Source: a virus
Strand: one strand, 5' to 3'
IMG/VR virus record: IMGVR_UViG_3300020392_000011
Coordinates: 4,634 to 68,633 of that record
DNA: 64,000 bases
Part shown: positions 1 through 64,000 of the stretch, one piece after another
How positions within the stretch are numbered: the first letter of the stretch is position 1
Layout: each line of letters starts with the position of its first letter
Translations under genes and position numbers: made by a program
The notes under the pieces: generated by a model
The model's database searches: none
Told to the model about the DNA's origin: nothing
The model's input: the letters and a program-made list of their open reading frames with translations, nothing else

Positions 1-3000
1 GCAACTGGGGATTTATATGTTGAAAATTTAGCTGATGATAAGGATGTAATATTTAGAAGTGATGATGGCTCAGGTGGTTTTGCAACCTATTTCTTCCTAG
101 ATGGATCCCAACATAATACAAACTTCCAAAAAGATATAATATTTGCAGATAATAAAAAAGCAATGTTTGGTGGTTCTGGCGATTTACAAATCTATCACAA
201 TGGTACAGATAGTTATATTCAAGATGCAGGAACTGGTAATCTTAATATAAAGTCTAACGGATCATTTATAAACTTTCTAGATAATAGTAATAACTTAATG
301 GCCTTTATGGTTCCTGGCGGGTCTGTAGGACTATATCATAATACTTCTAAGAAGTTAGAAACAAAAGCAGCAGGTGTTGAAGTTACAGGACAGCTTTCAG
401 CTACAGGCAAAGTAGGTATTAATACCACTGATCCCGATGGTCAGGGTTATAGTTTTGCTGAAGATTTAGTTATCAGAGGTGGTAATTCAGCAAGTGATGG
501 TGTGGGTATCACACTCAGAGGTAATGGTAAGCGATATGGAGTTATTGCTTTTGGTGATAATGCTGATCCTAATACTGGTGAGATATTTTATGACCATACT
601 GCTAACTCTATGACATTTAGAACAAATGACCAGCAAAATGTAATTATTGGTAGCACAGGTAATCTTAATATAGCAAATGGTGATCTTAAGATCGGTGATA
701 CTTCAGTTATTACATCTGCTAGAAATCTTACTAATATCGGTACTATCAGTAGTGGAAATATTACAAGTACAGGGTCAATAACTTCTGGTACTAACTTAAA
801 AACTTCAAATGGAATTATTACTTTAACACATTCAGGAAATACTCACGATTATAATATTTATGGTAGAGATAATACCTTTAGAATTCTTTGGGGCGGTGGT
901 ACAAAACTTTATGCTAAGACGGGACATAGTTTACATTTCGGTAATTACAATGGAGATCAGGGTGGATCAAATGCTGATAATCAAGACCCAAGAATAATTG
1001 CAACAGGTGCAACTACCATTAATGGATTAGCTGTTAAGGGATTACATTTTGCGACTAATGATACAAATAGATTTACAATAGCAGCTGATGGTAAAGCTAG
1101 CTTTAGTGAACATGTAACCTTAGATGATAATAAGCAATTAAGAATAGGTACTGGTGATGATTTAGCAATATATCATACTGGATTTGATTCATACATAGAT
1201 AATGCAAATGGTCATTTAGTAATTAGACAAACAGATAACGACAGAGATATTGTATTACAATCAGATGATGGAAGTGGTGGAACTGCAGATTATATTAGAC
1301 TAGATGGAAGCACAGGTTTAACTCAATTTGATAAAGATACTAAGCATAGTGATGGTATTAAAGCAACATTTGGTGCAGGTGCTGATTTACAAATTTATCA
1401 CGATCCACATAATTCATTTATATTGCATAATAATTCTAATGGATATTTTGCAATTAAAAATGAAAATGGTTCATTATTTCTACACGGTAATAGAGTCGAT
1501 TTAAGAAGCTCAACTGGCAATGAAACAATGCTACAAGCATTTCATAATGGTGCAGTAAAGTTATATCACGATGCAGTATTAAAATTAGAAACAAATGCAT
1601 CTGGCATAGATGTTACTGGCTCAGTCGTTAGTGATAGTTTAAGTGTAGGTTCAGATACTGATACTATTTCAACTTTAGGTAGAGCTAAGATTGGTGCCTT
1701 TGTTACAGACTATGCTTACTTCTCACATATTGATAATGCAACATCAACTAACTATGCGTTAAATCAAAATAGTACAGGTGCAACTTCCGTAAATGCTAAA
1801 GCTGGTGCAAGTGTATCTTTAAAAATTAATAATTCAAGTAAGCTCACAGTCGATTCTTCTGGAAATACAACTATTGCTGGTAACCTAACAGTAAATGGTA
1901 CTACAACTACTGTAAGTTCAACTAACACAACTGTTACTGATGCTTTAATCGAATTAAACTCAGGTCTTACTGGTTCTAATACAAACGACATTGGTTTTAT
2001 ATTTGAAAGAGGCTCAACCGGTAGTAATATGGGTATCATATTTGATGAATCGGAAGATAGCTTTGCTTTCATCAATACAGCTTCAAGTACAGGAGCTACA
2101 ACAGGTAATGTTGTAATTGATGGTTACCAAAAAATAAGAGCTGGAGCAAACTCAAGATTCTCTGGTACTTTAACGATTGGTAATAATAGTCAAACATCAG
2201 TAGGAAGTCCAAACACACATGTAGTAGTAAGTTCAAATGTAAATAATCAAAGAGTTGCATATACACTTAACGTAATGGAAGGCGCTAACAATAGAAGAGC
2301 TACGTTCTTCCTAGATGATAATGATGGAACATACGGATTTGATGCAACGGCTTCGTCAGGTGTACCTCGTTTTGTTATTAGAAATGCTCTGACAGAAACT
2401 TTTACAGTTAATCAGTCAGGTAGAGTTGGTATAGGTGAATCTAGCCCAGTACATAGAGTAGAAGCTAAGGGCACTGATGCTGCATTTATTGCTCATTACA
2501 GCGCGCAATCAAGAGGTGGTTTTGCCGCTTTAACAGGTCAAAGAGTAGCTTTCCTTACAACATCTACAAATGATGATTTAGTATTTGGTAGAGCGTCTAA
2601 TCCAGTAGCTTCATCCGGCTTTGTTGAAAGAATGAGAATTGACAACGGAACTGGCCATGTTGGTATAGGTACGACTTCACCAGGCAGAAAATTAGAGGTT
2701 AGTTCAAATGCTTCTGATGTTCCACAAATAAGAGCGGCATATAACGCAACTAACTTTTTAGATTTAAAACATAATTTAATAAATGCTGTATCCTCTGGTG
2801 GTAATGATACACTTCAATTACAAACTGCTGGTACAACTGGATTAACGATTAATGTTAACCAAAATGTTGGTATAGGTACAACAAGTCCCACTCATAAGTT
2901 ACATACCAGTACTTCTGCTACCGGAGTTTTTATTCAGAGAGAAATCTCATCTAATGCCGCTAACCTCTCAGAGTTTAATTCTAACAGATCACTAATTATA

Positions 3001-5697
3001 AAAAATAGAGCGAGTGGATCCTTCCTAATGTTTGGTGGAAACGGATCAAGAACTGATATTCAAGCTAGTGATGGCGCAGGCTCACCAACTGCTAAAAACA
3101 TTGCTTTAAATCCTTTCGGTGGCAACGTTGGAATTGGAACTGCAAGTCCTACTTCTTCTTTAGATGTTTTTTCAAGCGATTCTAGTATTGCTAAATTTAC
3201 TAGAGATTTAACAACTGATGTTTCTTTAAATGTATCAGCAGATAATGATGGAACTATTTTGTCAACTGGTGGTGTTCATGCTTTTAGGGTCTTTACTAAT
3301 AGCGCAGAAAGAATGCGTATTAATTCTTCTGGTAATGTTAGTATTGGAAGTGATGCAAATATGTCAGGAGTAAAACTAAATGTACGTAGTGGTAATATTC
3401 ATGTAGGAGCATTTGGAGCTACAGGAAGTAAATTTGGAGTGCGTTATTCTTCTGATGATGGCTCAAGTCACTGGTATACATATTCCGCTACTGGTGGAGA
3501 ACTTGTTTTTGGTAGAAGTGGTGTAATAGGAGATTCCGAAAAGGTTCGCTTTGATTCATCAGGTAATGTTGGTATAGGAACAAACAATCCTATTTTAAAA
3601 TTACAAGTTGTTGGAGATATATATGCTAACAATGGTTCTATGTTTATTGACAGTGGTCGAAGATTAAAATGGGGTAATTCACAACAATTTATAGAAGGCA
3701 CAAATAGTGGTCCACTAGAATTCGGTGCAGGTAATGCTGTCAGAATGACAATTGCAAATGGTGGTAATGTTGGAATCGGAACTACTTCACCTACAGCTAA
3801 ATTAGATATTAGTGGTACTACTAAATTAAATGGTGGCACTTTCTCAGGAAGTATTGATACTGTAAACGATGCAGCTTTAGTCTTACCTCAAACAAAAGTA
3901 ATGTACTCTTTATCAAGTTCTGGAGAATATTTAAGAAAAATCTTCCACCATGAATCAGGTAATGGTCATTTCATATTTGGTCAACAGGGTACAAGTTTAA
4001 TTGCTGATATGCTATTCTATCCAGGTTCTTCTGGTAATATTAGATTTTACGGAAGTGGAAGTGAAGATGTCAGGATTACTTCAGCTGGTAAAGTTGGTAT
4101 AGGAACCGCTGCACCAGTAGGAACATTCCACGCAGTAGGAACTGGACATACATTCGATACATCAGATGGTTCAGGAGTACAGATAATAAGAACGGGCAAT
4201 TCTGCTCATTTACATTTATTCCCAGCATTCTCATCAGTTCCAACAATACAAGGACAGGGTGCAGGTGGATTACATTTAGGATATGATAGTGCTACAGATG
4301 GTATTAGAATAGATACAAATAATTCTGTCATACTTGGAGGAACTAGTGCTATACATTCAGCGGCTGACTTAAGTATTTATGGAGGCTCTGGTGACTATGT
4401 TAGAATAGCTTTACAAGACCAAGACGGAACAAATCAAACTGCATTTATTGATAAATCAGGTGGTGAATTATCTTTAGTTAGTCAAAATGGTACTTCACAT
4501 GGTACATTCTCAGTAAGATCATTTAACGGTACAACAACAGCAATAAGATTAGCAGTAAATAGTGCAGGAGCAGTTACTTTTAATTCAGCATATACATTCC
4601 CAATATCTGATGGGTCTTCTGGCCAGGTATTAATATCTGATGGGTCAGGTGCTTTAAGCTTTGGAGATGTTACAGCAAGTAATGCTGATACAGTAGATAG
4701 TTTACATGCAGCATCATTCCTTAGAAGTGATGCAGCAGATACAGGAACTGGTAATATAACACTTACTGGTACTAGTGACTTTCCACTTACAATAGGAAAT
4801 GGTAGTGCAAGAAGAGCAATTAAAATTAATAGTAGCCAATGGCCTGAAGTAAGATTCTTTAATGCTGGAACAGAAAACGCAAGGATAGGTACCGCACAAC
4901 AGAGTAGTAGTTATAATACATCTGCAGGTGACTTCTTTGTTTATTGCCCAAGCACAGATAAAGTGAATTTAATGGTTCCAAAAGATGGTGGATCATTTAA
5001 AAGATTTAATGGTGCTCATACAGTTTGGGATTCAGGTAATGATGGCTCAGGTTCAGGTCTAGATGCTGATACAGTTGACGGTGTTCAAGCATCTGCATTA
5101 ACAAAAACTACTGCAACCACAACTCAAAACATGAATAACTTTGATATTACTGGTGTTAATAGACTTACATTTAATGATCCTGGAGTTACTGAAGGTATTA
5201 AGTGGGCAGGTGGTAATCAATGGCAAATATATGAATCTGGAAATGACCAAACAAATACTTCGGGTAATTTACAATTCACAAGTGGAAGTGGTAATGGTAC
5301 AATAAGAATGACACTTGATACAAGTGGTGGTTTAAATGTTACTGGAACACTTACAGCAACTGCTAAATCATTTGATATAAAACATCCGACAAAAGAAGGT
5401 ATGCGTTTACATCACGGTGTTTTAGAGGGACCAGAGCATGCCGTATATATTAGAGGTAAAACAAATAGCTATATAATAGAATTGCCAGATTATTGGGAAG
5501 GTCTTGTTCACGAAGATACAATTACTGTTCAGCTGACTCCAATCGGTGGTCAAAATAATATGTGGGTAGAAAACATAGAAGATAATAAAGTATATATTGA
5601 ATGTGAAAGAGAAATGAGACAATATTTCTATTTCATACAAGCCGAACGTAAAGATGTCGAAAGGTTTGAGGTAGAATATGACGATAGCATACAATAG
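1..5697 (+). CDS. Long tail fibre / adhesin (5' truncated; frame is open from base 1)
   Basis: Gly/Ser/Thr/Asn-rich; many VGIGTTSP and DLQIYH repeats; GNDGSGSGLDAD module; C-terminal KSFDIKHP...LEGPE...LPDYW...VQLTP module typical of phage fibre ends. Frame 1 has no stop before the ORF-track start at 163. Confidence 0.85.
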   Translation, partial: ATGDLYVENLADDKDVIFRSDDGSGGFATYFFLDGSQHNTNFQKDIIFADNKKAMFGGSGDLQIYHNGTDSYIQDAGTGNLNIKSNGSFINFLDNSNNLMAFMVPGGSVGLYHNTSKKLETKAAGVEVTGQLSATGKVGINTTDPDGQGYSFAEDLVIRGGNSASDGVGITLRGNGKRYGVIAFGDNADPNTGEIFYDHTANSMTFRTNDQQNVIIGSTGNLNIANGDLKIGDTSVITSARNLTNIGTISSGNITSTGSITSGTNLKTSNGIITLTHSGNTHDYNIYGRDNTFRILWGGGTKLYAKTGHSLHFGNYNGDQGGSNADNQDPRIIATGATTINGLAVKGLHFATNDTNRFTIAADGKASFSEHVTLDDNKQLRIGTGDDLAIYHTGFDSYIDNANGHLVIRQTDNDRDIVLQSDDGSGGTADYIRLDGSTGLTQFDKDTKHSDGIKATFGAGADLQIYHDPHNSFILHNNSNGYFAIKNENGSLFLHGNRVDLRSSTGNETMLQAFHNGAVKLYHDAVLKLETNASGIDVTGSVVSDSLSVGSDTDTISTLGRAKIGAFVTDYAYFSHIDNATSTNYALNQNSTGATSVNAKAGASVSLKINNSSKLTVDSSGNTTIAGNLTVNGTTTTVSSTNTTVTDALIELNSGLTGSNTNDIGFIFERGSTGSNMGIIFDESEDSFAFINTASSTGATTGNVVIDGYQKIRAGANSRFSGTLTIGNNSQTSVGSPNTHVVVSSNVNNQRVAYTLNVMEGANNRRATFFLDDNDGTYGFDATASSGVPRFVIRNALTETFTVNQSGRVGIGESSPVHRVEAKGTDAAFIAHYSAQSRGGFAALTGQRVAFLTTSTNDDLVFGRASNPVASSGFVERMRIDNGTGHVGIGTTSPGRKLEVSSNASDVPQIRAAYNATNFLDLKHNLINAVSSGGNDTLQLQTAGTTGLTINVNQNVGIGTTSPTHKLHTSTSATGVFIQREISSNAANLSEFNSNRSLIIKNRASGSFLMFGGNGSRTDIQASDGAGSPTAKNIALNPFGGNVGIGTASPTSSLDVFSSDSSIAKFTRDLTTDVSLNVSADNDGTILSTGGVHAFRVFTNSAERMRINSSGNVSIGSDANMSGVKLNVRSGNIHVGAFGATGSKFGVRYSSDDGSSHWYTYSATGGELVFGRSGVIGDSEKVRFDSSGNVGIGTNNPILKLQVVGDIYANNGSMFIDSGRRLKWGNSQQFIEGTNSGPLEFGAGNAVRMTIANGGNVGIGTTSPTAKLDISGTTKLNGGTFSGSIDTVNDAALVLPQTKVMYSLSSSGEYLRKIFHHESGNGHFIFGQQGTSLIADMLFYPGSSGNIRFYGSGSEDVRITSAGKVGIGTAAPVGTFHAVGTGHTFDTSDGSGVQIIRTGNSAHLHLFPAFSSVPTIQGQGAGGLHLGYDSATDGIRIDTNNSVILGGTSAIHSAADLSIYGGSGDYVRIALQDQDGTNQTAFIDKSGGELSLVSQNGTSHGTFSVRSFNGTTTAIRLAVNSAGAVTFNSAYTFPISDGSSGQVLISDGSGALSFGDVTASNADTVDSLHAASFLRSDAADTGTGNITLTGTSDFPLTIGNGSARRAIKINSSQWPEVRFFNAGTENARIGTAQQSSSYNTSAGDFFVYCPSTDKVNLMVPKDGGSFKRFNGAHTVWDSGNDGSGSGLDADTVDGVQASALTKTTATTTQNMNNFDITGVNRLTFNDPGVTEGIKWAGGNQWQIYESGNDQTNTSGNLQFTSGSGNGTIRMTLDTSGGLNVTGTLTATAKSFDIKHPTKEGMRLHHGVLEGPEHAVYIRGKTNSYIIELPDYWEGLVHEDTITVQLTPIGGQNNMWVENIEDNKVYIECEREMRQYFYFIQAERKDVERFEVEYDDSIQ

Positions 5698-6601
5698 AAG
5701 AACAACGGGCCTGTTTGACAATGGTGCAGCTCAAAAAGGTGACCTTACTAATTTTACTATCTTTGATTCAATAAGAACTACTTCTGGTGACTTTTTGAGC
5801 AATGGTGGTTCGTTCTTTATGAACCGAAATCGTTATGGTAATACAATTACAGGTTCGCAATATATTTATGTAGATACATCATGTGTTTATCAGCTATCGT
5901 ATTCAATAAAAACAATTACACAAAGTTATAATAATAGAAACGGAAGTGGACATTTAGGTTATATAGGTTACGATGAAAATAAAAATTTTATTGACTTAAG
6001 GCATTGCAAAGGCTTTGGAGATACTCAATTAACAAGAGCAGCATCTCCTGGCGATACAACCATATACGTTGCTGATGCATCAGGATTTTCCACAAGCACA
6101 TCTAGTCATCAAAGATGTATAATGTATTTTGGTGGATCATATCCTTATTCTGCTGGTTACACAAGACATGCTACATTTAATGATTCTTATTCAACTACAG
6201 CTCTTACAAACTTAGGAGGAGGAGAATGGTCAATTGCTTTAAATAGTGGTTTACCTACTTTTTCCGATTTACAAGATGGTAACGGCCAATATCCTGTAGG
6301 TACTTATGTAGCTAACGGTAGAGCTGGTGGTACATATAACTATGCAATGGGTGCACCAGTATATCCACAAGATTGGACTACTTATACTGCAGTATGTACT
6401 GGAGAAACAAGAGGTAGTGGTTCTACATTTAGATACGGAGTAAAATATATTAGGTTTATGAATTTATCAAATTATAATTTTAGGACAGAACAGGCAGGAG
6501 ATTCAGCAAGATATGTAATGGATAATTTATTTTTTGGAAAAATACCTTCAACAAATGATACACTGCCAAATAGCTTTTTACAATCAGATAGGTTTAGATA
6601 A
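5678..6601 (+). CDS. Hypothetical tail/virion-associated protein (carbohydrate-binding-like)
   Basis: 307-aa ORF overlapping the fibre stop; aromatic/Gly-rich composition; tail-fibre context. Confidence 0.5.
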   Translation: MTIAYNRRTTGLFDNGAAQKGDLTNFTIFDSIRTTSGDFLSNGGSFFMNRNRYGNTITGSQYIYVDTSCVYQLSYSIKTITQSYNNRNGSGHLGYIGYDENKNFIDLRHCKGFGDTQLTRAASPGDTTIYVADASGFSTSTSSHQRCIMYFGGSYPYSAGYTRHATFNDSYSTTALTNLGGGEWSIALNSGLPTFSDLQDGNGQYPVGTYVANGRAGGTYNYAMGAPVYPQDWTTYTAVCTGETRGSGSTFRYGVKYIRFMNLSNYNFRTEQAGDSARYVMDNLFFGKIPSTNDTLPNSFLQSDRFR

Positions 6602-6717
6602 TGGAATATATAGAAATAGACGGAGAGTACTTTGTAATAGATAGTAATGAATTAGATCCAAATGGCGAACCATTGTTCGTGCAAATTACAAAGGAAGAAT
6701 ACGAAGAAAACAAATGA
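6601..6717 (+). CDS. Small acidic hypothetical protein (38 aa, MEYIEIDGEYFVIDSNE...)
   Basis: Fills the gap exactly, with overlapping TAATG and ATGA junctions; not in the ORF track. Confidence 0.6.
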   Translation: MEYIEIDGEYFVIDSNELDPNGEPLFVQITKEEYEENK

Positions 6718-7484
6718 TAGGAAATAATATTAAATTACATCCCGCTCTATGCTTTAGCTTTGATGCATTAAATACAAAATGCTATTCAGGTTCTGGTACA
6801 ACATTTACTGAAATGGTAAGTGGACAAACAGGAACAGCAACAACTGCTAGTGGAGGAACTCTTGCATTAGATAGTACATTAGGCTCAAGTCATTTAAAAT
6901 TTACTAATACAAATGCTGCTGATAGAACTGCATATATTTCTTTTCCTGTAAATATAACAAGTAATAGTGGCGGTGTATATGTACCACAAGGATCAAATGC
7001 TACATGGAATTGGTGGCATTATTTTCAGGATGCAGGTAATGTTGATCATCCAAATTATGGTTGGGAAACTGGTAATGGTTGGAATGGAATTGCAGGATTT
7101 GTTTTTGGTACAGGGTTTGGTACAGATGGTCCAAGATGGGGAATAGCTGGTGAAGATTATACAGTGTATAATGAAACGGGTTCTACAACTGGAGATTATA
7201 GAACTAATGAATGGCAAAATTATTGTGTAACATTCAATGGCAATGATTCATCAAATAATGTAAAGACATATTTAAATGGTACTCTAGTTGATGAAAGAAA
7301 TGTAGGAAGTTCAAATAAAGTAATTCCTGCTACTAATACTAACAATTTATTTATTGGTGCGACTAATAACAGAGGTGGCAATTGGAATGGTTATATGGAT
7401 ATAGTGCAAATGTATGAAGCTACTTTAAATGCATCAGAAGTAAAAGAATTATACAATTCATATAAAGGAAGGTTTGGTTTATAA
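6714..7484 (+). CDS. LamG / concanavalin A-like lectin domain virion protein
   Basis: FDALNTKCYSGSGT N-terminus, WQNYCVTFNG...TYLNG, MYEATLNASEVKELYNSYKGRFGL C-terminus typical of phage LamG proteins. Confidence 0.8.
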   Translation: MIGNNIKLHPALCFSFDALNTKCYSGSGTTFTEMVSGQTGTATTASGGTLALDSTLGSSHLKFTNTNAADRTAYISFPVNITSNSGGVYVPQGSNATWNWWHYFQDAGNVDHPNYGWETGNGWNGIAGFVFGTGFGTDGPRWGIAGEDYTVYNETGSTTGDYRTNEWQNYCVTFNGNDSSNNVKTYLNGTLVDERNVGSSNKVIPATNTNNLFIGATNNRGGNWNGYMDIVQMYEATLNASEVKELYNSYKGRFGL

Positions 7485-8833
7485 TGGCAATAGGAAGTCC
7501 AGTATCAAATGCTAATCTAGAATTTTGGTGGGATATGGATAGCCGTAAGTCATTTAAAGGTAAGCCTACTACTAATTTTTGTTATCATAGAAATTCTATT
7601 CATCAACCCAAAGAGAATTTATCATTTCATAATTATAATAATGATGCAACTTTTAATAAAAATCATCCTGGTAGAGTAGTTGTAAATTCGCCTACGGGTG
7701 GTACATTATCAACAAACGTTAATACTGGAGTTAATAGTGGTAATTGGCAAGTAACACATCATGGATATTGGAAGTGGGATTTTCAAAGAAGAAAAGCTTG
7801 TTTTTTTATGAATGATGTTGATGCCCAATGGAAAGCAAACTCATTTGGTTTAGGCCAAAGTTTAACCAATTATAATTTAGCTGCAGGTGATACGTTTTCT
7901 CTGTCATGGGATCAATGGACGAGTAGAATTGATAAATGTGCTCGAGCAGGTTTATATATGCGAAATACCTCTGGCACTAGGGGGTTTCATGCTGGTCAAT
8001 CTACTGGTGCAACTGCAAAAAATACTATACCTTATAAATGGCAAAGAGTATATCATACATTTACAGTACCGTCGAATATGGATATGAGTTATCATGTACA
8101 AATATATTGTTATGGTTTTTATAATGCTCGCGGTGTAGTTAAAATGGATAACTTACAATTTGAAAAAGGTAACCCATCTTATTTTGTACAAGACTCAAAA
8201 GGCGATCCTGTAAGTACTAGAAGTTCTACTGAAGGATTAATAGATTTGAGTGGTAATAATACAATTACAATTAATGATTTTAACTATTTGGCTGATGCAA
8301 GCTTTAATCTTACTGGTAGTTCTCATTATGCATCCGTCAGTGGTAGCTTAGCAACTGATTGCGATGGTAATGTTACAATGATGAGTTGGTTTAAACAATT
8401 AAGTAGAAATGGTCCACATCAAACTATTGTATGTACAAATACGGGTTATAGACAAGGTATGAAATTAATGAGTGCATACCATGCTCAAGGTGGAGCATTT
8501 TGGGTTGCAAATGCAGATGGAACGGGCGATACATTACTAAATACAGGTGGTACAACATTAGAAAATACTGGTATTCATCATATAGCAGCTACAAGAAATA
8601 GTAGTACAGGAGCATTAAAAATATATTTAGATGGAGTTTTAGTTAATACTGCTACTGGCTCGACTGGAGATGTATCTAATACTAGTACATCAAATGCAAA
8701 GATAGGCTTAGAGTATCATTCAGGAAGTTATGGTGCTAACTCTACAATTTATGATACAAGAGTTTATAGTAGAGAACTTTCTTCAAATGAAATATTAACA
8801 ATATATAACTCAACCAAATCTAAATACTTATAA
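7484..8833 (+). CDS. LamG / concanavalin A-like domain protein with inserted carbohydrate-binding-like domain
   Basis: HHIAATRN...KIYLDG, RVYSRELSSNEILTIYN; internal WQRVYHTFT...DNLQFEKG segment. Confidence 0.75.
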   Translation: MAIGSPVSNANLEFWWDMDSRKSFKGKPTTNFCYHRNSIHQPKENLSFHNYNNDATFNKNHPGRVVVNSPTGGTLSTNVNTGVNSGNWQVTHHGYWKWDFQRRKACFFMNDVDAQWKANSFGLGQSLTNYNLAAGDTFSLSWDQWTSRIDKCARAGLYMRNTSGTRGFHAGQSTGATAKNTIPYKWQRVYHTFTVPSNMDMSYHVQIYCYGFYNARGVVKMDNLQFEKGNPSYFVQDSKGDPVSTRSSTEGLIDLSGNNTITINDFNYLADASFNLTGSSHYASVSGSLATDCDGNVTMMSWFKQLSRNGPHQTIVCTNTGYRQGMKLMSAYHAQGGAFWVANADGTGDTLLNTGGTTLENTGIHHIAATRNSSTGALKIYLDGVLVNTATGSTGDVSNTSTSNAKIGLEYHSGSYGANSTIYDTRVYSRELSSNEILTIYNSTKSKYL

Positions 8834-8836
8834 ATA
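8829..8836 (+). promoter_or_regulatory. T4-type late promoter TATAAATA (other copies at 13178, 19374, 21689, 23256, 26695, 28454, 29999, 39237, 41208, 41931, 57073, 58846, 61401)
   Basis: Exact gp55-dependent consensus directly upstream of structural genes; gp55 is encoded in the window. Confidence 0.85.
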
Positions 8837-8855
8837 GTATAAAGGAAACATATTT

Positions 8856-11800
8856 ATGGCATTAACTGATAAAGATATTTTAATTACCCCAAACGACGGG
8901 TCATCTACCGCTGATCCAAAACAGGAGTTTACTGGTGCAAGTTCTAGTGCAAGTGATACAATTACACTTGAAACTCAATTTGATGGCAGTATTACTACAC
9001 TAAGTTTTGATGGAAGCGAGGGTCAATTATTTTCTATTAGTAACGATTTAACTGGAACAATATTTGCAGTAAACGATTCTGCCGGTGTACCATCTCTTGA
9101 AATAGATAACGATGGCGAAGTACGGATAGCAGAATTTAGTGGTAATGTTGGTATTGGACTTACAGCTCCAGCTGATAAATTGCATGTCAAAGGTACTAGA
9201 ATTAGGTTAGACGGAACTCAATATGAGTTACGAACTTCAGCTGGTGTATTCAGAGCTGCACTTAAAGATGATGGTGGCCAAACAACATTATTTGCAGATG
9301 GCAATGGATCACAACCATATCTTAAATTTAATGGTTCTGATGTTATTATTGGTGATGGCACTTCAGGACAAGCCAAAGCATTGCAATTATTTGTAGGTTC
9401 AGCTGCAGTAACTACTGATAATACTGGTCTTACATTTACACTGGACGGAACATATTCCGACGGTAGATTCGAACACAGATTTAGAAAAAGAGATGAAGGT
9501 GGTGGAATACCACTTTATATCGATAAAACTGATGGAACTGCAAATTCTCATACAGCTATAGCTAGATTTGGGAGTTATACAAGTAATGCTGATCAATTTG
9601 AAGTCTATGGTGGTGCAAAAGTATCAGGTAACTTAACAGTTACAGGTGTTGCTAATATTACTGGTGGTGTAACATGCTCTACAGTAAATACTGGCCAGGG
9701 TTCAACTGAAGTACACTTAATGAACCAAAATGTTAGAACATCAGATGCAGTAACATTCACTACAGTTAATACGGGACAAGGTGCAACAGAAGTTCATTTA
9801 ATGAACCAAAATTTAAGAACAACTGATGATGTTACATTTGATGATTTAACTGTTACAGGCAACTTAACTATTACTGGTGATCTTAACACTGTATCAGTTA
9901 CCGATTTAGATGTAGCTGATAAAACAATTACATTAGGTAGAGGCCAAACGGAAGCTAACTCAGGAGGAAGTGGTATTATAATTGATGGTTCTGGTGCATC
10001 TCTACTTTGGGACGAAGCCGATAATTATTGGGCTTTTAATAAAAAAATAGCGTTTGACACAACACCTACAACTACTAACCAAGCTCTTGGTATCAGATGG
10101 ACAGGATTTGATAAAGAAGGAACTACTGATTTTTCTGATGTAGCAGAGATAATTCATACTACAAATACTGGAGGTCACTCAGGATCTGTACTTTTAATAA
10201 AGTCTCAAAACGACTCAAACGATGGTATCGCCTTTAACACAAATACTAGTTCATTCTTATATCGTAATAGTAATAAAATTTGGGATGCTGGTAATGATGG
10301 TTCAGGTTCAGGATTAGATGCCGATAAACTTGACGGTGTACAAGGTTCATCATTCTTAAGAAGTGATGCAAATGATACTGCAACAGGCGTAATTACATTT
10401 GCTAATACTCCTACCTTGGGAGGAACAACCTCTAATGAAGGTGGAGAAATAAACTTTGGTGCACCAACAGGTGGTGTACATTCATCATTTGCTTTAGATA
10501 ATTACCAAGGGCATTTTAGAGTACACACTCTTCAGTCAGGAAAAGAATTTAGAATACATAGTGCTTCAAGTGGATTAACAACTATAGGCTCAAATATAGG
10601 AACTGTATGGGCATCTGGTAACGATGGTAGCGGTTCAGGATTAGATGCAGATACATTAGATGGTGTTAACAGTGGTTCATTCTTAAGAAGTGATGCAAAC
10701 GATACTTATACTGGAACTTTATCATTAGCTGGTGTCATAAAAGATAGTGGTGATAACAGACAAATCCGATTAATGCATGGCACTACAAGCTCTCAACCTG
10801 CAATCGGGGTTGGTGAACAAGGCGTCTATGGTATGAAAATACGTTGGAACTCAGGCAGCAATATTGAGTTTGATGGATTCTGGAATACAAGTGTTACTGG
10901 TTCAAGAAATAGAGATTTAGGTAGCATTAATGTAAATAGTGCAGTATGGGATTTACCTACTGGTGTATTAATAAACGGAAGCACAGCATGGCATGCTGGT
11001 AATGACGGTTCAGGTTCAGGTCTAGATGCAGATACTCTTGATGGACAACATGGTTCACATTATTTAAATGCTAGTAATATTTCTTCAGGAACTCTTGCAG
11101 CAGCTAGAATACCAAACTTAGATGCGTCCAAGATTACGGCAGGAACATTCGCAGACGCTAGGATTCCTAATTTAGCGGGCTCTAAGATTACAAGTGGTAC
11201 AGTTCCTGTAGCAAGAATAAACTCTTCCAGTTCTACGTTTTTACTTGGTGGTATAAAAATTGCAGCTACTAATAATTCTCAAAATTTTATTGCTTTTTCG
11301 GGAACAACAGGAGATCAGCCTGGTAACTTTAATCACTCTTATATTGGAGAACAAATTTACGGTGGCAGTGAAAAATCAGAATTAGTTTTAGCAAAATATA
11401 ATGATGTACAAGGTTCTTCTGGTTCAGATAGAATTAGAATGATCGGTAACAATATTGTATTCGATACTTATAATTCTGTTATTACACCATCTACAAATGC
11501 ATCATTAAGTACTGCGGTAGGAACAGGAAGTCCAAGTACGAGAATGACTATAAATCAAAATGGTTTAGTGACTATAAATTCTGTTAATAATGCTTATGCC
11601 TTCCAGGTGTTTGGTGGAGATACTGATTCATTTTTTGGTGTATCAGATGATGCAAATAACAGTGCTAATATTATTGTTACTAGGTCTAATGGAGTAACAT
11701 CTTTTCAGCATTTAGGTCATACTGGTGCAACTACAATAAACGGTACTTTAACAGTCTCAGGAAACATCATTGGTAATGACATTAAAGCAGCAGGTTCAGG

Positions 11801-13235
11801 TGGTCTTTCTTTACAAACAGATGAAGGTACAAAAAGATTAGAAATAACGGATGGTGGAACAGTTGATATTAAAAACGCAAGTCTAAGAATTGGCACAACC
11901 ACAGTTATAGATTCATCAAGAAATTTAACTAATATAGGAACTATCTCTAGTAGCCACATTACAACGGTTGATGGTAGTACTATACAATTATTTAATAGTT
12001 CTAGCACATCTGGTGGTGGTATAAAAATACCACGAGGGGGTCATATAACTTTCTATGGAGATGGTAGTTCTCATCATGGTATTGGCTCAAGGAATCAAAG
12101 TAATACCGTAGATGATGATTTAATGATTAGTTCTTATGGAGCAGTTTATATTGACCTTGATTCTAATAATAATAATTCATCTGGTGCTGACTTTGTAATT
12201 GGTAGACATAACGCTACTAATCAAGATTTATTAACTGTAAGTGGAGAAACTGGTCTTGTACAAACAACTGGTAATATTGTAAATGATATAGGTAATTCAG
12301 GTAATGACTCATATATCGAATTAAAAAATACTGGTTATACTGGTAATGTTACATCATTAAGACAAAACGCTGATGCTGCAAGGTCAGAACTTAACGCAAC
12401 AGAAAGACCAATATATATTCAGGCTGGTAGCGGAGGCGGTGTCAGTGGCGCGGAAGTAAGATTATTATGCAACCAAGTATTGGGTTTAAGAGTAGATGAT
12501 GCTGGTGATTTACATATGCCCGCAAGATTAAGACATCAAGGTGATGCAAATACTTATATACAATTCCATTCGGCAGATCAATTTAGAGTTGTTACAGGTG
12601 GTAATGAAAGATTAGAGGTTAACAGCTCGGGTGTATCAATTGGTACATCGTCTGCCAGAATTCCATTATCATTTGCAAATGTTTCTGCAATATCATCTAC
12701 AGCGAATACTCTTAGGGTAGGTGATGTCGATGAAAACGATGACTATTCAGCAGTAGACATACTTGCCATGGCTGGTACAGGTAGAGTTTATATAGAAGAT
12801 GGTGCCGTGTTTATTCATGGAACAGGTACTTCTAGTGCAAAATTTAGATTTAACAGTAGTGGCCAATTAGATGCTGCTAATGATATTGTTGCATTCTCAT
12901 CAGCCTTTTCTTCTGATAGAAAGCTTAAAGAAAATATACGCCCCTTAGAAAATTCATTAAATAAAGTATTAACGCTAGAAGGAGTAAAGTTTGACTGGAA
13001 ATCTAAAGAAAGAAAAAATGATCAATTAGGATTTATAGCACAAGATGTAGAAAAAGTGTTACCAGAACTTGTAAATGAAGTGGATACATTAGGGACAGAA
13101 GATGAAAAACATAAGGTTGTAAACTATGATGGTGTAATACCAGTCCTAGTAGAAGCAATGAAAGAACAACAAAAACTTATAAATAGACTAGAGGAAAGAA
13201 TAAAAGACCTCGAAGATAAAAGCGGAGAAAATTAA
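8856..13235 (+). CDS. Tail fibre with C-terminal peptidase S74 intramolecular chaperone
   Basis: SSDRKLKENI...GFIAQDVEKVLPELV...VNYDGVIPVLVEAMKEQQ coiled-coil end; three GNDGSGSGLDAD repeats. Confidence 0.9.
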   Translation: MALTDKDILITPNDGSSTADPKQEFTGASSSASDTITLETQFDGSITTLSFDGSEGQLFSISNDLTGTIFAVNDSAGVPSLEIDNDGEVRIAEFSGNVGIGLTAPADKLHVKGTRIRLDGTQYELRTSAGVFRAALKDDGGQTTLFADGNGSQPYLKFNGSDVIIGDGTSGQAKALQLFVGSAAVTTDNTGLTFTLDGTYSDGRFEHRFRKRDEGGGIPLYIDKTDGTANSHTAIARFGSYTSNADQFEVYGGAKVSGNLTVTGVANITGGVTCSTVNTGQGSTEVHLMNQNVRTSDAVTFTTVNTGQGATEVHLMNQNLRTTDDVTFDDLTVTGNLTITGDLNTVSVTDLDVADKTITLGRGQTEANSGGSGIIIDGSGASLLWDEADNYWAFNKKIAFDTTPTTTNQALGIRWTGFDKEGTTDFSDVAEIIHTTNTGGHSGSVLLIKSQNDSNDGIAFNTNTSSFLYRNSNKIWDAGNDGSGSGLDADKLDGVQGSSFLRSDANDTATGVITFANTPTLGGTTSNEGGEINFGAPTGGVHSSFALDNYQGHFRVHTLQSGKEFRIHSASSGLTTIGSNIGTVWASGNDGSGSGLDADTLDGVNSGSFLRSDANDTYTGTLSLAGVIKDSGDNRQIRLMHGTTSSQPAIGVGEQGVYGMKIRWNSGSNIEFDGFWNTSVTGSRNRDLGSINVNSAVWDLPTGVLINGSTAWHAGNDGSGSGLDADTLDGQHGSHYLNASNISSGTLAAARIPNLDASKITAGTFADARIPNLAGSKITSGTVPVARINSSSSTFLLGGIKIAATNNSQNFIAFSGTTGDQPGNFNHSYIGEQIYGGSEKSELVLAKYNDVQGSSGSDRIRMIGNNIVFDTYNSVITPSTNASLSTAVGTGSPSTRMTINQNGLVTINSVNNAYAFQVFGGDTDSFFGVSDDANNSANIIVTRSNGVTSFQHLGHTGATTINGTLTVSGNIIGNDIKAAGSGGLSLQTDEGTKRLEITDGGTVDIKNASLRIGTTTVIDSSRNLTNIGTISSSHITTVDGSTIQLFNSSSTSGGGIKIPRGGHITFYGDGSSHHGIGSRNQSNTVDDDLMISSYGAVYIDLDSNNNNSSGADFVIGRHNATNQDLLTVSGETGLVQTTGNIVNDIGNSGNDSYIELKNTGYTGNVTSLRQNADAARSELNATERPIYIQAGSGGGVSGAEVRLLCNQVLGLRVDDAGDLHMPARLRHQGDANTYIQFHSADQFRVVTGGNERLEVNSSGVSIGTSSARIPLSFANVSAISSTANTLRVGDVDENDDYSAVDILAMAGTGRVYIEDGAVFIHGTGTSSAKFRFNSSGQLDAANDIVAFSSAFSSDRKLKENIRPLENSLNKVLTLEGVKFDWKSKERKNDQLGFIAQDVEKVLPELVNEVDTLGTEDEKHKVVNYDGVIPVLVEAMKEQQKLINRLEERIKDLEDKSGEN
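9681..9839 (+). repeat. Tandem 81-nt (27-aa) repeat TVNTGQGxTEVHLMNQNxRTxDxVTF in fibre 2
   Basis: Two adjacent copies, near-identical as protein and diverged at synonymous sites. Confidence 0.85.
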
Positions 13236-13236
13236 A

Positions 13237-13464
13237 ATGAATATCACACATACATATGACGCACCATCAGGTGACGAAAAAGTTGTTGAAGTAACATTTG
13301 AATGTGATGAACCCGATGTAACTCACATTAGAACAATAAATGCAGTATTTGATGCAGATGGAGATTATAATGCTGGATTAACTGAAGAGCGTGTTGTTGA
13401 GGTTGGATTAGGCGTTAAAAATAAAATCGCAGTAGGTGCTATTTCAACACAAGAAGAGGAATAA
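13237..13464 (+). CDS. Small acidic hypothetical protein (possible fibre assembly factor)
   Basis: 75-aa ORF directly after the fibre gene; late promoter at 13178. Confidence 0.6.
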   Translation: MNITHTYDAPSGDEKVVEVTFECDEPDVTHIRTINAVFDADGDYNAGLTEERVVEVGLGVKNKIAVGAISTQEEE

Positions 13465-13465
13465 A

Positions 13466-14215
13466 ATGGCAGTACCAAATAGCAGAGATACATTAATTGA
13501 TTATTGCTTAAGGGCACTTGGTGCACCTGTAATTGAAATTAATGTTGATGATGACCAAGTTTCAGATAGAGTCGATGAAGCTTTACAGTTTTATCAACAT
13601 TATCATGCAGATGCTATTGAAAAGGTATTTTTAAAACATCAAGTTACACAAACAGATATTAACAATAAATATCTAACTTTAAATGGATTAGTTACTGAAG
13701 TAATTAGAGTCCTACCTATTAGAGATACTATAAGCTCAAATAATTTATTTGATATTAAATATCAGATGCATTTAAATGATATGTTTAGTTTAGGTTACAT
13801 GGGTTCACTATTAGAATACTCCATGGCACAACAATATCTAAGCACATTAGATTTAATTATAGATTCTGATAGTAAGTTTGCACAATTTGATAAACATAGA
13901 AATAGATTAGAAATACATATGAAATGGGACGAGGAACTTGCAGTAGGCGACTTTCTAGTAGTTGAAGCATATCGTATTATTGATCCAGAAACTTTTACAG
14001 AAGTTTATAACGACTATTATTTAAAGAAATATCTAACAGCATTACTAAAAAGACAATGGGGTGCTAACCTATTAAAATTTGAAGGAATGCAAATGCCAGG
14101 TGGAGTAACATTCAATGGCCGACAGCTATTTGATGATGCAAATGAAGAACTACAAAGGTTGGAAGAAGAAGTTAGACTTAATTGGGAAGAGCCAGTCGAT
14201 TTTTACACAGGATAA
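13466..14215 (+). CDS. gp13: Neck protein
   Basis: LIDYCLRALGAPVIEINVDDDQV...KRQWGANLLKF..PGGVTFNG; start moved to the ATG after the GAGG RBS. Confidence 0.95.
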   Translation: MAVPNSRDTLIDYCLRALGAPVIEINVDDDQVSDRVDEALQFYQHYHADAIEKVFLKHQVTQTDINNKYLTLNGLVTEVIRVLPIRDTISSNNLFDIKYQMHLNDMFSLGYMGSLLEYSMAQQYLSTLDLIIDSDSKFAQFDKHRNRLEIHMKWDEELAVGDFLVVEAYRIIDPETFTEVYNDYYLKKYLTALLKRQWGANLLKFEGMQMPGGVTFNGRQLFDDANEELQRLEEEVRLNWEEPVDFYTG

Positions 14216-14218
14216 AAA

Positions 14219-15160
14219 ATGCCTAGGAATGTTTATTTTTCACAGGCAGTAAGATCCGAACAAAACTTATACGAAGATCTTATTGTCGAATCACTAAAAA
14301 TATATGGACAAGATGTCTATTATATTCCGCGCACGTTAGTAAATAGAGATACTATATTGAACGAGGATCCTGGATCCAAGTTTGATGATGCATATTTAAT
14401 GGAAGCATACATTGAAAATGTTGATGGATTTGAAGGAGCAGGCGATTTATATTCTAAATTTGGTTTAGAAATTAGAGATGAAGCTACATTTATAATATCT
14501 AGAAAGGTATGGAACCACTCTGTGGGTTTAAACGAAGACTCATCAAAACCTAGGGAAGGAGATTTACTATTCTTTCCAATGACAAATAAGTTCTTTGAAA
14601 TATCATATGTAGAACACGATTCTCCGTTTTTCCAACTATCTAATTTGCCAGTATACAAATTAGTATGTAACTTATTTGAATATTCTGATGAGCAAATAGA
14701 AACTGGTGTCGAAGAAATAGATGATAAGACTGGTGCAGAAGCTTATCAGATAGCTATGGATCTAACAGTAAATAGTGGTAATCATTTTGAGCACTCAGAA
14801 ATAGTAACTCAAGAATTAGTACCAGCTTCTGGTGGAACACCAGCAATTAAAATATTTGGTGAAGTACAAACTATTACGAAAACTTCAGACCTAGCTGCAA
14901 CCATATCAGTTTCCAATATTGGTGTTAGTGGATCTGAAACATATAGACAATTCGTAGCTTCAGGAACCAAACCACTTGTTGGACAAACAAGTACAAACTC
15001 TTGTATAATAACTAAAGTATATGATATTGGCGATAATGATACAACTAAGGTATTAGCTTCTGACGGAGCTGCACAAAATGTTGCATTTGAAGCAATCGGC
15101 GATAACTTTATAGACTTTACCGAATCTAATCCATTCGGCGATCCATCGGAGACATTCTAA
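14219..15160 (+). CDS. gp14: Neck protein
   Basis: EQNLYEDLIVESLKIYGQDVYYIPR, SKFGLEIRDE, DFTESNPFG. Confidence 0.95.
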   Translation: MPRNVYFSQAVRSEQNLYEDLIVESLKIYGQDVYYIPRTLVNRDTILNEDPGSKFDDAYLMEAYIENVDGFEGAGDLYSKFGLEIRDEATFIISRKVWNHSVGLNEDSSKPREGDLLFFPMTNKFFEISYVEHDSPFFQLSNLPVYKLVCNLFEYSDEQIETGVEEIDDKTGAEAYQIAMDLTVNSGNHFEHSEIVTQELVPASGGTPAIKIFGEVQTITKTSDLAATISVSNIGVSGSETYRQFVASGTKPLVGQTSTNSCIITKVYDIGDNDTTKVLASDGAAQNVAFEAIGDNFIDFTESNPFGDPSETF

Positions 15161-15915
15161 TGTTTGGAGGTCACTTTTATCACGCAACAATGAGAAAATC
15201 AGTAGCTGTATTTGGTACATTATTTAATAACATAAATGTAATACGAAAAGACGGCAGTGGAGGAATATTAAATCAAGTTAAAGTTCCATTAGCGTATGGG
15301 CCTAAACAAAAATTCTTAGCTCGATTAGATCAGGAAACTGGCATTGATGCACCTTTGGCAATTAAGTTACCAAGAATGGCATTTGAAATTACATCATTAG
15401 AAATAGATGATAGCCAAAAATTGCAAAAGAAAAATAAAATAGTAGAAACACACGGCAGTGATATTACAAAAAGAAAAACAATTAATCATTATACATCGTA
15501 TAATATTGGAATGTCACTATTTATTTTAACAAAAAACCAAGACGATGGTTTACAAATTATGGAACAAATATTACCATATTTTCAGCCAGATTACACAGTA
15601 ACAATAAAACCTGTAGATAATTTTACATATAAGCAGGATGTTCCTATCGTATTAGATTCAGTATCTATTGATGACCAATACGAAGGAGATTTTACAGAAC
15701 GAAGAGTATTAACTTATCAGCTTGATTTCACTATGAAAATGAAGTTCTATGGACCAACTAAAGATGTTGGTTTAATTAGAGAAGTAAATGTTGATATTGA
15801 AAAATTTGGAACACAAAACATTATGGAGGAAATAGATTTTACAGTTGGAGCTAGTGATACTGCAGAAAACTTTACTGTAACTACTACAATTGATAATAAT
15901 CCATTAGTAGATTAA
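15160..15915 (+). CDS. gp15: Tail sheath stabiliser / completion protein
   Basis: FGTLFNNI, KVPLAYGPKQKFLARL, LPRMAFE, QILPYFQP. Confidence 0.95.
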   Translation: MFGGHFYHATMRKSVAVFGTLFNNINVIRKDGSGGILNQVKVPLAYGPKQKFLARLDQETGIDAPLAIKLPRMAFEITSLEIDDSQKLQKKNKIVETHGSDITKRKTINHYTSYNIGMSLFILTKNQDDGLQIMEQILPYFQPDYTVTIKPVDNFTYKQDVPIVLDSVSIDDQYEGDFTERRVLTYQLDFTMKMKFYGPTKDVGLIREVNVDIEKFGTQNIMEEIDFTVGASDTAENFTVTTTIDNNPLVD

Positions 15916-16337
15916 TGACTGATAAATTAGAAAAAATGAAAACATCACTGACTAAAAATTTGCCAGTGAAAGAAAAGCTACCAAAAATAGCAATTGATAA
16001 AGATATAAAAGATGATTATGAGTTTTCTCGTGAAACATATAAGAACCTTATAAAGGTAGGTTCCAGGTCTCTAGATATATTAGCAGACTTAGCCAGAGAG
16101 TCAGAACACCCCAGAGCATTTGAAGTATTATCCAAATCTATAAAAGATATCGGTGACACAACTGAAAAATTGATGGCTCTACAAAAAGCTCATCAAGATT
16201 TAACAGCTGAAGAACGAGAAGAAGTGAAAAAGCTAACGCAGAATAATGTGTTTATTGGTAGCACTACCGATTTACAAAGATTATTGTTAGATAAAGATAA
16301 GGATAGAGTCATAGATGCACCAAAAGATAAAGAATAG
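15915..16337 (+). CDS. gp16: Terminase small subunit
   Basis: DYEFSRE, ESEHPRAFEV, NNVFIGSTTDLQRLL. Confidence 0.93.
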   Translation: MTDKLEKMKTSLTKNLPVKEKLPKIAIDKDIKDDYEFSRETYKNLIKVGSRSLDILADLARESEHPRAFEVLSKSIKDIGDTTEKLMALQKAHQDLTAEEREEVKKLTQNNVFIGSTTDLQRLLLDKDKDRVIDAPKDKE

Positions 16338-17928
16338 CGAATTTGGATATTTAGGCAATCCCTCAGTAAAGAGAGATGGCATAGAGTCTGAATTTACTAA
16401 AGATGAAGTTATTGAATACCAAAAGTGTATGCGTGATCCAGCATACTTTGCTAGAAAATACATAAAAATTATTTCTCTTGATGAAGGATTAGTTCCATTT
16501 GATTTATACCCATACCAAGAAAAAATGTTTAATCATTTCTGCGAAAATAGATTTAATATTGTATTAGCATGTAGACAAAGCGGTAAATCAATTTCATCAG
16601 TTGTATTCTTATTATGGTATGCAATATTCCATCCAGAAAAAACTATTGCAATATTAGCTAACAAGGGCGCAGTTGCCAGAGAGATGTTAGCAAGAATTAC
16701 TTTAGCACTAGAAAACTTGCCATTCTTTTTACAGCCAGGTTGTAAGGCCCTTAATAAAGGATCTATAGAATTTAGTAATAACTCTAAGATTATAGCCAAT
16801 GCAACATCAGCAAGCTCAATAAGAGGTTTATCAGTTAACTTACTATTCTTAGATGAGTTTGCATTTGTAGATAAAGATGCTGATTTTTATACTTCAACAT
16901 ATCCAGTAGTATCTGCAGGTGACGATACTAAAGTAATAATAACATCTACCGCTAATGGTATTGGTAATGTATATCATAAGTTATGGGAAGGTGCTACTCA
17001 AAAAACTAATGAATTCGTACCATTTAGAGTTGATTGGTGGGATGTACCAGGAAGAGACGAAAAATGGAAAGAGTCTACAGTAGCTAATACATCTGCATTA
17101 CAATTTGAACAAGAGTTTGGTAATACATTCCATGGCCGAGGTAATACATTAATAGATGCGAATCATTTATTAGCTCAAATGGCTAAGGATCCAATACATA
17201 TAAAAGAAAATGTATATCTGTATGATAAGCCTAAAGAAGGACATAGTTATGTTATATGTGTCGATGTGGCAAAGGGCAGAGGACAAGACTATTCTACATT
17301 TAATATAATTGACGTATCTGAAAAGCCATTTCAGCAAGTTGGTGTATTTAGAGATAATAAATTATCGCCAATGCTATTTCCCGACATTATATACAAATAC
17401 GCAATGATGTACAATGAGGCTTATGTAGTAGTTGAAAGTAATGACCAAGGGTCAGTTGTTTGTAATGGCTTATACTACGATCTAGAATACGAAAATTTAT
17501 TTGTAGAATCATCTATAAAAGCTAATGCTGTCGGCGTAACTATGACGAAAAGAGTTAAAAGGATTGGTTGTTCTACTATAAAAGATTTAATCGAAGAAAA
17601 AAGATTAATGATACACGATGCTCAGACGATTGTAGAATTAAGTACATTCGTATCTAAAGGTAACTCATTTCAAGCTATTGCACCTAATCACGATGACCTT
17701 ATGATGAATTTAGTATTGTTTGGTTGGTTTACTTCAACCGATGTTTTTGAATCATTAACAAATATTAATATGAAAGATTTATTATATCGCGAAAGATTAA
17801 AAGAAATACAGGATGATATGCTCCCGTTTGGTATTATACGAGATAGTCACGGAGTTAAAGCTGATAAATATATAAAAGACGATGATGGAAACATCTGGTT
17901 TGAAACAGAATGGAAGAGTAATTACTAA
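16315..17928 (+). CDS. gp17: Terminase large subunit
   Basis: Walker A RQSGKS, LLFLDEFAF, ITSTANG; nuclease motifs DVAKGRGQDYS and HDDL. Confidence 0.97.
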   Translation: MHQKIKNSEFGYLGNPSVKRDGIESEFTKDEVIEYQKCMRDPAYFARKYIKIISLDEGLVPFDLYPYQEKMFNHFCENRFNIVLACRQSGKSISSVVFLLWYAIFHPEKTIAILANKGAVAREMLARITLALENLPFFLQPGCKALNKGSIEFSNNSKIIANATSASSIRGLSVNLLFLDEFAFVDKDADFYTSTYPVVSAGDDTKVIITSTANGIGNVYHKLWEGATQKTNEFVPFRVDWWDVPGRDEKWKESTVANTSALQFEQEFGNTFHGRGNTLIDANHLLAQMAKDPIHIKENVYLYDKPKEGHSYVICVDVAKGRGQDYSTFNIIDVSEKPFQQVGVFRDNKLSPMLFPDIIYKYAMMYNEAYVVVESNDQGSVVCNGLYYDLEYENLFVESSIKANAVGVTMTKRVKRIGCSTIKDLIEEKRLMIHDAQTIVELSTFVSKGNSFQAIAPNHDDLMMNLVLFGWFTSTDVFESLTNINMKDLLYRERLKEIQDDMLPFGIIRDSHGVKADKYIKDDDGNIWFETEWKSNY

Positions 17929-19361
17929 TGGAAAAATTTAATCAATATTTTACAGAAAAGTTTGAAGAGCCATTAGAGCAAAATGAGCTTCATGTAGTAG
18001 TATTAGGTAAAGGTGGAGAAGAAGGAACCTTTGCCGATTTAGCTGAAGAAGTCTGTAAAGATAAAAAAATAAAATATAATCTAATAAATGTAGATGAAGC
18101 TTGGATATCACAAAAAGATGTTGAAATCGGTAAAGTAACTATTCAAAATGCTGATGGTAAAGACACATCAGTGGAAATTGAGACACATAACTCTATTATA
18201 TTTGTTAGAGCTGGTGCCATAAGCACATTAGCTGCACAAGCAATTGTATCATCATTACAAGTTATTGGATTCTTTCTTGTAAATGACCTAGAGTCTATGT
18301 TAGCATGTGACAATAAAATGTCAAATGTTATTATGCTAGAAAGAAATAATATACCTACACCTAGATCTTCCATTTTATCAAATAAAAAATCTATAGAAGA
18401 TGCACATAAAAGAATTGGTGGCAAATTTCCAGTAATTATAAAAACATTAACAGGTACTCAAGGTGTTGGAGTATCTAAGGTTAACGATATGGCCTCATTA
18501 GTTTCGGTTGCACAATCTTTATGGAAATTTAATGCACAAATACTAATACAAGAATATTTTAATATGGAATCTGATGTTAGAACATTAGTCGTAAATGGTA
18601 AAATAATAGCATCAGCTGAAAGAGTTAGAACAGACGAAAAAGACTTTAGAAACAATGTACATTTAGGTGCATCAACTAAACCTTATAAATTATCAAGAGA
18701 AGAAGCTGATATTATAGTAAATGCAGCTAGAAGCAGTGGTGCTTTATATTGTGGAGTTGATAGTTGTTTACATAAAGGTAAACCATACATATTAGAAGTA
18801 AATGGTTCGCCAGGTATTAGATCACATTTTAATGCTTATGATCCTAATACTGGAAAATCATTAGGTAGAAAAAATGATAAAGCTGTTATTGGTACAATAA
18901 TAGATTATTTTAGTGGAGAAAGAGCTAGAAGACCACTAATGAGATTAGAAGCTGGTTATATAGAGACAGTTATATTAGATGGATTAGAAGATGATCCTAT
19001 TAGAGCTAAATTTGATACAGGTAATAGTGCAGTGGCTACTATGTTTCATGTAGATAGCATGGAAGCTGACGGTGATTATGTTAAATGGACCAAGAATGGT
19101 AAAGCATTTAGAAGTGAAGTACTATATGTATCTGAACCAAAAAGAGGCCTTAAAGAGTTTGATAAAAGGCCAGTAATAGAACACGAACTAAGATTTAATA
19201 ATAAAACATATAATGCGGAGATTGGATTGAGTACTAAAGATACTGCATCTGAAATGTTAGTTAATAGAAAACTAATGACTAAATTTAAGGTGTCAGTTAA
19301 CCCTAACCGTAAATTTATATTAAGTAATGTGACCGAAGCTAACGACGATACGGACCACTAA
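17928..19361 (+). CDS. rimK: RimK-family ATP-grasp ligase fused to a C-terminal retropepsin-like (RimB-type) protease
   Basis: FPVIIKTLTGTQGVGV, QEY, DVR, FRNNVHLG, GVD, LEVNGSPG (RimK); GYIETV...AKFDTGN...RPVI...MLVNRKLM (DTG aspartic protease). Confidence 0.88.
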   Translation: MEKFNQYFTEKFEEPLEQNELHVVVLGKGGEEGTFADLAEEVCKDKKIKYNLINVDEAWISQKDVEIGKVTIQNADGKDTSVEIETHNSIIFVRAGAISTLAAQAIVSSLQVIGFFLVNDLESMLACDNKMSNVIMLERNNIPTPRSSILSNKKSIEDAHKRIGGKFPVIIKTLTGTQGVGVSKVNDMASLVSVAQSLWKFNAQILIQEYFNMESDVRTLVVNGKIIASAERVRTDEKDFRNNVHLGASTKPYKLSREEADIIVNAARSSGALYCGVDSCLHKGKPYILEVNGSPGIRSHFNAYDPNTGKSLGRKNDKAVIGTIIDYFSGERARRPLMRLEAGYIETVILDGLEDDPIRAKFDTGNSAVATMFHVDSMEADGDYVKWTKNGKAFRSEVLYVSEPKRGLKEFDKRPVIEHELRFNNKTYNAEIGLSTKDTASEMLVNRKLMTKFKVSVNPNRKFILSNVTEANDDTDH

Positions 19362-19441
19362 GAACAAAAATATTATAAATAATACTAGTGAATAACCGTA
19401 TTATGTAACATATAAACTAACTCAAATGAGAGGATAAAGCG

Positions 19442-21142
19442 ATGGCATTTCAAGTATCACCAGGCGTTCAAGTCAAAGAAATTGACGCTACGAACGTCGT
19501 CCCAGCGGTATCTACCAGTATTGGTGGATTTACGGGGCAATTTAAATGGGGATCAGCGGACGAGGTAATTCAAGTAGGTTCTGAAAACGAACTTGTTGAA
19601 CTATTTGGTGCGCCAGATTCAAGCACCGCAGAACACTTTCTTCAAGCGGCATCATTCTTAAAGTATGGAAACGCTTTGAAAGTAGTAAGAGTTGTAGCAT
19701 CAGATGCGCGTAATGCGTCAGTTGGAGCAACAGAACTCTTATTGAAAAACGAATCGGAATATCTAGCAGCATCATTAAACGTGTCAGACCACGGAGAATG
19801 GGTAGCAAGATGTCCGGGAGTCTTGGGTAATGCATTAAGTGTAGACATTGTGACACAAAGTATTAGTTCTTCAGATTTTGACGCATGGCAACATGCATCA
19901 CAATTTGATGGAATACCTGGTACTTCACAAAAAGCCCTAGACTTAGGCTTAACGACTAATGACGAAATGCATGTTGTAGTATATGATAGAACTGGTGCAA
20001 TTACTGGTACACCTAACACTGTATTAGAAACTTACCAATTCTTATCACAAGCATCAGATGCTAAGAACCCAGAAGGTTCTTCAATATTCTACAAAGATGT
20101 AATTAACGCACAATCAGAGTATATCAGATGGGCAGCTCATTCTGCAGCTTTAAACGAAGCAGGATCGACCCTAGCTGGTGTAGCTGGTGGAAGCTTCACC
20201 GTATCATCATCTGTAATTACAGATAATTTAGACGGTGGATTAGATGGAGCTAATGTAGCTCATGGCCAAGTAGTTGGTGGATTAGATCTACTAAAAGACG
20301 CATCAACAGTGGATGTAAATTTATTATTTGCACCTGCAGATGTCGGTGCTGGTGTTCAGATTGGAACAAAACTTCACGAAGTTGCTGAACACAGAAAAGA
20401 TTTAGTAGCATTTGTATCACCACCAGTTGCTGATACAGCTAATGTAGCAGCTGCTACAGCTGTAACTAATGTATTAGGCTACCATACCGATCTAGGTAAA
20501 TCATCATCATATATGGTAATGGATTCAGGATCCGTATATGTATACGATAAGTATAACGATGTATTTAGATATATACCAGCAAATGGCTTAATGGCTGGCC
20601 TTTGTGCAAACACAGATGAAGTTGCGGATGCATGGTTCTCACCTGCAGGAGTCAACAGAGGTCAATTACGTGGCGTTACTAAATTAGCGTATAACCCAAC
20701 TAAAGCTCAAAGAGATTCATTATACAAATCACAAATTAACCCATTAGTATCTTTCCCAGGCCAAGGTACAATGCTTTTCGGAGATAAAACAATGTTAAGC
20801 AGAGCATCAGCCTTTGATAGAATTAATGTAAGAAGGTTATTTATTGCGATAGAAAAAGCAATCTCAACAGCAGCAGAAGCACAACTCTTTGAATTCAACG
20901 ATGAATTTACAAGGGCTCAATTTAGAAATTTATTAGAGCCATTCCTAAGAGATGTGAAAGGTAGAAGAGGAATTACAGACTTTTTAGTGGTTTGTGATGA
21001 CTCAAATAACACAAGTGCGGTTGTGGACTCTAATAGATTTGTAGCTGACATTTTTGTCAAGCCAGCAAGATCTATTAATTTCATAACTCTTAACTTTATT
21101 GCAACCAGAACTGGCGTAAGCTTCAACGAAGTAGCCGGATAA
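19442..21142 (+). CDS. gp18: Tail sheath protein
   Basis: MAFQVSPGVQVKEID, WFSPAGVNRG, FDRINVRRLF, FEFNDEFTR. Confidence 0.97.
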   Translation: MAFQVSPGVQVKEIDATNVVPAVSTSIGGFTGQFKWGSADEVIQVGSENELVELFGAPDSSTAEHFLQAASFLKYGNALKVVRVVASDARNASVGATELLLKNESEYLAASLNVSDHGEWVARCPGVLGNALSVDIVTQSISSSDFDAWQHASQFDGIPGTSQKALDLGLTTNDEMHVVVYDRTGAITGTPNTVLETYQFLSQASDAKNPEGSSIFYKDVINAQSEYIRWAAHSAALNEAGSTLAGVAGGSFTVSSSVITDNLDGGLDGANVAHGQVVGGLDLLKDASTVDVNLLFAPADVGAGVQIGTKLHEVAEHRKDLVAFVSPPVADTANVAAATAVTNVLGYHTDLGKSSSYMVMDSGSVYVYDKYNDVFRYIPANGLMAGLCANTDEVADAWFSPAGVNRGQLRGVTKLAYNPTKAQRDSLYKSQINPLVSFPGQGTMLFGDKTMLSRASAFDRINVRRLFIAIEKAISTAAEAQLFEFNDEFTRAQFRNLLEPFLRDVKGRRGITDFLVVCDDSNNTSAVVDSNRFVADIFVKPARSINFITLNFIATRTGVSFNEVAG

Positions 21143-21154
21143 TAGGAGAGAATA

Positions 21155-21682
21155 ATGGCAATTTTAGGCGTAGATGATTTTAAATCAAAGCTAACAGGCG
21201 GAGGCGCAAGGCCGAACCTTTTCAAAGTGACATGTAACTTTCCAACATATGTAGGAGCTGACGTAGAGAAAGCTTCATTTATGGTAAGGGCTGCACAGCT
21301 TCCAGCATCTGTACTAGGTATGGTAGAAGTACCATTCAGAGGCAGAAAATTAATGATGGCTGGAGATAGAACATTTGAACCGTGGACAATCACAGTTTTA
21401 AATGATACTGACTTTGCAGTAAGGGACGCATTTGAAATATGGAGCAACGGTATTAATGCACACAGTGCTAATACTGGTCTTGCAAACCCAACAGATTACT
21501 TTGCAGATATGATAGTTGAACAACTAGATAACTCAGGTAGTACTGTTAAAAAATACGATTTCCGTGGAACATGGCCATCAAACGTTGGAGCTATAGAGCT
21601 CAACTATGATGAAGCAACTGCGATTGAAGAATTCGAAGTTGAATTACAGATCCAATATTGGGAATCAAATACAACATCTTAA
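21155..21682 (+). CDS. gp19: Tail tube protein
   Basis: GGARPNLF, VPFRGRKLMMAGDRTFEPWTITV. Confidence 0.97.
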   Translation: MAILGVDDFKSKLTGGGARPNLFKVTCNFPTYVGADVEKASFMVRAAQLPASVLGMVEVPFRGRKLMMAGDRTFEPWTITVLNDTDFAVRDAFEIWSNGINAHSANTGLANPTDYFADMIVEQLDNSGSTVKKYDFRGTWPSNVGAIELNYDEATAIEEFEVELQIQYWESNTTS

Positions 21683-21743
21683 TTGATGTATAAATAATAT
21701 TAGAGGAGGGAGAAATCCCTCCAATAATATTTGAGGTAATTAT

Positions 21744-23243
21744 ATGGCAGAATTTTTTGGTTTCGAAATCAAAAGAAAAACAGCAGAAAAGCCAAGTGCA
21801 CTTTCATTTGTACCAAAAACAGATGAAGATGGAGCTGGTGTTATTCAAGCTGGTGGACACTTTGGAGCTTACCTAGACATAGATGGTGATAAAGCTAAAA
21901 GTGAAATAGATTTAATATTAAAATACAGAGACATAGCATCTCAACCTGAGTGCGATGCAGCTGTAGAAGATATAGTGAATGAATCCATTGTAGGTAACCA
22001 CGATGGAGCACCTCTAAATTTAATATTAGATGAAGTTGATGCATCTAGTAAAATTAAAAAATCTGTGCAAGCAGAGTTTACACACATATTAAGGTTATTA
22101 AACTTTAATTCATATGCACATGATATATACAGAAGATGGTATGTAGATGGTAGATTACCATATCATATAATCATCGACCAGAACAATCCAAAGGGTGGTA
22201 TAAAAGAATTAAGATATATTGACCCTACTAAATTAAGAAAAGTTAAAGAGGTCACAGAAAAGGATGACCCTAAAACTGGAGCTAAGGTTATAACCAAGCA
22301 GAAGGAATATTATATGTTCCAAGATAATGCAATGGGTAAATATAATCAAGGTTTAAAAATACATCCAGATTCTATAGCATACGCTACATCTGGTGTTATG
22401 GACCAATCCAGAAAAAGAATCATGAGTTATTTACAAAAGGCTATTAAGCCAGTAAATCAACTTAGAATGATGGAGGACTCACTTGTTATATACAGAATAA
22501 GTAGAGCTCCAGAACGAAGAATATTTTATATTGATGTTGGTAACTTACCTAAAGGTAAGGCGGAAGAATATCTAAAAAATATTATGAATCAATATAGAAA
22601 TAAACTAATATATGATGCTCAAACTGGTGATATAAAAGACGATAAGAAACATATGTCAATGTTAGAAGACTTCTTCTTACCAAGAAGAGAAGGTGGAAGA
22701 GGTACTGAAATATCAACATTACCAGGTGGAGATAATTTAGGACAAATAGATGATATAATCTATTTCCAAAAGAAATTATATAGAAGTTTAAATGTTCCAA
22801 TTAATAGATTAGAACAAGAATCACAATTTTCTTTAGGTAGAGCTTCTGAAATAACAAGAGATGAAGTTAAGTTTAAGAAATTTATTGATAGATTAAGGAA
22901 GAGATTCTCAGATTTATTTATGCAATTACTTAAAACACAATTAATACTTAAAGGTATTATTACTAAAGAAGATTGGGGCAATTGGAAAGAAGATATCGCT
23001 TTTGATTATATCGAGGATAATTATTTTGCTGAATTAAAAGAAGCAGAAATTTGGAAAGAGCGATTTGATATGCTTGGTTCATTAGATGAATTTGTTGGTA
23101 CATATATTTCTAATGAATGGGTAAGAAAACATGTTCTTAGGTTATCTGATGAGGATATAGATCTAATGCAGAAGCAAATAGATAAAGAAACTCAATCGGG
23201 TGATAATATAATGCCGGATCCAGATGATCCAAGGTTTGGTTAA
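21744..23243 (+). CDS. gp20: Portal vertex protein
   Basis: YRISRAPERRIFYIDVGNLPK, EDFFLPRREGGRGTEI. Confidence 0.97.
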   Translation: MAEFFGFEIKRKTAEKPSALSFVPKTDEDGAGVIQAGGHFGAYLDIDGDKAKSEIDLILKYRDIASQPECDAAVEDIVNESIVGNHDGAPLNLILDEVDASSKIKKSVQAEFTHILRLLNFNSYAHDIYRRWYVDGRLPYHIIIDQNNPKGGIKELRYIDPTKLRKVKEVTEKDDPKTGAKVITKQKEYYMFQDNAMGKYNQGLKIHPDSIAYATSGVMDQSRKRIMSYLQKAIKPVNQLRMMEDSLVIYRISRAPERRIFYIDVGNLPKGKAEEYLKNIMNQYRNKLIYDAQTGDIKDDKKHMSMLEDFFLPRREGGRGTEISTLPGGDNLGQIDDIIYFQKKLYRSLNVPINRLEQESQFSLGRASEITRDEVKFKKFIDRLRKRFSDLFMQLLKTQLILKGIITKEDWGNWKEDIAFDYIEDNYFAELKEAEIWKERFDMLGSLDEFVGTYISNEWVRKHVLRLSDEDIDLMQKQIDKETQSGDNIMPDPDDPRFG

Positions 23244-23281
23244 GAACAACATTATTATAAATAAAGGTATAGGAAATAAAT

Positions 23282-23446
23282 ATGAGTATTGAGAATTTAA
23301 TTAATGATTTGAAAAATGGTGATAATGTTTCAGCTAATAAAAACTTTGATAAAGTAATGGCTGATAAAATTTCACAAGGTTTAGACGCCAAGAAGATAGA
23401 AATAGCATCTAATATTGGTAAAAAGCCAGAGGAAACAGAAGATTAA
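23282..23446 (+). CDS. gp67: Prohead core protein (gp67-like, 54 aa)
   Basis: MSIENLINDLKNGDNVSANKNFDKVMADKISQGLDAKKIEIAS; between gp20 and gp21, after the late promoter at 23256; not in the ORF track. Confidence 0.7.
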   Translation: MSIENLINDLKNGDNVSANKNFDKVMADKISQGLDAKKIEIASNIGKKPEETED

Positions 23447-23460
23447 TCTAGAGGATTAAC

Positions 23461-24117
23461 ATGAAGCTAATAGCAGAATATAACGATAGCCATTTAGAAG
23501 TTATCGAAGAAAAAGTAAACGGTAAGAAATCTCTTGCAATTGAAGGCGTATTCATGCAAGCAGATAAGAAAAACCGTAACGGCCGAGTTTATGAGAGAAA
23601 AATCTTAGAAAAAGCCGTAGATAAATACGTTACAGAACAAGTAAAGACTGGTAGAGCGGTCGGAGAGTTAAATCACCCTGACGGACCGACTATCAATCTT
23701 GATAAAGTTTCACATAAGATCACAGATCTCAGATTTGAGGGAAGTGATGTTATTGGAAAAGCTTCAATCTTAAAAACCCCTATGGGACAAATCGTTGAAG
23801 GTTTGCTCGATGGCGGTGTAAAGCTTGGAGTATCAAGTCGTGGTATGGGTAGTCTTGTGCAGAAACAAGGTACGACATTCGTGAATGACGACTTTTTATT
23901 AGCCACTGTTGATATAGTACAGGATCCTAGTGCTCCTGAGGCTTTTGTCAATGGTATAATGGAAGGCGTTGATTGGATATGGGAGAATGGCGTATTAGTT
24001 CCACAGGAAATTGAAAGAATTGAGACTGAAATAAAAGAAGCTAGACCGTCGGTTAGACCGGCCGTCGAAATAAGAGCTTTCAAAAATTTCCTCTCTAAAC
24101 TCAAAAACTCTAATTAA
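23461..24117 (+). CDS. gp21: Prohead core protease
   Basis: NRNGRVY, GELNHP, GVSSRGMGS, DIVQDPSAP. Confidence 0.96.
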   Translation: MKLIAEYNDSHLEVIEEKVNGKKSLAIEGVFMQADKKNRNGRVYERKILEKAVDKYVTEQVKTGRAVGELNHPDGPTINLDKVSHKITDLRFEGSDVIGKASILKTPMGQIVEGLLDGGVKLGVSSRGMGSLVQKQGTTFVNDDFLLATVDIVQDPSAPEAFVNGIMEGVDWIWENGVLVPQEIERIETEIKEARPSVRPAVEIRAFKNFLSKLKNSN

Positions 24118-24129
24118 GGGAGAAAAATT

Positions 24130-25287
24130 ATGTCAATCGACGAAAATAAAGTAGAAAACGAAATAGTCGAAGGCGTTGAAGAGGAGCAACTTCAAGAGAG
24201 CGAAGAAGTTTCTGAAGAGCTTGTTGAAAATGAGAATTTAGACGAGGAAGCAGAAGCGGAAGCTGAAGAAGTTACTGAAATGCACGGTAAGGAAGAAGAA
24301 GAGGAAGAAGACGAGGACGACAAAAAGGAATCCAAAGTCAAAGAAATTACTATTCCAAAAACTAAAGCTGGTGTAATTCAAGCTGCTGTCGAAATGCTTA
24401 AAAAGGCTAGAAAAGAAGACGCGCAAAAACTTTTTGCTAAAATGTCAAAAATGGACGAATCCGAAGATGACGGTTCAGTTAAGAAAGCTATTGATGCTGT
24501 AAAACCTGAAAAGGACAAATCAATTAAAGCTAAGCCTAGCGATGCTAGTGCTAAAATTGAATCAGTTGACTTTGAAGAAGATTTAGATGCATTAGTTGCA
24601 GAAGAAGCTACACTTTCTGATGAATTCAGAGGAAAAGCTGGAGCTATCTTTGAAGCAGTATTAACATCTAAGCTTTCAGCTCAAATTGATAGATTAGAAA
24701 GCGAATACGCGCAAAACCTCGAAGAAGAAGTAACTGAAATTCAGAACGGCTTAGTCGAGAAGGTAGATTCATACCTAAACTATGTAGTTGAAAACTGGAT
24801 GAAAGAAAATGAAATAGCAGTAACTGAAGGTTTAAGAACTGAAATTGCTGAAGAATTCATGTCTTCATTACAAACAGTATTCAAGGAACATTATATTGAA
24901 GTTCCAGAAGGAAAAGATGATCTAGTGGAAGATTTACATTCACAGGTTTCTGAACTAGAAGAACAACTCAATAAATCCACAGAAGATTCAATCGATCTAT
25001 TTAATAAAGTTCAATCTTACGAGAGAGCTGAAGTAGTAAGAGAAGCATCTTCAGGGCTTGCTGAAACTGAAGCTGAAAAATTAGCATCTTTAGTTGAAGA
25101 TATAGAATTTGATAACAAAGAAAATTTCGAAATGAAAGTAGTAACTGTTAAAGAATCTTACTTCAAGAAAGAAGTTAACGAATCAGTTGACGAAGTAGAC
25201 AGTCTCTTAGGAGAAGATAATCAAGAAGTTGATATGTCAGATTCTATGACTAGATACACACAAGCTATAACAAAATTTAATAAGTAA
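24130..25287 (+). CDS. gp22: Prohead core scaffold protein
   Basis: Very acidic coiled coil, VDSYLNYVVENWMKEN; position before the major capsid gene. Confidence 0.93.
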   Translation: MSIDENKVENEIVEGVEEEQLQESEEVSEELVENENLDEEAEAEAEEVTEMHGKEEEEEEDEDDKKESKVKEITIPKTKAGVIQAAVEMLKKARKEDAQKLFAKMSKMDESEDDGSVKKAIDAVKPEKDKSIKAKPSDASAKIESVDFEEDLDALVAEEATLSDEFRGKAGAIFEAVLTSKLSAQIDRLESEYAQNLEEEVTEIQNGLVEKVDSYLNYVVENWMKENEIAVTEGLRTEIAEEFMSSLQTVFKEHYIEVPEGKDDLVEDLHSQVSELEEQLNKSTEDSIDLFNKVQSYERAEVVREASSGLAETEAEKLASLVEDIEFDNKENFEMKVVTVKESYFKKEVNESVDEVDSLLGEDNQEVDMSDSMTRYTQAITKFNK

Positions 25288-25308
25288 AACATATAGGGGA
25301 AAACTAAA

Positions 25309-26637
25309 ATGTTTAATGCAGACGCAAATTTAATGGAAAAATGGGGTCCTGTTTTAGAGCACGATAGTGCACCTGAAATTAAGGATCGATACAAGAAAAG
25401 CGTAACAGCTAGATTGTTAGAAAACCAAGAAGTTGCCCTAAGACAAGAAGCTCAATACTCACAAGGTAATATGATATCTGAGGTTGCTGCAAACGCAACA
25501 GGTTCAAGTATCGATAACTTTGATCCAGTATTAATCTCTCTTGTTAGAAGAGCAATGCCAAACTTAATTGCATACGATATCTGTGGTGTTCAACCAATGA
25601 CTGGACCAACAGGTTTAATCTTTGCAATGAAAGCAAGATATGGTACTCAAGCTGGTGCTGAAGCTCTAGGTCTTGATGAAGCTGATACTGATTTCTCAGG
25701 AGCAGGAACTCATCAGAACGACGCAGGCGGCCCAACAGGTCTAGGCGGAGTTACAGACGCAGATACAGACGGTACTATTACTGATAATACTGACACAGTA
25801 TCTACATTCGGTACAGGTATGACTACAGCAGCTGCTGAAGGACTAGGCGCATCAGGCGGCGGTTCATTCGGTGAGATGGCTTTCTCAATCGAGAAATCAA
25901 CTGTCGAAGCTAAGTCAAGAGCTTTAAAAGCTGAGTACACAATGGAATTAGCACAAGACTTAAAAGCAATCCACGGTTTAGATGCTGAAGGCGAATTAGC
26001 TAACATCCTATCTGCTGAGATCCTAGCGGAAATCAACAGAGAAGTAGTTAGAACTATTCTCGAAAAAGCAAAAATCGGTGCTTTACAATCTTCAACAGCT
26101 GTATCTGGTATCTTCGATGTCAACACTGACTCAGATGGTAGATGGATGGTTGAAAGATTTAAAGGTCTTATCATGCAACTCGAAAGAGAAGCTAATGTTA
26201 TTGCTAAAGAAACAAGACGTGGAAAAGGTAACTATGTTATCGTTTCTTCAGACGTAGCTTCAGCACTAGCAGCAGCTGGTCAAATGGATTATACTCCAGC
26301 ATTGTCAACAGACTTAAACGTTGACGATACAGGTAACACTTTCGCAGGTGTTCTTAACGGTAAGCTAAAGGTCTACATTGATCCTTATGCAAACGTTGAT
26401 TTCGCATGTGTTGGTTACAGAGGTAATAACCCATACGACGCTGGTTTATTCTATTGCCCATACGTACCTTTAACTATGGTTAAAGCAGTTGGCGAGAGCG
26501 ACTTCCAGCCAAGAATCGGATTCAAAACAAGATATGGAATGCAACAAAACCCATTCGTGGGAAGTGCAACAGGTGCTGGTACAGCCAGATCTAACCCATA
26601 CTTCAGAATCTTCAGAATTGATGACATCATGGTGTAA
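25309..26637 (+). CDS. gp23: Major capsid protein
   Basis: LVRRAMPNLIAYDICGVQPMTGPTGLIFAM, SRALKAEYTMELAQDLKAIHGLDAE, FQPRIGFKTRYG. Confidence 0.98.
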   Translation: MFNADANLMEKWGPVLEHDSAPEIKDRYKKSVTARLLENQEVALRQEAQYSQGNMISEVAANATGSSIDNFDPVLISLVRRAMPNLIAYDICGVQPMTGPTGLIFAMKARYGTQAGAEALGLDEADTDFSGAGTHQNDAGGPTGLGGVTDADTDGTITDNTDTVSTFGTGMTTAAAEGLGASGGGSFGEMAFSIEKSTVEAKSRALKAEYTMELAQDLKAIHGLDAEGELANILSAEILAEINREVVRTILEKAKIGALQSSTAVSGIFDVNTDSDGRWMVERFKGLIMQLEREANVIAKETRRGKGNYVIVSSDVASALAAAGQMDYTPALSTDLNVDDTGNTFAGVLNGKLKVYIDPYANVDFACVGYRGNNPYDAGLFYCPYVPLTMVKAVGESDFQPRIGFKTRYGMQQNPFVGSATGAGTARSNPYFRIFRIDDIMV

Positions 26638-26663
26638 GCCACTGATTAATTAATCAGATTCAC

Positions 26664-26691
26664 GAGAGGGATCCTAGATCCCTCTCTTTTT
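26664..26691 (+). terminator. Rho-independent terminator after gp23
   Basis: GAGAGGGATC-CTA-GATCCCTCTC followed by a T run. Confidence 0.9.
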
Positions 26692-26707
26692 GCTTATAAA
26701 TAGATAT

Positions 26708-27169
26708 ATGGCAACATTAACTACAAATAAAAACTTTCTATCACCTGTCGGGTTTCAATTTACTATTAACCGACAGAAATTCCCTAACATTGAATATTTC
26801 TGCACTGCAGCTAGTTTACCATCGTTAAGTTTAGGTTCAGTCGAATTACCTTATCGTGGTGTAACACTAACAGATGCTGGTAACAGATTAGATTTCGGTG
26901 AGCTAACATTAGCATTTAATGTAACTGAAGACTTGGAAAATTATATAGAAACATTTAATTGGATGCACGATTTTGTAAACAAAAAAGGTGACTTCAAAGA
27001 AGATGCAACTTTATTAATTCTTAATAGTCATAGTAATTTATCAAAAGAAGTTAGATTTAATGGCATATTTCCAACGGCTTTAGATGCATTAGAATTTGAT
27101 ACAAAGGCAGGCGTTGAATATTTAAGTGCAACTGTAACATTTGAATATACATCATACGAATTTAAATAA
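26708..27169 (+). CDS. gp3: Tail tube terminator / completion protein
   Basis: NFLSPVGFQF, YFCTAASLP, VTEDLENY; late promoter at 26695. Confidence 0.85.
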   Translation: MATLTTNKNFLSPVGFQFTINRQKFPNIEYFCTAASLPSLSLGSVELPYRGVTLTDAGNRLDFGELTLAFNVTEDLENYIETFNWMHDFVNKKGDFKEDATLLILNSHSNLSKEVRFNGIFPTALDALEFDTKAGVEYLSATVTFEYTSYEFK

Positions 27170-27172
27170 ACC

Positions 27173-27201
27173 TGTACTTTTATATAATCTTATGGTATAA
27201 T
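27173..27201 (+). promoter_or_regulatory. Early/middle promoter, TGTAC(T)-N17-TATAAT, for uvsY
   Basis: Member of the repeated promoter family with a TGG-extended -10. Confidence 0.75.
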
Positions 27202-27226
27202 ATATACTATATGATATGAGGATATT

Positions 27227-27673
27227 ATGAATACATTAGAACAAATATTAGAAATGTGGAAAAAAGATTCTGAAATAAAGGATCTTGCACTTGATGAATC
27301 ATCTAGGGACTCGGCAAAGCTCCACGGTAAATACCTAGAATTACTTAGCGTTAATCGTCTCAGATTAAAAAAGCTTGAACTTGAATTTAAAGTGCTACTT
27401 AAGGACAAATGGTCGCATTATAACGGCAAATTAAGTCAAGAAGAAATGGACGATAAAGGATGGGATTATGATCCATTAAATGGACTCACTGTCTTAAAAG
27501 GCGATATGGATAAATTTTATGACTCAGATCCAGTGATACAAGAGCATCAAGCTAGAATTCAATACACACAAGAAATATGCGATACACTTAAAGAAATAAT
27601 GGACACTATTAAGTGGAGACATCAGACAATTAAGAATATGATTGAGTGGAGAAAATTCACTAGTGGAATATAA
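27227..27673 (+). CDS. uvsY: Recombination mediator UvsY
   Basis: WKKDSEI, LHGKYL, IKNMIEWRKF. Confidence 0.9.
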   Translation: MNTLEQILEMWKKDSEIKDLALDESSRDSAKLHGKYLELLSVNRLRLKKLELEFKVLLKDKWSHYNGKLSQEEMDDKGWDYDPLNGLTVLKGDMDKFYDSDPVIQEHQARIQYTQEICDTLKEIMDTIKWRHQTIKNMIEWRKFTSGI

Positions 27674-28520
27674 GATACATCAATATAGACATTCTAATTT
27701 TACACAATACGAAAAAGTTATTAGACAGGCTCTAAATGAGCTTGGTCATACTGAGTCAGATAATCCAGAGTTAAACATATATAATCACTGCCATTTATCA
27801 GAACTAAGCACAGAAAATAATTTAATATTTAAACCAACAGCACCTTCAGCTAATTATTTTGCTATAGATACAATAGGATATGCAAGTGCATCTAAACTTG
27901 CTTTTGAAGAACCTCATACTTTAAACTACATATTTTCTAATAACATATTTAATCTAATAAATGAGAAATCTAATAAATGGGATGATTCTATAATGTTAAA
28001 ATGGCGTAAACCAAAAAATGTTCCAAAGGATCATATCTTAATTATAGGGCAAATGCCAGATGACGAAAGTGTAACAGGGCATAGTTTTGGTGGACATATA
28101 GAAAAGATTACAGCAATAATAAAAGAATTAAAAGGTGAAAATATATTACTAAAATTGCACCCTAGATATAAGCCTACTAAAAAATTTATGGTATTATGCG
28201 AACAATATGGTGTAGAAGTAATGAAAGGATACTATAGTATTCATGACATATTACCACATACTAAAGTAGCAATAATAGAAAATAGCACAGCTGGAATAGA
28301 ATGTTTAATGCATAATGTTCCTATAATATCTTATGGTTGGCCAGAATATCATTGGGCTACTCATAAATTGCAATCACTTACAGAATTAAAAGGATTGGTA
28401 AATAACCTAGATTGGTACGATGAGCTATATGCTGGTGATTTTATAAATTGGTATATAAATAGTTATTTGTGCAGTGATGTACATAGCACTAAAGAAAGAT
28501 TGAAAGAACTTGGATATTAA
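27663..28520 (+). CDS. Capsule-synthesis-like (KpsS/KpsC family) glycosyltransferase
   Basis: ILIIGQMPDDES, LLKLHP, ENSTAGIECLMHNVPIISYG; GTG start at 27663 is assumed. Confidence 0.65.
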   Translation: MEYKIHQYRHSNFTQYEKVIRQALNELGHTESDNPELNIYNHCHLSELSTENNLIFKPTAPSANYFAIDTIGYASASKLAFEEPHTLNYIFSNNIFNLINEKSNKWDDSIMLKWRKPKNVPKDHILIIGQMPDDESVTGHSFGGHIEKITAIIKELKGENILLKLHPRYKPTKKFMVLCEQYGVEVMKGYYSIHDILPHTKVAIIENSTAGIECLMHNVPIISYGWPEYHWATHKLQSLTELKGLVNNLDWYDELYAGDFINWYINSYLCSDVHSTKERLKELGY

Positions 28521-30003
28521 AATAAAGAAAAAGAACGAAGCGTTCTTACATATTACTACTGAAGCTAGCATAGAGCAAGAGTTATCAGAACATTTTTGTT
28601 TCTATGTACCTGGATATAAATTCATGCCTGCATATAAAAACCGTATGTGGGACGGAAAAATACGGCTTTTTGACATGCGTAAAAAGGTATTATATACAGG
28701 TCTTTTTGAGTATCTTAAGGAATTCGCAGAGCTACGGAATTATACAATTACGGTCGAAGAAGATGCCTTCTATGGAAGGCCTGACGAGGACCTAAACCAC
28801 GACATAGATGCCTTTTTAAGTGAAATACGGCTTAGTGTGAACAAAGAGGGTATAACCCCTCGCGATTACCAACTAACGGCACTCTCGCTCTTGCTAAATA
28901 AATCTAGAAGCCTTTTATTATCACCAACGGCATCTGGTAAATCATTAATCATATATCTAGCCTTAAGATATTACCTAGAATTTTATGATAATGATGTATT
29001 GATTGTAGTCCCTACTACATCACTTGTCGAACAGATGTATTCAGACTTTGCTGATTACTCAGAATTTGATAGTTGGAATGCACAAACCGAATGCCACAGA
29101 ATTTATGCAGGTAAAGAAAAATATAACTTTAGGGAAAGGGTTACTATCACTACATGGCAATCAATTTATAAAGAGAAACACGAATGGTTCCAAAGATATG
29201 GTATGGTAATCGGCGACGAGGCTCACAATTTTAAAGCTAAATCATTGACAGCTATATTAGAAAAATGCACGGAGGCTAAATTTAGAATAGGAACTACTGG
29301 TACATTAGATGGAACACAAACTCATCAGTTAGTATTGGAAGGTTTATTTGGTCCTGTGCATAAGGTCACTACGACCAAAGAACTTATAGATAGAAGTGCA
29401 CTAGCTAATTTAGATATTAAAGTATTATTATTGAAGTATAAAGATGATATATGTAAAATGGTGGCAAAATCTAAATACCAGGAAGAGGTCGACTTTATAG
29501 TTAAGTATGAACCTCGTAATAATTTTATTGCTAATTTAGCTACAGATTTAAAAGGAAATACATTAGTGCTATTCCAATTTGTTGAAAAACATGGAAAGCC
29601 TTTACATGATATTTTAAAAACTAAAATAGAAAAGGGTAGAAAACTGTTTTATGTATCAGGAGAAACAGACGTCGATACGAGAGAGTCGATCCGTGAGATT
29701 ACCGAGACCCAAGAGAATGCCATTATTGTTGCTTCCATGGGTACTTTTTCTACAGGGATTAACATTAGGCGTCTTCATAATATTATATTTGCTTCACCGT
29801 CTAAAAGCCAAATTAGAGTCCTTCAGTCAATCGGCCGAGGATTAAGAAAAACTAAAGACGGTATGGACACAAAAGTATTTGATATAGCTGATGATTTGCA
29901 TTGGAAATCTAAAAAGAATTATACATTAAATCATGCAGCTGTAAGAATTAAAATATATGCAAAAGAGAAATTTAATTACGAAATTCATGAAGTACCCTTA
30001 TAA
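28510..30003 (+). CDS. uvsW: UvsW SF2 helicase
   Basis: WDGKIRL, SPTASGKS, GDEAH, LQSIGRGLR. Confidence 0.96.
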   Translation: MDIKIKKKNEAFLHITTEASIEQELSEHFCFYVPGYKFMPAYKNRMWDGKIRLFDMRKKVLYTGLFEYLKEFAELRNYTITVEEDAFYGRPDEDLNHDIDAFLSEIRLSVNKEGITPRDYQLTALSLLLNKSRSLLLSPTASGKSLIIYLALRYYLEFYDNDVLIVVPTTSLVEQMYSDFADYSEFDSWNAQTECHRIYAGKEKYNFRERVTITTWQSIYKEKHEWFQRYGMVIGDEAHNFKAKSLTAILEKCTEAKFRIGTTGTLDGTQTHQLVLEGLFGPVHKVTTTKELIDRSALANLDIKVLLLKYKDDICKMVAKSKYQEEVDFIVKYEPRNNFIANLATDLKGNTLVLFQFVEKHGKPLHDILKTKIEKGRKLFYVSGETDVDTRESIREITETQENAIIVASMGTFSTGINIRRLHNIIFASPSKSQIRVLQSIGRGLRKTKDGMDTKVFDIADDLHWKSKKNYTLNHAAVRIKIYAKEKFNYEIHEVPL

Positions 30004-30013
30004 ATAGTATTGT

Positions 30014-30424
30014 ATGACAGAAAAAGCTTTAGATATAAGACATTTTAAAATGATTAATGGCGACGAAGTGTTGGCACTCGTTAATCAAAATAATGATACT
30101 AATATGTTAGTTGAAAGGCCCGTGTTGGTAAATCAGAACATGCTAGGTGGCTATACATTTGCACCATGGTTTCCTTTCAGTAAAGCTTCTTTATTTCGTA
30201 TTATGAAAAACAGAATCATTGCATCAGTTAAGATCGATGAAAAAATACAACAGAATTACATTAACTTCGTGTTACAAAAAGAACAACCAGAAGCTAAAAT
30301 ACAGTCGACATCTGAGTTGTTAGATAATTATCGCGATGCTTTAATGGCTGAACATGCTGCCAGAGAAGAGGTATATGAGGACTATGTGGAAGAGGAAGAG
30401 ATAAATGACCCGACCATTCATTAG
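30014..30424 (+). CDS. Conserved T4-like hypothetical protein (Sm-like fold)
   Basis: FKMINGDEVLA...FAPWFPFS, ending PTIH; between uvsW and gp55. Confidence 0.65.
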   Translation: MTEKALDIRHFKMINGDEVLALVNQNNDTNMLVERPVLVNQNMLGGYTFAPWFPFSKASLFRIMKNRIIASVKIDEKIQQNYINFVLQKEQPEAKIQSTSELLDNYRDALMAEHAAREEVYEDYVEEEEINDPTIH

Positions 30425-30462
30425 CCTAGATCTATATTCCACCTTCCCCGGTATGCTATATT

Positions 30463-30496
30463 ATTATACCACGTTTCTAATGCTTTGTACAGTGTT
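30463..30496 (-). promoter_or_regulatory. Antisense copy of the early/middle promoter
   Basis: Minus strand reads AACAC-TGTACA-N17-TATAAT with a TGG extension. Confidence 0.8.
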
Positions 30497-30516
30497 ATTT
30501 GCAAATTAAATAAACC

Positions 30517-30545
30517 TGTACATTGTAACTGAAGTATGGTATAAT
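30517..30545 (+). promoter_or_regulatory. Early/middle promoter for gp55
   Basis: TGTACA-N17-TATAAT. Confidence 0.8.
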
Positions 30546-30566
30546 AGAACATTATGGAGAAAAGTA

Positions 30567-31127
30567 ATGAGTAAAAATAAAGCACATTATATTAACAATA
30601 AAGAATTCTCATTGGCCGTAGTAGATTATGTCAGTGATAAGAATGAAGCTGAAGCTAAAGGTAAGCCTATTCCAAAGGTAACCGATTATATAGCAAGATG
30701 TTTTATTAAAATCGCTGAAGGCCTTTCACACAGACCAAACTTTGTACGATATACTTATCGTGAAGAAATGGTTATGGATGCTGTAGAGAATTGCTTAAGA
30801 GCTATTGGTAATTATAATTTGGAAACAGCAACTAGAACTGGAAAGCCTAACGCATTTTCTTATTTCACACAAATTTGTTATTTTGCTTTTATTAGAAGAA
30901 TCACAAAAGAGAAGAAGCAACAAGACATAAAATTTAGATTTATTGAAAAAATGGGTATTGAAGAATTTGTTGAAGCTGGTATGGATAACGAAATGGCAGC
31001 AGAAACTATGGCTTATGTAGATACATTAAAACAAAGAATATCACAAGTAAGAGCGGTAGACAACAAAATTAAGAAATTTGCAAAAGCGGAGAAGGCTCGA
31101 GAGAAACTAGAGCTATTCATGAGATGA
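30567..31127 (+). CDS. gp55: Late transcription sigma factor
   Basis: HYINNKEF, IAEGLSHRPNFVRYTYREEMVMDAVENC, NAFSYFTQI. Confidence 0.96.
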   Translation: MSKNKAHYINNKEFSLAVVDYVSDKNEAEAKGKPIPKVTDYIARCFIKIAEGLSHRPNFVRYTYREEMVMDAVENCLRAIGNYNLETATRTGKPNAFSYFTQICYFAFIRRITKEKKQQDIKFRFIEKMGIEEFVEAGMDNEMAAETMAYVDTLKQRISQVRAVDNKIKKFAKAEKAREKLELFMR

Positions 31128-32185
31128 AGGTAGCAATAATAAACGACACACATTGTGGTGTCAGAAATTCTAGTGACATATTCTTAAAATACCAGGAAAG
31201 ATTCTATGAAGAGATATTCTTTCCATATTTAAAAGAACATAACATCACACAGATATTACATTTAGGAGATTATTATGAACATCGTAAGTTCGTTAATTTT
31301 AAAGCTCTCAACCAAAATAGAAAACATTTTCTCGAACCCTTACGGGATGCTGGGATTTCTATGGATATTATTCCTGGTAATCACGATGTTTATTTTAAGA
31401 ACACAAACGAACTTTGCAGTTTAAAAGAATTACTTGGTTACTTTACCTCAAATGTAAATATTATAATGAAGCCTAAAGTATTAGATTACGATGGCTGTAA
31501 AGTCGCAGTAATACCTTGGATTAATAATAGCAATTACCAAGAGTATACAGACTGGGCAATGAAATGTAATGCATCTATTCTTGGAGCTCACCTAGAGCTA
31601 AAAGGATTTGATATGATGGCAGGAGTACCTAATGCTCATGGTATGAGTGCTGATGTATTTTCAAGGTTTGAAATGGTTCTATCGGGGCACTTTCATACCA
31701 AATCACATAGGGATAATGTTCATTACCTTGGTGCTCAATTTGAGTTTACCTGGGCTGATGTAGATGACCCTAAGTATTTTCATATATTAGATACTGAAAC
31801 AAGAGAAATTACGCCAGTGCGTAATCCAATCACAATGTTTAAGAAAGTAATATATGACGATAAAAAAGTTAATTACGATGAAGTCGATGTATCTCAATTT
31901 GAGAATAAATTCATTAAATTAATTGTAATAAATAAAAACGACCTTTACATGTTTGATAAATTTGTAGATAGATTACAAAGCGTTAATACATACGAACTAA
32001 AAATAGCTGAAAGCTTTGAAGAGTATTTAGGTGATAGCGTAGAAGACGAGAAAATTTCACTAGAAGACACTACTCATTTATTAGATTCCTATGTTGAAGC
32101 GGTTGAAACAGATTTAGATAAAGAGCATATTAAGGTTGAATTGAGAAAGCTCTATACAGAAGCTCAAAATTTAGAGGTAGTATGA
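31124..32185 (+). CDS. gp47: Recombination endonuclease subunit (Mre11/SbcD-like)
   Basis: DTHCG, HLGD, GNHD, SGHFH. Confidence 0.95.
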   Translation: MKVAIINDTHCGVRNSSDIFLKYQERFYEEIFFPYLKEHNITQILHLGDYYEHRKFVNFKALNQNRKHFLEPLRDAGISMDIIPGNHDVYFKNTNELCSLKELLGYFTSNVNIIMKPKVLDYDGCKVAVIPWINNSNYQEYTDWAMKCNASILGAHLELKGFDMMAGVPNAHGMSADVFSRFEMVLSGHFHTKSHRDNVHYLGAQFEFTWADVDDPKYFHILDTETREITPVRNPITMFKKVIYDDKKVNYDEVDVSQFENKFIKLIVINKNDLYMFDKFVDRLQSVNTYELKIAESFEEYLGDSVEDEKISLEDTTHLLDSYVEAVETDLDKEHIKVELRKLYTEAQNLEVV

Positions 32186-32355
32186 TGGAAGGAATTATTA
32201 TTATACCAATAATATGGGTCGTAATGATTACATTATATCTTTTTCTAACTAAAAATTTAGAAGGCACTAAAGGTATAGAAAAAGAACAATATTATGGAAG
32301 AAAAACAGGTACTAAGTATACCGCAAAAGAAAGTAGGAAAGACTATATAGTATGA
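32182..32355 (+). CDS. Small membrane protein (57 aa)
   Basis: MMEGIIIIPIIWVVMITLYLFL; overlaps the gp47 stop and gp46 start; not in the ORF track. Confidence 0.6.
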   Translation: MMEGIIIIPIIWVVMITLYLFLTKNLEGTKGIEKEQYYGRKTGTKYTAKESRKDYIV

Positions 32356-34067
32356 TACATTTTAAATCCGTTTCCTGGAAGAATTTTTTATCTACGGGAA
32401 ACGACCCTATAACGATAAATTTATCTAAATCACCAACAACATTAATCGTAGGTCAAAATGGAGCTGGTAAATCAACTTTACTTGATGCTTTATCATTTGG
32501 CTTATTTGGCAAACCACATAGAGACATTAATAAAAAGCAATTAATGAATTCTATTAATAGAAAAGCTACAGAGGTTATAGTAGAATTTGATATTGGTGGT
32601 TCACAATTTAAAATTGTTAGAGGTATAAAACCAACTAAATTTGAAATATGGCAAAATGGTAATATGATTAACCAAGCATCTAATGTAAGGGATTACCAAA
32701 AGTTTTTAGAAAGTAACATTTTAAAACTAAACCATAAGTCATTTCACCAAGTAGTTGTATTAGGAAGTAGTTCCTTTATACCATTTATGCAATTACCAGC
32801 TTGGTCACGAAGGCAAGTAATTGAAGACCTATTAGATATTAATATATTTAGTAAGATGAATCAATTACTAAAAGAGCGTAATGCAAAAATACGAGAAGAT
32901 TTAGTTGATATTAATCACAATATTGATTTATTTAAAGCTAAGATTGATGGCCAATCTAAATATATTAAAGATTTACAATCTCTAAACGAAGAACAAATAG
33001 ATAAGAAAAGAGAATCTATCGAAGTTTATAAAACCGACATTAAAGAAATATTTGAAGAATCAAAAGATTTAGGAAAAAATCTTACAACTCTTATTTCTGG
33101 CGAAGAAAAAAATTATAAATTCTTTAACGATAAAATGTCAGATATGAAAGCATACGATAAAGACTTTAATAATAAAATTAATGCACTTGTTGCTGATGCT
33201 AGGTTCTTTGAAGAAAACGACAATTGTCCTACATGCGACCAAGAAATATCTGACTATATTAAAGCTGAAAAGTTAGGCGGATTAAAAGAACAAGCTAAAC
33301 ACGTACAAGATCAAAAAACTCAGTTATTAAAAGAAGTAAATACCTTAGAAAAAGAAGGTAAAGAAATCTTAAATAGTTTAAATCAATTAAGACAAAAGCA
33401 AACAAAGATTAATTCTAATAACGAAAAGATTGCTGTATTGCAAAAAGAAGTTGGTAAAACTCAAAAGGAAATAGACAATTTACAAAACCAAAGTGGAGAT
33501 GTTAAAACTGCTAAAAAAGAAATGACATCACTGCGTAAGAAAAAAGATACTGCTACAGAAAAGAAATTAGCCTATGTAGAAGAACGAACTTATAATGAAG
33601 TTATAGGCGAAATGTTAAAAGATACGGGTATAAAGACGAAAGTAATTAAACAATACCTACCAGTTATGAATCGTCTTATTAATCAGTATCTGCAAGTATT
33701 GGACTTCTTTGTAGCATTCCATTTAGACGAAAACTTTGCTGAAACAATTAGATCAAGACATAGAGACACATTTAATTATGCATCATTTAGTGAAGGCGAA
33801 AAACAAAGGATTGATTTAGCATTACTCTTTACATGGAGACAAATAGCTAAAATGAAAAATAGTGCATCGACTAATCTATTAGTATTAGACGAAACATTTG
33901 ATTCAAGTTTAGATATGGACGGTATTGATAACCTTACAAAAATATTGGATACGCTAGAAGATGGTTCTAATGTATTCATCATATCTCATAAAGGCGATGT
34001 ATTAGAGAATAAATTTAGAAGTAAAATAGAGTTCTTTAAAGATAGAAACTTTTCAAAGATTAGGTAA
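32352..34067 (+). CDS. gp46: Recombination endonuclease ATPase subunit (Rad50/SbcC-like)
   Basis: GQNGAGKST, CPTC zinc hook, FSEGEK signature, LDETFD. Confidence 0.96.
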   Translation: MIHFKSVSWKNFLSTGNDPITINLSKSPTTLIVGQNGAGKSTLLDALSFGLFGKPHRDINKKQLMNSINRKATEVIVEFDIGGSQFKIVRGIKPTKFEIWQNGNMINQASNVRDYQKFLESNILKLNHKSFHQVVVLGSSSFIPFMQLPAWSRRQVIEDLLDINIFSKMNQLLKERNAKIREDLVDINHNIDLFKAKIDGQSKYIKDLQSLNEEQIDKKRESIEVYKTDIKEIFEESKDLGKNLTTLISGEEKNYKFFNDKMSDMKAYDKDFNNKINALVADARFFEENDNCPTCDQEISDYIKAEKLGGLKEQAKHVQDQKTQLLKEVNTLEKEGKEILNSLNQLRQKQTKINSNNEKIAVLQKEVGKTQKEIDNLQNQSGDVKTAKKEMTSLRKKKDTATEKKLAYVEERTYNEVIGEMLKDTGIKTKVIKQYLPVMNRLINQYLQVLDFFVAFHLDENFAETIRSRHRDTFNYASFSEGEKQRIDLALLFTWRQIAKMKNSASTNLLVLDETFDSSLDMDGIDNLTKILDTLEDGSNVFIISHKGDVLENKFRSKIEFFKDRNFSKIR

Positions 34068-34143
34068 GGGGCTGTAGCTCAGTTGGGAGAGCATCTGCTT
34101 TGCACGCAGAGGGTCGTAAGTTCGAATCTTATCAGCTCCACCA
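34068..34143 (+). tRNA. tRNA-Ala (anticodon UGC)
   Basis: 76-nt cloverleaf; GGGGCTG/CAGCTCC acceptor stem with the G3:U70 Ala identity pair; TTCGAAT T-loop; encoded CCA. Confidence 0.97.
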
Positions 34144-34150
34144 GTCACGG

Positions 34151-34206
34151 AACATGCATGTTTTTTGCAGAAAACACTGTACAAATCAACTGAGACCTGG
34201 TACAAT
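34151..34206 (+). promoter_or_regulatory. Promoter subclass with AACATGCATGTT palindrome + TGTACA-N17-TACAAT
   Basis: Same architecture and spacing at 36407-36462 and 57744-57799. Confidence 0.8.
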
Positions 34207-34235
34207 ACATATATAAATTAATAAAGGAGTGAATT

Positions 34236-36407
34236 ATTAATACACAAATAGCAAAATTACTAGCAAAAGAAAATGTAACAGTTAAAACTGGTAACTATTC
34301 TACTGCTTGGTTCGACATTAAAAACAGAGTTTTAGGTTTACCAGCTTGGAAAGATAAAGGTAAAGACGTTACTGATCTACTTATTGGTCACGAAGTTGGC
34401 CACGCACTATACACACCATTTGAAGGTTGGCACGATAGCCCTGAAAAATTAGAAGGTTGTCCAAGGTCATACATTAATGTTGTAGAAGATGCTAGAATTG
34501 AAAAGAAAATTAGAAGAGACTATCCTGGTCTTATAGGTCCAATGTTAAGAGGCTACAAAGTTTTAGTAGCTGATAAGTTTTTCGGTAATGTCGATAATAT
34601 TGATTGGGACCAAGTAAAATTAATAGATAAAATTAATCTAGAAGCTAAAATTGGTAATTTGGTAGATGTACCATTTAATGACGAAGAAAAAGCTTTATTT
34701 CTAAAAACTATGCACACAGAAGAATTTTCAGAAGTTCTAGATGTAGTTAGAGAAATCCTTGCATACTCAAAAGATAAACAAGAAGACTTAATGAATCCAC
34801 CAAAAATGCCAGACTTTGATGATACAGAAAATGATGATAATGAAGACCCAACATCTAATATGGGTCACGATGATATGGAGGCAAAAGATGGTGAAGATGA
34901 ACAACAGCAAAACTCAGGTAACCAATCCGGTGATGATAATGAAACTGAGGAAGATGAAGAGCAAACAATTATTAGCACAAACCCAGAACACTCAGACGAA
35001 GATTTTTCCGTCACTGATAGAATTTTTAGAAATATGGAAAAAACTTTAATCCCTGAGTCGTCAGAGTTTCATTATGGTAATGAAATTAAAGGTTGGAAAA
35101 AACATGTAGTTGATCATGATACTCTTATGAAAAAAAGAGAAATTCATTTTAATAAGCAATTTAATATGTATAGTCCAGAAAGTCATTGGGTCGAAGAAAA
35201 TTTTGTAAACCAAATGCCTTTAAAGCATAATCAAGAAGTTGAGTTTATAGATTATATTAAAAGAGCTAAAAAGGCTATTCAACCTGCAGTAAAAGAATTT
35301 GAGCAGAAAAAAGCTGCACACAGATGGATGCATGCATCTACAGCTAAAACGGGTAGATTAGATGTTAATAAATTACATAACTATAAATTAACTGAGGATA
35401 TATTCCTTAAAACTACACGACTAGCAGATGATAAAAACCATGGAATGTTTATGTTAATAGATTATTCTGGGTCAATGTCTTATCAGTTAAGTCCAGTTTT
35501 AGAGCAAGTTATACACAGTATTTTATTCTGTAAAGCTGTAAATATTCCATTTGATGTATATTCATTTAGTACAAACTGTTGGGATGCTCAAAGAGAATTC
35601 TCTGATGGTGATATACAAATGGATGACTTATCTATGTGTCAATTAATACACAGTGGTCTTAAAAAGAAAGAATTAGAAAATGCTTTAAAATGGTTATATG
35701 CTAGAACAGACCATGCTAGAGGTTGTACTAATGATTGGATTAAATGCAAAGAAGAAGACTGGGGTTCAACACCTTTAAATCAAGCATTAATTATTTCACA
35801 TAAACTAATTAAACAATTTAGAAATAAACATAACATAGAAAAAGTTACATTACTTTCTATTACTGATGGAGACACCAACAGATTAAGAGTAGTAGACGAT
35901 AGAAAAATAGAAAAAATAGATACAGCTCATTGGGATAGCCAAATTAAAATAAATCTTGATGGACAAAATCTAGCTATATGGGGTGGAAGAAAAGGAACCA
36001 AAACTTTATACGAAAACTTAAGAAATAGATATGATGTAAATGTTATGGGATTCTTTGTAGCAGATTGCAATAGCCAATTCAGAAGAAAAATACATGATGC
36101 ATACTGTGACCAAGTAGGAAGAGAAGTTTTTGAATGTGATTATGATTACGAAGAGTTTAGAAAAGCTAAGGTAAAAGAAAATACAAAAAACAGATGTATA
36201 GAATTTAAAGATACTTTAGGTTATAATAATTTCTTCCTGGTAAAAGGAACCAGCTTTAACATTGAAGATGAAGAGCTAGATAACTTTATTGATACAGATG
36301 AAGAAGTTACCGACTCACAAATAAAATCAGCTTTTAGAAAAATGGCTAAAAACAAAAAGACAAATAAGAATTTAATGACAAAATTTGGAGAAGCAGTAGC
36401 ATCATAA
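34236..36407 (+). CDS. HExxH metallopeptidase-like + VWA domain protein (CobT-like partner of MoxR ATPase); probable ATT start
   Basis: Frame open from 34233 (IINTQIAKLLAKENVTV...HEVGHAL...NVVEDARIE); MIDAS motif DYSGS, STPL, ITDG. The ORF-track start at 34542 omits the peptidase motif. Confidence 0.8.
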   Translation: MNTQIAKLLAKENVTVKTGNYSTAWFDIKNRVLGLPAWKDKGKDVTDLLIGHEVGHALYTPFEGWHDSPEKLEGCPRSYINVVEDARIEKKIRRDYPGLIGPMLRGYKVLVADKFFGNVDNIDWDQVKLIDKINLEAKIGNLVDVPFNDEEKALFLKTMHTEEFSEVLDVVREILAYSKDKQEDLMNPPKMPDFDDTENDDNEDPTSNMGHDDMEAKDGEDEQQQNSGNQSGDDNETEEDEEQTIISTNPEHSDEDFSVTDRIFRNMEKTLIPESSEFHYGNEIKGWKKHVVDHDTLMKKREIHFNKQFNMYSPESHWVEENFVNQMPLKHNQEVEFIDYIKRAKKAIQPAVKEFEQKKAAHRWMHASTAKTGRLDVNKLHNYKLTEDIFLKTTRLADDKNHGMFMLIDYSGSMSYQLSPVLEQVIHSILFCKAVNIPFDVYSFSTNCWDAQREFSDGDIQMDDLSMCQLIHSGLKKKELENALKWLYARTDHARGCTNDWIKCKEEDWGSTPLNQALIISHKLIKQFRNKHNIEKVTLLSITDGDTNRLRVVDDRKIEKIDTAHWDSQIKINLDGQNLAIWGGRKGTKTLYENLRNRYDVNVMGFFVADCNSQFRRKIHDAYCDQVGREVFECDYDYEEFRKAKVKENTKNRCIEFKDTLGYNNFFLVKGTSFNIEDEELDNFIDTDEEVTDSQIKSAFRKMAKNKKTNKNLMTKFGEAVAS

Positions 36408-36462
36408 ACATGCATGTTCCTGCAAATAAACACTGTACATTTGGTCTTAAACCTGGTACAAT
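36407..36462 (+). promoter_or_regulatory. Promoter subclass with palindrome, for the MoxR gene
   Basis: AACATGCATGTT...TGTACA-N17-TACAAT, then RBS AAAGGAGTGA. Confidence 0.8.
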
Positions 36463-36498
36463 ACAACTATAAATTATTAAAAGGAGTGAATTTATATT

Positions 36499-37623
36499 AT
36501 GATAAACGTGAATACTAAGAACATTGTAGAAAAATTGGTGAGTAATAATCCCGATACATCTATATTCAGAAAGGCAACAATTGTCGATACTGCAAAATCT
36601 TTAGGTTTTGCTAAAAGAGATTGGATGCCATTATTAAAAACTAAAGGCGAGGTCAGAGGTCAATATGACTTATCTGCTGTAATCTTACCTTTAAGGCAAG
36701 AATCCCATGCGAATAATACTACCCTAAGTATGCAATCAATTGTAAATAAGGAAAAATCCTTTGCTTCAGTTGATAAAACATTCGTACCTTGGGGCTCATT
36801 TAAAGATATTAGTAAAGTAATATCTTCAGAGATGTTTTATCCAATATACATATCTGGTCTATCAGGTAATGGTAAAACATTTATGGTTGAACAATCATGT
36901 GCTAAACTCAATAGAGAGTTTATTAGAGTACAAATAAATCCGGAGACAGACGAAGATGATTTACTCGGAGGTTTTAGACTTATTGATGGAGAAACTGTAT
37001 TCGCTAAAGGCCCAGTTCTTAAAGCGATGGAAAACGGTGCAATTCTACTTCTCGATGAGATTGATAGAGCTACAAATAAAATTATGTGTCTGCAAGGCAT
37101 ATTGGAAGGTAAACCTGTACTTGTTAAGAAAACAGGTGAAACAATATCTCCAGCACCTGGCTTCAATGTTATAGCAACAGCTAATACAAAAGGTAAAGGT
37201 TCAGACGATGGTAGATTTACTGCAGCTTCAATTATTGACGAAGCATTCCTAGAAAGATTTACTATATCTATCGACCAAAAGTTTCCTTCTAAAAAGATTG
37301 AAACTAAAATAGTAGAAAAGCACATGGATAAATTTGGAACACAAGATCCAGAGTTTGCTGATAAACTAACAACATGGGCTGATATTATCAGAAAAACATT
37401 TGATGATGACGGAGTTGATGAAGTAATTTCAACTAGAAGATTATGTCACATTGTACAATCTTACGCTATCTTTAAAAATAGATTAAAAGCAATAGATTTA
37501 TGTATCACAAGATTTGATGATGATACTAAGGAAGCATTCCTAGACTTATACACTAAAGTAGATTCCGGAGTTCTAGTCCATGAAGAAGAAACAACTGTAA
37601 CGGAGAATAATAATGAAGAATAA
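36499..37623 (+). CDS. MoxR/CobS-like AAA+ ATPase
   Basis: GLSGNGKT, LLLDEID, ATANTKGKG, AFLERF, ISTRRL. Confidence 0.9.
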   Translation: MINVNTKNIVEKLVSNNPDTSIFRKATIVDTAKSLGFAKRDWMPLLKTKGEVRGQYDLSAVILPLRQESHANNTTLSMQSIVNKEKSFASVDKTFVPWGSFKDISKVISSEMFYPIYISGLSGNGKTFMVEQSCAKLNREFIRVQINPETDEDDLLGGFRLIDGETVFAKGPVLKAMENGAILLLDEIDRATNKIMCLQGILEGKPVLVKKTGETISPAPGFNVIATANTKGKGSDDGRFTAASIIDEAFLERFTISIDQKFPSKKIETKIVEKHMDKFGTQDPEFADKLTTWADIIRKTFDDDGVDEVISTRRLCHIVQSYAIFKNRLKAIDLCITRFDDDTKEAFLDLYTKVDSGVLVHEEETTVTENNNEE

Positions 37624-38242
37624 TATTATTCATACCACAGATTGGATTACTGCTGAAGAAGTACCAACAATGTCAATGCCATTATATAAAGATTTATTTA
37701 CACAATATGGTAAGTATACAGGAACATCAGATCCCTATGGTAATAGCCTACATGGTTGTTACCAATGGGCTCACTCCAAAGACATAGAAGCTATTGGAGA
37801 GGACTTAATTCATAAAGATATTGGCTATATAGGCACAGCTAAAAGAGATATAGTCGGTAGAACAAGAGCAGTTATTTTACCAGCTGGAAGACATCCAGTT
37901 AAAATGGCAATATCAGCTGGCGATATCGCATTAGAAGATTTAAGAGTAAGATACTTAATTACATCTTCAGATCCAGATAGTGTCGAAGCTAAACACGGTT
38001 CTAAACTAGAGAAATATCTACACGAAAACATGGATAAAAAGTTTGGATATAGATACAAATGGTTAAATGCACAACTAAGTAATGATAATAAACATAATTA
38101 TGTGTTACAAAATTGGAGAGAACTAACGTTCGAGCAGGCAGAAAAGATTTTGCCAGAAGTAATAGCAATAACAAAGCAACTCGGAGCCGAATATATTGAT
38201 GCTAGAGTTGATGCAATAGTAAATGGAGACAATATTGAGTAA
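37613..38242 (+). CDS. Hypothetical protein, possibly GIY-YIG nuclease-like
   Basis: GCYQW...GYIGTAK...R...LE pattern. Confidence 0.4.
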   Translation: MKNNIIHTTDWITAEEVPTMSMPLYKDLFTQYGKYTGTSDPYGNSLHGCYQWAHSKDIEAIGEDLIHKDIGYIGTAKRDIVGRTRAVILPAGRHPVKMAISAGDIALEDLRVRYLITSSDPDSVEAKHGSKLEKYLHENMDKKFGYRYKWLNAQLSNDNKHNYVLQNWRELTFEQAEKILPEVIAITKQLGAEYIDARVDAIVNGDNIE

Positions 38243-38525
38243 AATTAATTATAAGTTTAATGAAGGAGATCTTATTAAAGAACTCCATAATTATATTGAT
38301 AGCACTTACGATAGTCATTATAGTCGTAATAAATTTCAATCTACTGAGTTTATTAATGACTGTGGCCATGGTATGGGCTTCGCAATTGGTAATGTATTGA
38401 AATACGCACAAAGGTATGGACGTAAAGGTAACTCTGTAGATGCAAGAAAAGATCTACAGAAAGTTTTACACTATGCTATAATTGCTCTTTCAATCCATGA
38501 TAGTGAAAATAATCCTGTACAATAA
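38223..38525 (+). CDS. DUF3310-family protein (T7 gp1.7/SaV-like, putative nucleotide kinase)
   Basis: HY, GFAIGNVLKYAQRYGRKG, DLQKVLHY; true start may be the TTG at 38235. Confidence 0.7.
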   Translation: METILSKINYKFNEGDLIKELHNYIDSTYDSHYSRNKFQSTEFINDCGHGMGFAIGNVLKYAQRYGRKGNSVDARKDLQKVLHYAIIALSIHDSENNPVQ

Positions 38526-38544
38526 CAGGCATATATGGTATAAT
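38516..38544 (+). promoter_or_regulatory. Early/middle promoter for gp45
   Basis: TGTACA-N17-TATAAT. Confidence 0.8.
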
Positions 38545-38569
38545 ATATGATATTAAAAAAGGAAATAAT

Positions 38570-39241
38570 ATGCAATTAAGTAATGAAACGATAAATGTAT
38601 TAAAGAACTTTGCAACGGTTAATCCAAACGTTGTGTTTAAGCCTGGTCAGAAACTAAAAACTATCTCGGAAGCCAAGACAATTTTAGCAAGTGCAGAAAT
38701 TGTAGAGGACTTTCCAGTAGAGTTTGGTATCTATGACCTAAACGAATTTCTTTCAGTATATAATCTTATTGAAAATCCAGTATTAAGCTTTGAAGACAAG
38801 TCACTTCTTATCTCTGGCTCAGGACAAAAAATAAGATATTACTTTTCTGAAACAGAAATTTTAACTCAACCTTCAAAAGATATTACAATGCCTGACTGTG
38901 AAGTTGGTATTAATATAACTGATGAGCAATTAAAATCTTTAAAACAAGCTAGTGCTGTGTTAGGTCACAGTGATTTAGCAATTACCGGAACTAACGGTAA
39001 TGTAGTTGCAAAAGTATTTGACGAAAAAGATTCGACCTCAAATACTTTTGAAATGGAACTTGACAGAGATAACGCATGTAAGGAAGACTTTAACTTTGTG
39101 GTAAATATGCCAAACTTAAAGTTATTACCTGGCGATTACTTTGTTAACATTTCTTCAAAGCTAATATCTAATTGGACAAATAACGACTATCCAATAGATT
39201 ATTTCATAGCTTTAGAGAAATCAAGCACTTTTGCTGTATAA
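38570..39241 (+). CDS. gp45: Sliding clamp
   Basis: MQLSNETINVLKNFATVN, FGIYDLNEFL, YFIALE. Confidence 0.96.
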   Translation: MQLSNETINVLKNFATVNPNVVFKPGQKLKTISEAKTILASAEIVEDFPVEFGIYDLNEFLSVYNLIENPVLSFEDKSLLISGSGQKIRYYFSETEILTQPSKDITMPDCEVGINITDEQLKSLKQASAVLGHSDLAITGTNGNVVAKVFDEKDSTSNTFEMELDRDNACKEDFNFVVNMPNLKLLPGDYFVNISSKLISNWTNNDYPIDYFIALEKSSTFAV

Positions 39242-39249
39242 ATAATATG

Positions 39250-39337
39250 GCAGAAAGTATTCTCATAAATTATGAGGATAACATGAAAGATGCTACATGG
39301 GGTAGGTCTTTCAAGATTAGTCTACTTTGCAAAGGAG
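39250..39337 (+). ncRNA. Structured 5' leader (multi-stem junction) of a late transcript
   Basis: Stems AAAGTA/TACTTT, TATTCTCAT/ATGAGGATA, TGAAAGAT..CTAC/GTAG..GTCTTTCA between the late promoter at 39237 and the AAGGAG RBS. Confidence 0.5.
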
Positions 39338-39343
39338 AAGAAA

Positions 39344-39622
39344 ATGACTGAAGAAGTAAAAGGTATGGAGCAACCAGAAACTCCACAACTCGGTCTTAAT
39401 GACATCGCGACTATGGTACAAATCATTGATTTAGTATCAAGACGTGGCGGATTTGAAGGTCCAGAGCTAGAAGCAGTTGGTGGCATGAGGTCACGAATTG
39501 TAACTTTTCTTCAAGCAGCACAAGACGCACAAGGTCAACAAGGGGAAGGACAACTTCCAGTTGACGGAGTAGCTGAAGTGGATGCAGAAGCAGAAGTTGA
39601 TGTCGTCTTAGACGACGAATAA
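39344..39622 (+). CDS. Hypothetical protein (92 aa, acidic tail)
   Basis: ATG after AAAGGAG; the ORF-track start at 39290 lies inside the structured leader. Confidence 0.75.
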   Translation: MTEEVKGMEQPETPQLGLNDIATMVQIIDLVSRRGGFEGPELEAVGGMRSRIVTFLQAAQDAQGQQGEGQLPVDGVAEVDAEAEVDVVLDDE

Positions 39623-39625
39623 TAC

Positions 39626-39652
39626 AAGGGGGAGCAATTCCCCCTTTATTTT
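39626..39652 (+). terminator. Rho-independent terminator
   Basis: AAGGGGGA-GCAAT-TCCCCCTT followed by a T-rich tail. Confidence 0.85.
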
Positions 39653-39664
39653 ATAGGATATATT

Positions 39665-39925
39665 ATGGAACTAAATGAAAAACAACAATTATTAACAGCA
39701 CTTAAGAATGGAACCGTTACGGTAACATTTCAAAAAATAGGCACAGGCGAAATCAGAGTTATGCCTTGTACCCTTAACCCAACAGTATTGAAAGCAGAAG
39801 GCGTAGATGTCACATTAGATATGAATGCTGACTCAGATAACTTTGCTGTATGGTCACTAGACAAAACAGCATGGAGAAGTTTTGTATTAGATACTGTAAA
39901 AGGATGGGAGGTTCTAGGTGAATGA
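39665..39925 (+). CDS. WYL_2 / DUF2693-like SH3-fold protein
   Basis: VTVTFQKIGTGEIRVMPCTL...VWSLDKTAWRSF. Confidence 0.75.
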   Translation: MELNEKQQLLTALKNGTVTVTFQKIGTGEIRVMPCTLNPTVLKAEGVDVTLDMNADSDNFAVWSLDKTAWRSFVLDTVKGWEVLGE

Positions 39926-40853
39926 ATTTCTATGGGTTGAAAAATACCGACCAAAAACAATAGATGACTGTGTATTACCTGCACATATAAAAACTACCTT
40001 TAAGCAAATTGTTAACGGAGGTGAATTACACAATATGCTTTTGACTGGCACAGCTGGTCTTGGTAAAACGACAGTTGCTAAAGCTTTATGTAACGAATTA
40101 GATTTAGATTATTTACTTATAAATGGTTCAGAAGAGTCAGGTATCGATACACTCAGAAATAAGATTAAGCAATTCGCTTCGTCGGTCTCACTCCAAGGAG
40201 GCTACAAAGTAGTTATCCTCGACGAAGCGGATTACCTTAATCCACAATCTACTCAGCCAGCACTTCGTGGTTTTATCGAAGAGTTTAGCGGTAATTGTAG
40301 ATTTATATTAACATGCAATTTTAAGAATAGAATTATTGAGCCATTGCATTCAAGATGCTCAGTAGTAGAATTCAACATTCCTAAAAAAGAATCAGAACGC
40401 TTATGCTCTGTTATGATGGCTCGTTTAATGCTTATATTAGATGACGAAGGAATTAAATACGAAACTAAAGTATTGGCTGAGCTTATAATGAAGTATATGC
40501 CAGACTGGCGTAGAGTAATAAACGAATTGCAAAGATATAGCACATCGGGTGTTATAGATTCTGGTATATTAGTTTCATTAAGCGATATATCAGTAAATGA
40601 ATTAATGAGTTCTTTAAAAATAAAGGACTTTAAAAAGATGCGACAATGGGTTGCTGATAATATAGACTCAGATCCTGCATCTTTATTTAGAAAATTATAC
40701 GATAATATGAATGAGTATGTTGTGCCAGAAAGCATACCGCAAATGGTTCTTATACTTGCAGATTATCAGTACAAAAATAGCTTTGTTTCAGACCATGAGC
40801 TCAATTTAGTAGCTTGTTGTACTGAACTTATGGCAGGAGTTAAATTCAAATGA
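39918..40853 (+). CDS. gp44: Clamp loader large subunit
   Basis: LWVEKYRP, GTAGLGKTT, ILDEAD, SRC. Confidence 0.96.
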   Translation: MNEFLWVEKYRPKTIDDCVLPAHIKTTFKQIVNGGELHNMLLTGTAGLGKTTVAKALCNELDLDYLLINGSEESGIDTLRNKIKQFASSVSLQGGYKVVILDEADYLNPQSTQPALRGFIEEFSGNCRFILTCNFKNRIIEPLHSRCSVVEFNIPKKESERLCSVMMARLMLILDDEGIKYETKVLAELIMKYMPDWRRVINELQRYSTSGVIDSGILVSLSDISVNELMSSLKIKDFKKMRQWVADNIDSDPASLFRKLYDNMNEYVVPESIPQMVLILADYQYKNSFVSDHELNLVACCTELMAGVKFK

Positions 40854-41020
40854 TAATAAAATCAAATGACGAAATGTTAAAAAGAGAAATTGCAGAAATG
40901 CAAAAACAAGTACACGATTTACAAATGAGAGTGATGGAATTGCAAGACGAAAACATTGAACTCAAAAGGAAAGCTAAATTATTAGATGATTTAGTATATG
41001 ATAGGTTAATGACAAAATGA
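40850..41020 (+). CDS. Small coiled-coil hypothetical protein (56 aa)
   Basis: Overlapping ATGA junctions with gp44 and gp62; not in the ORF track. Confidence 0.6.
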   Translation: MIIKSNDEMLKREIAEMQKQVHDLQMRVMELQDENIELKRKAKLLDDLVYDRLMTK

Positions 41021-41400
41021 ATCCATTTGACTTTTTAAAATCTATTAACACAACCAAAAAGAATATTATGGTTGATGATATTATAGAAAAAGAGTATAAT
41101 GCATTTATCATTAATAGAGGACTATCGTTTTTCCCAGATACTATTCTTTACGCTAACGAGATGAATCTAAACCATCATCTAGATAGTCGGCTTCAATATG
41201 ATTTTCTTATAAATATAATTAAGAAAAAGAAAAGGTTTACAAAGTGGGTAAAGCCACAAGAGATAGCCAATCTTGAAATAGTAAAAGAATACTATGGATA
41301 TAGCGATGAAAAAGCTAAATCCGTATTGTCATTACTTAATAATGAACAAATAGAAGAATTGAACAGAAGGATTTATAAAGGTGGAAAACGAAAGTATTGA
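41017..41400 (+). CDS. gp62: Clamp loader small subunit
   Basis: MNPFDFLKSIN, FIINRGLS, ANEMN, KEYYGYS. Confidence 0.93.
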   Translation: MNPFDFLKSINTTKKNIMVDDIIEKEYNAFIINRGLSFFPDTILYANEMNLNHHLDSRLQYDFLINIIKKKKRFTKWVKPQEIANLEIVKEYYGYSDEKAKSVLSLLNNEQIEELNRRIYKGGKRKY

Positions 41401-41818
41401 AGTAAAGAATTGGTCTCCAGCAGATATGTTGGAAGTATCATTAAACGAACCTGACGATTTTCTTAAAATCAGAGAGACTCTAACACGTATCGGAGTCGCA
41501 TCAAGAAAAGATCAGAAATTATACCAGTCATGTCACATATTGCACAAACAAGGAAGATATTTCATTGTGCATTTTAAAGAATTATTCTTATTAGATGGTA
41601 AGCCATCTAATCTTGTGGAAAATGACCTAGAAAGAAGGAACACAATTGCTACACTTCTTGCTGACTGGGGCTTAGTAAATATGGTAAACTCAGAGACTGC
41701 AAAAAGTCTAGCACCATTGAGGCAGATAAAGGTAATACCTTTTAAAGAAAAAGCCCATTGGGAACTGTGTCCTAAATACAACATAGGAAACAGTAATGCT
41801 AAAGAAGATAACACATAA
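41381..41818 (+). CDS. regA: Translational repressor RegA
   Basis: DDFLKIRETLTRIG, QSCHILHKQGRYFIVHFKELF. Confidence 0.97.
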   Translation: MENESIEVKNWSPADMLEVSLNEPDDFLKIRETLTRIGVASRKDQKLYQSCHILHKQGRYFIVHFKELFLLDGKPSNLVENDLERRNTIATLLADWGLVNMVNSETAKSLAPLRQIKVIPFKEKAHWELCPKYNIGNSNAKEDNT

Positions 41819-41897
41819 AATATTTAACAAATTTCATAAGCTTATGAAATCTGGGCGAATACCAAAAGTTTGTAAAAAATTTGGTGTCGCAAAATAA
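41796..41897 (+). CDS. Small basic hypothetical peptide (33 aa)
   Basis: AGGA RBS; MLKKITHKIFNKFHKLMKSGR...; fills the gap after regA. Confidence 0.4.
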   Translation: MLKKITHKIFNKFHKLMKSGRIPKVCKKFGVAK

Positions 41898-41942
41898 TAC
41901 AGGTTTTTATTGACTTACAAATTAAACTTGTATAAATAATAT

Positions 41943-42003
41943 TAGGATGTCGCATTGGGCGAGTCCTATTAACCTTGCTAAATTATAGGAGGAAAGCAAA
42001 ATG
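41943..42003 (+). promoter_or_regulatory. ROSE-like RNA thermometer in the hsp20 leader
   Basis: 5' hairpin TAGGA..TCGC/GCGA..TCCTA, then CCTTGCT pairing with the SD AGGAGG with a bulged G. Confidence 0.65.
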
Positions 42004-42456
42004 GTAAGAACTAACTTGAACGTACCTCGTTCACTATTCGTAGGATTCGAAGGTTTATTCGATGAACTAGAAAGAATCCACACTTCAGCTCGATCCGGTT
42101 CGGATAATTATCCACCTCACAATATTGTGAAGATCGATGATGAGAAATTCTTAATTGAGATGGCAATTGCCGGATTCACAAAAGAAGAAATCGCACTAGA
42201 AGTAAAAGATGGAATTCTAAAGATTACGGGTAACCGTGAATCTGATGATAGGGAATATGCGTGGAAAGGTATTTCATCCCGCAAATTTGAGAAGAGCTTC
42301 CGTCTCTCAGAATTTGTCGTAATAGATGGTGCCGACTTAGAGAATGGAATACTCGTGGTGTATGCCAGAGTTGAACTTCCAGAAGAGAGGCGTCCTAGGA
42401 AGATCGAAATAGGGTCTGCTGGGGCATCAAAGAAAAAATCTTTTTTGAAAGGCTAG
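42001..42456 (+). CDS. hsp20: Small heat-shock protein (IbpA/Hsp20)
   Basis: NYPPHNI, IEMAIAGF, GISSRKF, ADLENGIL. Confidence 0.95.
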   Translation: MVRTNLNVPRSLFVGFEGLFDELERIHTSARSGSDNYPPHNIVKIDDEKFLIEMAIAGFTKEEIALEVKDGILKITGNRESDDREYAWKGISSRKFEKSFRLSEFVVIDGADLENGILVVYARVELPEERRPRKIEIGSAGASKKKSFLKG

Positions 42457-42508
42457 TATCAGCGAACACTCAGTAGATTAGTATAAACTTTTTTACTGGA
42501 GAACAGCT

Positions 42509-42649
42509 ATGAAACATATTATATTGTTTATGAATAAGTATGAAGATTTAGCAGAGACCCTTGGTGGATTAATTATAATGGCATTGACGGCAGGAGCAAT
42601 TTTAGGATTAGCACCAATGTTAATGTGGTTAGAAATCAATTCCAGGTAA
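42509..42649 (+). CDS. Small membrane protein (46 aa)
   Basis: GGAG RBS; hydrophobic LGGLIIMALTAGAILGLAPMLMWL; followed by a terminator; not in the ORF track. Confidence 0.65.
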   Translation: MKHIILFMNKYEDLAETLGGLIIMALTAGAILGLAPMLMWLEINSR

Positions 42650-42664
42650 CTCTACTATTCATGC

Positions 42665-42692
42665 GGGGGTAAGAAATTACCCCCATTTTTTT
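42665..42692 (+). terminator. Rho-independent terminator
   Basis: GGGGGTAA-GAAA-TTACCCCC followed by ATTTTTTT. Confidence 0.9.
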
Positions 42693-42703
42693 GCATAAAA
42701 CAC

Positions 42704-42731
42704 TGTACATTTTAGTTGAACCTGGTATAAT
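42704..42731 (+). promoter_or_regulatory. Early/middle promoter driving the putative ncRNA
   Basis: TGTACA-N16-TATAAT with TGG extension. Confidence 0.75.
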
Positions 42732-42738
42732 AGTCTAT

Positions 42739-43024
42739 AGGAATCGAGGAAAAGCTGTAGATGGATGGTTGATGTGAAGCTTTATCGAAACTCCTGGTTA
42801 TAACTGATTTAAAATCAATTAAGACGTGAAATATTGTGTTGAGGTTATAACAGAAGGAAACAATGAAGTATCTGAAATTCTTGGAGTGAGTTGGGACGAT
42901 ATGGAAAACGAGATTCTTTATGGTGGCTGCTATCCACCTAAAAAAATTCAGGTAAGGCCTGACCTAGAAGGACACGCTGTAGAAAATGGGATTCCCAGAA
43001 TTGAAACACAAAAAACTCCACTTA
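42739..43024 (+). ncRNA. Putative structured non-coding RNA (~290 nt)
   Basis: Own promoter, several nested stems, no ORF with both a good RBS and real length. Confidence 0.5.
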
Positions 43025-43028
43025 ACAC

Positions 43029-43057
43029 TGTACATTATGACTGAACTATGGTATAAT
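43029..43057 (+). promoter_or_regulatory. Early/middle promoter for gp43
   Basis: TGTACA-N17-TATAAT. Confidence 0.8.
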
Positions 43058-43083
43058 AGATACTATTACAAGGTGACACTTAT

Positions 43084-45606
43084 ATGATGAAATTTTACAC
43101 AAATGTATCGCGATATGGAAACATGTTGCTATATCGTGGTTATGAGAATGGAAAAAAAATCCAACAAAAAGTAAAATACGCACCTACACTTTATGTATCA
43201 ACGAATCGACCTACTAATTGGAAAGCCTTAGACGGAACTCCAGTTGGTGAAGTTAATTTTGATTCTATGCGTGAAGCTAATGAATGGGTATCGCGTAACA
43301 AACATGTAGCTGGTAGAGATATCTTTGGTAACACTCGTTACATATCAGCATTTATTAACGAACAATTTCCTGGACATATTGAGTTTAATCGTAACTTAAT
43401 TAATGTAACTACAATCGATATCGAGGTTCAATCTGATGATGGTTTTCCAGAGCCAGAGCGTGCCGATAATGTAATTACAGCTATTACAATTAAAAATAAT
43501 ATTGACAACACATACTATGTCTGGGGCCTAGGCAGTTACGATACTGAAAAATCGCTAATGAAAACACACAGAGTTGTGTATAAAAAGTTTGATACAGAAG
43601 CAAACTTACTTATTGATTTTGTAACTCATTGGTCACAACCTTCACAATGTCCAGATGTAATTACTGGTTGGAACACAAGGTTCTTCGATATACCATACTT
43701 AATTAATCGTATATCTAAACTAATTGGTGAAGTATATGCTAAAAGATTATCGCCATGGGGAATGGTCGAACGAAGAGAAATAACCAAACAGGGTAGAACA
43801 CAAGTTGCCTATGAATTAAAAGGTATTTCTATGATGGATTATATGGAACTATTCATTAAGTTTGGTTACTCATACGGTGCACAAGAATCATACAGATTAG
43901 ATCATATTGCCAATGTTGTTCTTGGTGAGAAAAAGTTATCTTACGAAGAGCATGGTAGTTTATTCTCACTTTATAAAAACGACTTCCAAAAGTTTATTGA
44001 TTATAATATTAAAGACGTAGAGTTAGTTGATAGACTAGAAGATAAAATGGGATTAATTACTTTGGCCATGACTATCGCTTATAAAGGCGGTGTCAATTAC
44101 CAAGACACTTTTGGTACTACTGCAATCTGGGATACTATTATTTACCGTAAGTTGCACGAAAATAAAATCGTAGTACCATTCTCAGAAGATAAAACCAAAT
44201 CCAGTTATCCTGGCGGATATGTAAAAGATCCACATGTCGGGATACATGATAATGTGGTCAGCTTCGACCTCAACTCGCTATATCCGTCTATTATTATGCA
44301 ATATAATATGTCACCTGAAACGATTGCGGAAGGCGAAGTCACCAAAGTTGATATCGAAGCTGTACTCACACATTCACAAAAACTCGACAATAAAGGCAAA
44401 GCACTTGCCGCCAACGGCCAATACTTTAATACAAATAAAGTTGGTATTGTTCCAATGATTATTGACGAGATGTATAACGAAAGAGTTGGTATAAAACAAC
44501 AAATGATTACCGCTCAAAAAGCTAAAGAAAAGGTAGATAAAAATGATAAACAAGAACTATATAAAATTGAAAGAGATATATCAATCGCTGAGAATAGACA
44601 AATGGCCATTAAGATTCTTCTTAACTCTCTTTATGGCGCTATGGGCAACAAATACTTTCGTTTCTTCGACCAACGAATTGCAGAAGCCATTACTCTTACC
44701 GGACAGCTTACTATACGATGGGCCGAATATGCACTCAATGCCCATCTCAACAAAGCATTGCGACATAATAATACATACAAAGACTTCGTACTGGCCATCG
44801 ACACTGACAGTTTGTATGTTTGCCTAGATGATATTGTTAAAGCTATTAAACCAGATAACCCTATTGATTTTTTAGATAAAGTCTGTGAGAAAGATTTAGA
44901 GCCAGTATTATCTAAATCATATGACCAATTATACAATATTCTTGGCGGTATAGATAATAGGATGGTTATGAAACGAGAAGCTATTGCGGATCGTGGTCTC
45001 TGGACAGCTAAGAAAAGATATATTCTAAATGTACACGATAACGAAGGCGTAAGATATAAAACACCTAAACTAAAAATTATGGGTATTGAAGCTATTAAAT
45101 CTTCGACACCAGAGCCATGTCGTGATGCACTAAAAGAAATATTTAAAGTTATTATTTCTGGCTCAGAAGCAGAAACACAAAAAGCTATTAATCAATTTAA
45201 AGAACACTTTAATACTTTACCTCCACATAAGATTGCATTCCCACGAGGTATATCAAAAGTAAGTACATTTAAAGGCACTGATGGTATCTATAAAAAAGGT
45301 ACACCAATACATGTACGAGGTGCATTATTGTATAATAGCCAAATAAATGACTTATCATTAAATAAAAAGTACACAAAAATACAAAATGGCGAAAAGATTA
45401 AATTCGTCTATTTGAAAAAACCTAATCGTATACATGAAAATGTAATTGCATTCCCTGATTACTTACCAGAAGAATTTAACTTACATAAGTATATTGATTA
45501 TGACTTACAGTTCCAAAAAACATTTCTGGATCCTATCGATCCGATACTATCAGCAGTAGGCTGGTCATCGGAAGAGATATCTACCCTGGAGGATTTCTTT
45601 GGATAA
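43084..45606 (+). CDS. gp43: Family B DNA polymerase
   Basis: DIE exonuclease motif, [31 protein letters not shown]; C-terminal clamp peptide TLEDFFG. Confidence 0.98.
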
Positions 45607-45610
45607 ACAC

Positions 45611-45639
45611 TGTACATTTAAACTTGAATATGGTATAAT
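45611..45639 (+). promoter_or_regulatory. Early/middle promoter
   Basis: TGTACA-N17-TATAAT. Confidence 0.8.
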
Positions 45640-45660
45640 AGTACCTACGGAGAAACAAAA

Positions 45661-45951
45661 ATGAAATTAGTAAGATTAGTGTCCGGCGAAGAAATTGTCG
45701 GAGATGTAGTAGAAAATAAAGATGGTAGTTATACTATCAGCAATGCATTTAATTTATTGCCAGGCGGTGAAGGTAAAATACAATTCATTCCATTTATGGC
45801 ATACACAGAAGCACATGCTGGTGTAACACTTAAAGCTGAACATGTTTTATTTGCAGTTAAACCAATTGCACAATTAGTAGAACAAATCAGTAATATAAAA
45901 AGACAATTAGATAGCGGAATTGTAGTACCAGAACAGAAGATAGTAACATGA
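45661..45951 (+). CDS. Conserved hypothetical protein (Sm-like)
   Basis: KLVRLVSGEEIVG...FIPFMAY; GGAG RBS. Confidence 0.65.
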   Translation: MKLVRLVSGEEIVGDVVENKDGSYTISNAFNLLPGGEGKIQFIPFMAYTEAHAGVTLKAEHVLFAVKPIAQLVEQISNIKRQLDSGIVVPEQKIVT

Positions 45952-46349
45952 GTATAGATTGGGTAGAAGATATCCATAAGATGCAAACAAAATATAAGAC
46001 TCGTGAATGGGTTGAAAATAATCCAGACAAGTTAAGAGCCTTTTTAGAGTTTAGAATAGACTTCCTAAGGGAAGAACTAGATGAAACAGAAGCTGCATTA
46101 TGTAATATGGATTCAGAAGAAATCGTTGATGGTCTTATAGATCTATGCGTTGTTGCAATTGGAACACTCGATGCATTTGACATCGATCCATATACAGCAT
46201 GGGACGAAGTACTTAAAGCAAATATGAAAAAAGAAGTTGGCAAAAAATCAACAAGGCCTAATCCATTAGGTGTACCTGATTTAGTAAAGCCAGATGACTG
46301 GGAGGCTCCATCACACAAAGGTAATTATGGTAAGTTTGACAATATTTGA
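45948..46349 (+). CDS. All-alpha NTP pyrophosphohydrolase (MazG/PRA-PH-like)
   Basis: FLREELDE, EIVDGLIDL, WDEVLKANMKK, DLVKPDDWEAP. Confidence 0.8.
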   Translation: MSIDWVEDIHKMQTKYKTREWVENNPDKLRAFLEFRIDFLREELDETEAALCNMDSEEIVDGLIDLCVVAIGTLDAFDIDPYTAWDEVLKANMKKEVGKKSTRPNPLGVPDLVKPDDWEAPSHKGNYGKFDNI

Positions 46350-47244
46350 TTCGATATACGATAACAAAACAGAAAAGCGTATGGATTATACTTCATTCGA
46401 TGAGTTTGAAAAAGTATTATATAGCTTATCTAAATCTAAAAAATATCCAAACAAAAAAGATGCACCACTTATATCTCCAGCTACATACGTAGCAGATACA
46501 ACCAGAGCAAACGCACATGTCGTTAACTGGGCATCATGGGCAGCAATTGATGTCGATGATTATGAAGGCGATATAAAAGATATTGAAGCAAAGTATTCTA
46601 AATACAAATATGTTTGTTACTCTACAGCATCATCAACCAAAGAAAATCCAAAGTTTCGTTTAGTATTTCCACTTACAAAAGAAGTAGAAGCTGGTAATAT
46701 TAAACATTTTTGGTTTGCTTTAAATAAAGAAATAGGCGATATTGGCGATGCACAAACAAAAGATTTATCTCGTATGTATTATATTCCAGCTAAATATAAG
46801 AAAGCATTTAACTTTATTTTTTCACATGATGGTGCAATAATAGATCCAGATGCTCTAATGGAAAAACATAAGTATGTAGTACCAAACGAATCTTTCTTTG
46901 ACAAATTACCAGAAGCAATTAAGAAAGGTTTAATCGAACATCGTAAAGGTCAATTAAATAATAAAAACTATACTTGGACAGGCTATGCAGATTGTCCATT
47001 TATGAATAAAACACAAGTTGAAGAATATAAAGCAATTCAAGGTTCAGGCTGGTATGCTAAAATGTATCAGATTATGGTATCTACAGCTGGTAATGCAATG
47101 TCCAGAGGCTATCCAATTACTGCAAAAGAAATAGAATATCTTTGTAGAGATTTAGATAACGATACTGGTGGCTGGTATCACAAACGTGATTTTGCTAGAG
47201 AGGCCGAACGAGCTATTGAATTTGTATTTAGGAATAACTTGTAG
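46327..47244 (+). CDS. AEP-superfamily primase(-polymerase)-like protein
   Basis: AAIDVDD, YSTASS, KFRLVFPL, DLSRMYYIP; helical C-terminal domain. Confidence 0.75.
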   Translation: MVSLTIFDSIYDNKTEKRMDYTSFDEFEKVLYSLSKSKKYPNKKDAPLISPATYVADTTRANAHVVNWASWAAIDVDDYEGDIKDIEAKYSKYKYVCYSTASSTKENPKFRLVFPLTKEVEAGNIKHFWFALNKEIGDIGDAQTKDLSRMYYIPAKYKKAFNFIFSHDGAIIDPDALMEKHKYVVPNESFFDKLPEAIKKGLIEHRKGQLNNKNYTWTGYADCPFMNKTQVEEYKAIQGSGWYAKMYQIMVSTAGNAMSRGYPITAKEIEYLCRDLDNDTGGWYHKRDFAREAERAIEFVFRNNL

Positions 47245-47252
47245 GAGATAAT

Positions 47253-47768
47253 ATGGAAAAATGGTTTTATGATAATGTATTAAAGATAGCTATGATAATT
47301 AGTATGCCTTTAATGTTAGCGTTTTTAACTCAAGAGATGAAAGCATCGGACGCAAATATGGACAGATATTGCATGGCTCAGAACATTTACTTTGAAGCTG
47401 CAAATCAATCATTTGCTGGTAAATTAGCTGTAGCTCATGTTGTTATAAATAGAACAGAGGACTTGCAATTTCCTAATGAAATTTGTGATGTAATATATCA
47501 AGCAAAAACTAAAGTTAATTGGAAAGGAAATGTAGTCCCAATTAGAAATCAATGCCAATTTAGTTGGTATTGTGATGGGTTATCTGATGAGCCAGTCGAC
47601 TCAGTAACATGGATAAAATCTTTGCGTATTGCAGACCTAGTTCTAACGGGTGAATATAAAGATATCACTGAAGGAGCTCTTTGGTATCATGCAGACTACA
47701 TTTATCCATATTGGGCAGATGAATTGGAAGAAGTAACTCAAATCGATAATCATCGATTTTATAAGTAA
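47253..47768 (+). CDS. SleB / Hydrolase_2 cell-wall hydrolase
   Basis: CMAQNIYFEA, VAHVVINR, CQFSWYCDG, GALWYHADY, HRFY; N-terminal hydrophobic anchor. Confidence 0.9.
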   Translation: MEKWFYDNVLKIAMIISMPLMLAFLTQEMKASDANMDRYCMAQNIYFEAANQSFAGKLAVAHVVINRTEDLQFPNEICDVIYQAKTKVNWKGNVVPIRNQCQFSWYCDGLSDEPVDSVTWIKSLRIADLVLTGEYKDITEGALWYHADYIYPYWADELEEVTQIDNHRFYK

Positions 47769-47776
47769 AGGAAAAT

Positions 47777-48199
47777 ATGTATAGATATAAAGTAGAAGTA
47801 ACAAGAGTCGTAGATGGCGATACAGTAGATGTTGATGTTGATTTAGGTTTTGGTATGGTTTACAAAAAACAAAGAGTAAGAATGATGGGTATAGATACTC
47901 CAGAGTCTCGTACTCGTAATTTAGAAGAAAAGTTTTATGGTAAAGCATCAAAGGCTAACTTAATTAAAATATTGGATGGTAAAGATATCCAAATGGTGTC
48001 ACATGATAAAGGTAAGTTTGGTAGAATACTTGGAGAGTTATTCATTGGAGATTCTAAGTATAGTATAAACCAACAACAGATTGATGAATTCCATGCTGTT
48101 CCTTATTATGGACAATCTAAAGATGATACCGAACAAGGTCATCTTTGGAACAGAGCTGCGCTAATTGAAAAAGATGGATTAATTTACGTTGCAAAATAG
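47777..48199 (+). CDS. Thermonuclease (SNase-like)
   Basis: RVVDGDTVD, RMMGIDTPE, GKFGRILG. Confidence 0.9.
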   Translation: MYRYKVEVTRVVDGDTVDVDVDLGFGMVYKKQRVRMMGIDTPESRTRNLEEKFYGKASKANLIKILDGKDIQMVSHDKGKFGRILGELFIGDSKYSINQQQIDEFHAVPYYGQSKDDTEQGHLWNRAALIEKDGLIYVAK

Positions 48200-48210
48200 C
48201 AAAATAATCC

Positions 48211-48239
48211 TGTACATTATTAATTAAACGTGGTATAAT
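48211..48239 (+). promoter_or_regulatory. Early/middle promoter heading the DNA-modification operon
   Basis: TGTACA-N17-TATAAT. Confidence 0.8.
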
Positions 48240-48263
48240 ATTACTAAATTATGGAGTATTGAT

Positions 48264-48644
48264 ATGAAAGAATCATTAAAAGTTTTACAAGAGTGTGCTG
48301 AACTACAGACAAAAAAATCTAACGATTATCAGAATCCAAATTCTAAGATAACTCAAGCAGATTATTATCCAAATGGTATTACTACCATTCACGACATTAT
48401 GCATGCAAAAATGCTAAGAATGTTGTCTGTTATGGAAGCAATGCAATCAGATGATTATAAACCAAACTTTGAATCACTCGAAGACTCAGGTAAAGATTTA
48501 ATTAATTATACATCATTTTTCGTTGCATATTGCAGACATGGCATTCCTGGCCAAGTCAAAAACAAAGATGTATTTAATAAACCAATAAATAAAGTACCAA
48601 CAGCTGGTGCTGCAATGTATAACGTCCAGGAAGAACATGAATAA
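48264..48644 (+). CDS. Nucleotide-modification-associated helical domain protein (Nmad1/DUF1599-like)
   Basis: KKSNDY...K.LR...ESLEDSGKDLINY pattern; adjacent to the TS-family gene. Confidence 0.6.
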   Translation: MKESLKVLQECAELQTKKSNDYQNPNSKITQADYYPNGITTIHDIMHAKMLRMLSVMEAMQSDDYKPNFESLEDSGKDLINYTSFFVAYCRHGIPGQVKNKDVFNKPINKVPTAGAAMYNVQEEHE

Positions 48645-49305
48645 TACTAAAGATATAGCTAAAATATTTGTTAATGCTCTTAATAACGAAGAGTATGTAA
48701 TCGATAAAACCGGTTGTAAAACTATTGAAATTATTGGTGCATCCTTTATTGCAGATGAACCTGCAATATTTGGTGAACCAAACGAAGACTATATAGAAAA
48801 AGAATTAATGTGGTACGAAAGACAATCAACTAATGTTTATGATATATACGGCCATGATAATCCACCAAAGGCTTGGCAATATTCTGCAAATAAACATGGT
48901 GAAATTAATTCTAATTATGGCCACTTAATTTATTCCAAAAAGTATTTTAAGCAATACGATAAAGTATTTAAAGAATTGCTTTCAAATCCAGACTCAAGAC
49001 GTGGCTCTATGATATATCAAAGACCAAGCATTTGGCATGAGTATAAAGAAAATGGTAAAAATGATTTTATCTGCACTAATGCTGTAACATATTATATTCG
49101 CGATAATAAATTACATTGCGTAGTTCAAATGCGTTCTAACGATGTGATATTCGGTTATCGTAATGATTTTGCTTGGCAAGAATATGTGTTAAGAAAATTA
49201 CAAGAAGACTTATACTACAATGGAATACATTGCGAATTAGGTGATATCCATTGGCAAGTACAAAACTTACATGTGTACGAGAGGCACTTTGATTTAGTCA
49301 AATGA
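48637..49305 (+). CDS. gp42: dCMP hydroxymethylase (thymidylate synthase superfamily)
   Basis: NSNYG, DSRR, DFICTN (catalytic Cys), MRSNDVIFGYRNDFAWQ closely matching T4 gp42 including the dCMP-specifying Asp; LHVYERHF. Confidence 0.88.
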   Translation: MNNTKDIAKIFVNALNNEEYVIDKTGCKTIEIIGASFIADEPAIFGEPNEDYIEKELMWYERQSTNVYDIYGHDNPPKAWQYSANKHGEINSNYGHLIYSKKYFKQYDKVFKELLSNPDSRRGSMIYQRPSIWHEYKENGKNDFICTNAVTYYIRDNKLHCVVQMRSNDVIFGYRNDFAWQEYVLRKLQEDLYYNGIHCELGDIHWQVQNLHVYERHFDLVK

Positions 49306-49598
49306 GTAAAATGTTTTATGGAAAATCTGATCCTTTTGTTAATGAAGATGAAAGAGGATATGCAGATGGCTCAATTAGAATACCAATAGGCAAAGATGTT
49401 GAAGTGTTTAAAGATGAATATGATGCTGACAAAAATATCCATTTTGTTATGTTCAAGTTTTGGAATGACATAGCCTTAAATGTTGAACATTGTTTATATA
49501 AAATAGATTGGAATACGCACCTTTTAACATCTTATATTAAGAATTCATATTTTGAATGGGAAGAGGATTCAGTTCAGAGGTTAAGTTTTTATGGATAA
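49302..49598 (+). CDS. Hypothetical protein in the modification operon
   Basis: 98-aa ORF overlapping both neighbours. Confidence 0.6.
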   Translation: MSKMFYGKSDPFVNEDERGYADGSIRIPIGKDVEVFKDEYDADKNIHFVMFKFWNDIALNVEHCLYKIDWNTHLLTSYIKNSYFEWEEDSVQRLSFYG

Positions 49599-50043
49599 AT
49601 GGGATAAGCGATGGTTCCAAATCGCAGAGGTAATTAGTTGGTGGTCGAAAGACCCAAGCACTAAAATAGCAGCTATAGCTGTCAAAGACAAAAGACTTAT
49701 ATCAACTGGGTATAATGGATTTCCTCGTGGTATTCAAGACACCGATGAACGATGGAATAATAAAGAAGAAAAATATAGAAGAGTTGTACATGCAGAAATG
49801 AATTGTATTTACAACGCAAACTATCATAACCAATCACTAAGAGGTGCAACTATGTATATTACTGGTTTACCTGTTTGTCATGAATGTGCAAAAGGTATTA
49901 TTCAAGTTGGTGTAAAAAGAGTGGTTGCAAAATATGATAGTGTACCAATGAAATGGTCAAAGAGTAATGAGATAACTGAAAATATGTTTAAAGAGGCAGG
50001 AGTAATTTATGACAAAGTTCGATCAAAAAGAAATAGAGAATAG
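49591..50043 (+). CDS. cd: dCMP deaminase
   Basis: SKDPST, GYNGFPRG, HAEMN, PVCHEC. Confidence 0.93.
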   Translation: MDKWDKRWFQIAEVISWWSKDPSTKIAAIAVKDKRLISTGYNGFPRGIQDTDERWNNKEEKYRRVVHAEMNCIYNANYHNQSLRGATMYITGLPVCHECAKGIIQVGVKRVVAKYDSVPMKWSKSNEITENMFKEAGVIYDKVRSKRNRE

Positions 50044-50305
50044 TAAAAGAATATTTAAATCAGCCACACCAAAATATACAATTGACTGGTATTTAAAATG
50101 GATAGCATCAGCTTTTGTTTTAGTAGCAATGTCAGTTAGAGGTGTTGAGGGTATGCAAATATATGATTTATACCTATCCATAGTGGGTATATTTTTATGG
50201 CTGATAGTATCAGTCTTATGGAAAGACAGAGCATTAATTATGCTAAACGGAGTAGGATTAATGTTTTTATTAAGAAATATAGCAGAGGCGACAGCTGGAG
50301 GATAA
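50009..50305 (+). CDS. Small multi-pass membrane protein
   Basis: Three hydrophobic segments; DWYLKW and WKDRALIMLN motifs. Confidence 0.65.
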   Translation: MTKFDQKEIENSKRIFKSATPKYTIDWYLKWIASAFVLVAMSVRGVEGMQIYDLYLSIVGIFLWLIVSVLWKDRALIMLNGVGLMFLLRNIAEATAGG

Positions 50306-50306
50306 T

Positions 50307-58882: not shown

Positions 58883-60364
58883 ATGAAAAGATTTAAATCT
58901 CATTTAAAAGAAATGACCAAAAAGGCATTACAGCAAAAAATTGCTGATTTAGACGATAGATTAGATACTCATTCAAATGCCGGTAGAATAATGAATACTG
59001 GCAAATTATCTAGCCAAGAATTTAAAAAATTATTAAAGAAAAAAGTAGCAGATTCAGATGTAAAAATAGTACCACCAAGTACGGGTGCTAATAAATCATC
59101 TCAATTTGATTTATTTTCTTTTGAATTAGATGGTAAATCTATGGATATTACTCTATCTAATCCTGTCGCAGGTCGAGGTTCTAAATCGACAGACAAAAAC
59201 GAAGAGTCTTTAATGTTAGTAATTTCAGCTATGTACGATGGTGCTGATGGTAAAGATGAAATAAAATCCACTGCATTAGAAAAATCAGTATATTCTATAT
59301 GTGTAGATAAATCTGGTAAAGAATTTGGTATTACACACGCCAGAGAATTAATGAATTATTTGGAAGAAAAAGAAGATTGGTTTGATTCTCATTTAGCTCA
59401 AGCTTCTGTATTTGTAGAAAAATTTACAAAAAAACCAATATCCATAGAAATGGATAGGTCAAACATTGATATATGGAAACAAGCTGAAGCTTTATTTAAA
59501 GCTGAAGAAGGATTTGGTGGTAAAGCACCTGATAAGGATAAATGGAATCCAGCTGATATTTGGGTGTTCTATGAGGATACACCTACTTTTGATAATATTG
59601 ATGAGTTAAATCAATATCTGTTTGACTCTATTGAGAATGAAGATGGCATTATTGGTGTTTCTCTTAAAAAAGGAACTGGTAAATTAGATCTAGTGAATGT
59701 AGGTAAAAATCCAGAAATAAATGTAAAAGATATAAAATCACAATTTGGCAGAAACTTTACTTTAGGTGTCGACATGGAATTTTTAGGAGATGGCATACCA
59801 GCTGATTTCTCATTATATTTTAGAATATTCCAGGCTAAAGATAATGAAATGATTAGAGGAGAAGCTACAGGTAAAAATGCGATGCAAGGTAAAGTAAAAT
59901 TAGAAATGATAGATACATTGTCTGGAGGAAAATACGCAGATAGAATTAAAGCAGCAGGTGGACCAAATATTTTAAAATGGGATAAAAACAAAAAGCAATA
60001 TTCTCTAACAGCGAATGGATTAAAGAAATTTAAAGCTGTAGAAAAGAAATGGAAGAAAATGAGACGATGGAGAAGCATCAAATATAAAAAAGGTACTACA
60101 CTGGGTGAATACGAAAGAGCTTTTAGTTCAGGCGTAAATGGATTTTTAAAAGAATTAAATAGAGGCCGACCTTCTGGTAGAAAATATGTGGCTTGGAAAG
60201 AAAATCAAGGAAAATCTATGATTAATTCTAGATTTCAAACAATAGAAATGGTGTGGTTATTTAATAAAATGCCACAAGATCAACAAAGGAGTTTAGCTGC
60301 AGGACTATTAAAATTTGCTAAAAGTATGTCAGATTGGTCAGCAGCCCACGCAAAATTAACATGA
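58883..60364 (+). CDS. Late hypothetical protein, possible PD-(D/E)xK-like nuclease; capsid-targeting-like N-terminus
   Basis: Late promoter at 58846; MKRFKSHLKE; DKWNPADIW...IIGVSLKK. Confidence 0.55.
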   Translation: MKRFKSHLKEMTKKALQQKIADLDDRLDTHSNAGRIMNTGKLSSQEFKKLLKKKVADSDVKIVPPSTGANKSSQFDLFSFELDGKSMDITLSNPVAGRGSKSTDKNEESLMLVISAMYDGADGKDEIKSTALEKSVYSICVDKSGKEFGITHARELMNYLEEKEDWFDSHLAQASVFVEKFTKKPISIEMDRSNIDIWKQAEALFKAEEGFGGKAPDKDKWNPADIWVFYEDTPTFDNIDELNQYLFDSIENEDGIIGVSLKKGTGKLDLVNVGKNPEINVKDIKSQFGRNFTLGVDMEFLGDGIPADFSLYFRIFQAKDNEMIRGEATGKNAMQGKVKLEMIDTLSGGKYADRIKAAGGPNILKWDKNKKQYSLTANGLKKFKAVEKKWKKMRRWRSIKYKKGTTLGEYERAFSSGVNGFLKELNRGRPSGRKYVAWKENQGKSMINSRFQTIEMVWLFNKMPQDQQRSLAAGLLKFAKSMSDWSAAHAKLT

Positions 60365-61596
60365 AGAAATTAACAGAATATTTAGCAGAATCTAAAAATA
60401 CTCACATGACACATATTGAGGATTTAATTCTTGATGGAGGAGTAAAGGGGGCCCGCCAAGCTATCCTAGCGCTTAGATCTTTGAGGGATATGTTATCTGG
60501 TAATGTCAAAGCACCTGTAGACATTACAGTAAAGTGGGACGGGGCCCCCGCTGTATTTGCTGGAATAGATCCAGAAGATGGAGAATTTTTTGTAGCAAAA
60601 AAAGGCATATTCAATGCTAACCCAAAAATTTATAAGAATCATGATGACATTGATGACGATACATCTGGAGACCTTAACTCTAAGTTAAAATTAGCGTATG
60701 ATCATTTAAAAGATTTAGGTATAACAGGAGTTATACAAGGCGACTTTATGTTTGAAGCTAAAGATCTAAAAAGCGAAAAAATAAATGGCATAAATCATAT
60801 TACTTTTCATCCTAATACAATTGTATATGCTGTACCAAAAGGTACGCCATTAGAAAAAGAAATAAGTGCTGCTAAAATAGGTATTGTATGGCACACTAAA
60901 TATGAAGGTGCAACCTTTGAAACTATGACTGCAGAATTTGGAAAAGAAATTGTATCAAAATTAAACTCATCAAAAGATGTTTGGATGGTCGATGCAACTT
61001 TACCAGATTTATCGGGTACTGCTACACTTACAAAAAAAGAGACAACTACATTAAGTACAAATTTATCTAATGCTGGTAAAATATTTAGAAAAATATCTGC
61101 TAAGACATTAAAAGAAATAGAATCTAATAAAGAATTAAATTTAATAATAAACATTTACAATAATAAAAAGGTACGACAAGGCCAAAGAATTTCAAATACT
61201 AGACAACATGCTACAGGTTTAATAAGGTTTGTAACTGACAGATATGCAAAAGAAATTGATAAAAGAAGTTCAAGGCCTGGTAAACAGAAACAAATAAATA
61301 ATCGTGATGAATTATTAAAGTTTTTTAATAAGAAAAACATAAAAAGTTTAGCTATGGTGTTTGATTTACAGAATTTAGTGATTGATAGCAAACTAATTCT
61401 TATAAATAAACTAAACAAACTTTCAAATATAGGAACGTTTGTAAAAACAACATCCGGATTTAAAGTTACCAACCCAGAAGGTTTTGTAGCTATAGATCGT
61501 ATGGAAGGTGGTGCTGTTAAGTTAGTTGACAGAATGGAATTCTCAACTAATAATTTCAGTAAAGATATTATAAAAGGTTGGGATAATCCTAACTAA
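60361..61596 (+). CDS. Ligase-like nucleotidyltransferase (DUF6267-like)
   Basis: KNTHMTHIED; KWDG (motif I), QGDFMF, EGFV (IV), VKLVDR (V); N-terminus MKKLTEYLAE. Confidence 0.65.
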   Translation: MKKLTEYLAESKNTHMTHIEDLILDGGVKGARQAILALRSLRDMLSGNVKAPVDITVKWDGAPAVFAGIDPEDGEFFVAKKGIFNANPKIYKNHDDIDDDTSGDLNSKLKLAYDHLKDLGITGVIQGDFMFEAKDLKSEKINGINHITFHPNTIVYAVPKGTPLEKEISAAKIGIVWHTKYEGATFETMTAEFGKEIVSKLNSSKDVWMVDATLPDLSGTATLTKKETTTLSTNLSNAGKIFRKISAKTLKEIESNKELNLIINIYNNKKVRQGQRISNTRQHATGLIRFVTDRYAKEIDKRSSRPGKQKQINNRDELLKFFNKKNIKSLAMVFDLQNLVIDSKLILINKLNKLSNIGTFVKTTSGFKVTNPEGFVAIDRMEGGAVKLVDRMEFSTNNFSKDIIKGWDNPN

Positions 61597-61611
61597 TGGG
61601 AACCGAGGATA

Positions 61612-62967
61612 ATGACATTAAAAACATTCAGCGATTATCTCGCTGAGAACGTAAAAGAGGTAACATTCGTATTTGGAAGATTTAATCCACCTACGACTGG
61701 CCACGAAAAATTATTTGATACAGTCAAAAAAGTATCAAAAGGCGGTGCATATCGCATATACGCCTCAAAATCTGAAGACAAAAAGAAAAATCCATTACCA
61801 TTTAGTGACAAGGTTAAGTTTATACGTAAACTTTTTCCTAAACATGCACGTAATGTTATGGCGGATAAAGATGTTAGAACAGTATTTGATATAGCAGTAA
61901 AGCTATACGATCAAGATTTTACTAAAATTACCATGGTTGCAGGTAGCGATAGAGTAAAAGAGTTTGAAAAATTATTAAATAAGTACAATGGTGTTAAAGG
62001 CAGACATGGATTTTATCAATTTAAAGCTTATATAAATGTAGTTTCAGCTGGTAAAAGAGATCCAGACTCAGAAGGAGTTGATGGAATGTCAGCATCTAAA
62101 ATGAGAATGGCTGCTGAATTTGGAGAAGTATCAGCCTTTTCTGCTGGATTACCTAGTAACACAAATCAAAAATTAGCTACTGATTTATATAACGCTGTAA
62201 GAAAAGGTATGGGATTAAAGAAAGAATCACATAGACCACATGTAGAGTTACCAACATTATCTGAAACCAGAGAAGAATATGTTGAAGGAAATATATTTAA
62301 CGAAGGCGAAAAGGTCCAAATGAAAGAAAATGGCAATGTAGGTACTATACAACATAAAGGTAGTAATTACTTATTAGTTAATTTTGGTGAATTTAGAAAA
62401 AGAGTTTGGTTGGATTCAGTAAATGAATATCATGAATATGGTTCACCAGAAGCAACTAAAGCTTATAAGAAAGCTACACCAGGTCAAAAGAACGAAAAGA
62501 AAATGACCGTTAAGCAAAAGATTAAAAAATCTGGTTATTACAAAGGATTAGCAAAATCTACTAACCAAAAGAGACATGCACAATTTGCTAAACAATCCAA
62601 AATGGATGACGATAATCCAGCAGCATATAAACCAGCTCCTGGCGATAAAGAAGCAAAAACAAAAACATCTAAACACACAAAGAAATATAAGCAAATGTAT
62701 GGAGAAACATTTACATTTGAAGATTATATGGTAGAAAACGAAGGGCAGGCTAAGAAAGCTATTAAGAAAAAGGCTGATAAGTCTGGTATGCCTTATGGAA
62801 TATTAAAGAAAGTATTTGATAGAGGCGTAGCTGCATGGCGTACAGGCCACAGACCTGGAACTACACCAGTACAATGGGGATTGGCACGAGTCAATTCATT
62901 CGTAACTAAATCATCGGGAACATGGGGCAAGGCTGATAAAGACTTAGCCGCAAAAGTAAAGGGGTAA
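61612..62967 (+). CDS. HxGH-type (cytidylyltransferase-like) nucleotidyltransferase with long C-terminal extension
   Basis: FGRFNPPTTGH, KNPL, VAGSDR, MSASKMR; C-terminal RGVAAWRTGHRPGTTPVQWGLARVNSF domain. Confidence 0.8.
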   Translation: MTLKTFSDYLAENVKEVTFVFGRFNPPTTGHEKLFDTVKKVSKGGAYRIYASKSEDKKKNPLPFSDKVKFIRKLFPKHARNVMADKDVRTVFDIAVKLYDQDFTKITMVAGSDRVKEFEKLLNKYNGVKGRHGFYQFKAYINVVSAGKRDPDSEGVDGMSASKMRMAAEFGEVSAFSAGLPSNTNQKLATDLYNAVRKGMGLKKESHRPHVELPTLSETREEYVEGNIFNEGEKVQMKENGNVGTIQHKGSNYLLVNFGEFRKRVWLDSVNEYHEYGSPEATKAYKKATPGQKNEKKMTVKQKIKKSGYYKGLAKSTNQKRHAQFAKQSKMDDDNPAAYKPAPGDKEAKTKTSKHTKKYKQMYGETFTFEDYMVENEGQAKKAIKKKADKSGMPYGILKKVFDRGVAAWRTGHRPGTTPVQWGLARVNSFVTKSSGTWGKADKDLAAKVKG

Positions 62968-62971
62968 AAAA

Positions 62972-64000
62972 ATGAGAAATTTTAAAGAGTTCAGAACTCA
63001 ATTAAACGAAAAATATAAAAGTAAGTTTCCATCAGCTCTAGTATCAGCCGCTGTTAAAATAGCATTAGACATGGGTGGTAATATGACTGGCGCTTACAAA
63101 AAAATTGAAAAAATGAAACGTGGATTAGGAGATGATCCTGTAGTTAAAGATGCACTAAGATTAGCTAACGAAGACTTTGGTAACTTTGCAGAAGAAGCTG
63201 AAAAGAAATTCGGATATACATTCTTTGATAAAGCAGATGTCACTAAGTTTAAACAACTAATTAAAGGACTAAAAGGATTAGAGTTAGTCAGTGCTGAAAA
63301 AATGAAAGGCGGACAATTTGTTGTAAGAGTTAAAGGACCTAAAAAGGTTGTAGCGAAAGCTAACTCTTTTGCGATGAGAGTAATGTCAGAAAACGTAGAA
63401 ATAAAAGAAAAATTTTTACAAGATTTATTAAAACCAAATGAATTTAAAGATGAGCTTGAACAAGAAATGAAAGATGCGGGCTATTCACCAAAAGTAATTA
63501 AAAAGATTACTAAAAAAGGAAAAGGTTACGAAGTCAGAATTACCGATCTCAAGGGTAGCATTCAAGGGGATATGAAAAATATATTTACTAACATGGGCGC
63601 AAGTAAAATTAATTTTAAAAAAGGTGGCGGTGTTATGACCATGATGGTTGAACGTAAGCTTACAGCTACAAAAGATTTCTATAAGAACGCAATGGGCAGA
63701 AAACAGAAAGCAGAATTTGATAAGCTTTATAAAAAATTAGAAGGTGGTAAAGAACATCAGAATATTAAAAGAAAGATTAAGGATCCAGCAAAAGCTGACG
63801 ATCACTTTCATGCTCTAGTAATGAAGAGAATCATAGGTGATAAAAGAAGTTCATTTGATTCAAAGGAATCATTTAGTGAAGTTAAAGGAGATTTTCCATC
63901 ATCTATGACATACTTTACCAAGAGAGGAGCTACTAAAGCGGAAAAAATAGCAAAGGGTTTAAAGATTTATGTACAAACTAAGGAATTAGGTAATGCACCA
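62972..64000 (+). CDS. Lys-rich hypothetical protein, 3' truncated; probable internal head protein
   Basis: MRNFKEFRTQLNE start; frame is open to the window end. Confidence 0.7.
   Translation, partial: MRNFKEFRTQLNEKYKSKFPSALVSAAVKIALDMGGNMTGAYKKIEKMKRGLGDDPVVKDALRLANEDFGNFAEEAEKKFGYTFFDKADVTKFKQLIKGLKGLELVSAEKMKGGQFVVRVKGPKKVVAKANSFAMRVMSENVEIKEKFLQDLLKPNEFKDELEQEMKDAGYSPKVIKKITKKGKGYEVRITDLKGSIQGDMKNIFTNMGASKINFKKGGGVMTMMVERKLTATKDFYKNAMGRKQKAEFDKLYKKLEGGKEHQNIKRKIKDPAKADDHFHALVMKRIIGDKRSSFDSKESFSEVKGDFPSSMTYFTKRGATKAEKIAKGLKIYVQTKELGNAP

Follow-up and report, generated by a model that had tools for sequence, protein, structure and literature searches.

The window analysed here is a 64,000-nt stretch of the 68.6-kb record of an uncultured virus (estimated 38% complete), a T4-like phage whose gp43 DNA polymerase is 51.8% identical to that of its closest named relative, Phage C48C1 (Kyanoviridae). 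The order regA ... hsp20 ... polymerase is the same in that phage as in the window. The features around the gp43 locus, all on the + strand, are as follows.

41381-41818, + strand: regA
42001-42456, + strand: hsp20
42509-42649, + strand: 46-aa hydrophobic ORF between hsp20 and the terminator
42665-42692, + strand: terminator-like hairpin and T run (8-bp stem at 42665-42684, 5 G-C pairs)
42703-42731, + strand: promoter P1 (CTGTACA, 16-nt spacer, TGGTATAAT)
42737-43016, + strand: proposed RNA gene (covariance-model match 42735-43016, 251.8 bits)
42826-43044, + strand: 72-aa ORF with a GTG start on the proposed RNA gene, spurious
42864, + strand: ATG of an 8-codon ORF present in the window copy
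43028-43057, + strand: promoter P2, near-duplicate of promoter P1, serving gp43 and forming the right-hand insertion boundary
43084-45606, + strand: gp43 DNA polymerase, given as context

The terminator at 42665 and the two promoters of one family (42704-42731 and 43029-43057) between which the first-pass annotation had placed a structured RNA are present. About 290 nt without a convincing gene separate the two promoters. The terminator-like hairpin would end the hsp20/46-aa ORF transcript and, with promoter P1, make up a composite terminator-promoter motif; it is also conserved in gp43 relatives that lack the RNA element. The -10 box of promoter P1 ends 5-7 nt 5′ of the first RNA helix, the first and last paired bases of the RNA being 42739 and 43011. 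Matches to the promoter family CTGTACA-N17-TATAAT number 12 in the window at ≤1 mismatch, compared to 0.32 expected. Sites of this family, in the form CTGTACA-N17-(TGG)TATAAT, include 30463-30545 (a divergent pair), 38515, 45610 and 48210, and its -35 element, which differs from TTGACA, may reflect a polymerase whose specificity is modified or phage-directed. The window copy is the only copy of the element in its own record, and the nearest tRNA, which is also the sole tRNA that ARAGORN reports in the window, lies at 34068-34143.

Two observations concern the upstream genes. The 46-aa hydrophobic ORF (42509-42649) has no Pfam match and is covered by an RNA-library contig. Directly 5′ of the hsp20 start codon, a full-length match to the ROSE_3 RNA thermometer (41941-42006, + strand) falls short of the gathering score (21.8 bits, with 43 required; E 0.38); in the fold of 41935-42010 the flanks of an AGGAGG pair while AGGAGG itself stays in the hairpin loop (z = -1.61), and the segment 41941-42006 may be a heat-sensing leader of the phage hsp20.

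To place the element at this locus, 80 loci encoding gp43 relatives were compared. It is present in only two of them, L001 (97% identical over the region) and L002 (83%), and in six aligned loci (L003, L004, L007, L014, L024 and L041) the terminator is followed by a single promoter and gp43 with nothing between. Because gp43 relatives without the element run from terminator to promoter to gp43, the window is, as judged by alignment, one that carries an ~325-nt insertion (the body plus one promoter copy) between near-identical promoters. The promoter and Shine-Dalgarno site of gp43 are identical to those in relatives without the element. The sequence signals suggest that the element and a promoter arrived together as a cassette, via recombination between promoter copies.

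The RNA family and its comparative fold

Homologues were gathered by exact-pattern scans with invariant stretches, candidates being filtered with nhmmer, and by a covariance model. Collectively, 170 matches came out of these searches, of which 144 are full-length and 86 distinct, and every one lies in a viral contig or in a contig from a marine or other aquatic metagenome; among the metagenome contigs, all but 11 of the 115 pattern hits fit the profile beyond the searched pattern. A scan of prokaryotes, covering one genome for each of 185,579 species with a single exact 18-base pattern that would miss diverged copies, returned three pattern hits and no true copy, and blastn with the window region, L139 and L222 as queries found no match in 50,697 records of named phages. 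A model search of Phage C48C1 and Pelagibacter phage HTVC008M was empty, an outcome that carries no weight by itself. The Rfam scan proposed in the first-pass annotation (Rfam 15, window positions 40000-46000, E up to 10) gave no match overlapping 42700-43024, and the same database searched with five diverse loci at E up to 1 yielded only tRNAs, glutamine riboswitches and chance matches elsewhere. ARAGORN reported no tmRNA in the window, and no description of the RNA was found in the literature searched, a scope that excluded supplementary motif lists.

Several variants and neighbours within the family deserve mention in their own right. L237 (1107-1489, - strand) and L252 hold versions of the RNA with an insertion of roughly 90-120 nt, placed in the P3a loop by a split nhmmer match and by long insert columns in the 88-sequence alignment, and the copy at L171 5667-5890 (- strand) is without model positions ~167-226. 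L139, L306, L266 and L172, which belong to one sub-clade, share a conserved extra segment of ~60 nt between element and terminator that may be a 3′ extension of the RNA. Glutamine riboswitch aptamers scoring above the gathering score lie within a few hundred bases of the element, near gp23, in L091 (10782-10898, - strand; tandem, 62.3 and 57.9 bits) and L222 (3070-3191, - strand; single, 46.9 bits). In L085, a 103-kb viral contig, a 612-aa ORF located 1 kb upstream of the element (144-1982, + strand) reads by eye as a putative membrane sensor fused to a nucleotide cyclase domain.

Double changes preserving four stems were visible already between the window copy and L002. To derive a consensus structure, RNAalifold was applied to a plain MAFFT alignment of 39 copies, which recovered P3, P4, P6 and P8 unaided; helices P1, P2, P5 and P7 were added by reading the alignment. 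Model R1 was built on this basis, and 40 and later 88 copies were aligned to it. In window coordinates, the paired elements are as follows.

42739-42745 with 42912-42918, + strand: helix P1, long-range, closing the 5′ domain
42751-42783 (42751-56 with 42778-83), + strand: P2 hairpin with a conserved 21-nt G/U-rich loop
42797-42851 (42797-805 with 42843-51), + strand: P3, enclosing P3a and the 5′ strand of the pseudoknot
42814-17 with 42827-30, + strand: P3a hairpin with an invariant 9-nt loop
42834-42840 (TTGTGTT) with 43005-43011 (AACACAA), + strand: 7-bp pseudoknot from the P3 internal loop to the 3′ tail
42864-42905 (42868-72 with 42898-902, plus the pair 42864/42905), + strand: P4, enclosing P5 and an invariant UUGGGA
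42876-78 with 42890-92, + strand: P5 hairpin inside P4
42922-42938, + strand: P6 hairpin
42948-42962, + strand: P7 hairpin, an optional module
42987-42997, + strand: P8 hairpin (TGGG / CCCA)

These elements form a 5′ domain, in which helix P1 closes around three arms (P2, P3/P3a and P4/P5), and a 3′ domain of P6, the optional P7, and P8, with long invariant stretches between the helices. Within the 5′ domain, helix P1 shows changes on both sides in all 7 of its pairs (91.5% of cells paired, with 16 unpaired cells at each of three positions) and P2 shows compensatory changes in 6 of 6 pairs, its lower paired fraction of 78.5% arising because one clade is misaligned by one column. Compensatory changes were likewise found in 7 of 9 pairs of P3 (95.5% paired), one of 4 pairs of P3a (96%) and 5 of 5 pairs of P4 (98.4%), and the additional pair 42864/42905 covaries as A-U in 46 sequences and U-A in 41. 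In the 3′ domain, compensatory changes support 3 of 5 pairs in P6 (99.5% paired), 4 of 5 in P7 (100% paired where present) and 3 of 5 in P8 (92.2% paired); one clade, comprising 21 of 88 sequences, has neither P7 nor the stretch behind it. The pseudoknot, absent from the model, was found by a mutual information scan; 99.5% of its cells are paired, compensatory changes occur at 4 of 5 pairs, and up to four pair types are seen per position. Two further pseudoknot candidates, UGGUUG of the P2 loop with CAAUUA, and UCAAU with AUUGA, are each paired in at least 93% of sequences and lie beyond the reach of covariation because they are invariant and mutually exclusive. A third candidate (columns 28-31 with the 3′ tail) was rejected; it competes with the supported pseudoknot and varies less.

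To evaluate the fold as a whole, pairing across the 88-sequence model-fitted alignment was compared with controls in which partners were slid by 1-3 columns. The 55 pairs of the 11 helices were paired in 94.1% of 4713 cells (33.1-48.9% in the controls), compensatory changes occurred at 42 of the 55 pairs (10-14 in the controls), and the covariation score was 0.578 compared to 0.053-0.114 in the controls, a value reached by none of 500 shuffles. Counts on alignments fitted to model R1 lean toward the structure of that model; a structure-blind MAFFT alignment of 39 sequences agreed (89.9% paired versus 30.9-49.5%, and 28 compensatory pairs versus 5-10), and the covariation is therefore not a product of fitting the alignment to the model. 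Furthermore, there are 366 G.U cells and only 47 A.C cells, and thus the folded molecule is the + strand RNA rather than DNA or the opposite strand.

Thermodynamic prediction alone does not reveal this structure. The minimum free energy of 42735-43024 is -59.4 kcal/mol (z = -0.28), with 75 of 200 shuffles folding as well or better; the supported fold of the window copy has -44.5 kcal/mol versus a minimum of -57.4 kcal/mol, a cost of 12.9 kcal/mol, and the single-sequence minimum-energy fold holds only 20 of the 48 comparatively supported pairs. On the evidence of the homologues the structure is real, and it is visible only in comparative data. The earlier description of the region as highly structured stands on comparison of the 88 homologues and fails on thermodynamics. 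All nine stems drawn in the first-pass annotation can be formed by the window copy. Four of them carry compensatory changes, namely AAAGCT/AGCTTT (P2), GTTATAAC/GTTATAAC (P3), GGTGG/CCACC (P6) and TCAGG/CCTGA (P7), whereas five are not kept in homologues: AGGA/TCCT, TCGA/TCGA, the GATT/AATC hairpin, and the outer 12-bp stem of its third domain, which is counted as two failures because its strands fall in P5 and P8. In place of AGGA/TCCT, the 5′ AGGAATC pairs with 42912-42918, 170 nt away, and the five rejected stems are replaced by helix P1, P4, P5, P8 and the pseudoknot. About half of the secondary structure first proposed was wrong.

Transcription signals, genomic neighbours and expression

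In 48 of the 86 distinct copies, a promoter-like site stops no more than 9 nt short of the model start; it is of the TTGACA type in the largest clade and of the CTGTACA type in the window's phage group. Terminator-like hairpins lie ≤110 nt downstream in 29 of the 86 by a strict rule that misses some, and 26 of the 86 copies have both signals; the window copy has the promoter upstream and no terminator behind it. Transfer RNA genes are frequent neighbours, with a same-strand tRNA ≤60 nt away in 28 of the 86 copies. Upstream of the element, tRNA-Asp ends 2 nt away in 16 copies and tRNA-Thr is found in three; downstream, tRNA-Glu starts 8-17 nt away in eight copies and tRNA-Asp is found in two. 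The element adjoins gp23 (major capsid) in L129 and L091, where it is the sole + strand feature among - strand genes. At least 10 different genomic contexts were counted.

Contigs from RNA libraries cover the element. A 291-nt metatranscriptome contig matches 42747-43023 with zero differences (as an assembled contig, it leaves strand, ends and level invisible), and in the same metatranscriptome a separate contig covers 42274-42665, stopping at the terminator. Two other studies hold contigs with variants of the L002/L085 type, and in contigs from four RNA runs the cover of gp43 reaches 43241 and is patchy elsewhere. We take these contigs as a weak hint of expression, as such libraries can hold DNA.

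Interpretation and relation to known phage RNAs

With a probability of about 0.85, we consider 42737-43016 (+ strand) to be the gene for a stable, compact non-coding RNA of ~275 nt, one of a family that no catalogue lists and that occurs in uncultured marine T4-like phages. The core of the first-pass annotation, namely that a phage ncRNA not described before is driven by its own promoter and encodes no credible protein, is supported by strong covariation, by the lack of an Rfam match and by a promoter directly upstream in unrelated contexts; the observation behind it was confirmed in part.

That the element is instead a small protein gene of 72-83 aa, its nucleotide conservation reflecting the protein, is highly improbable. 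Open frames do exist: the 72-aa ORF in the window, frames of 79-83 aa in L002 and L085 (the latter an 83-aa ORF with an ATG start), and 35 protein clusters (53-141 aa) that match an ORF on the element at 55-93% identity, the ORF called on the element in them measuring 74-97 aa. These frames are not conserved, however. Only 10 of 39 distinct copies have ≥60 stop-free codons in any + frame, the L085 frame is open from the homologous start in only 13 of 88 copies, and the middle third of the window copy is in a different frame from L085. The 72-aa frame is disrupted by a +1 shift in L001, and L082 has a +1 shift followed by a stop after ~39 codons (read by eye); several non-triplet indels separate the window copy from L002, in which the ATG of the 8-codon ORF is also lost. 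ORFs on the element have no conserved stop and run on into what follows, be it promoter or tRNA gene, such that the C-terminal tails of several cluster proteins read like a translated tRNA gene, while their N-termini are in shifting frames. Nor is there a coding pattern of substitution. Among nine same-frame copies, variable columns number 6, 10 and 4 at codon positions 1, 2 and 3, without a third-position excess, and the residue is changed in 14 of 16 variable codons, no better than in the other two frames. Furthermore, the window's 72-aa ORF is without a Pfam match, and one clade entirely lacks the most conserved 'peptide' stretch. On this pattern of change among homologues the element is not a protein gene, and its annotation by gene callers as an ~80-aa hypothetical protein is wrong. 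A gene on the minus strand was also considered and rejected: stop-free runs reach 76 codons in some copies and are not kept in two clades, the window has no start-codon ORF >30 aa there, and the G.U counts contradict that strand.

Of the readings that grant the element a non-coding role, a cis-acting 5′ leader (riboswitch, thermometer or translational operator) for the downstream gene, here gp43, is quite unlikely, even though conserved complexity would suit a ligand-binding aptamer and eight copies (those of the window, L001, L002, L082, L288, L284, L159 and L245) have a promoter, no terminator, and genes or another promoter following at once. Against it, the downstream partner varies (gp43, unrelated small ORFs, tRNA-Glu, tRNA-Asp, or a terminator and then nothing), so that the constant position upstream of one kind of gene that marks a riboswitch is not seen; 29 of the 86 copies have a terminator behind them, the element faces the end of the opposite-strand gp23 in L129 and L091, and gp43 retains a promoter and Shine-Dalgarno site of its own. 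It is very unlikely that the searches missed a divergent relationship to an established family (RNase P RNA, tmRNA, 6S, SRP, a group I/II intron fragment, ROOL or GOLLD): tRNA adjacency suits RNase P-like or tRNA-linked RNAs, and some short strings in the element may resemble RNase P and SRP motifs, but Rfam 15 places nothing on the element at permissive thresholds, ARAGORN finds no tmRNA, and T4 rnaC/rnaD fail to match the model. The bounding of the insertion by duplicated promoters and its many genomic places might also suit a DNA-level site (replication origin, recombination, packaging) or the neutral remains of a cassette. We regard this as extremely improbable, as 11 helices are kept by compensatory changes, the G.U excess over A.C makes sense only for + strand RNA, promoter and terminator positions are conserved relative to the element, and an origin would not move among at least 10 contexts. 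An RNA of the origin or a role specific to gp43 is likewise unlikely because the element sits at so many genomic places.

For the non-coding RNA gene that we favour, the sequence signals give a reasonably clear picture of how the RNA would be made. The host RNA polymerase would transcribe the RNA from a sigma-70-type promoter whose -10 box lies a few bases before helix P1, and the 3′ end would be made by a terminator or by tRNA-trimming enzymes, presumably RNase P where a tRNA follows and the 3′ tRNA-trimming enzyme where a tRNA precedes. Because no terminator lies behind the window copy, its RNA may be cut from, or kept as the 5′ part of, a transcript running into gp43. The RNA would act in trans as a folded particle, neither by coding nor by simple antisense pairing. 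If it is functional, we would give somewhat less than even odds to its serving early in infection as a scaffold or decoy, bound to a protein or to some component of the machinery of translation or tRNA; some other role might have a modest chance, an RNA-only assembly like ROOL and GOLLD a slightly smaller one, and a ribozyme a smaller one again. On balance, we would guess that the RNA works in trans as a folded particle and is connected with the machinery of translation or tRNA in infected cells. A bolder and doubtful proposal is that of a new self-folding RNA class (a ribozyme, or an RNA-only particle half the size of ROOL/GOLLD) tied to phage tRNA genes, which marine T4-like phages might use as a general means to seize host translation or to weaken defences directed at tRNA.

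The manner of insertion has a counterpart in the PeSLs of T4-type phages, described in the accounts drawn on here as motifs combining a terminator with a promoter, which border small inserts and bring about modular shuffling (PMC4122927; PMC2839356). The window insert is similarly preceded by a terminator and promoter, with a second promoter copy behind it, and these repeated flanks enclose a segment missing in close relatives, as in a PeSL-type cassette. It differs in that the cassettes of those accounts hold small ORFs whereas the insert holds the proposed RNA gene, in its promoter motif (CTGTACA-N16/17-TATAAT), and in that recombination in the window is deduced only. An RNA of this family would ride a promoter-bounded cassette moving between genomic sites.

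Two groups of phage RNAs offer further comparison. ROOL and GOLLD, which we take to be Rfam RF03087 and RF01998, are both larger than the element, ROOL being roughly 580 nt. They are phage- or prophage-encoded RNAs with elaborate pseudoknotted folds, often beside tRNA genes, and GOLLD exceeds 800 nt (as far as described in bioRxiv 10.1101/2024.12.08.627333). The element resembles them in being phage-borne and pseudoknotted, with 28 of 86 copies beside a same-strand tRNA; it differs in having only ~275 nt, in its carriers, which are marine T4-like phages, and in lacking any sequence or structure match to them in the Rfam searches. T4 rnaC/rnaD (species 1 and 2 stable RNAs) are, like the element, small stable RNAs of a T4-type phage, and are placed head to tail immediately behind a tRNA gene, with rnaD starting 2 nt after tRNA-Arg, much as 16 copies of the element follow tRNA-Asp at a distance of 2 nt (the window copy is not tRNA-adjacent). 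At 139 and 119 nt they differ in length, and homology was rejected because the model, run on the T4 region without filters, gave nothing better than a match at E 0.36, which lies elsewhere. We rate the RNA family as new and its kind, a folded phage RNA beside tRNA genes, as one with precedents.

RNAs with so much conserved tertiary structure are rare and have usually proved to be ribozymes, riboswitches or ribonucleoprotein cores. In the element, 11 helices covary, a pseudoknot is present and the junctions are long and invariant; it is also abundant in ocean viromes, the two collections scanned having yielded 170 copies, and its carriers are uncultured. Its small size puts in vitro transcription, chemical probing and cryo-EM within reach, and a possible function in common with ROOL, GOLLD and T4 rnaC/rnaD, as small tRNA-adjacent phage RNAs, is therefore directly testable.
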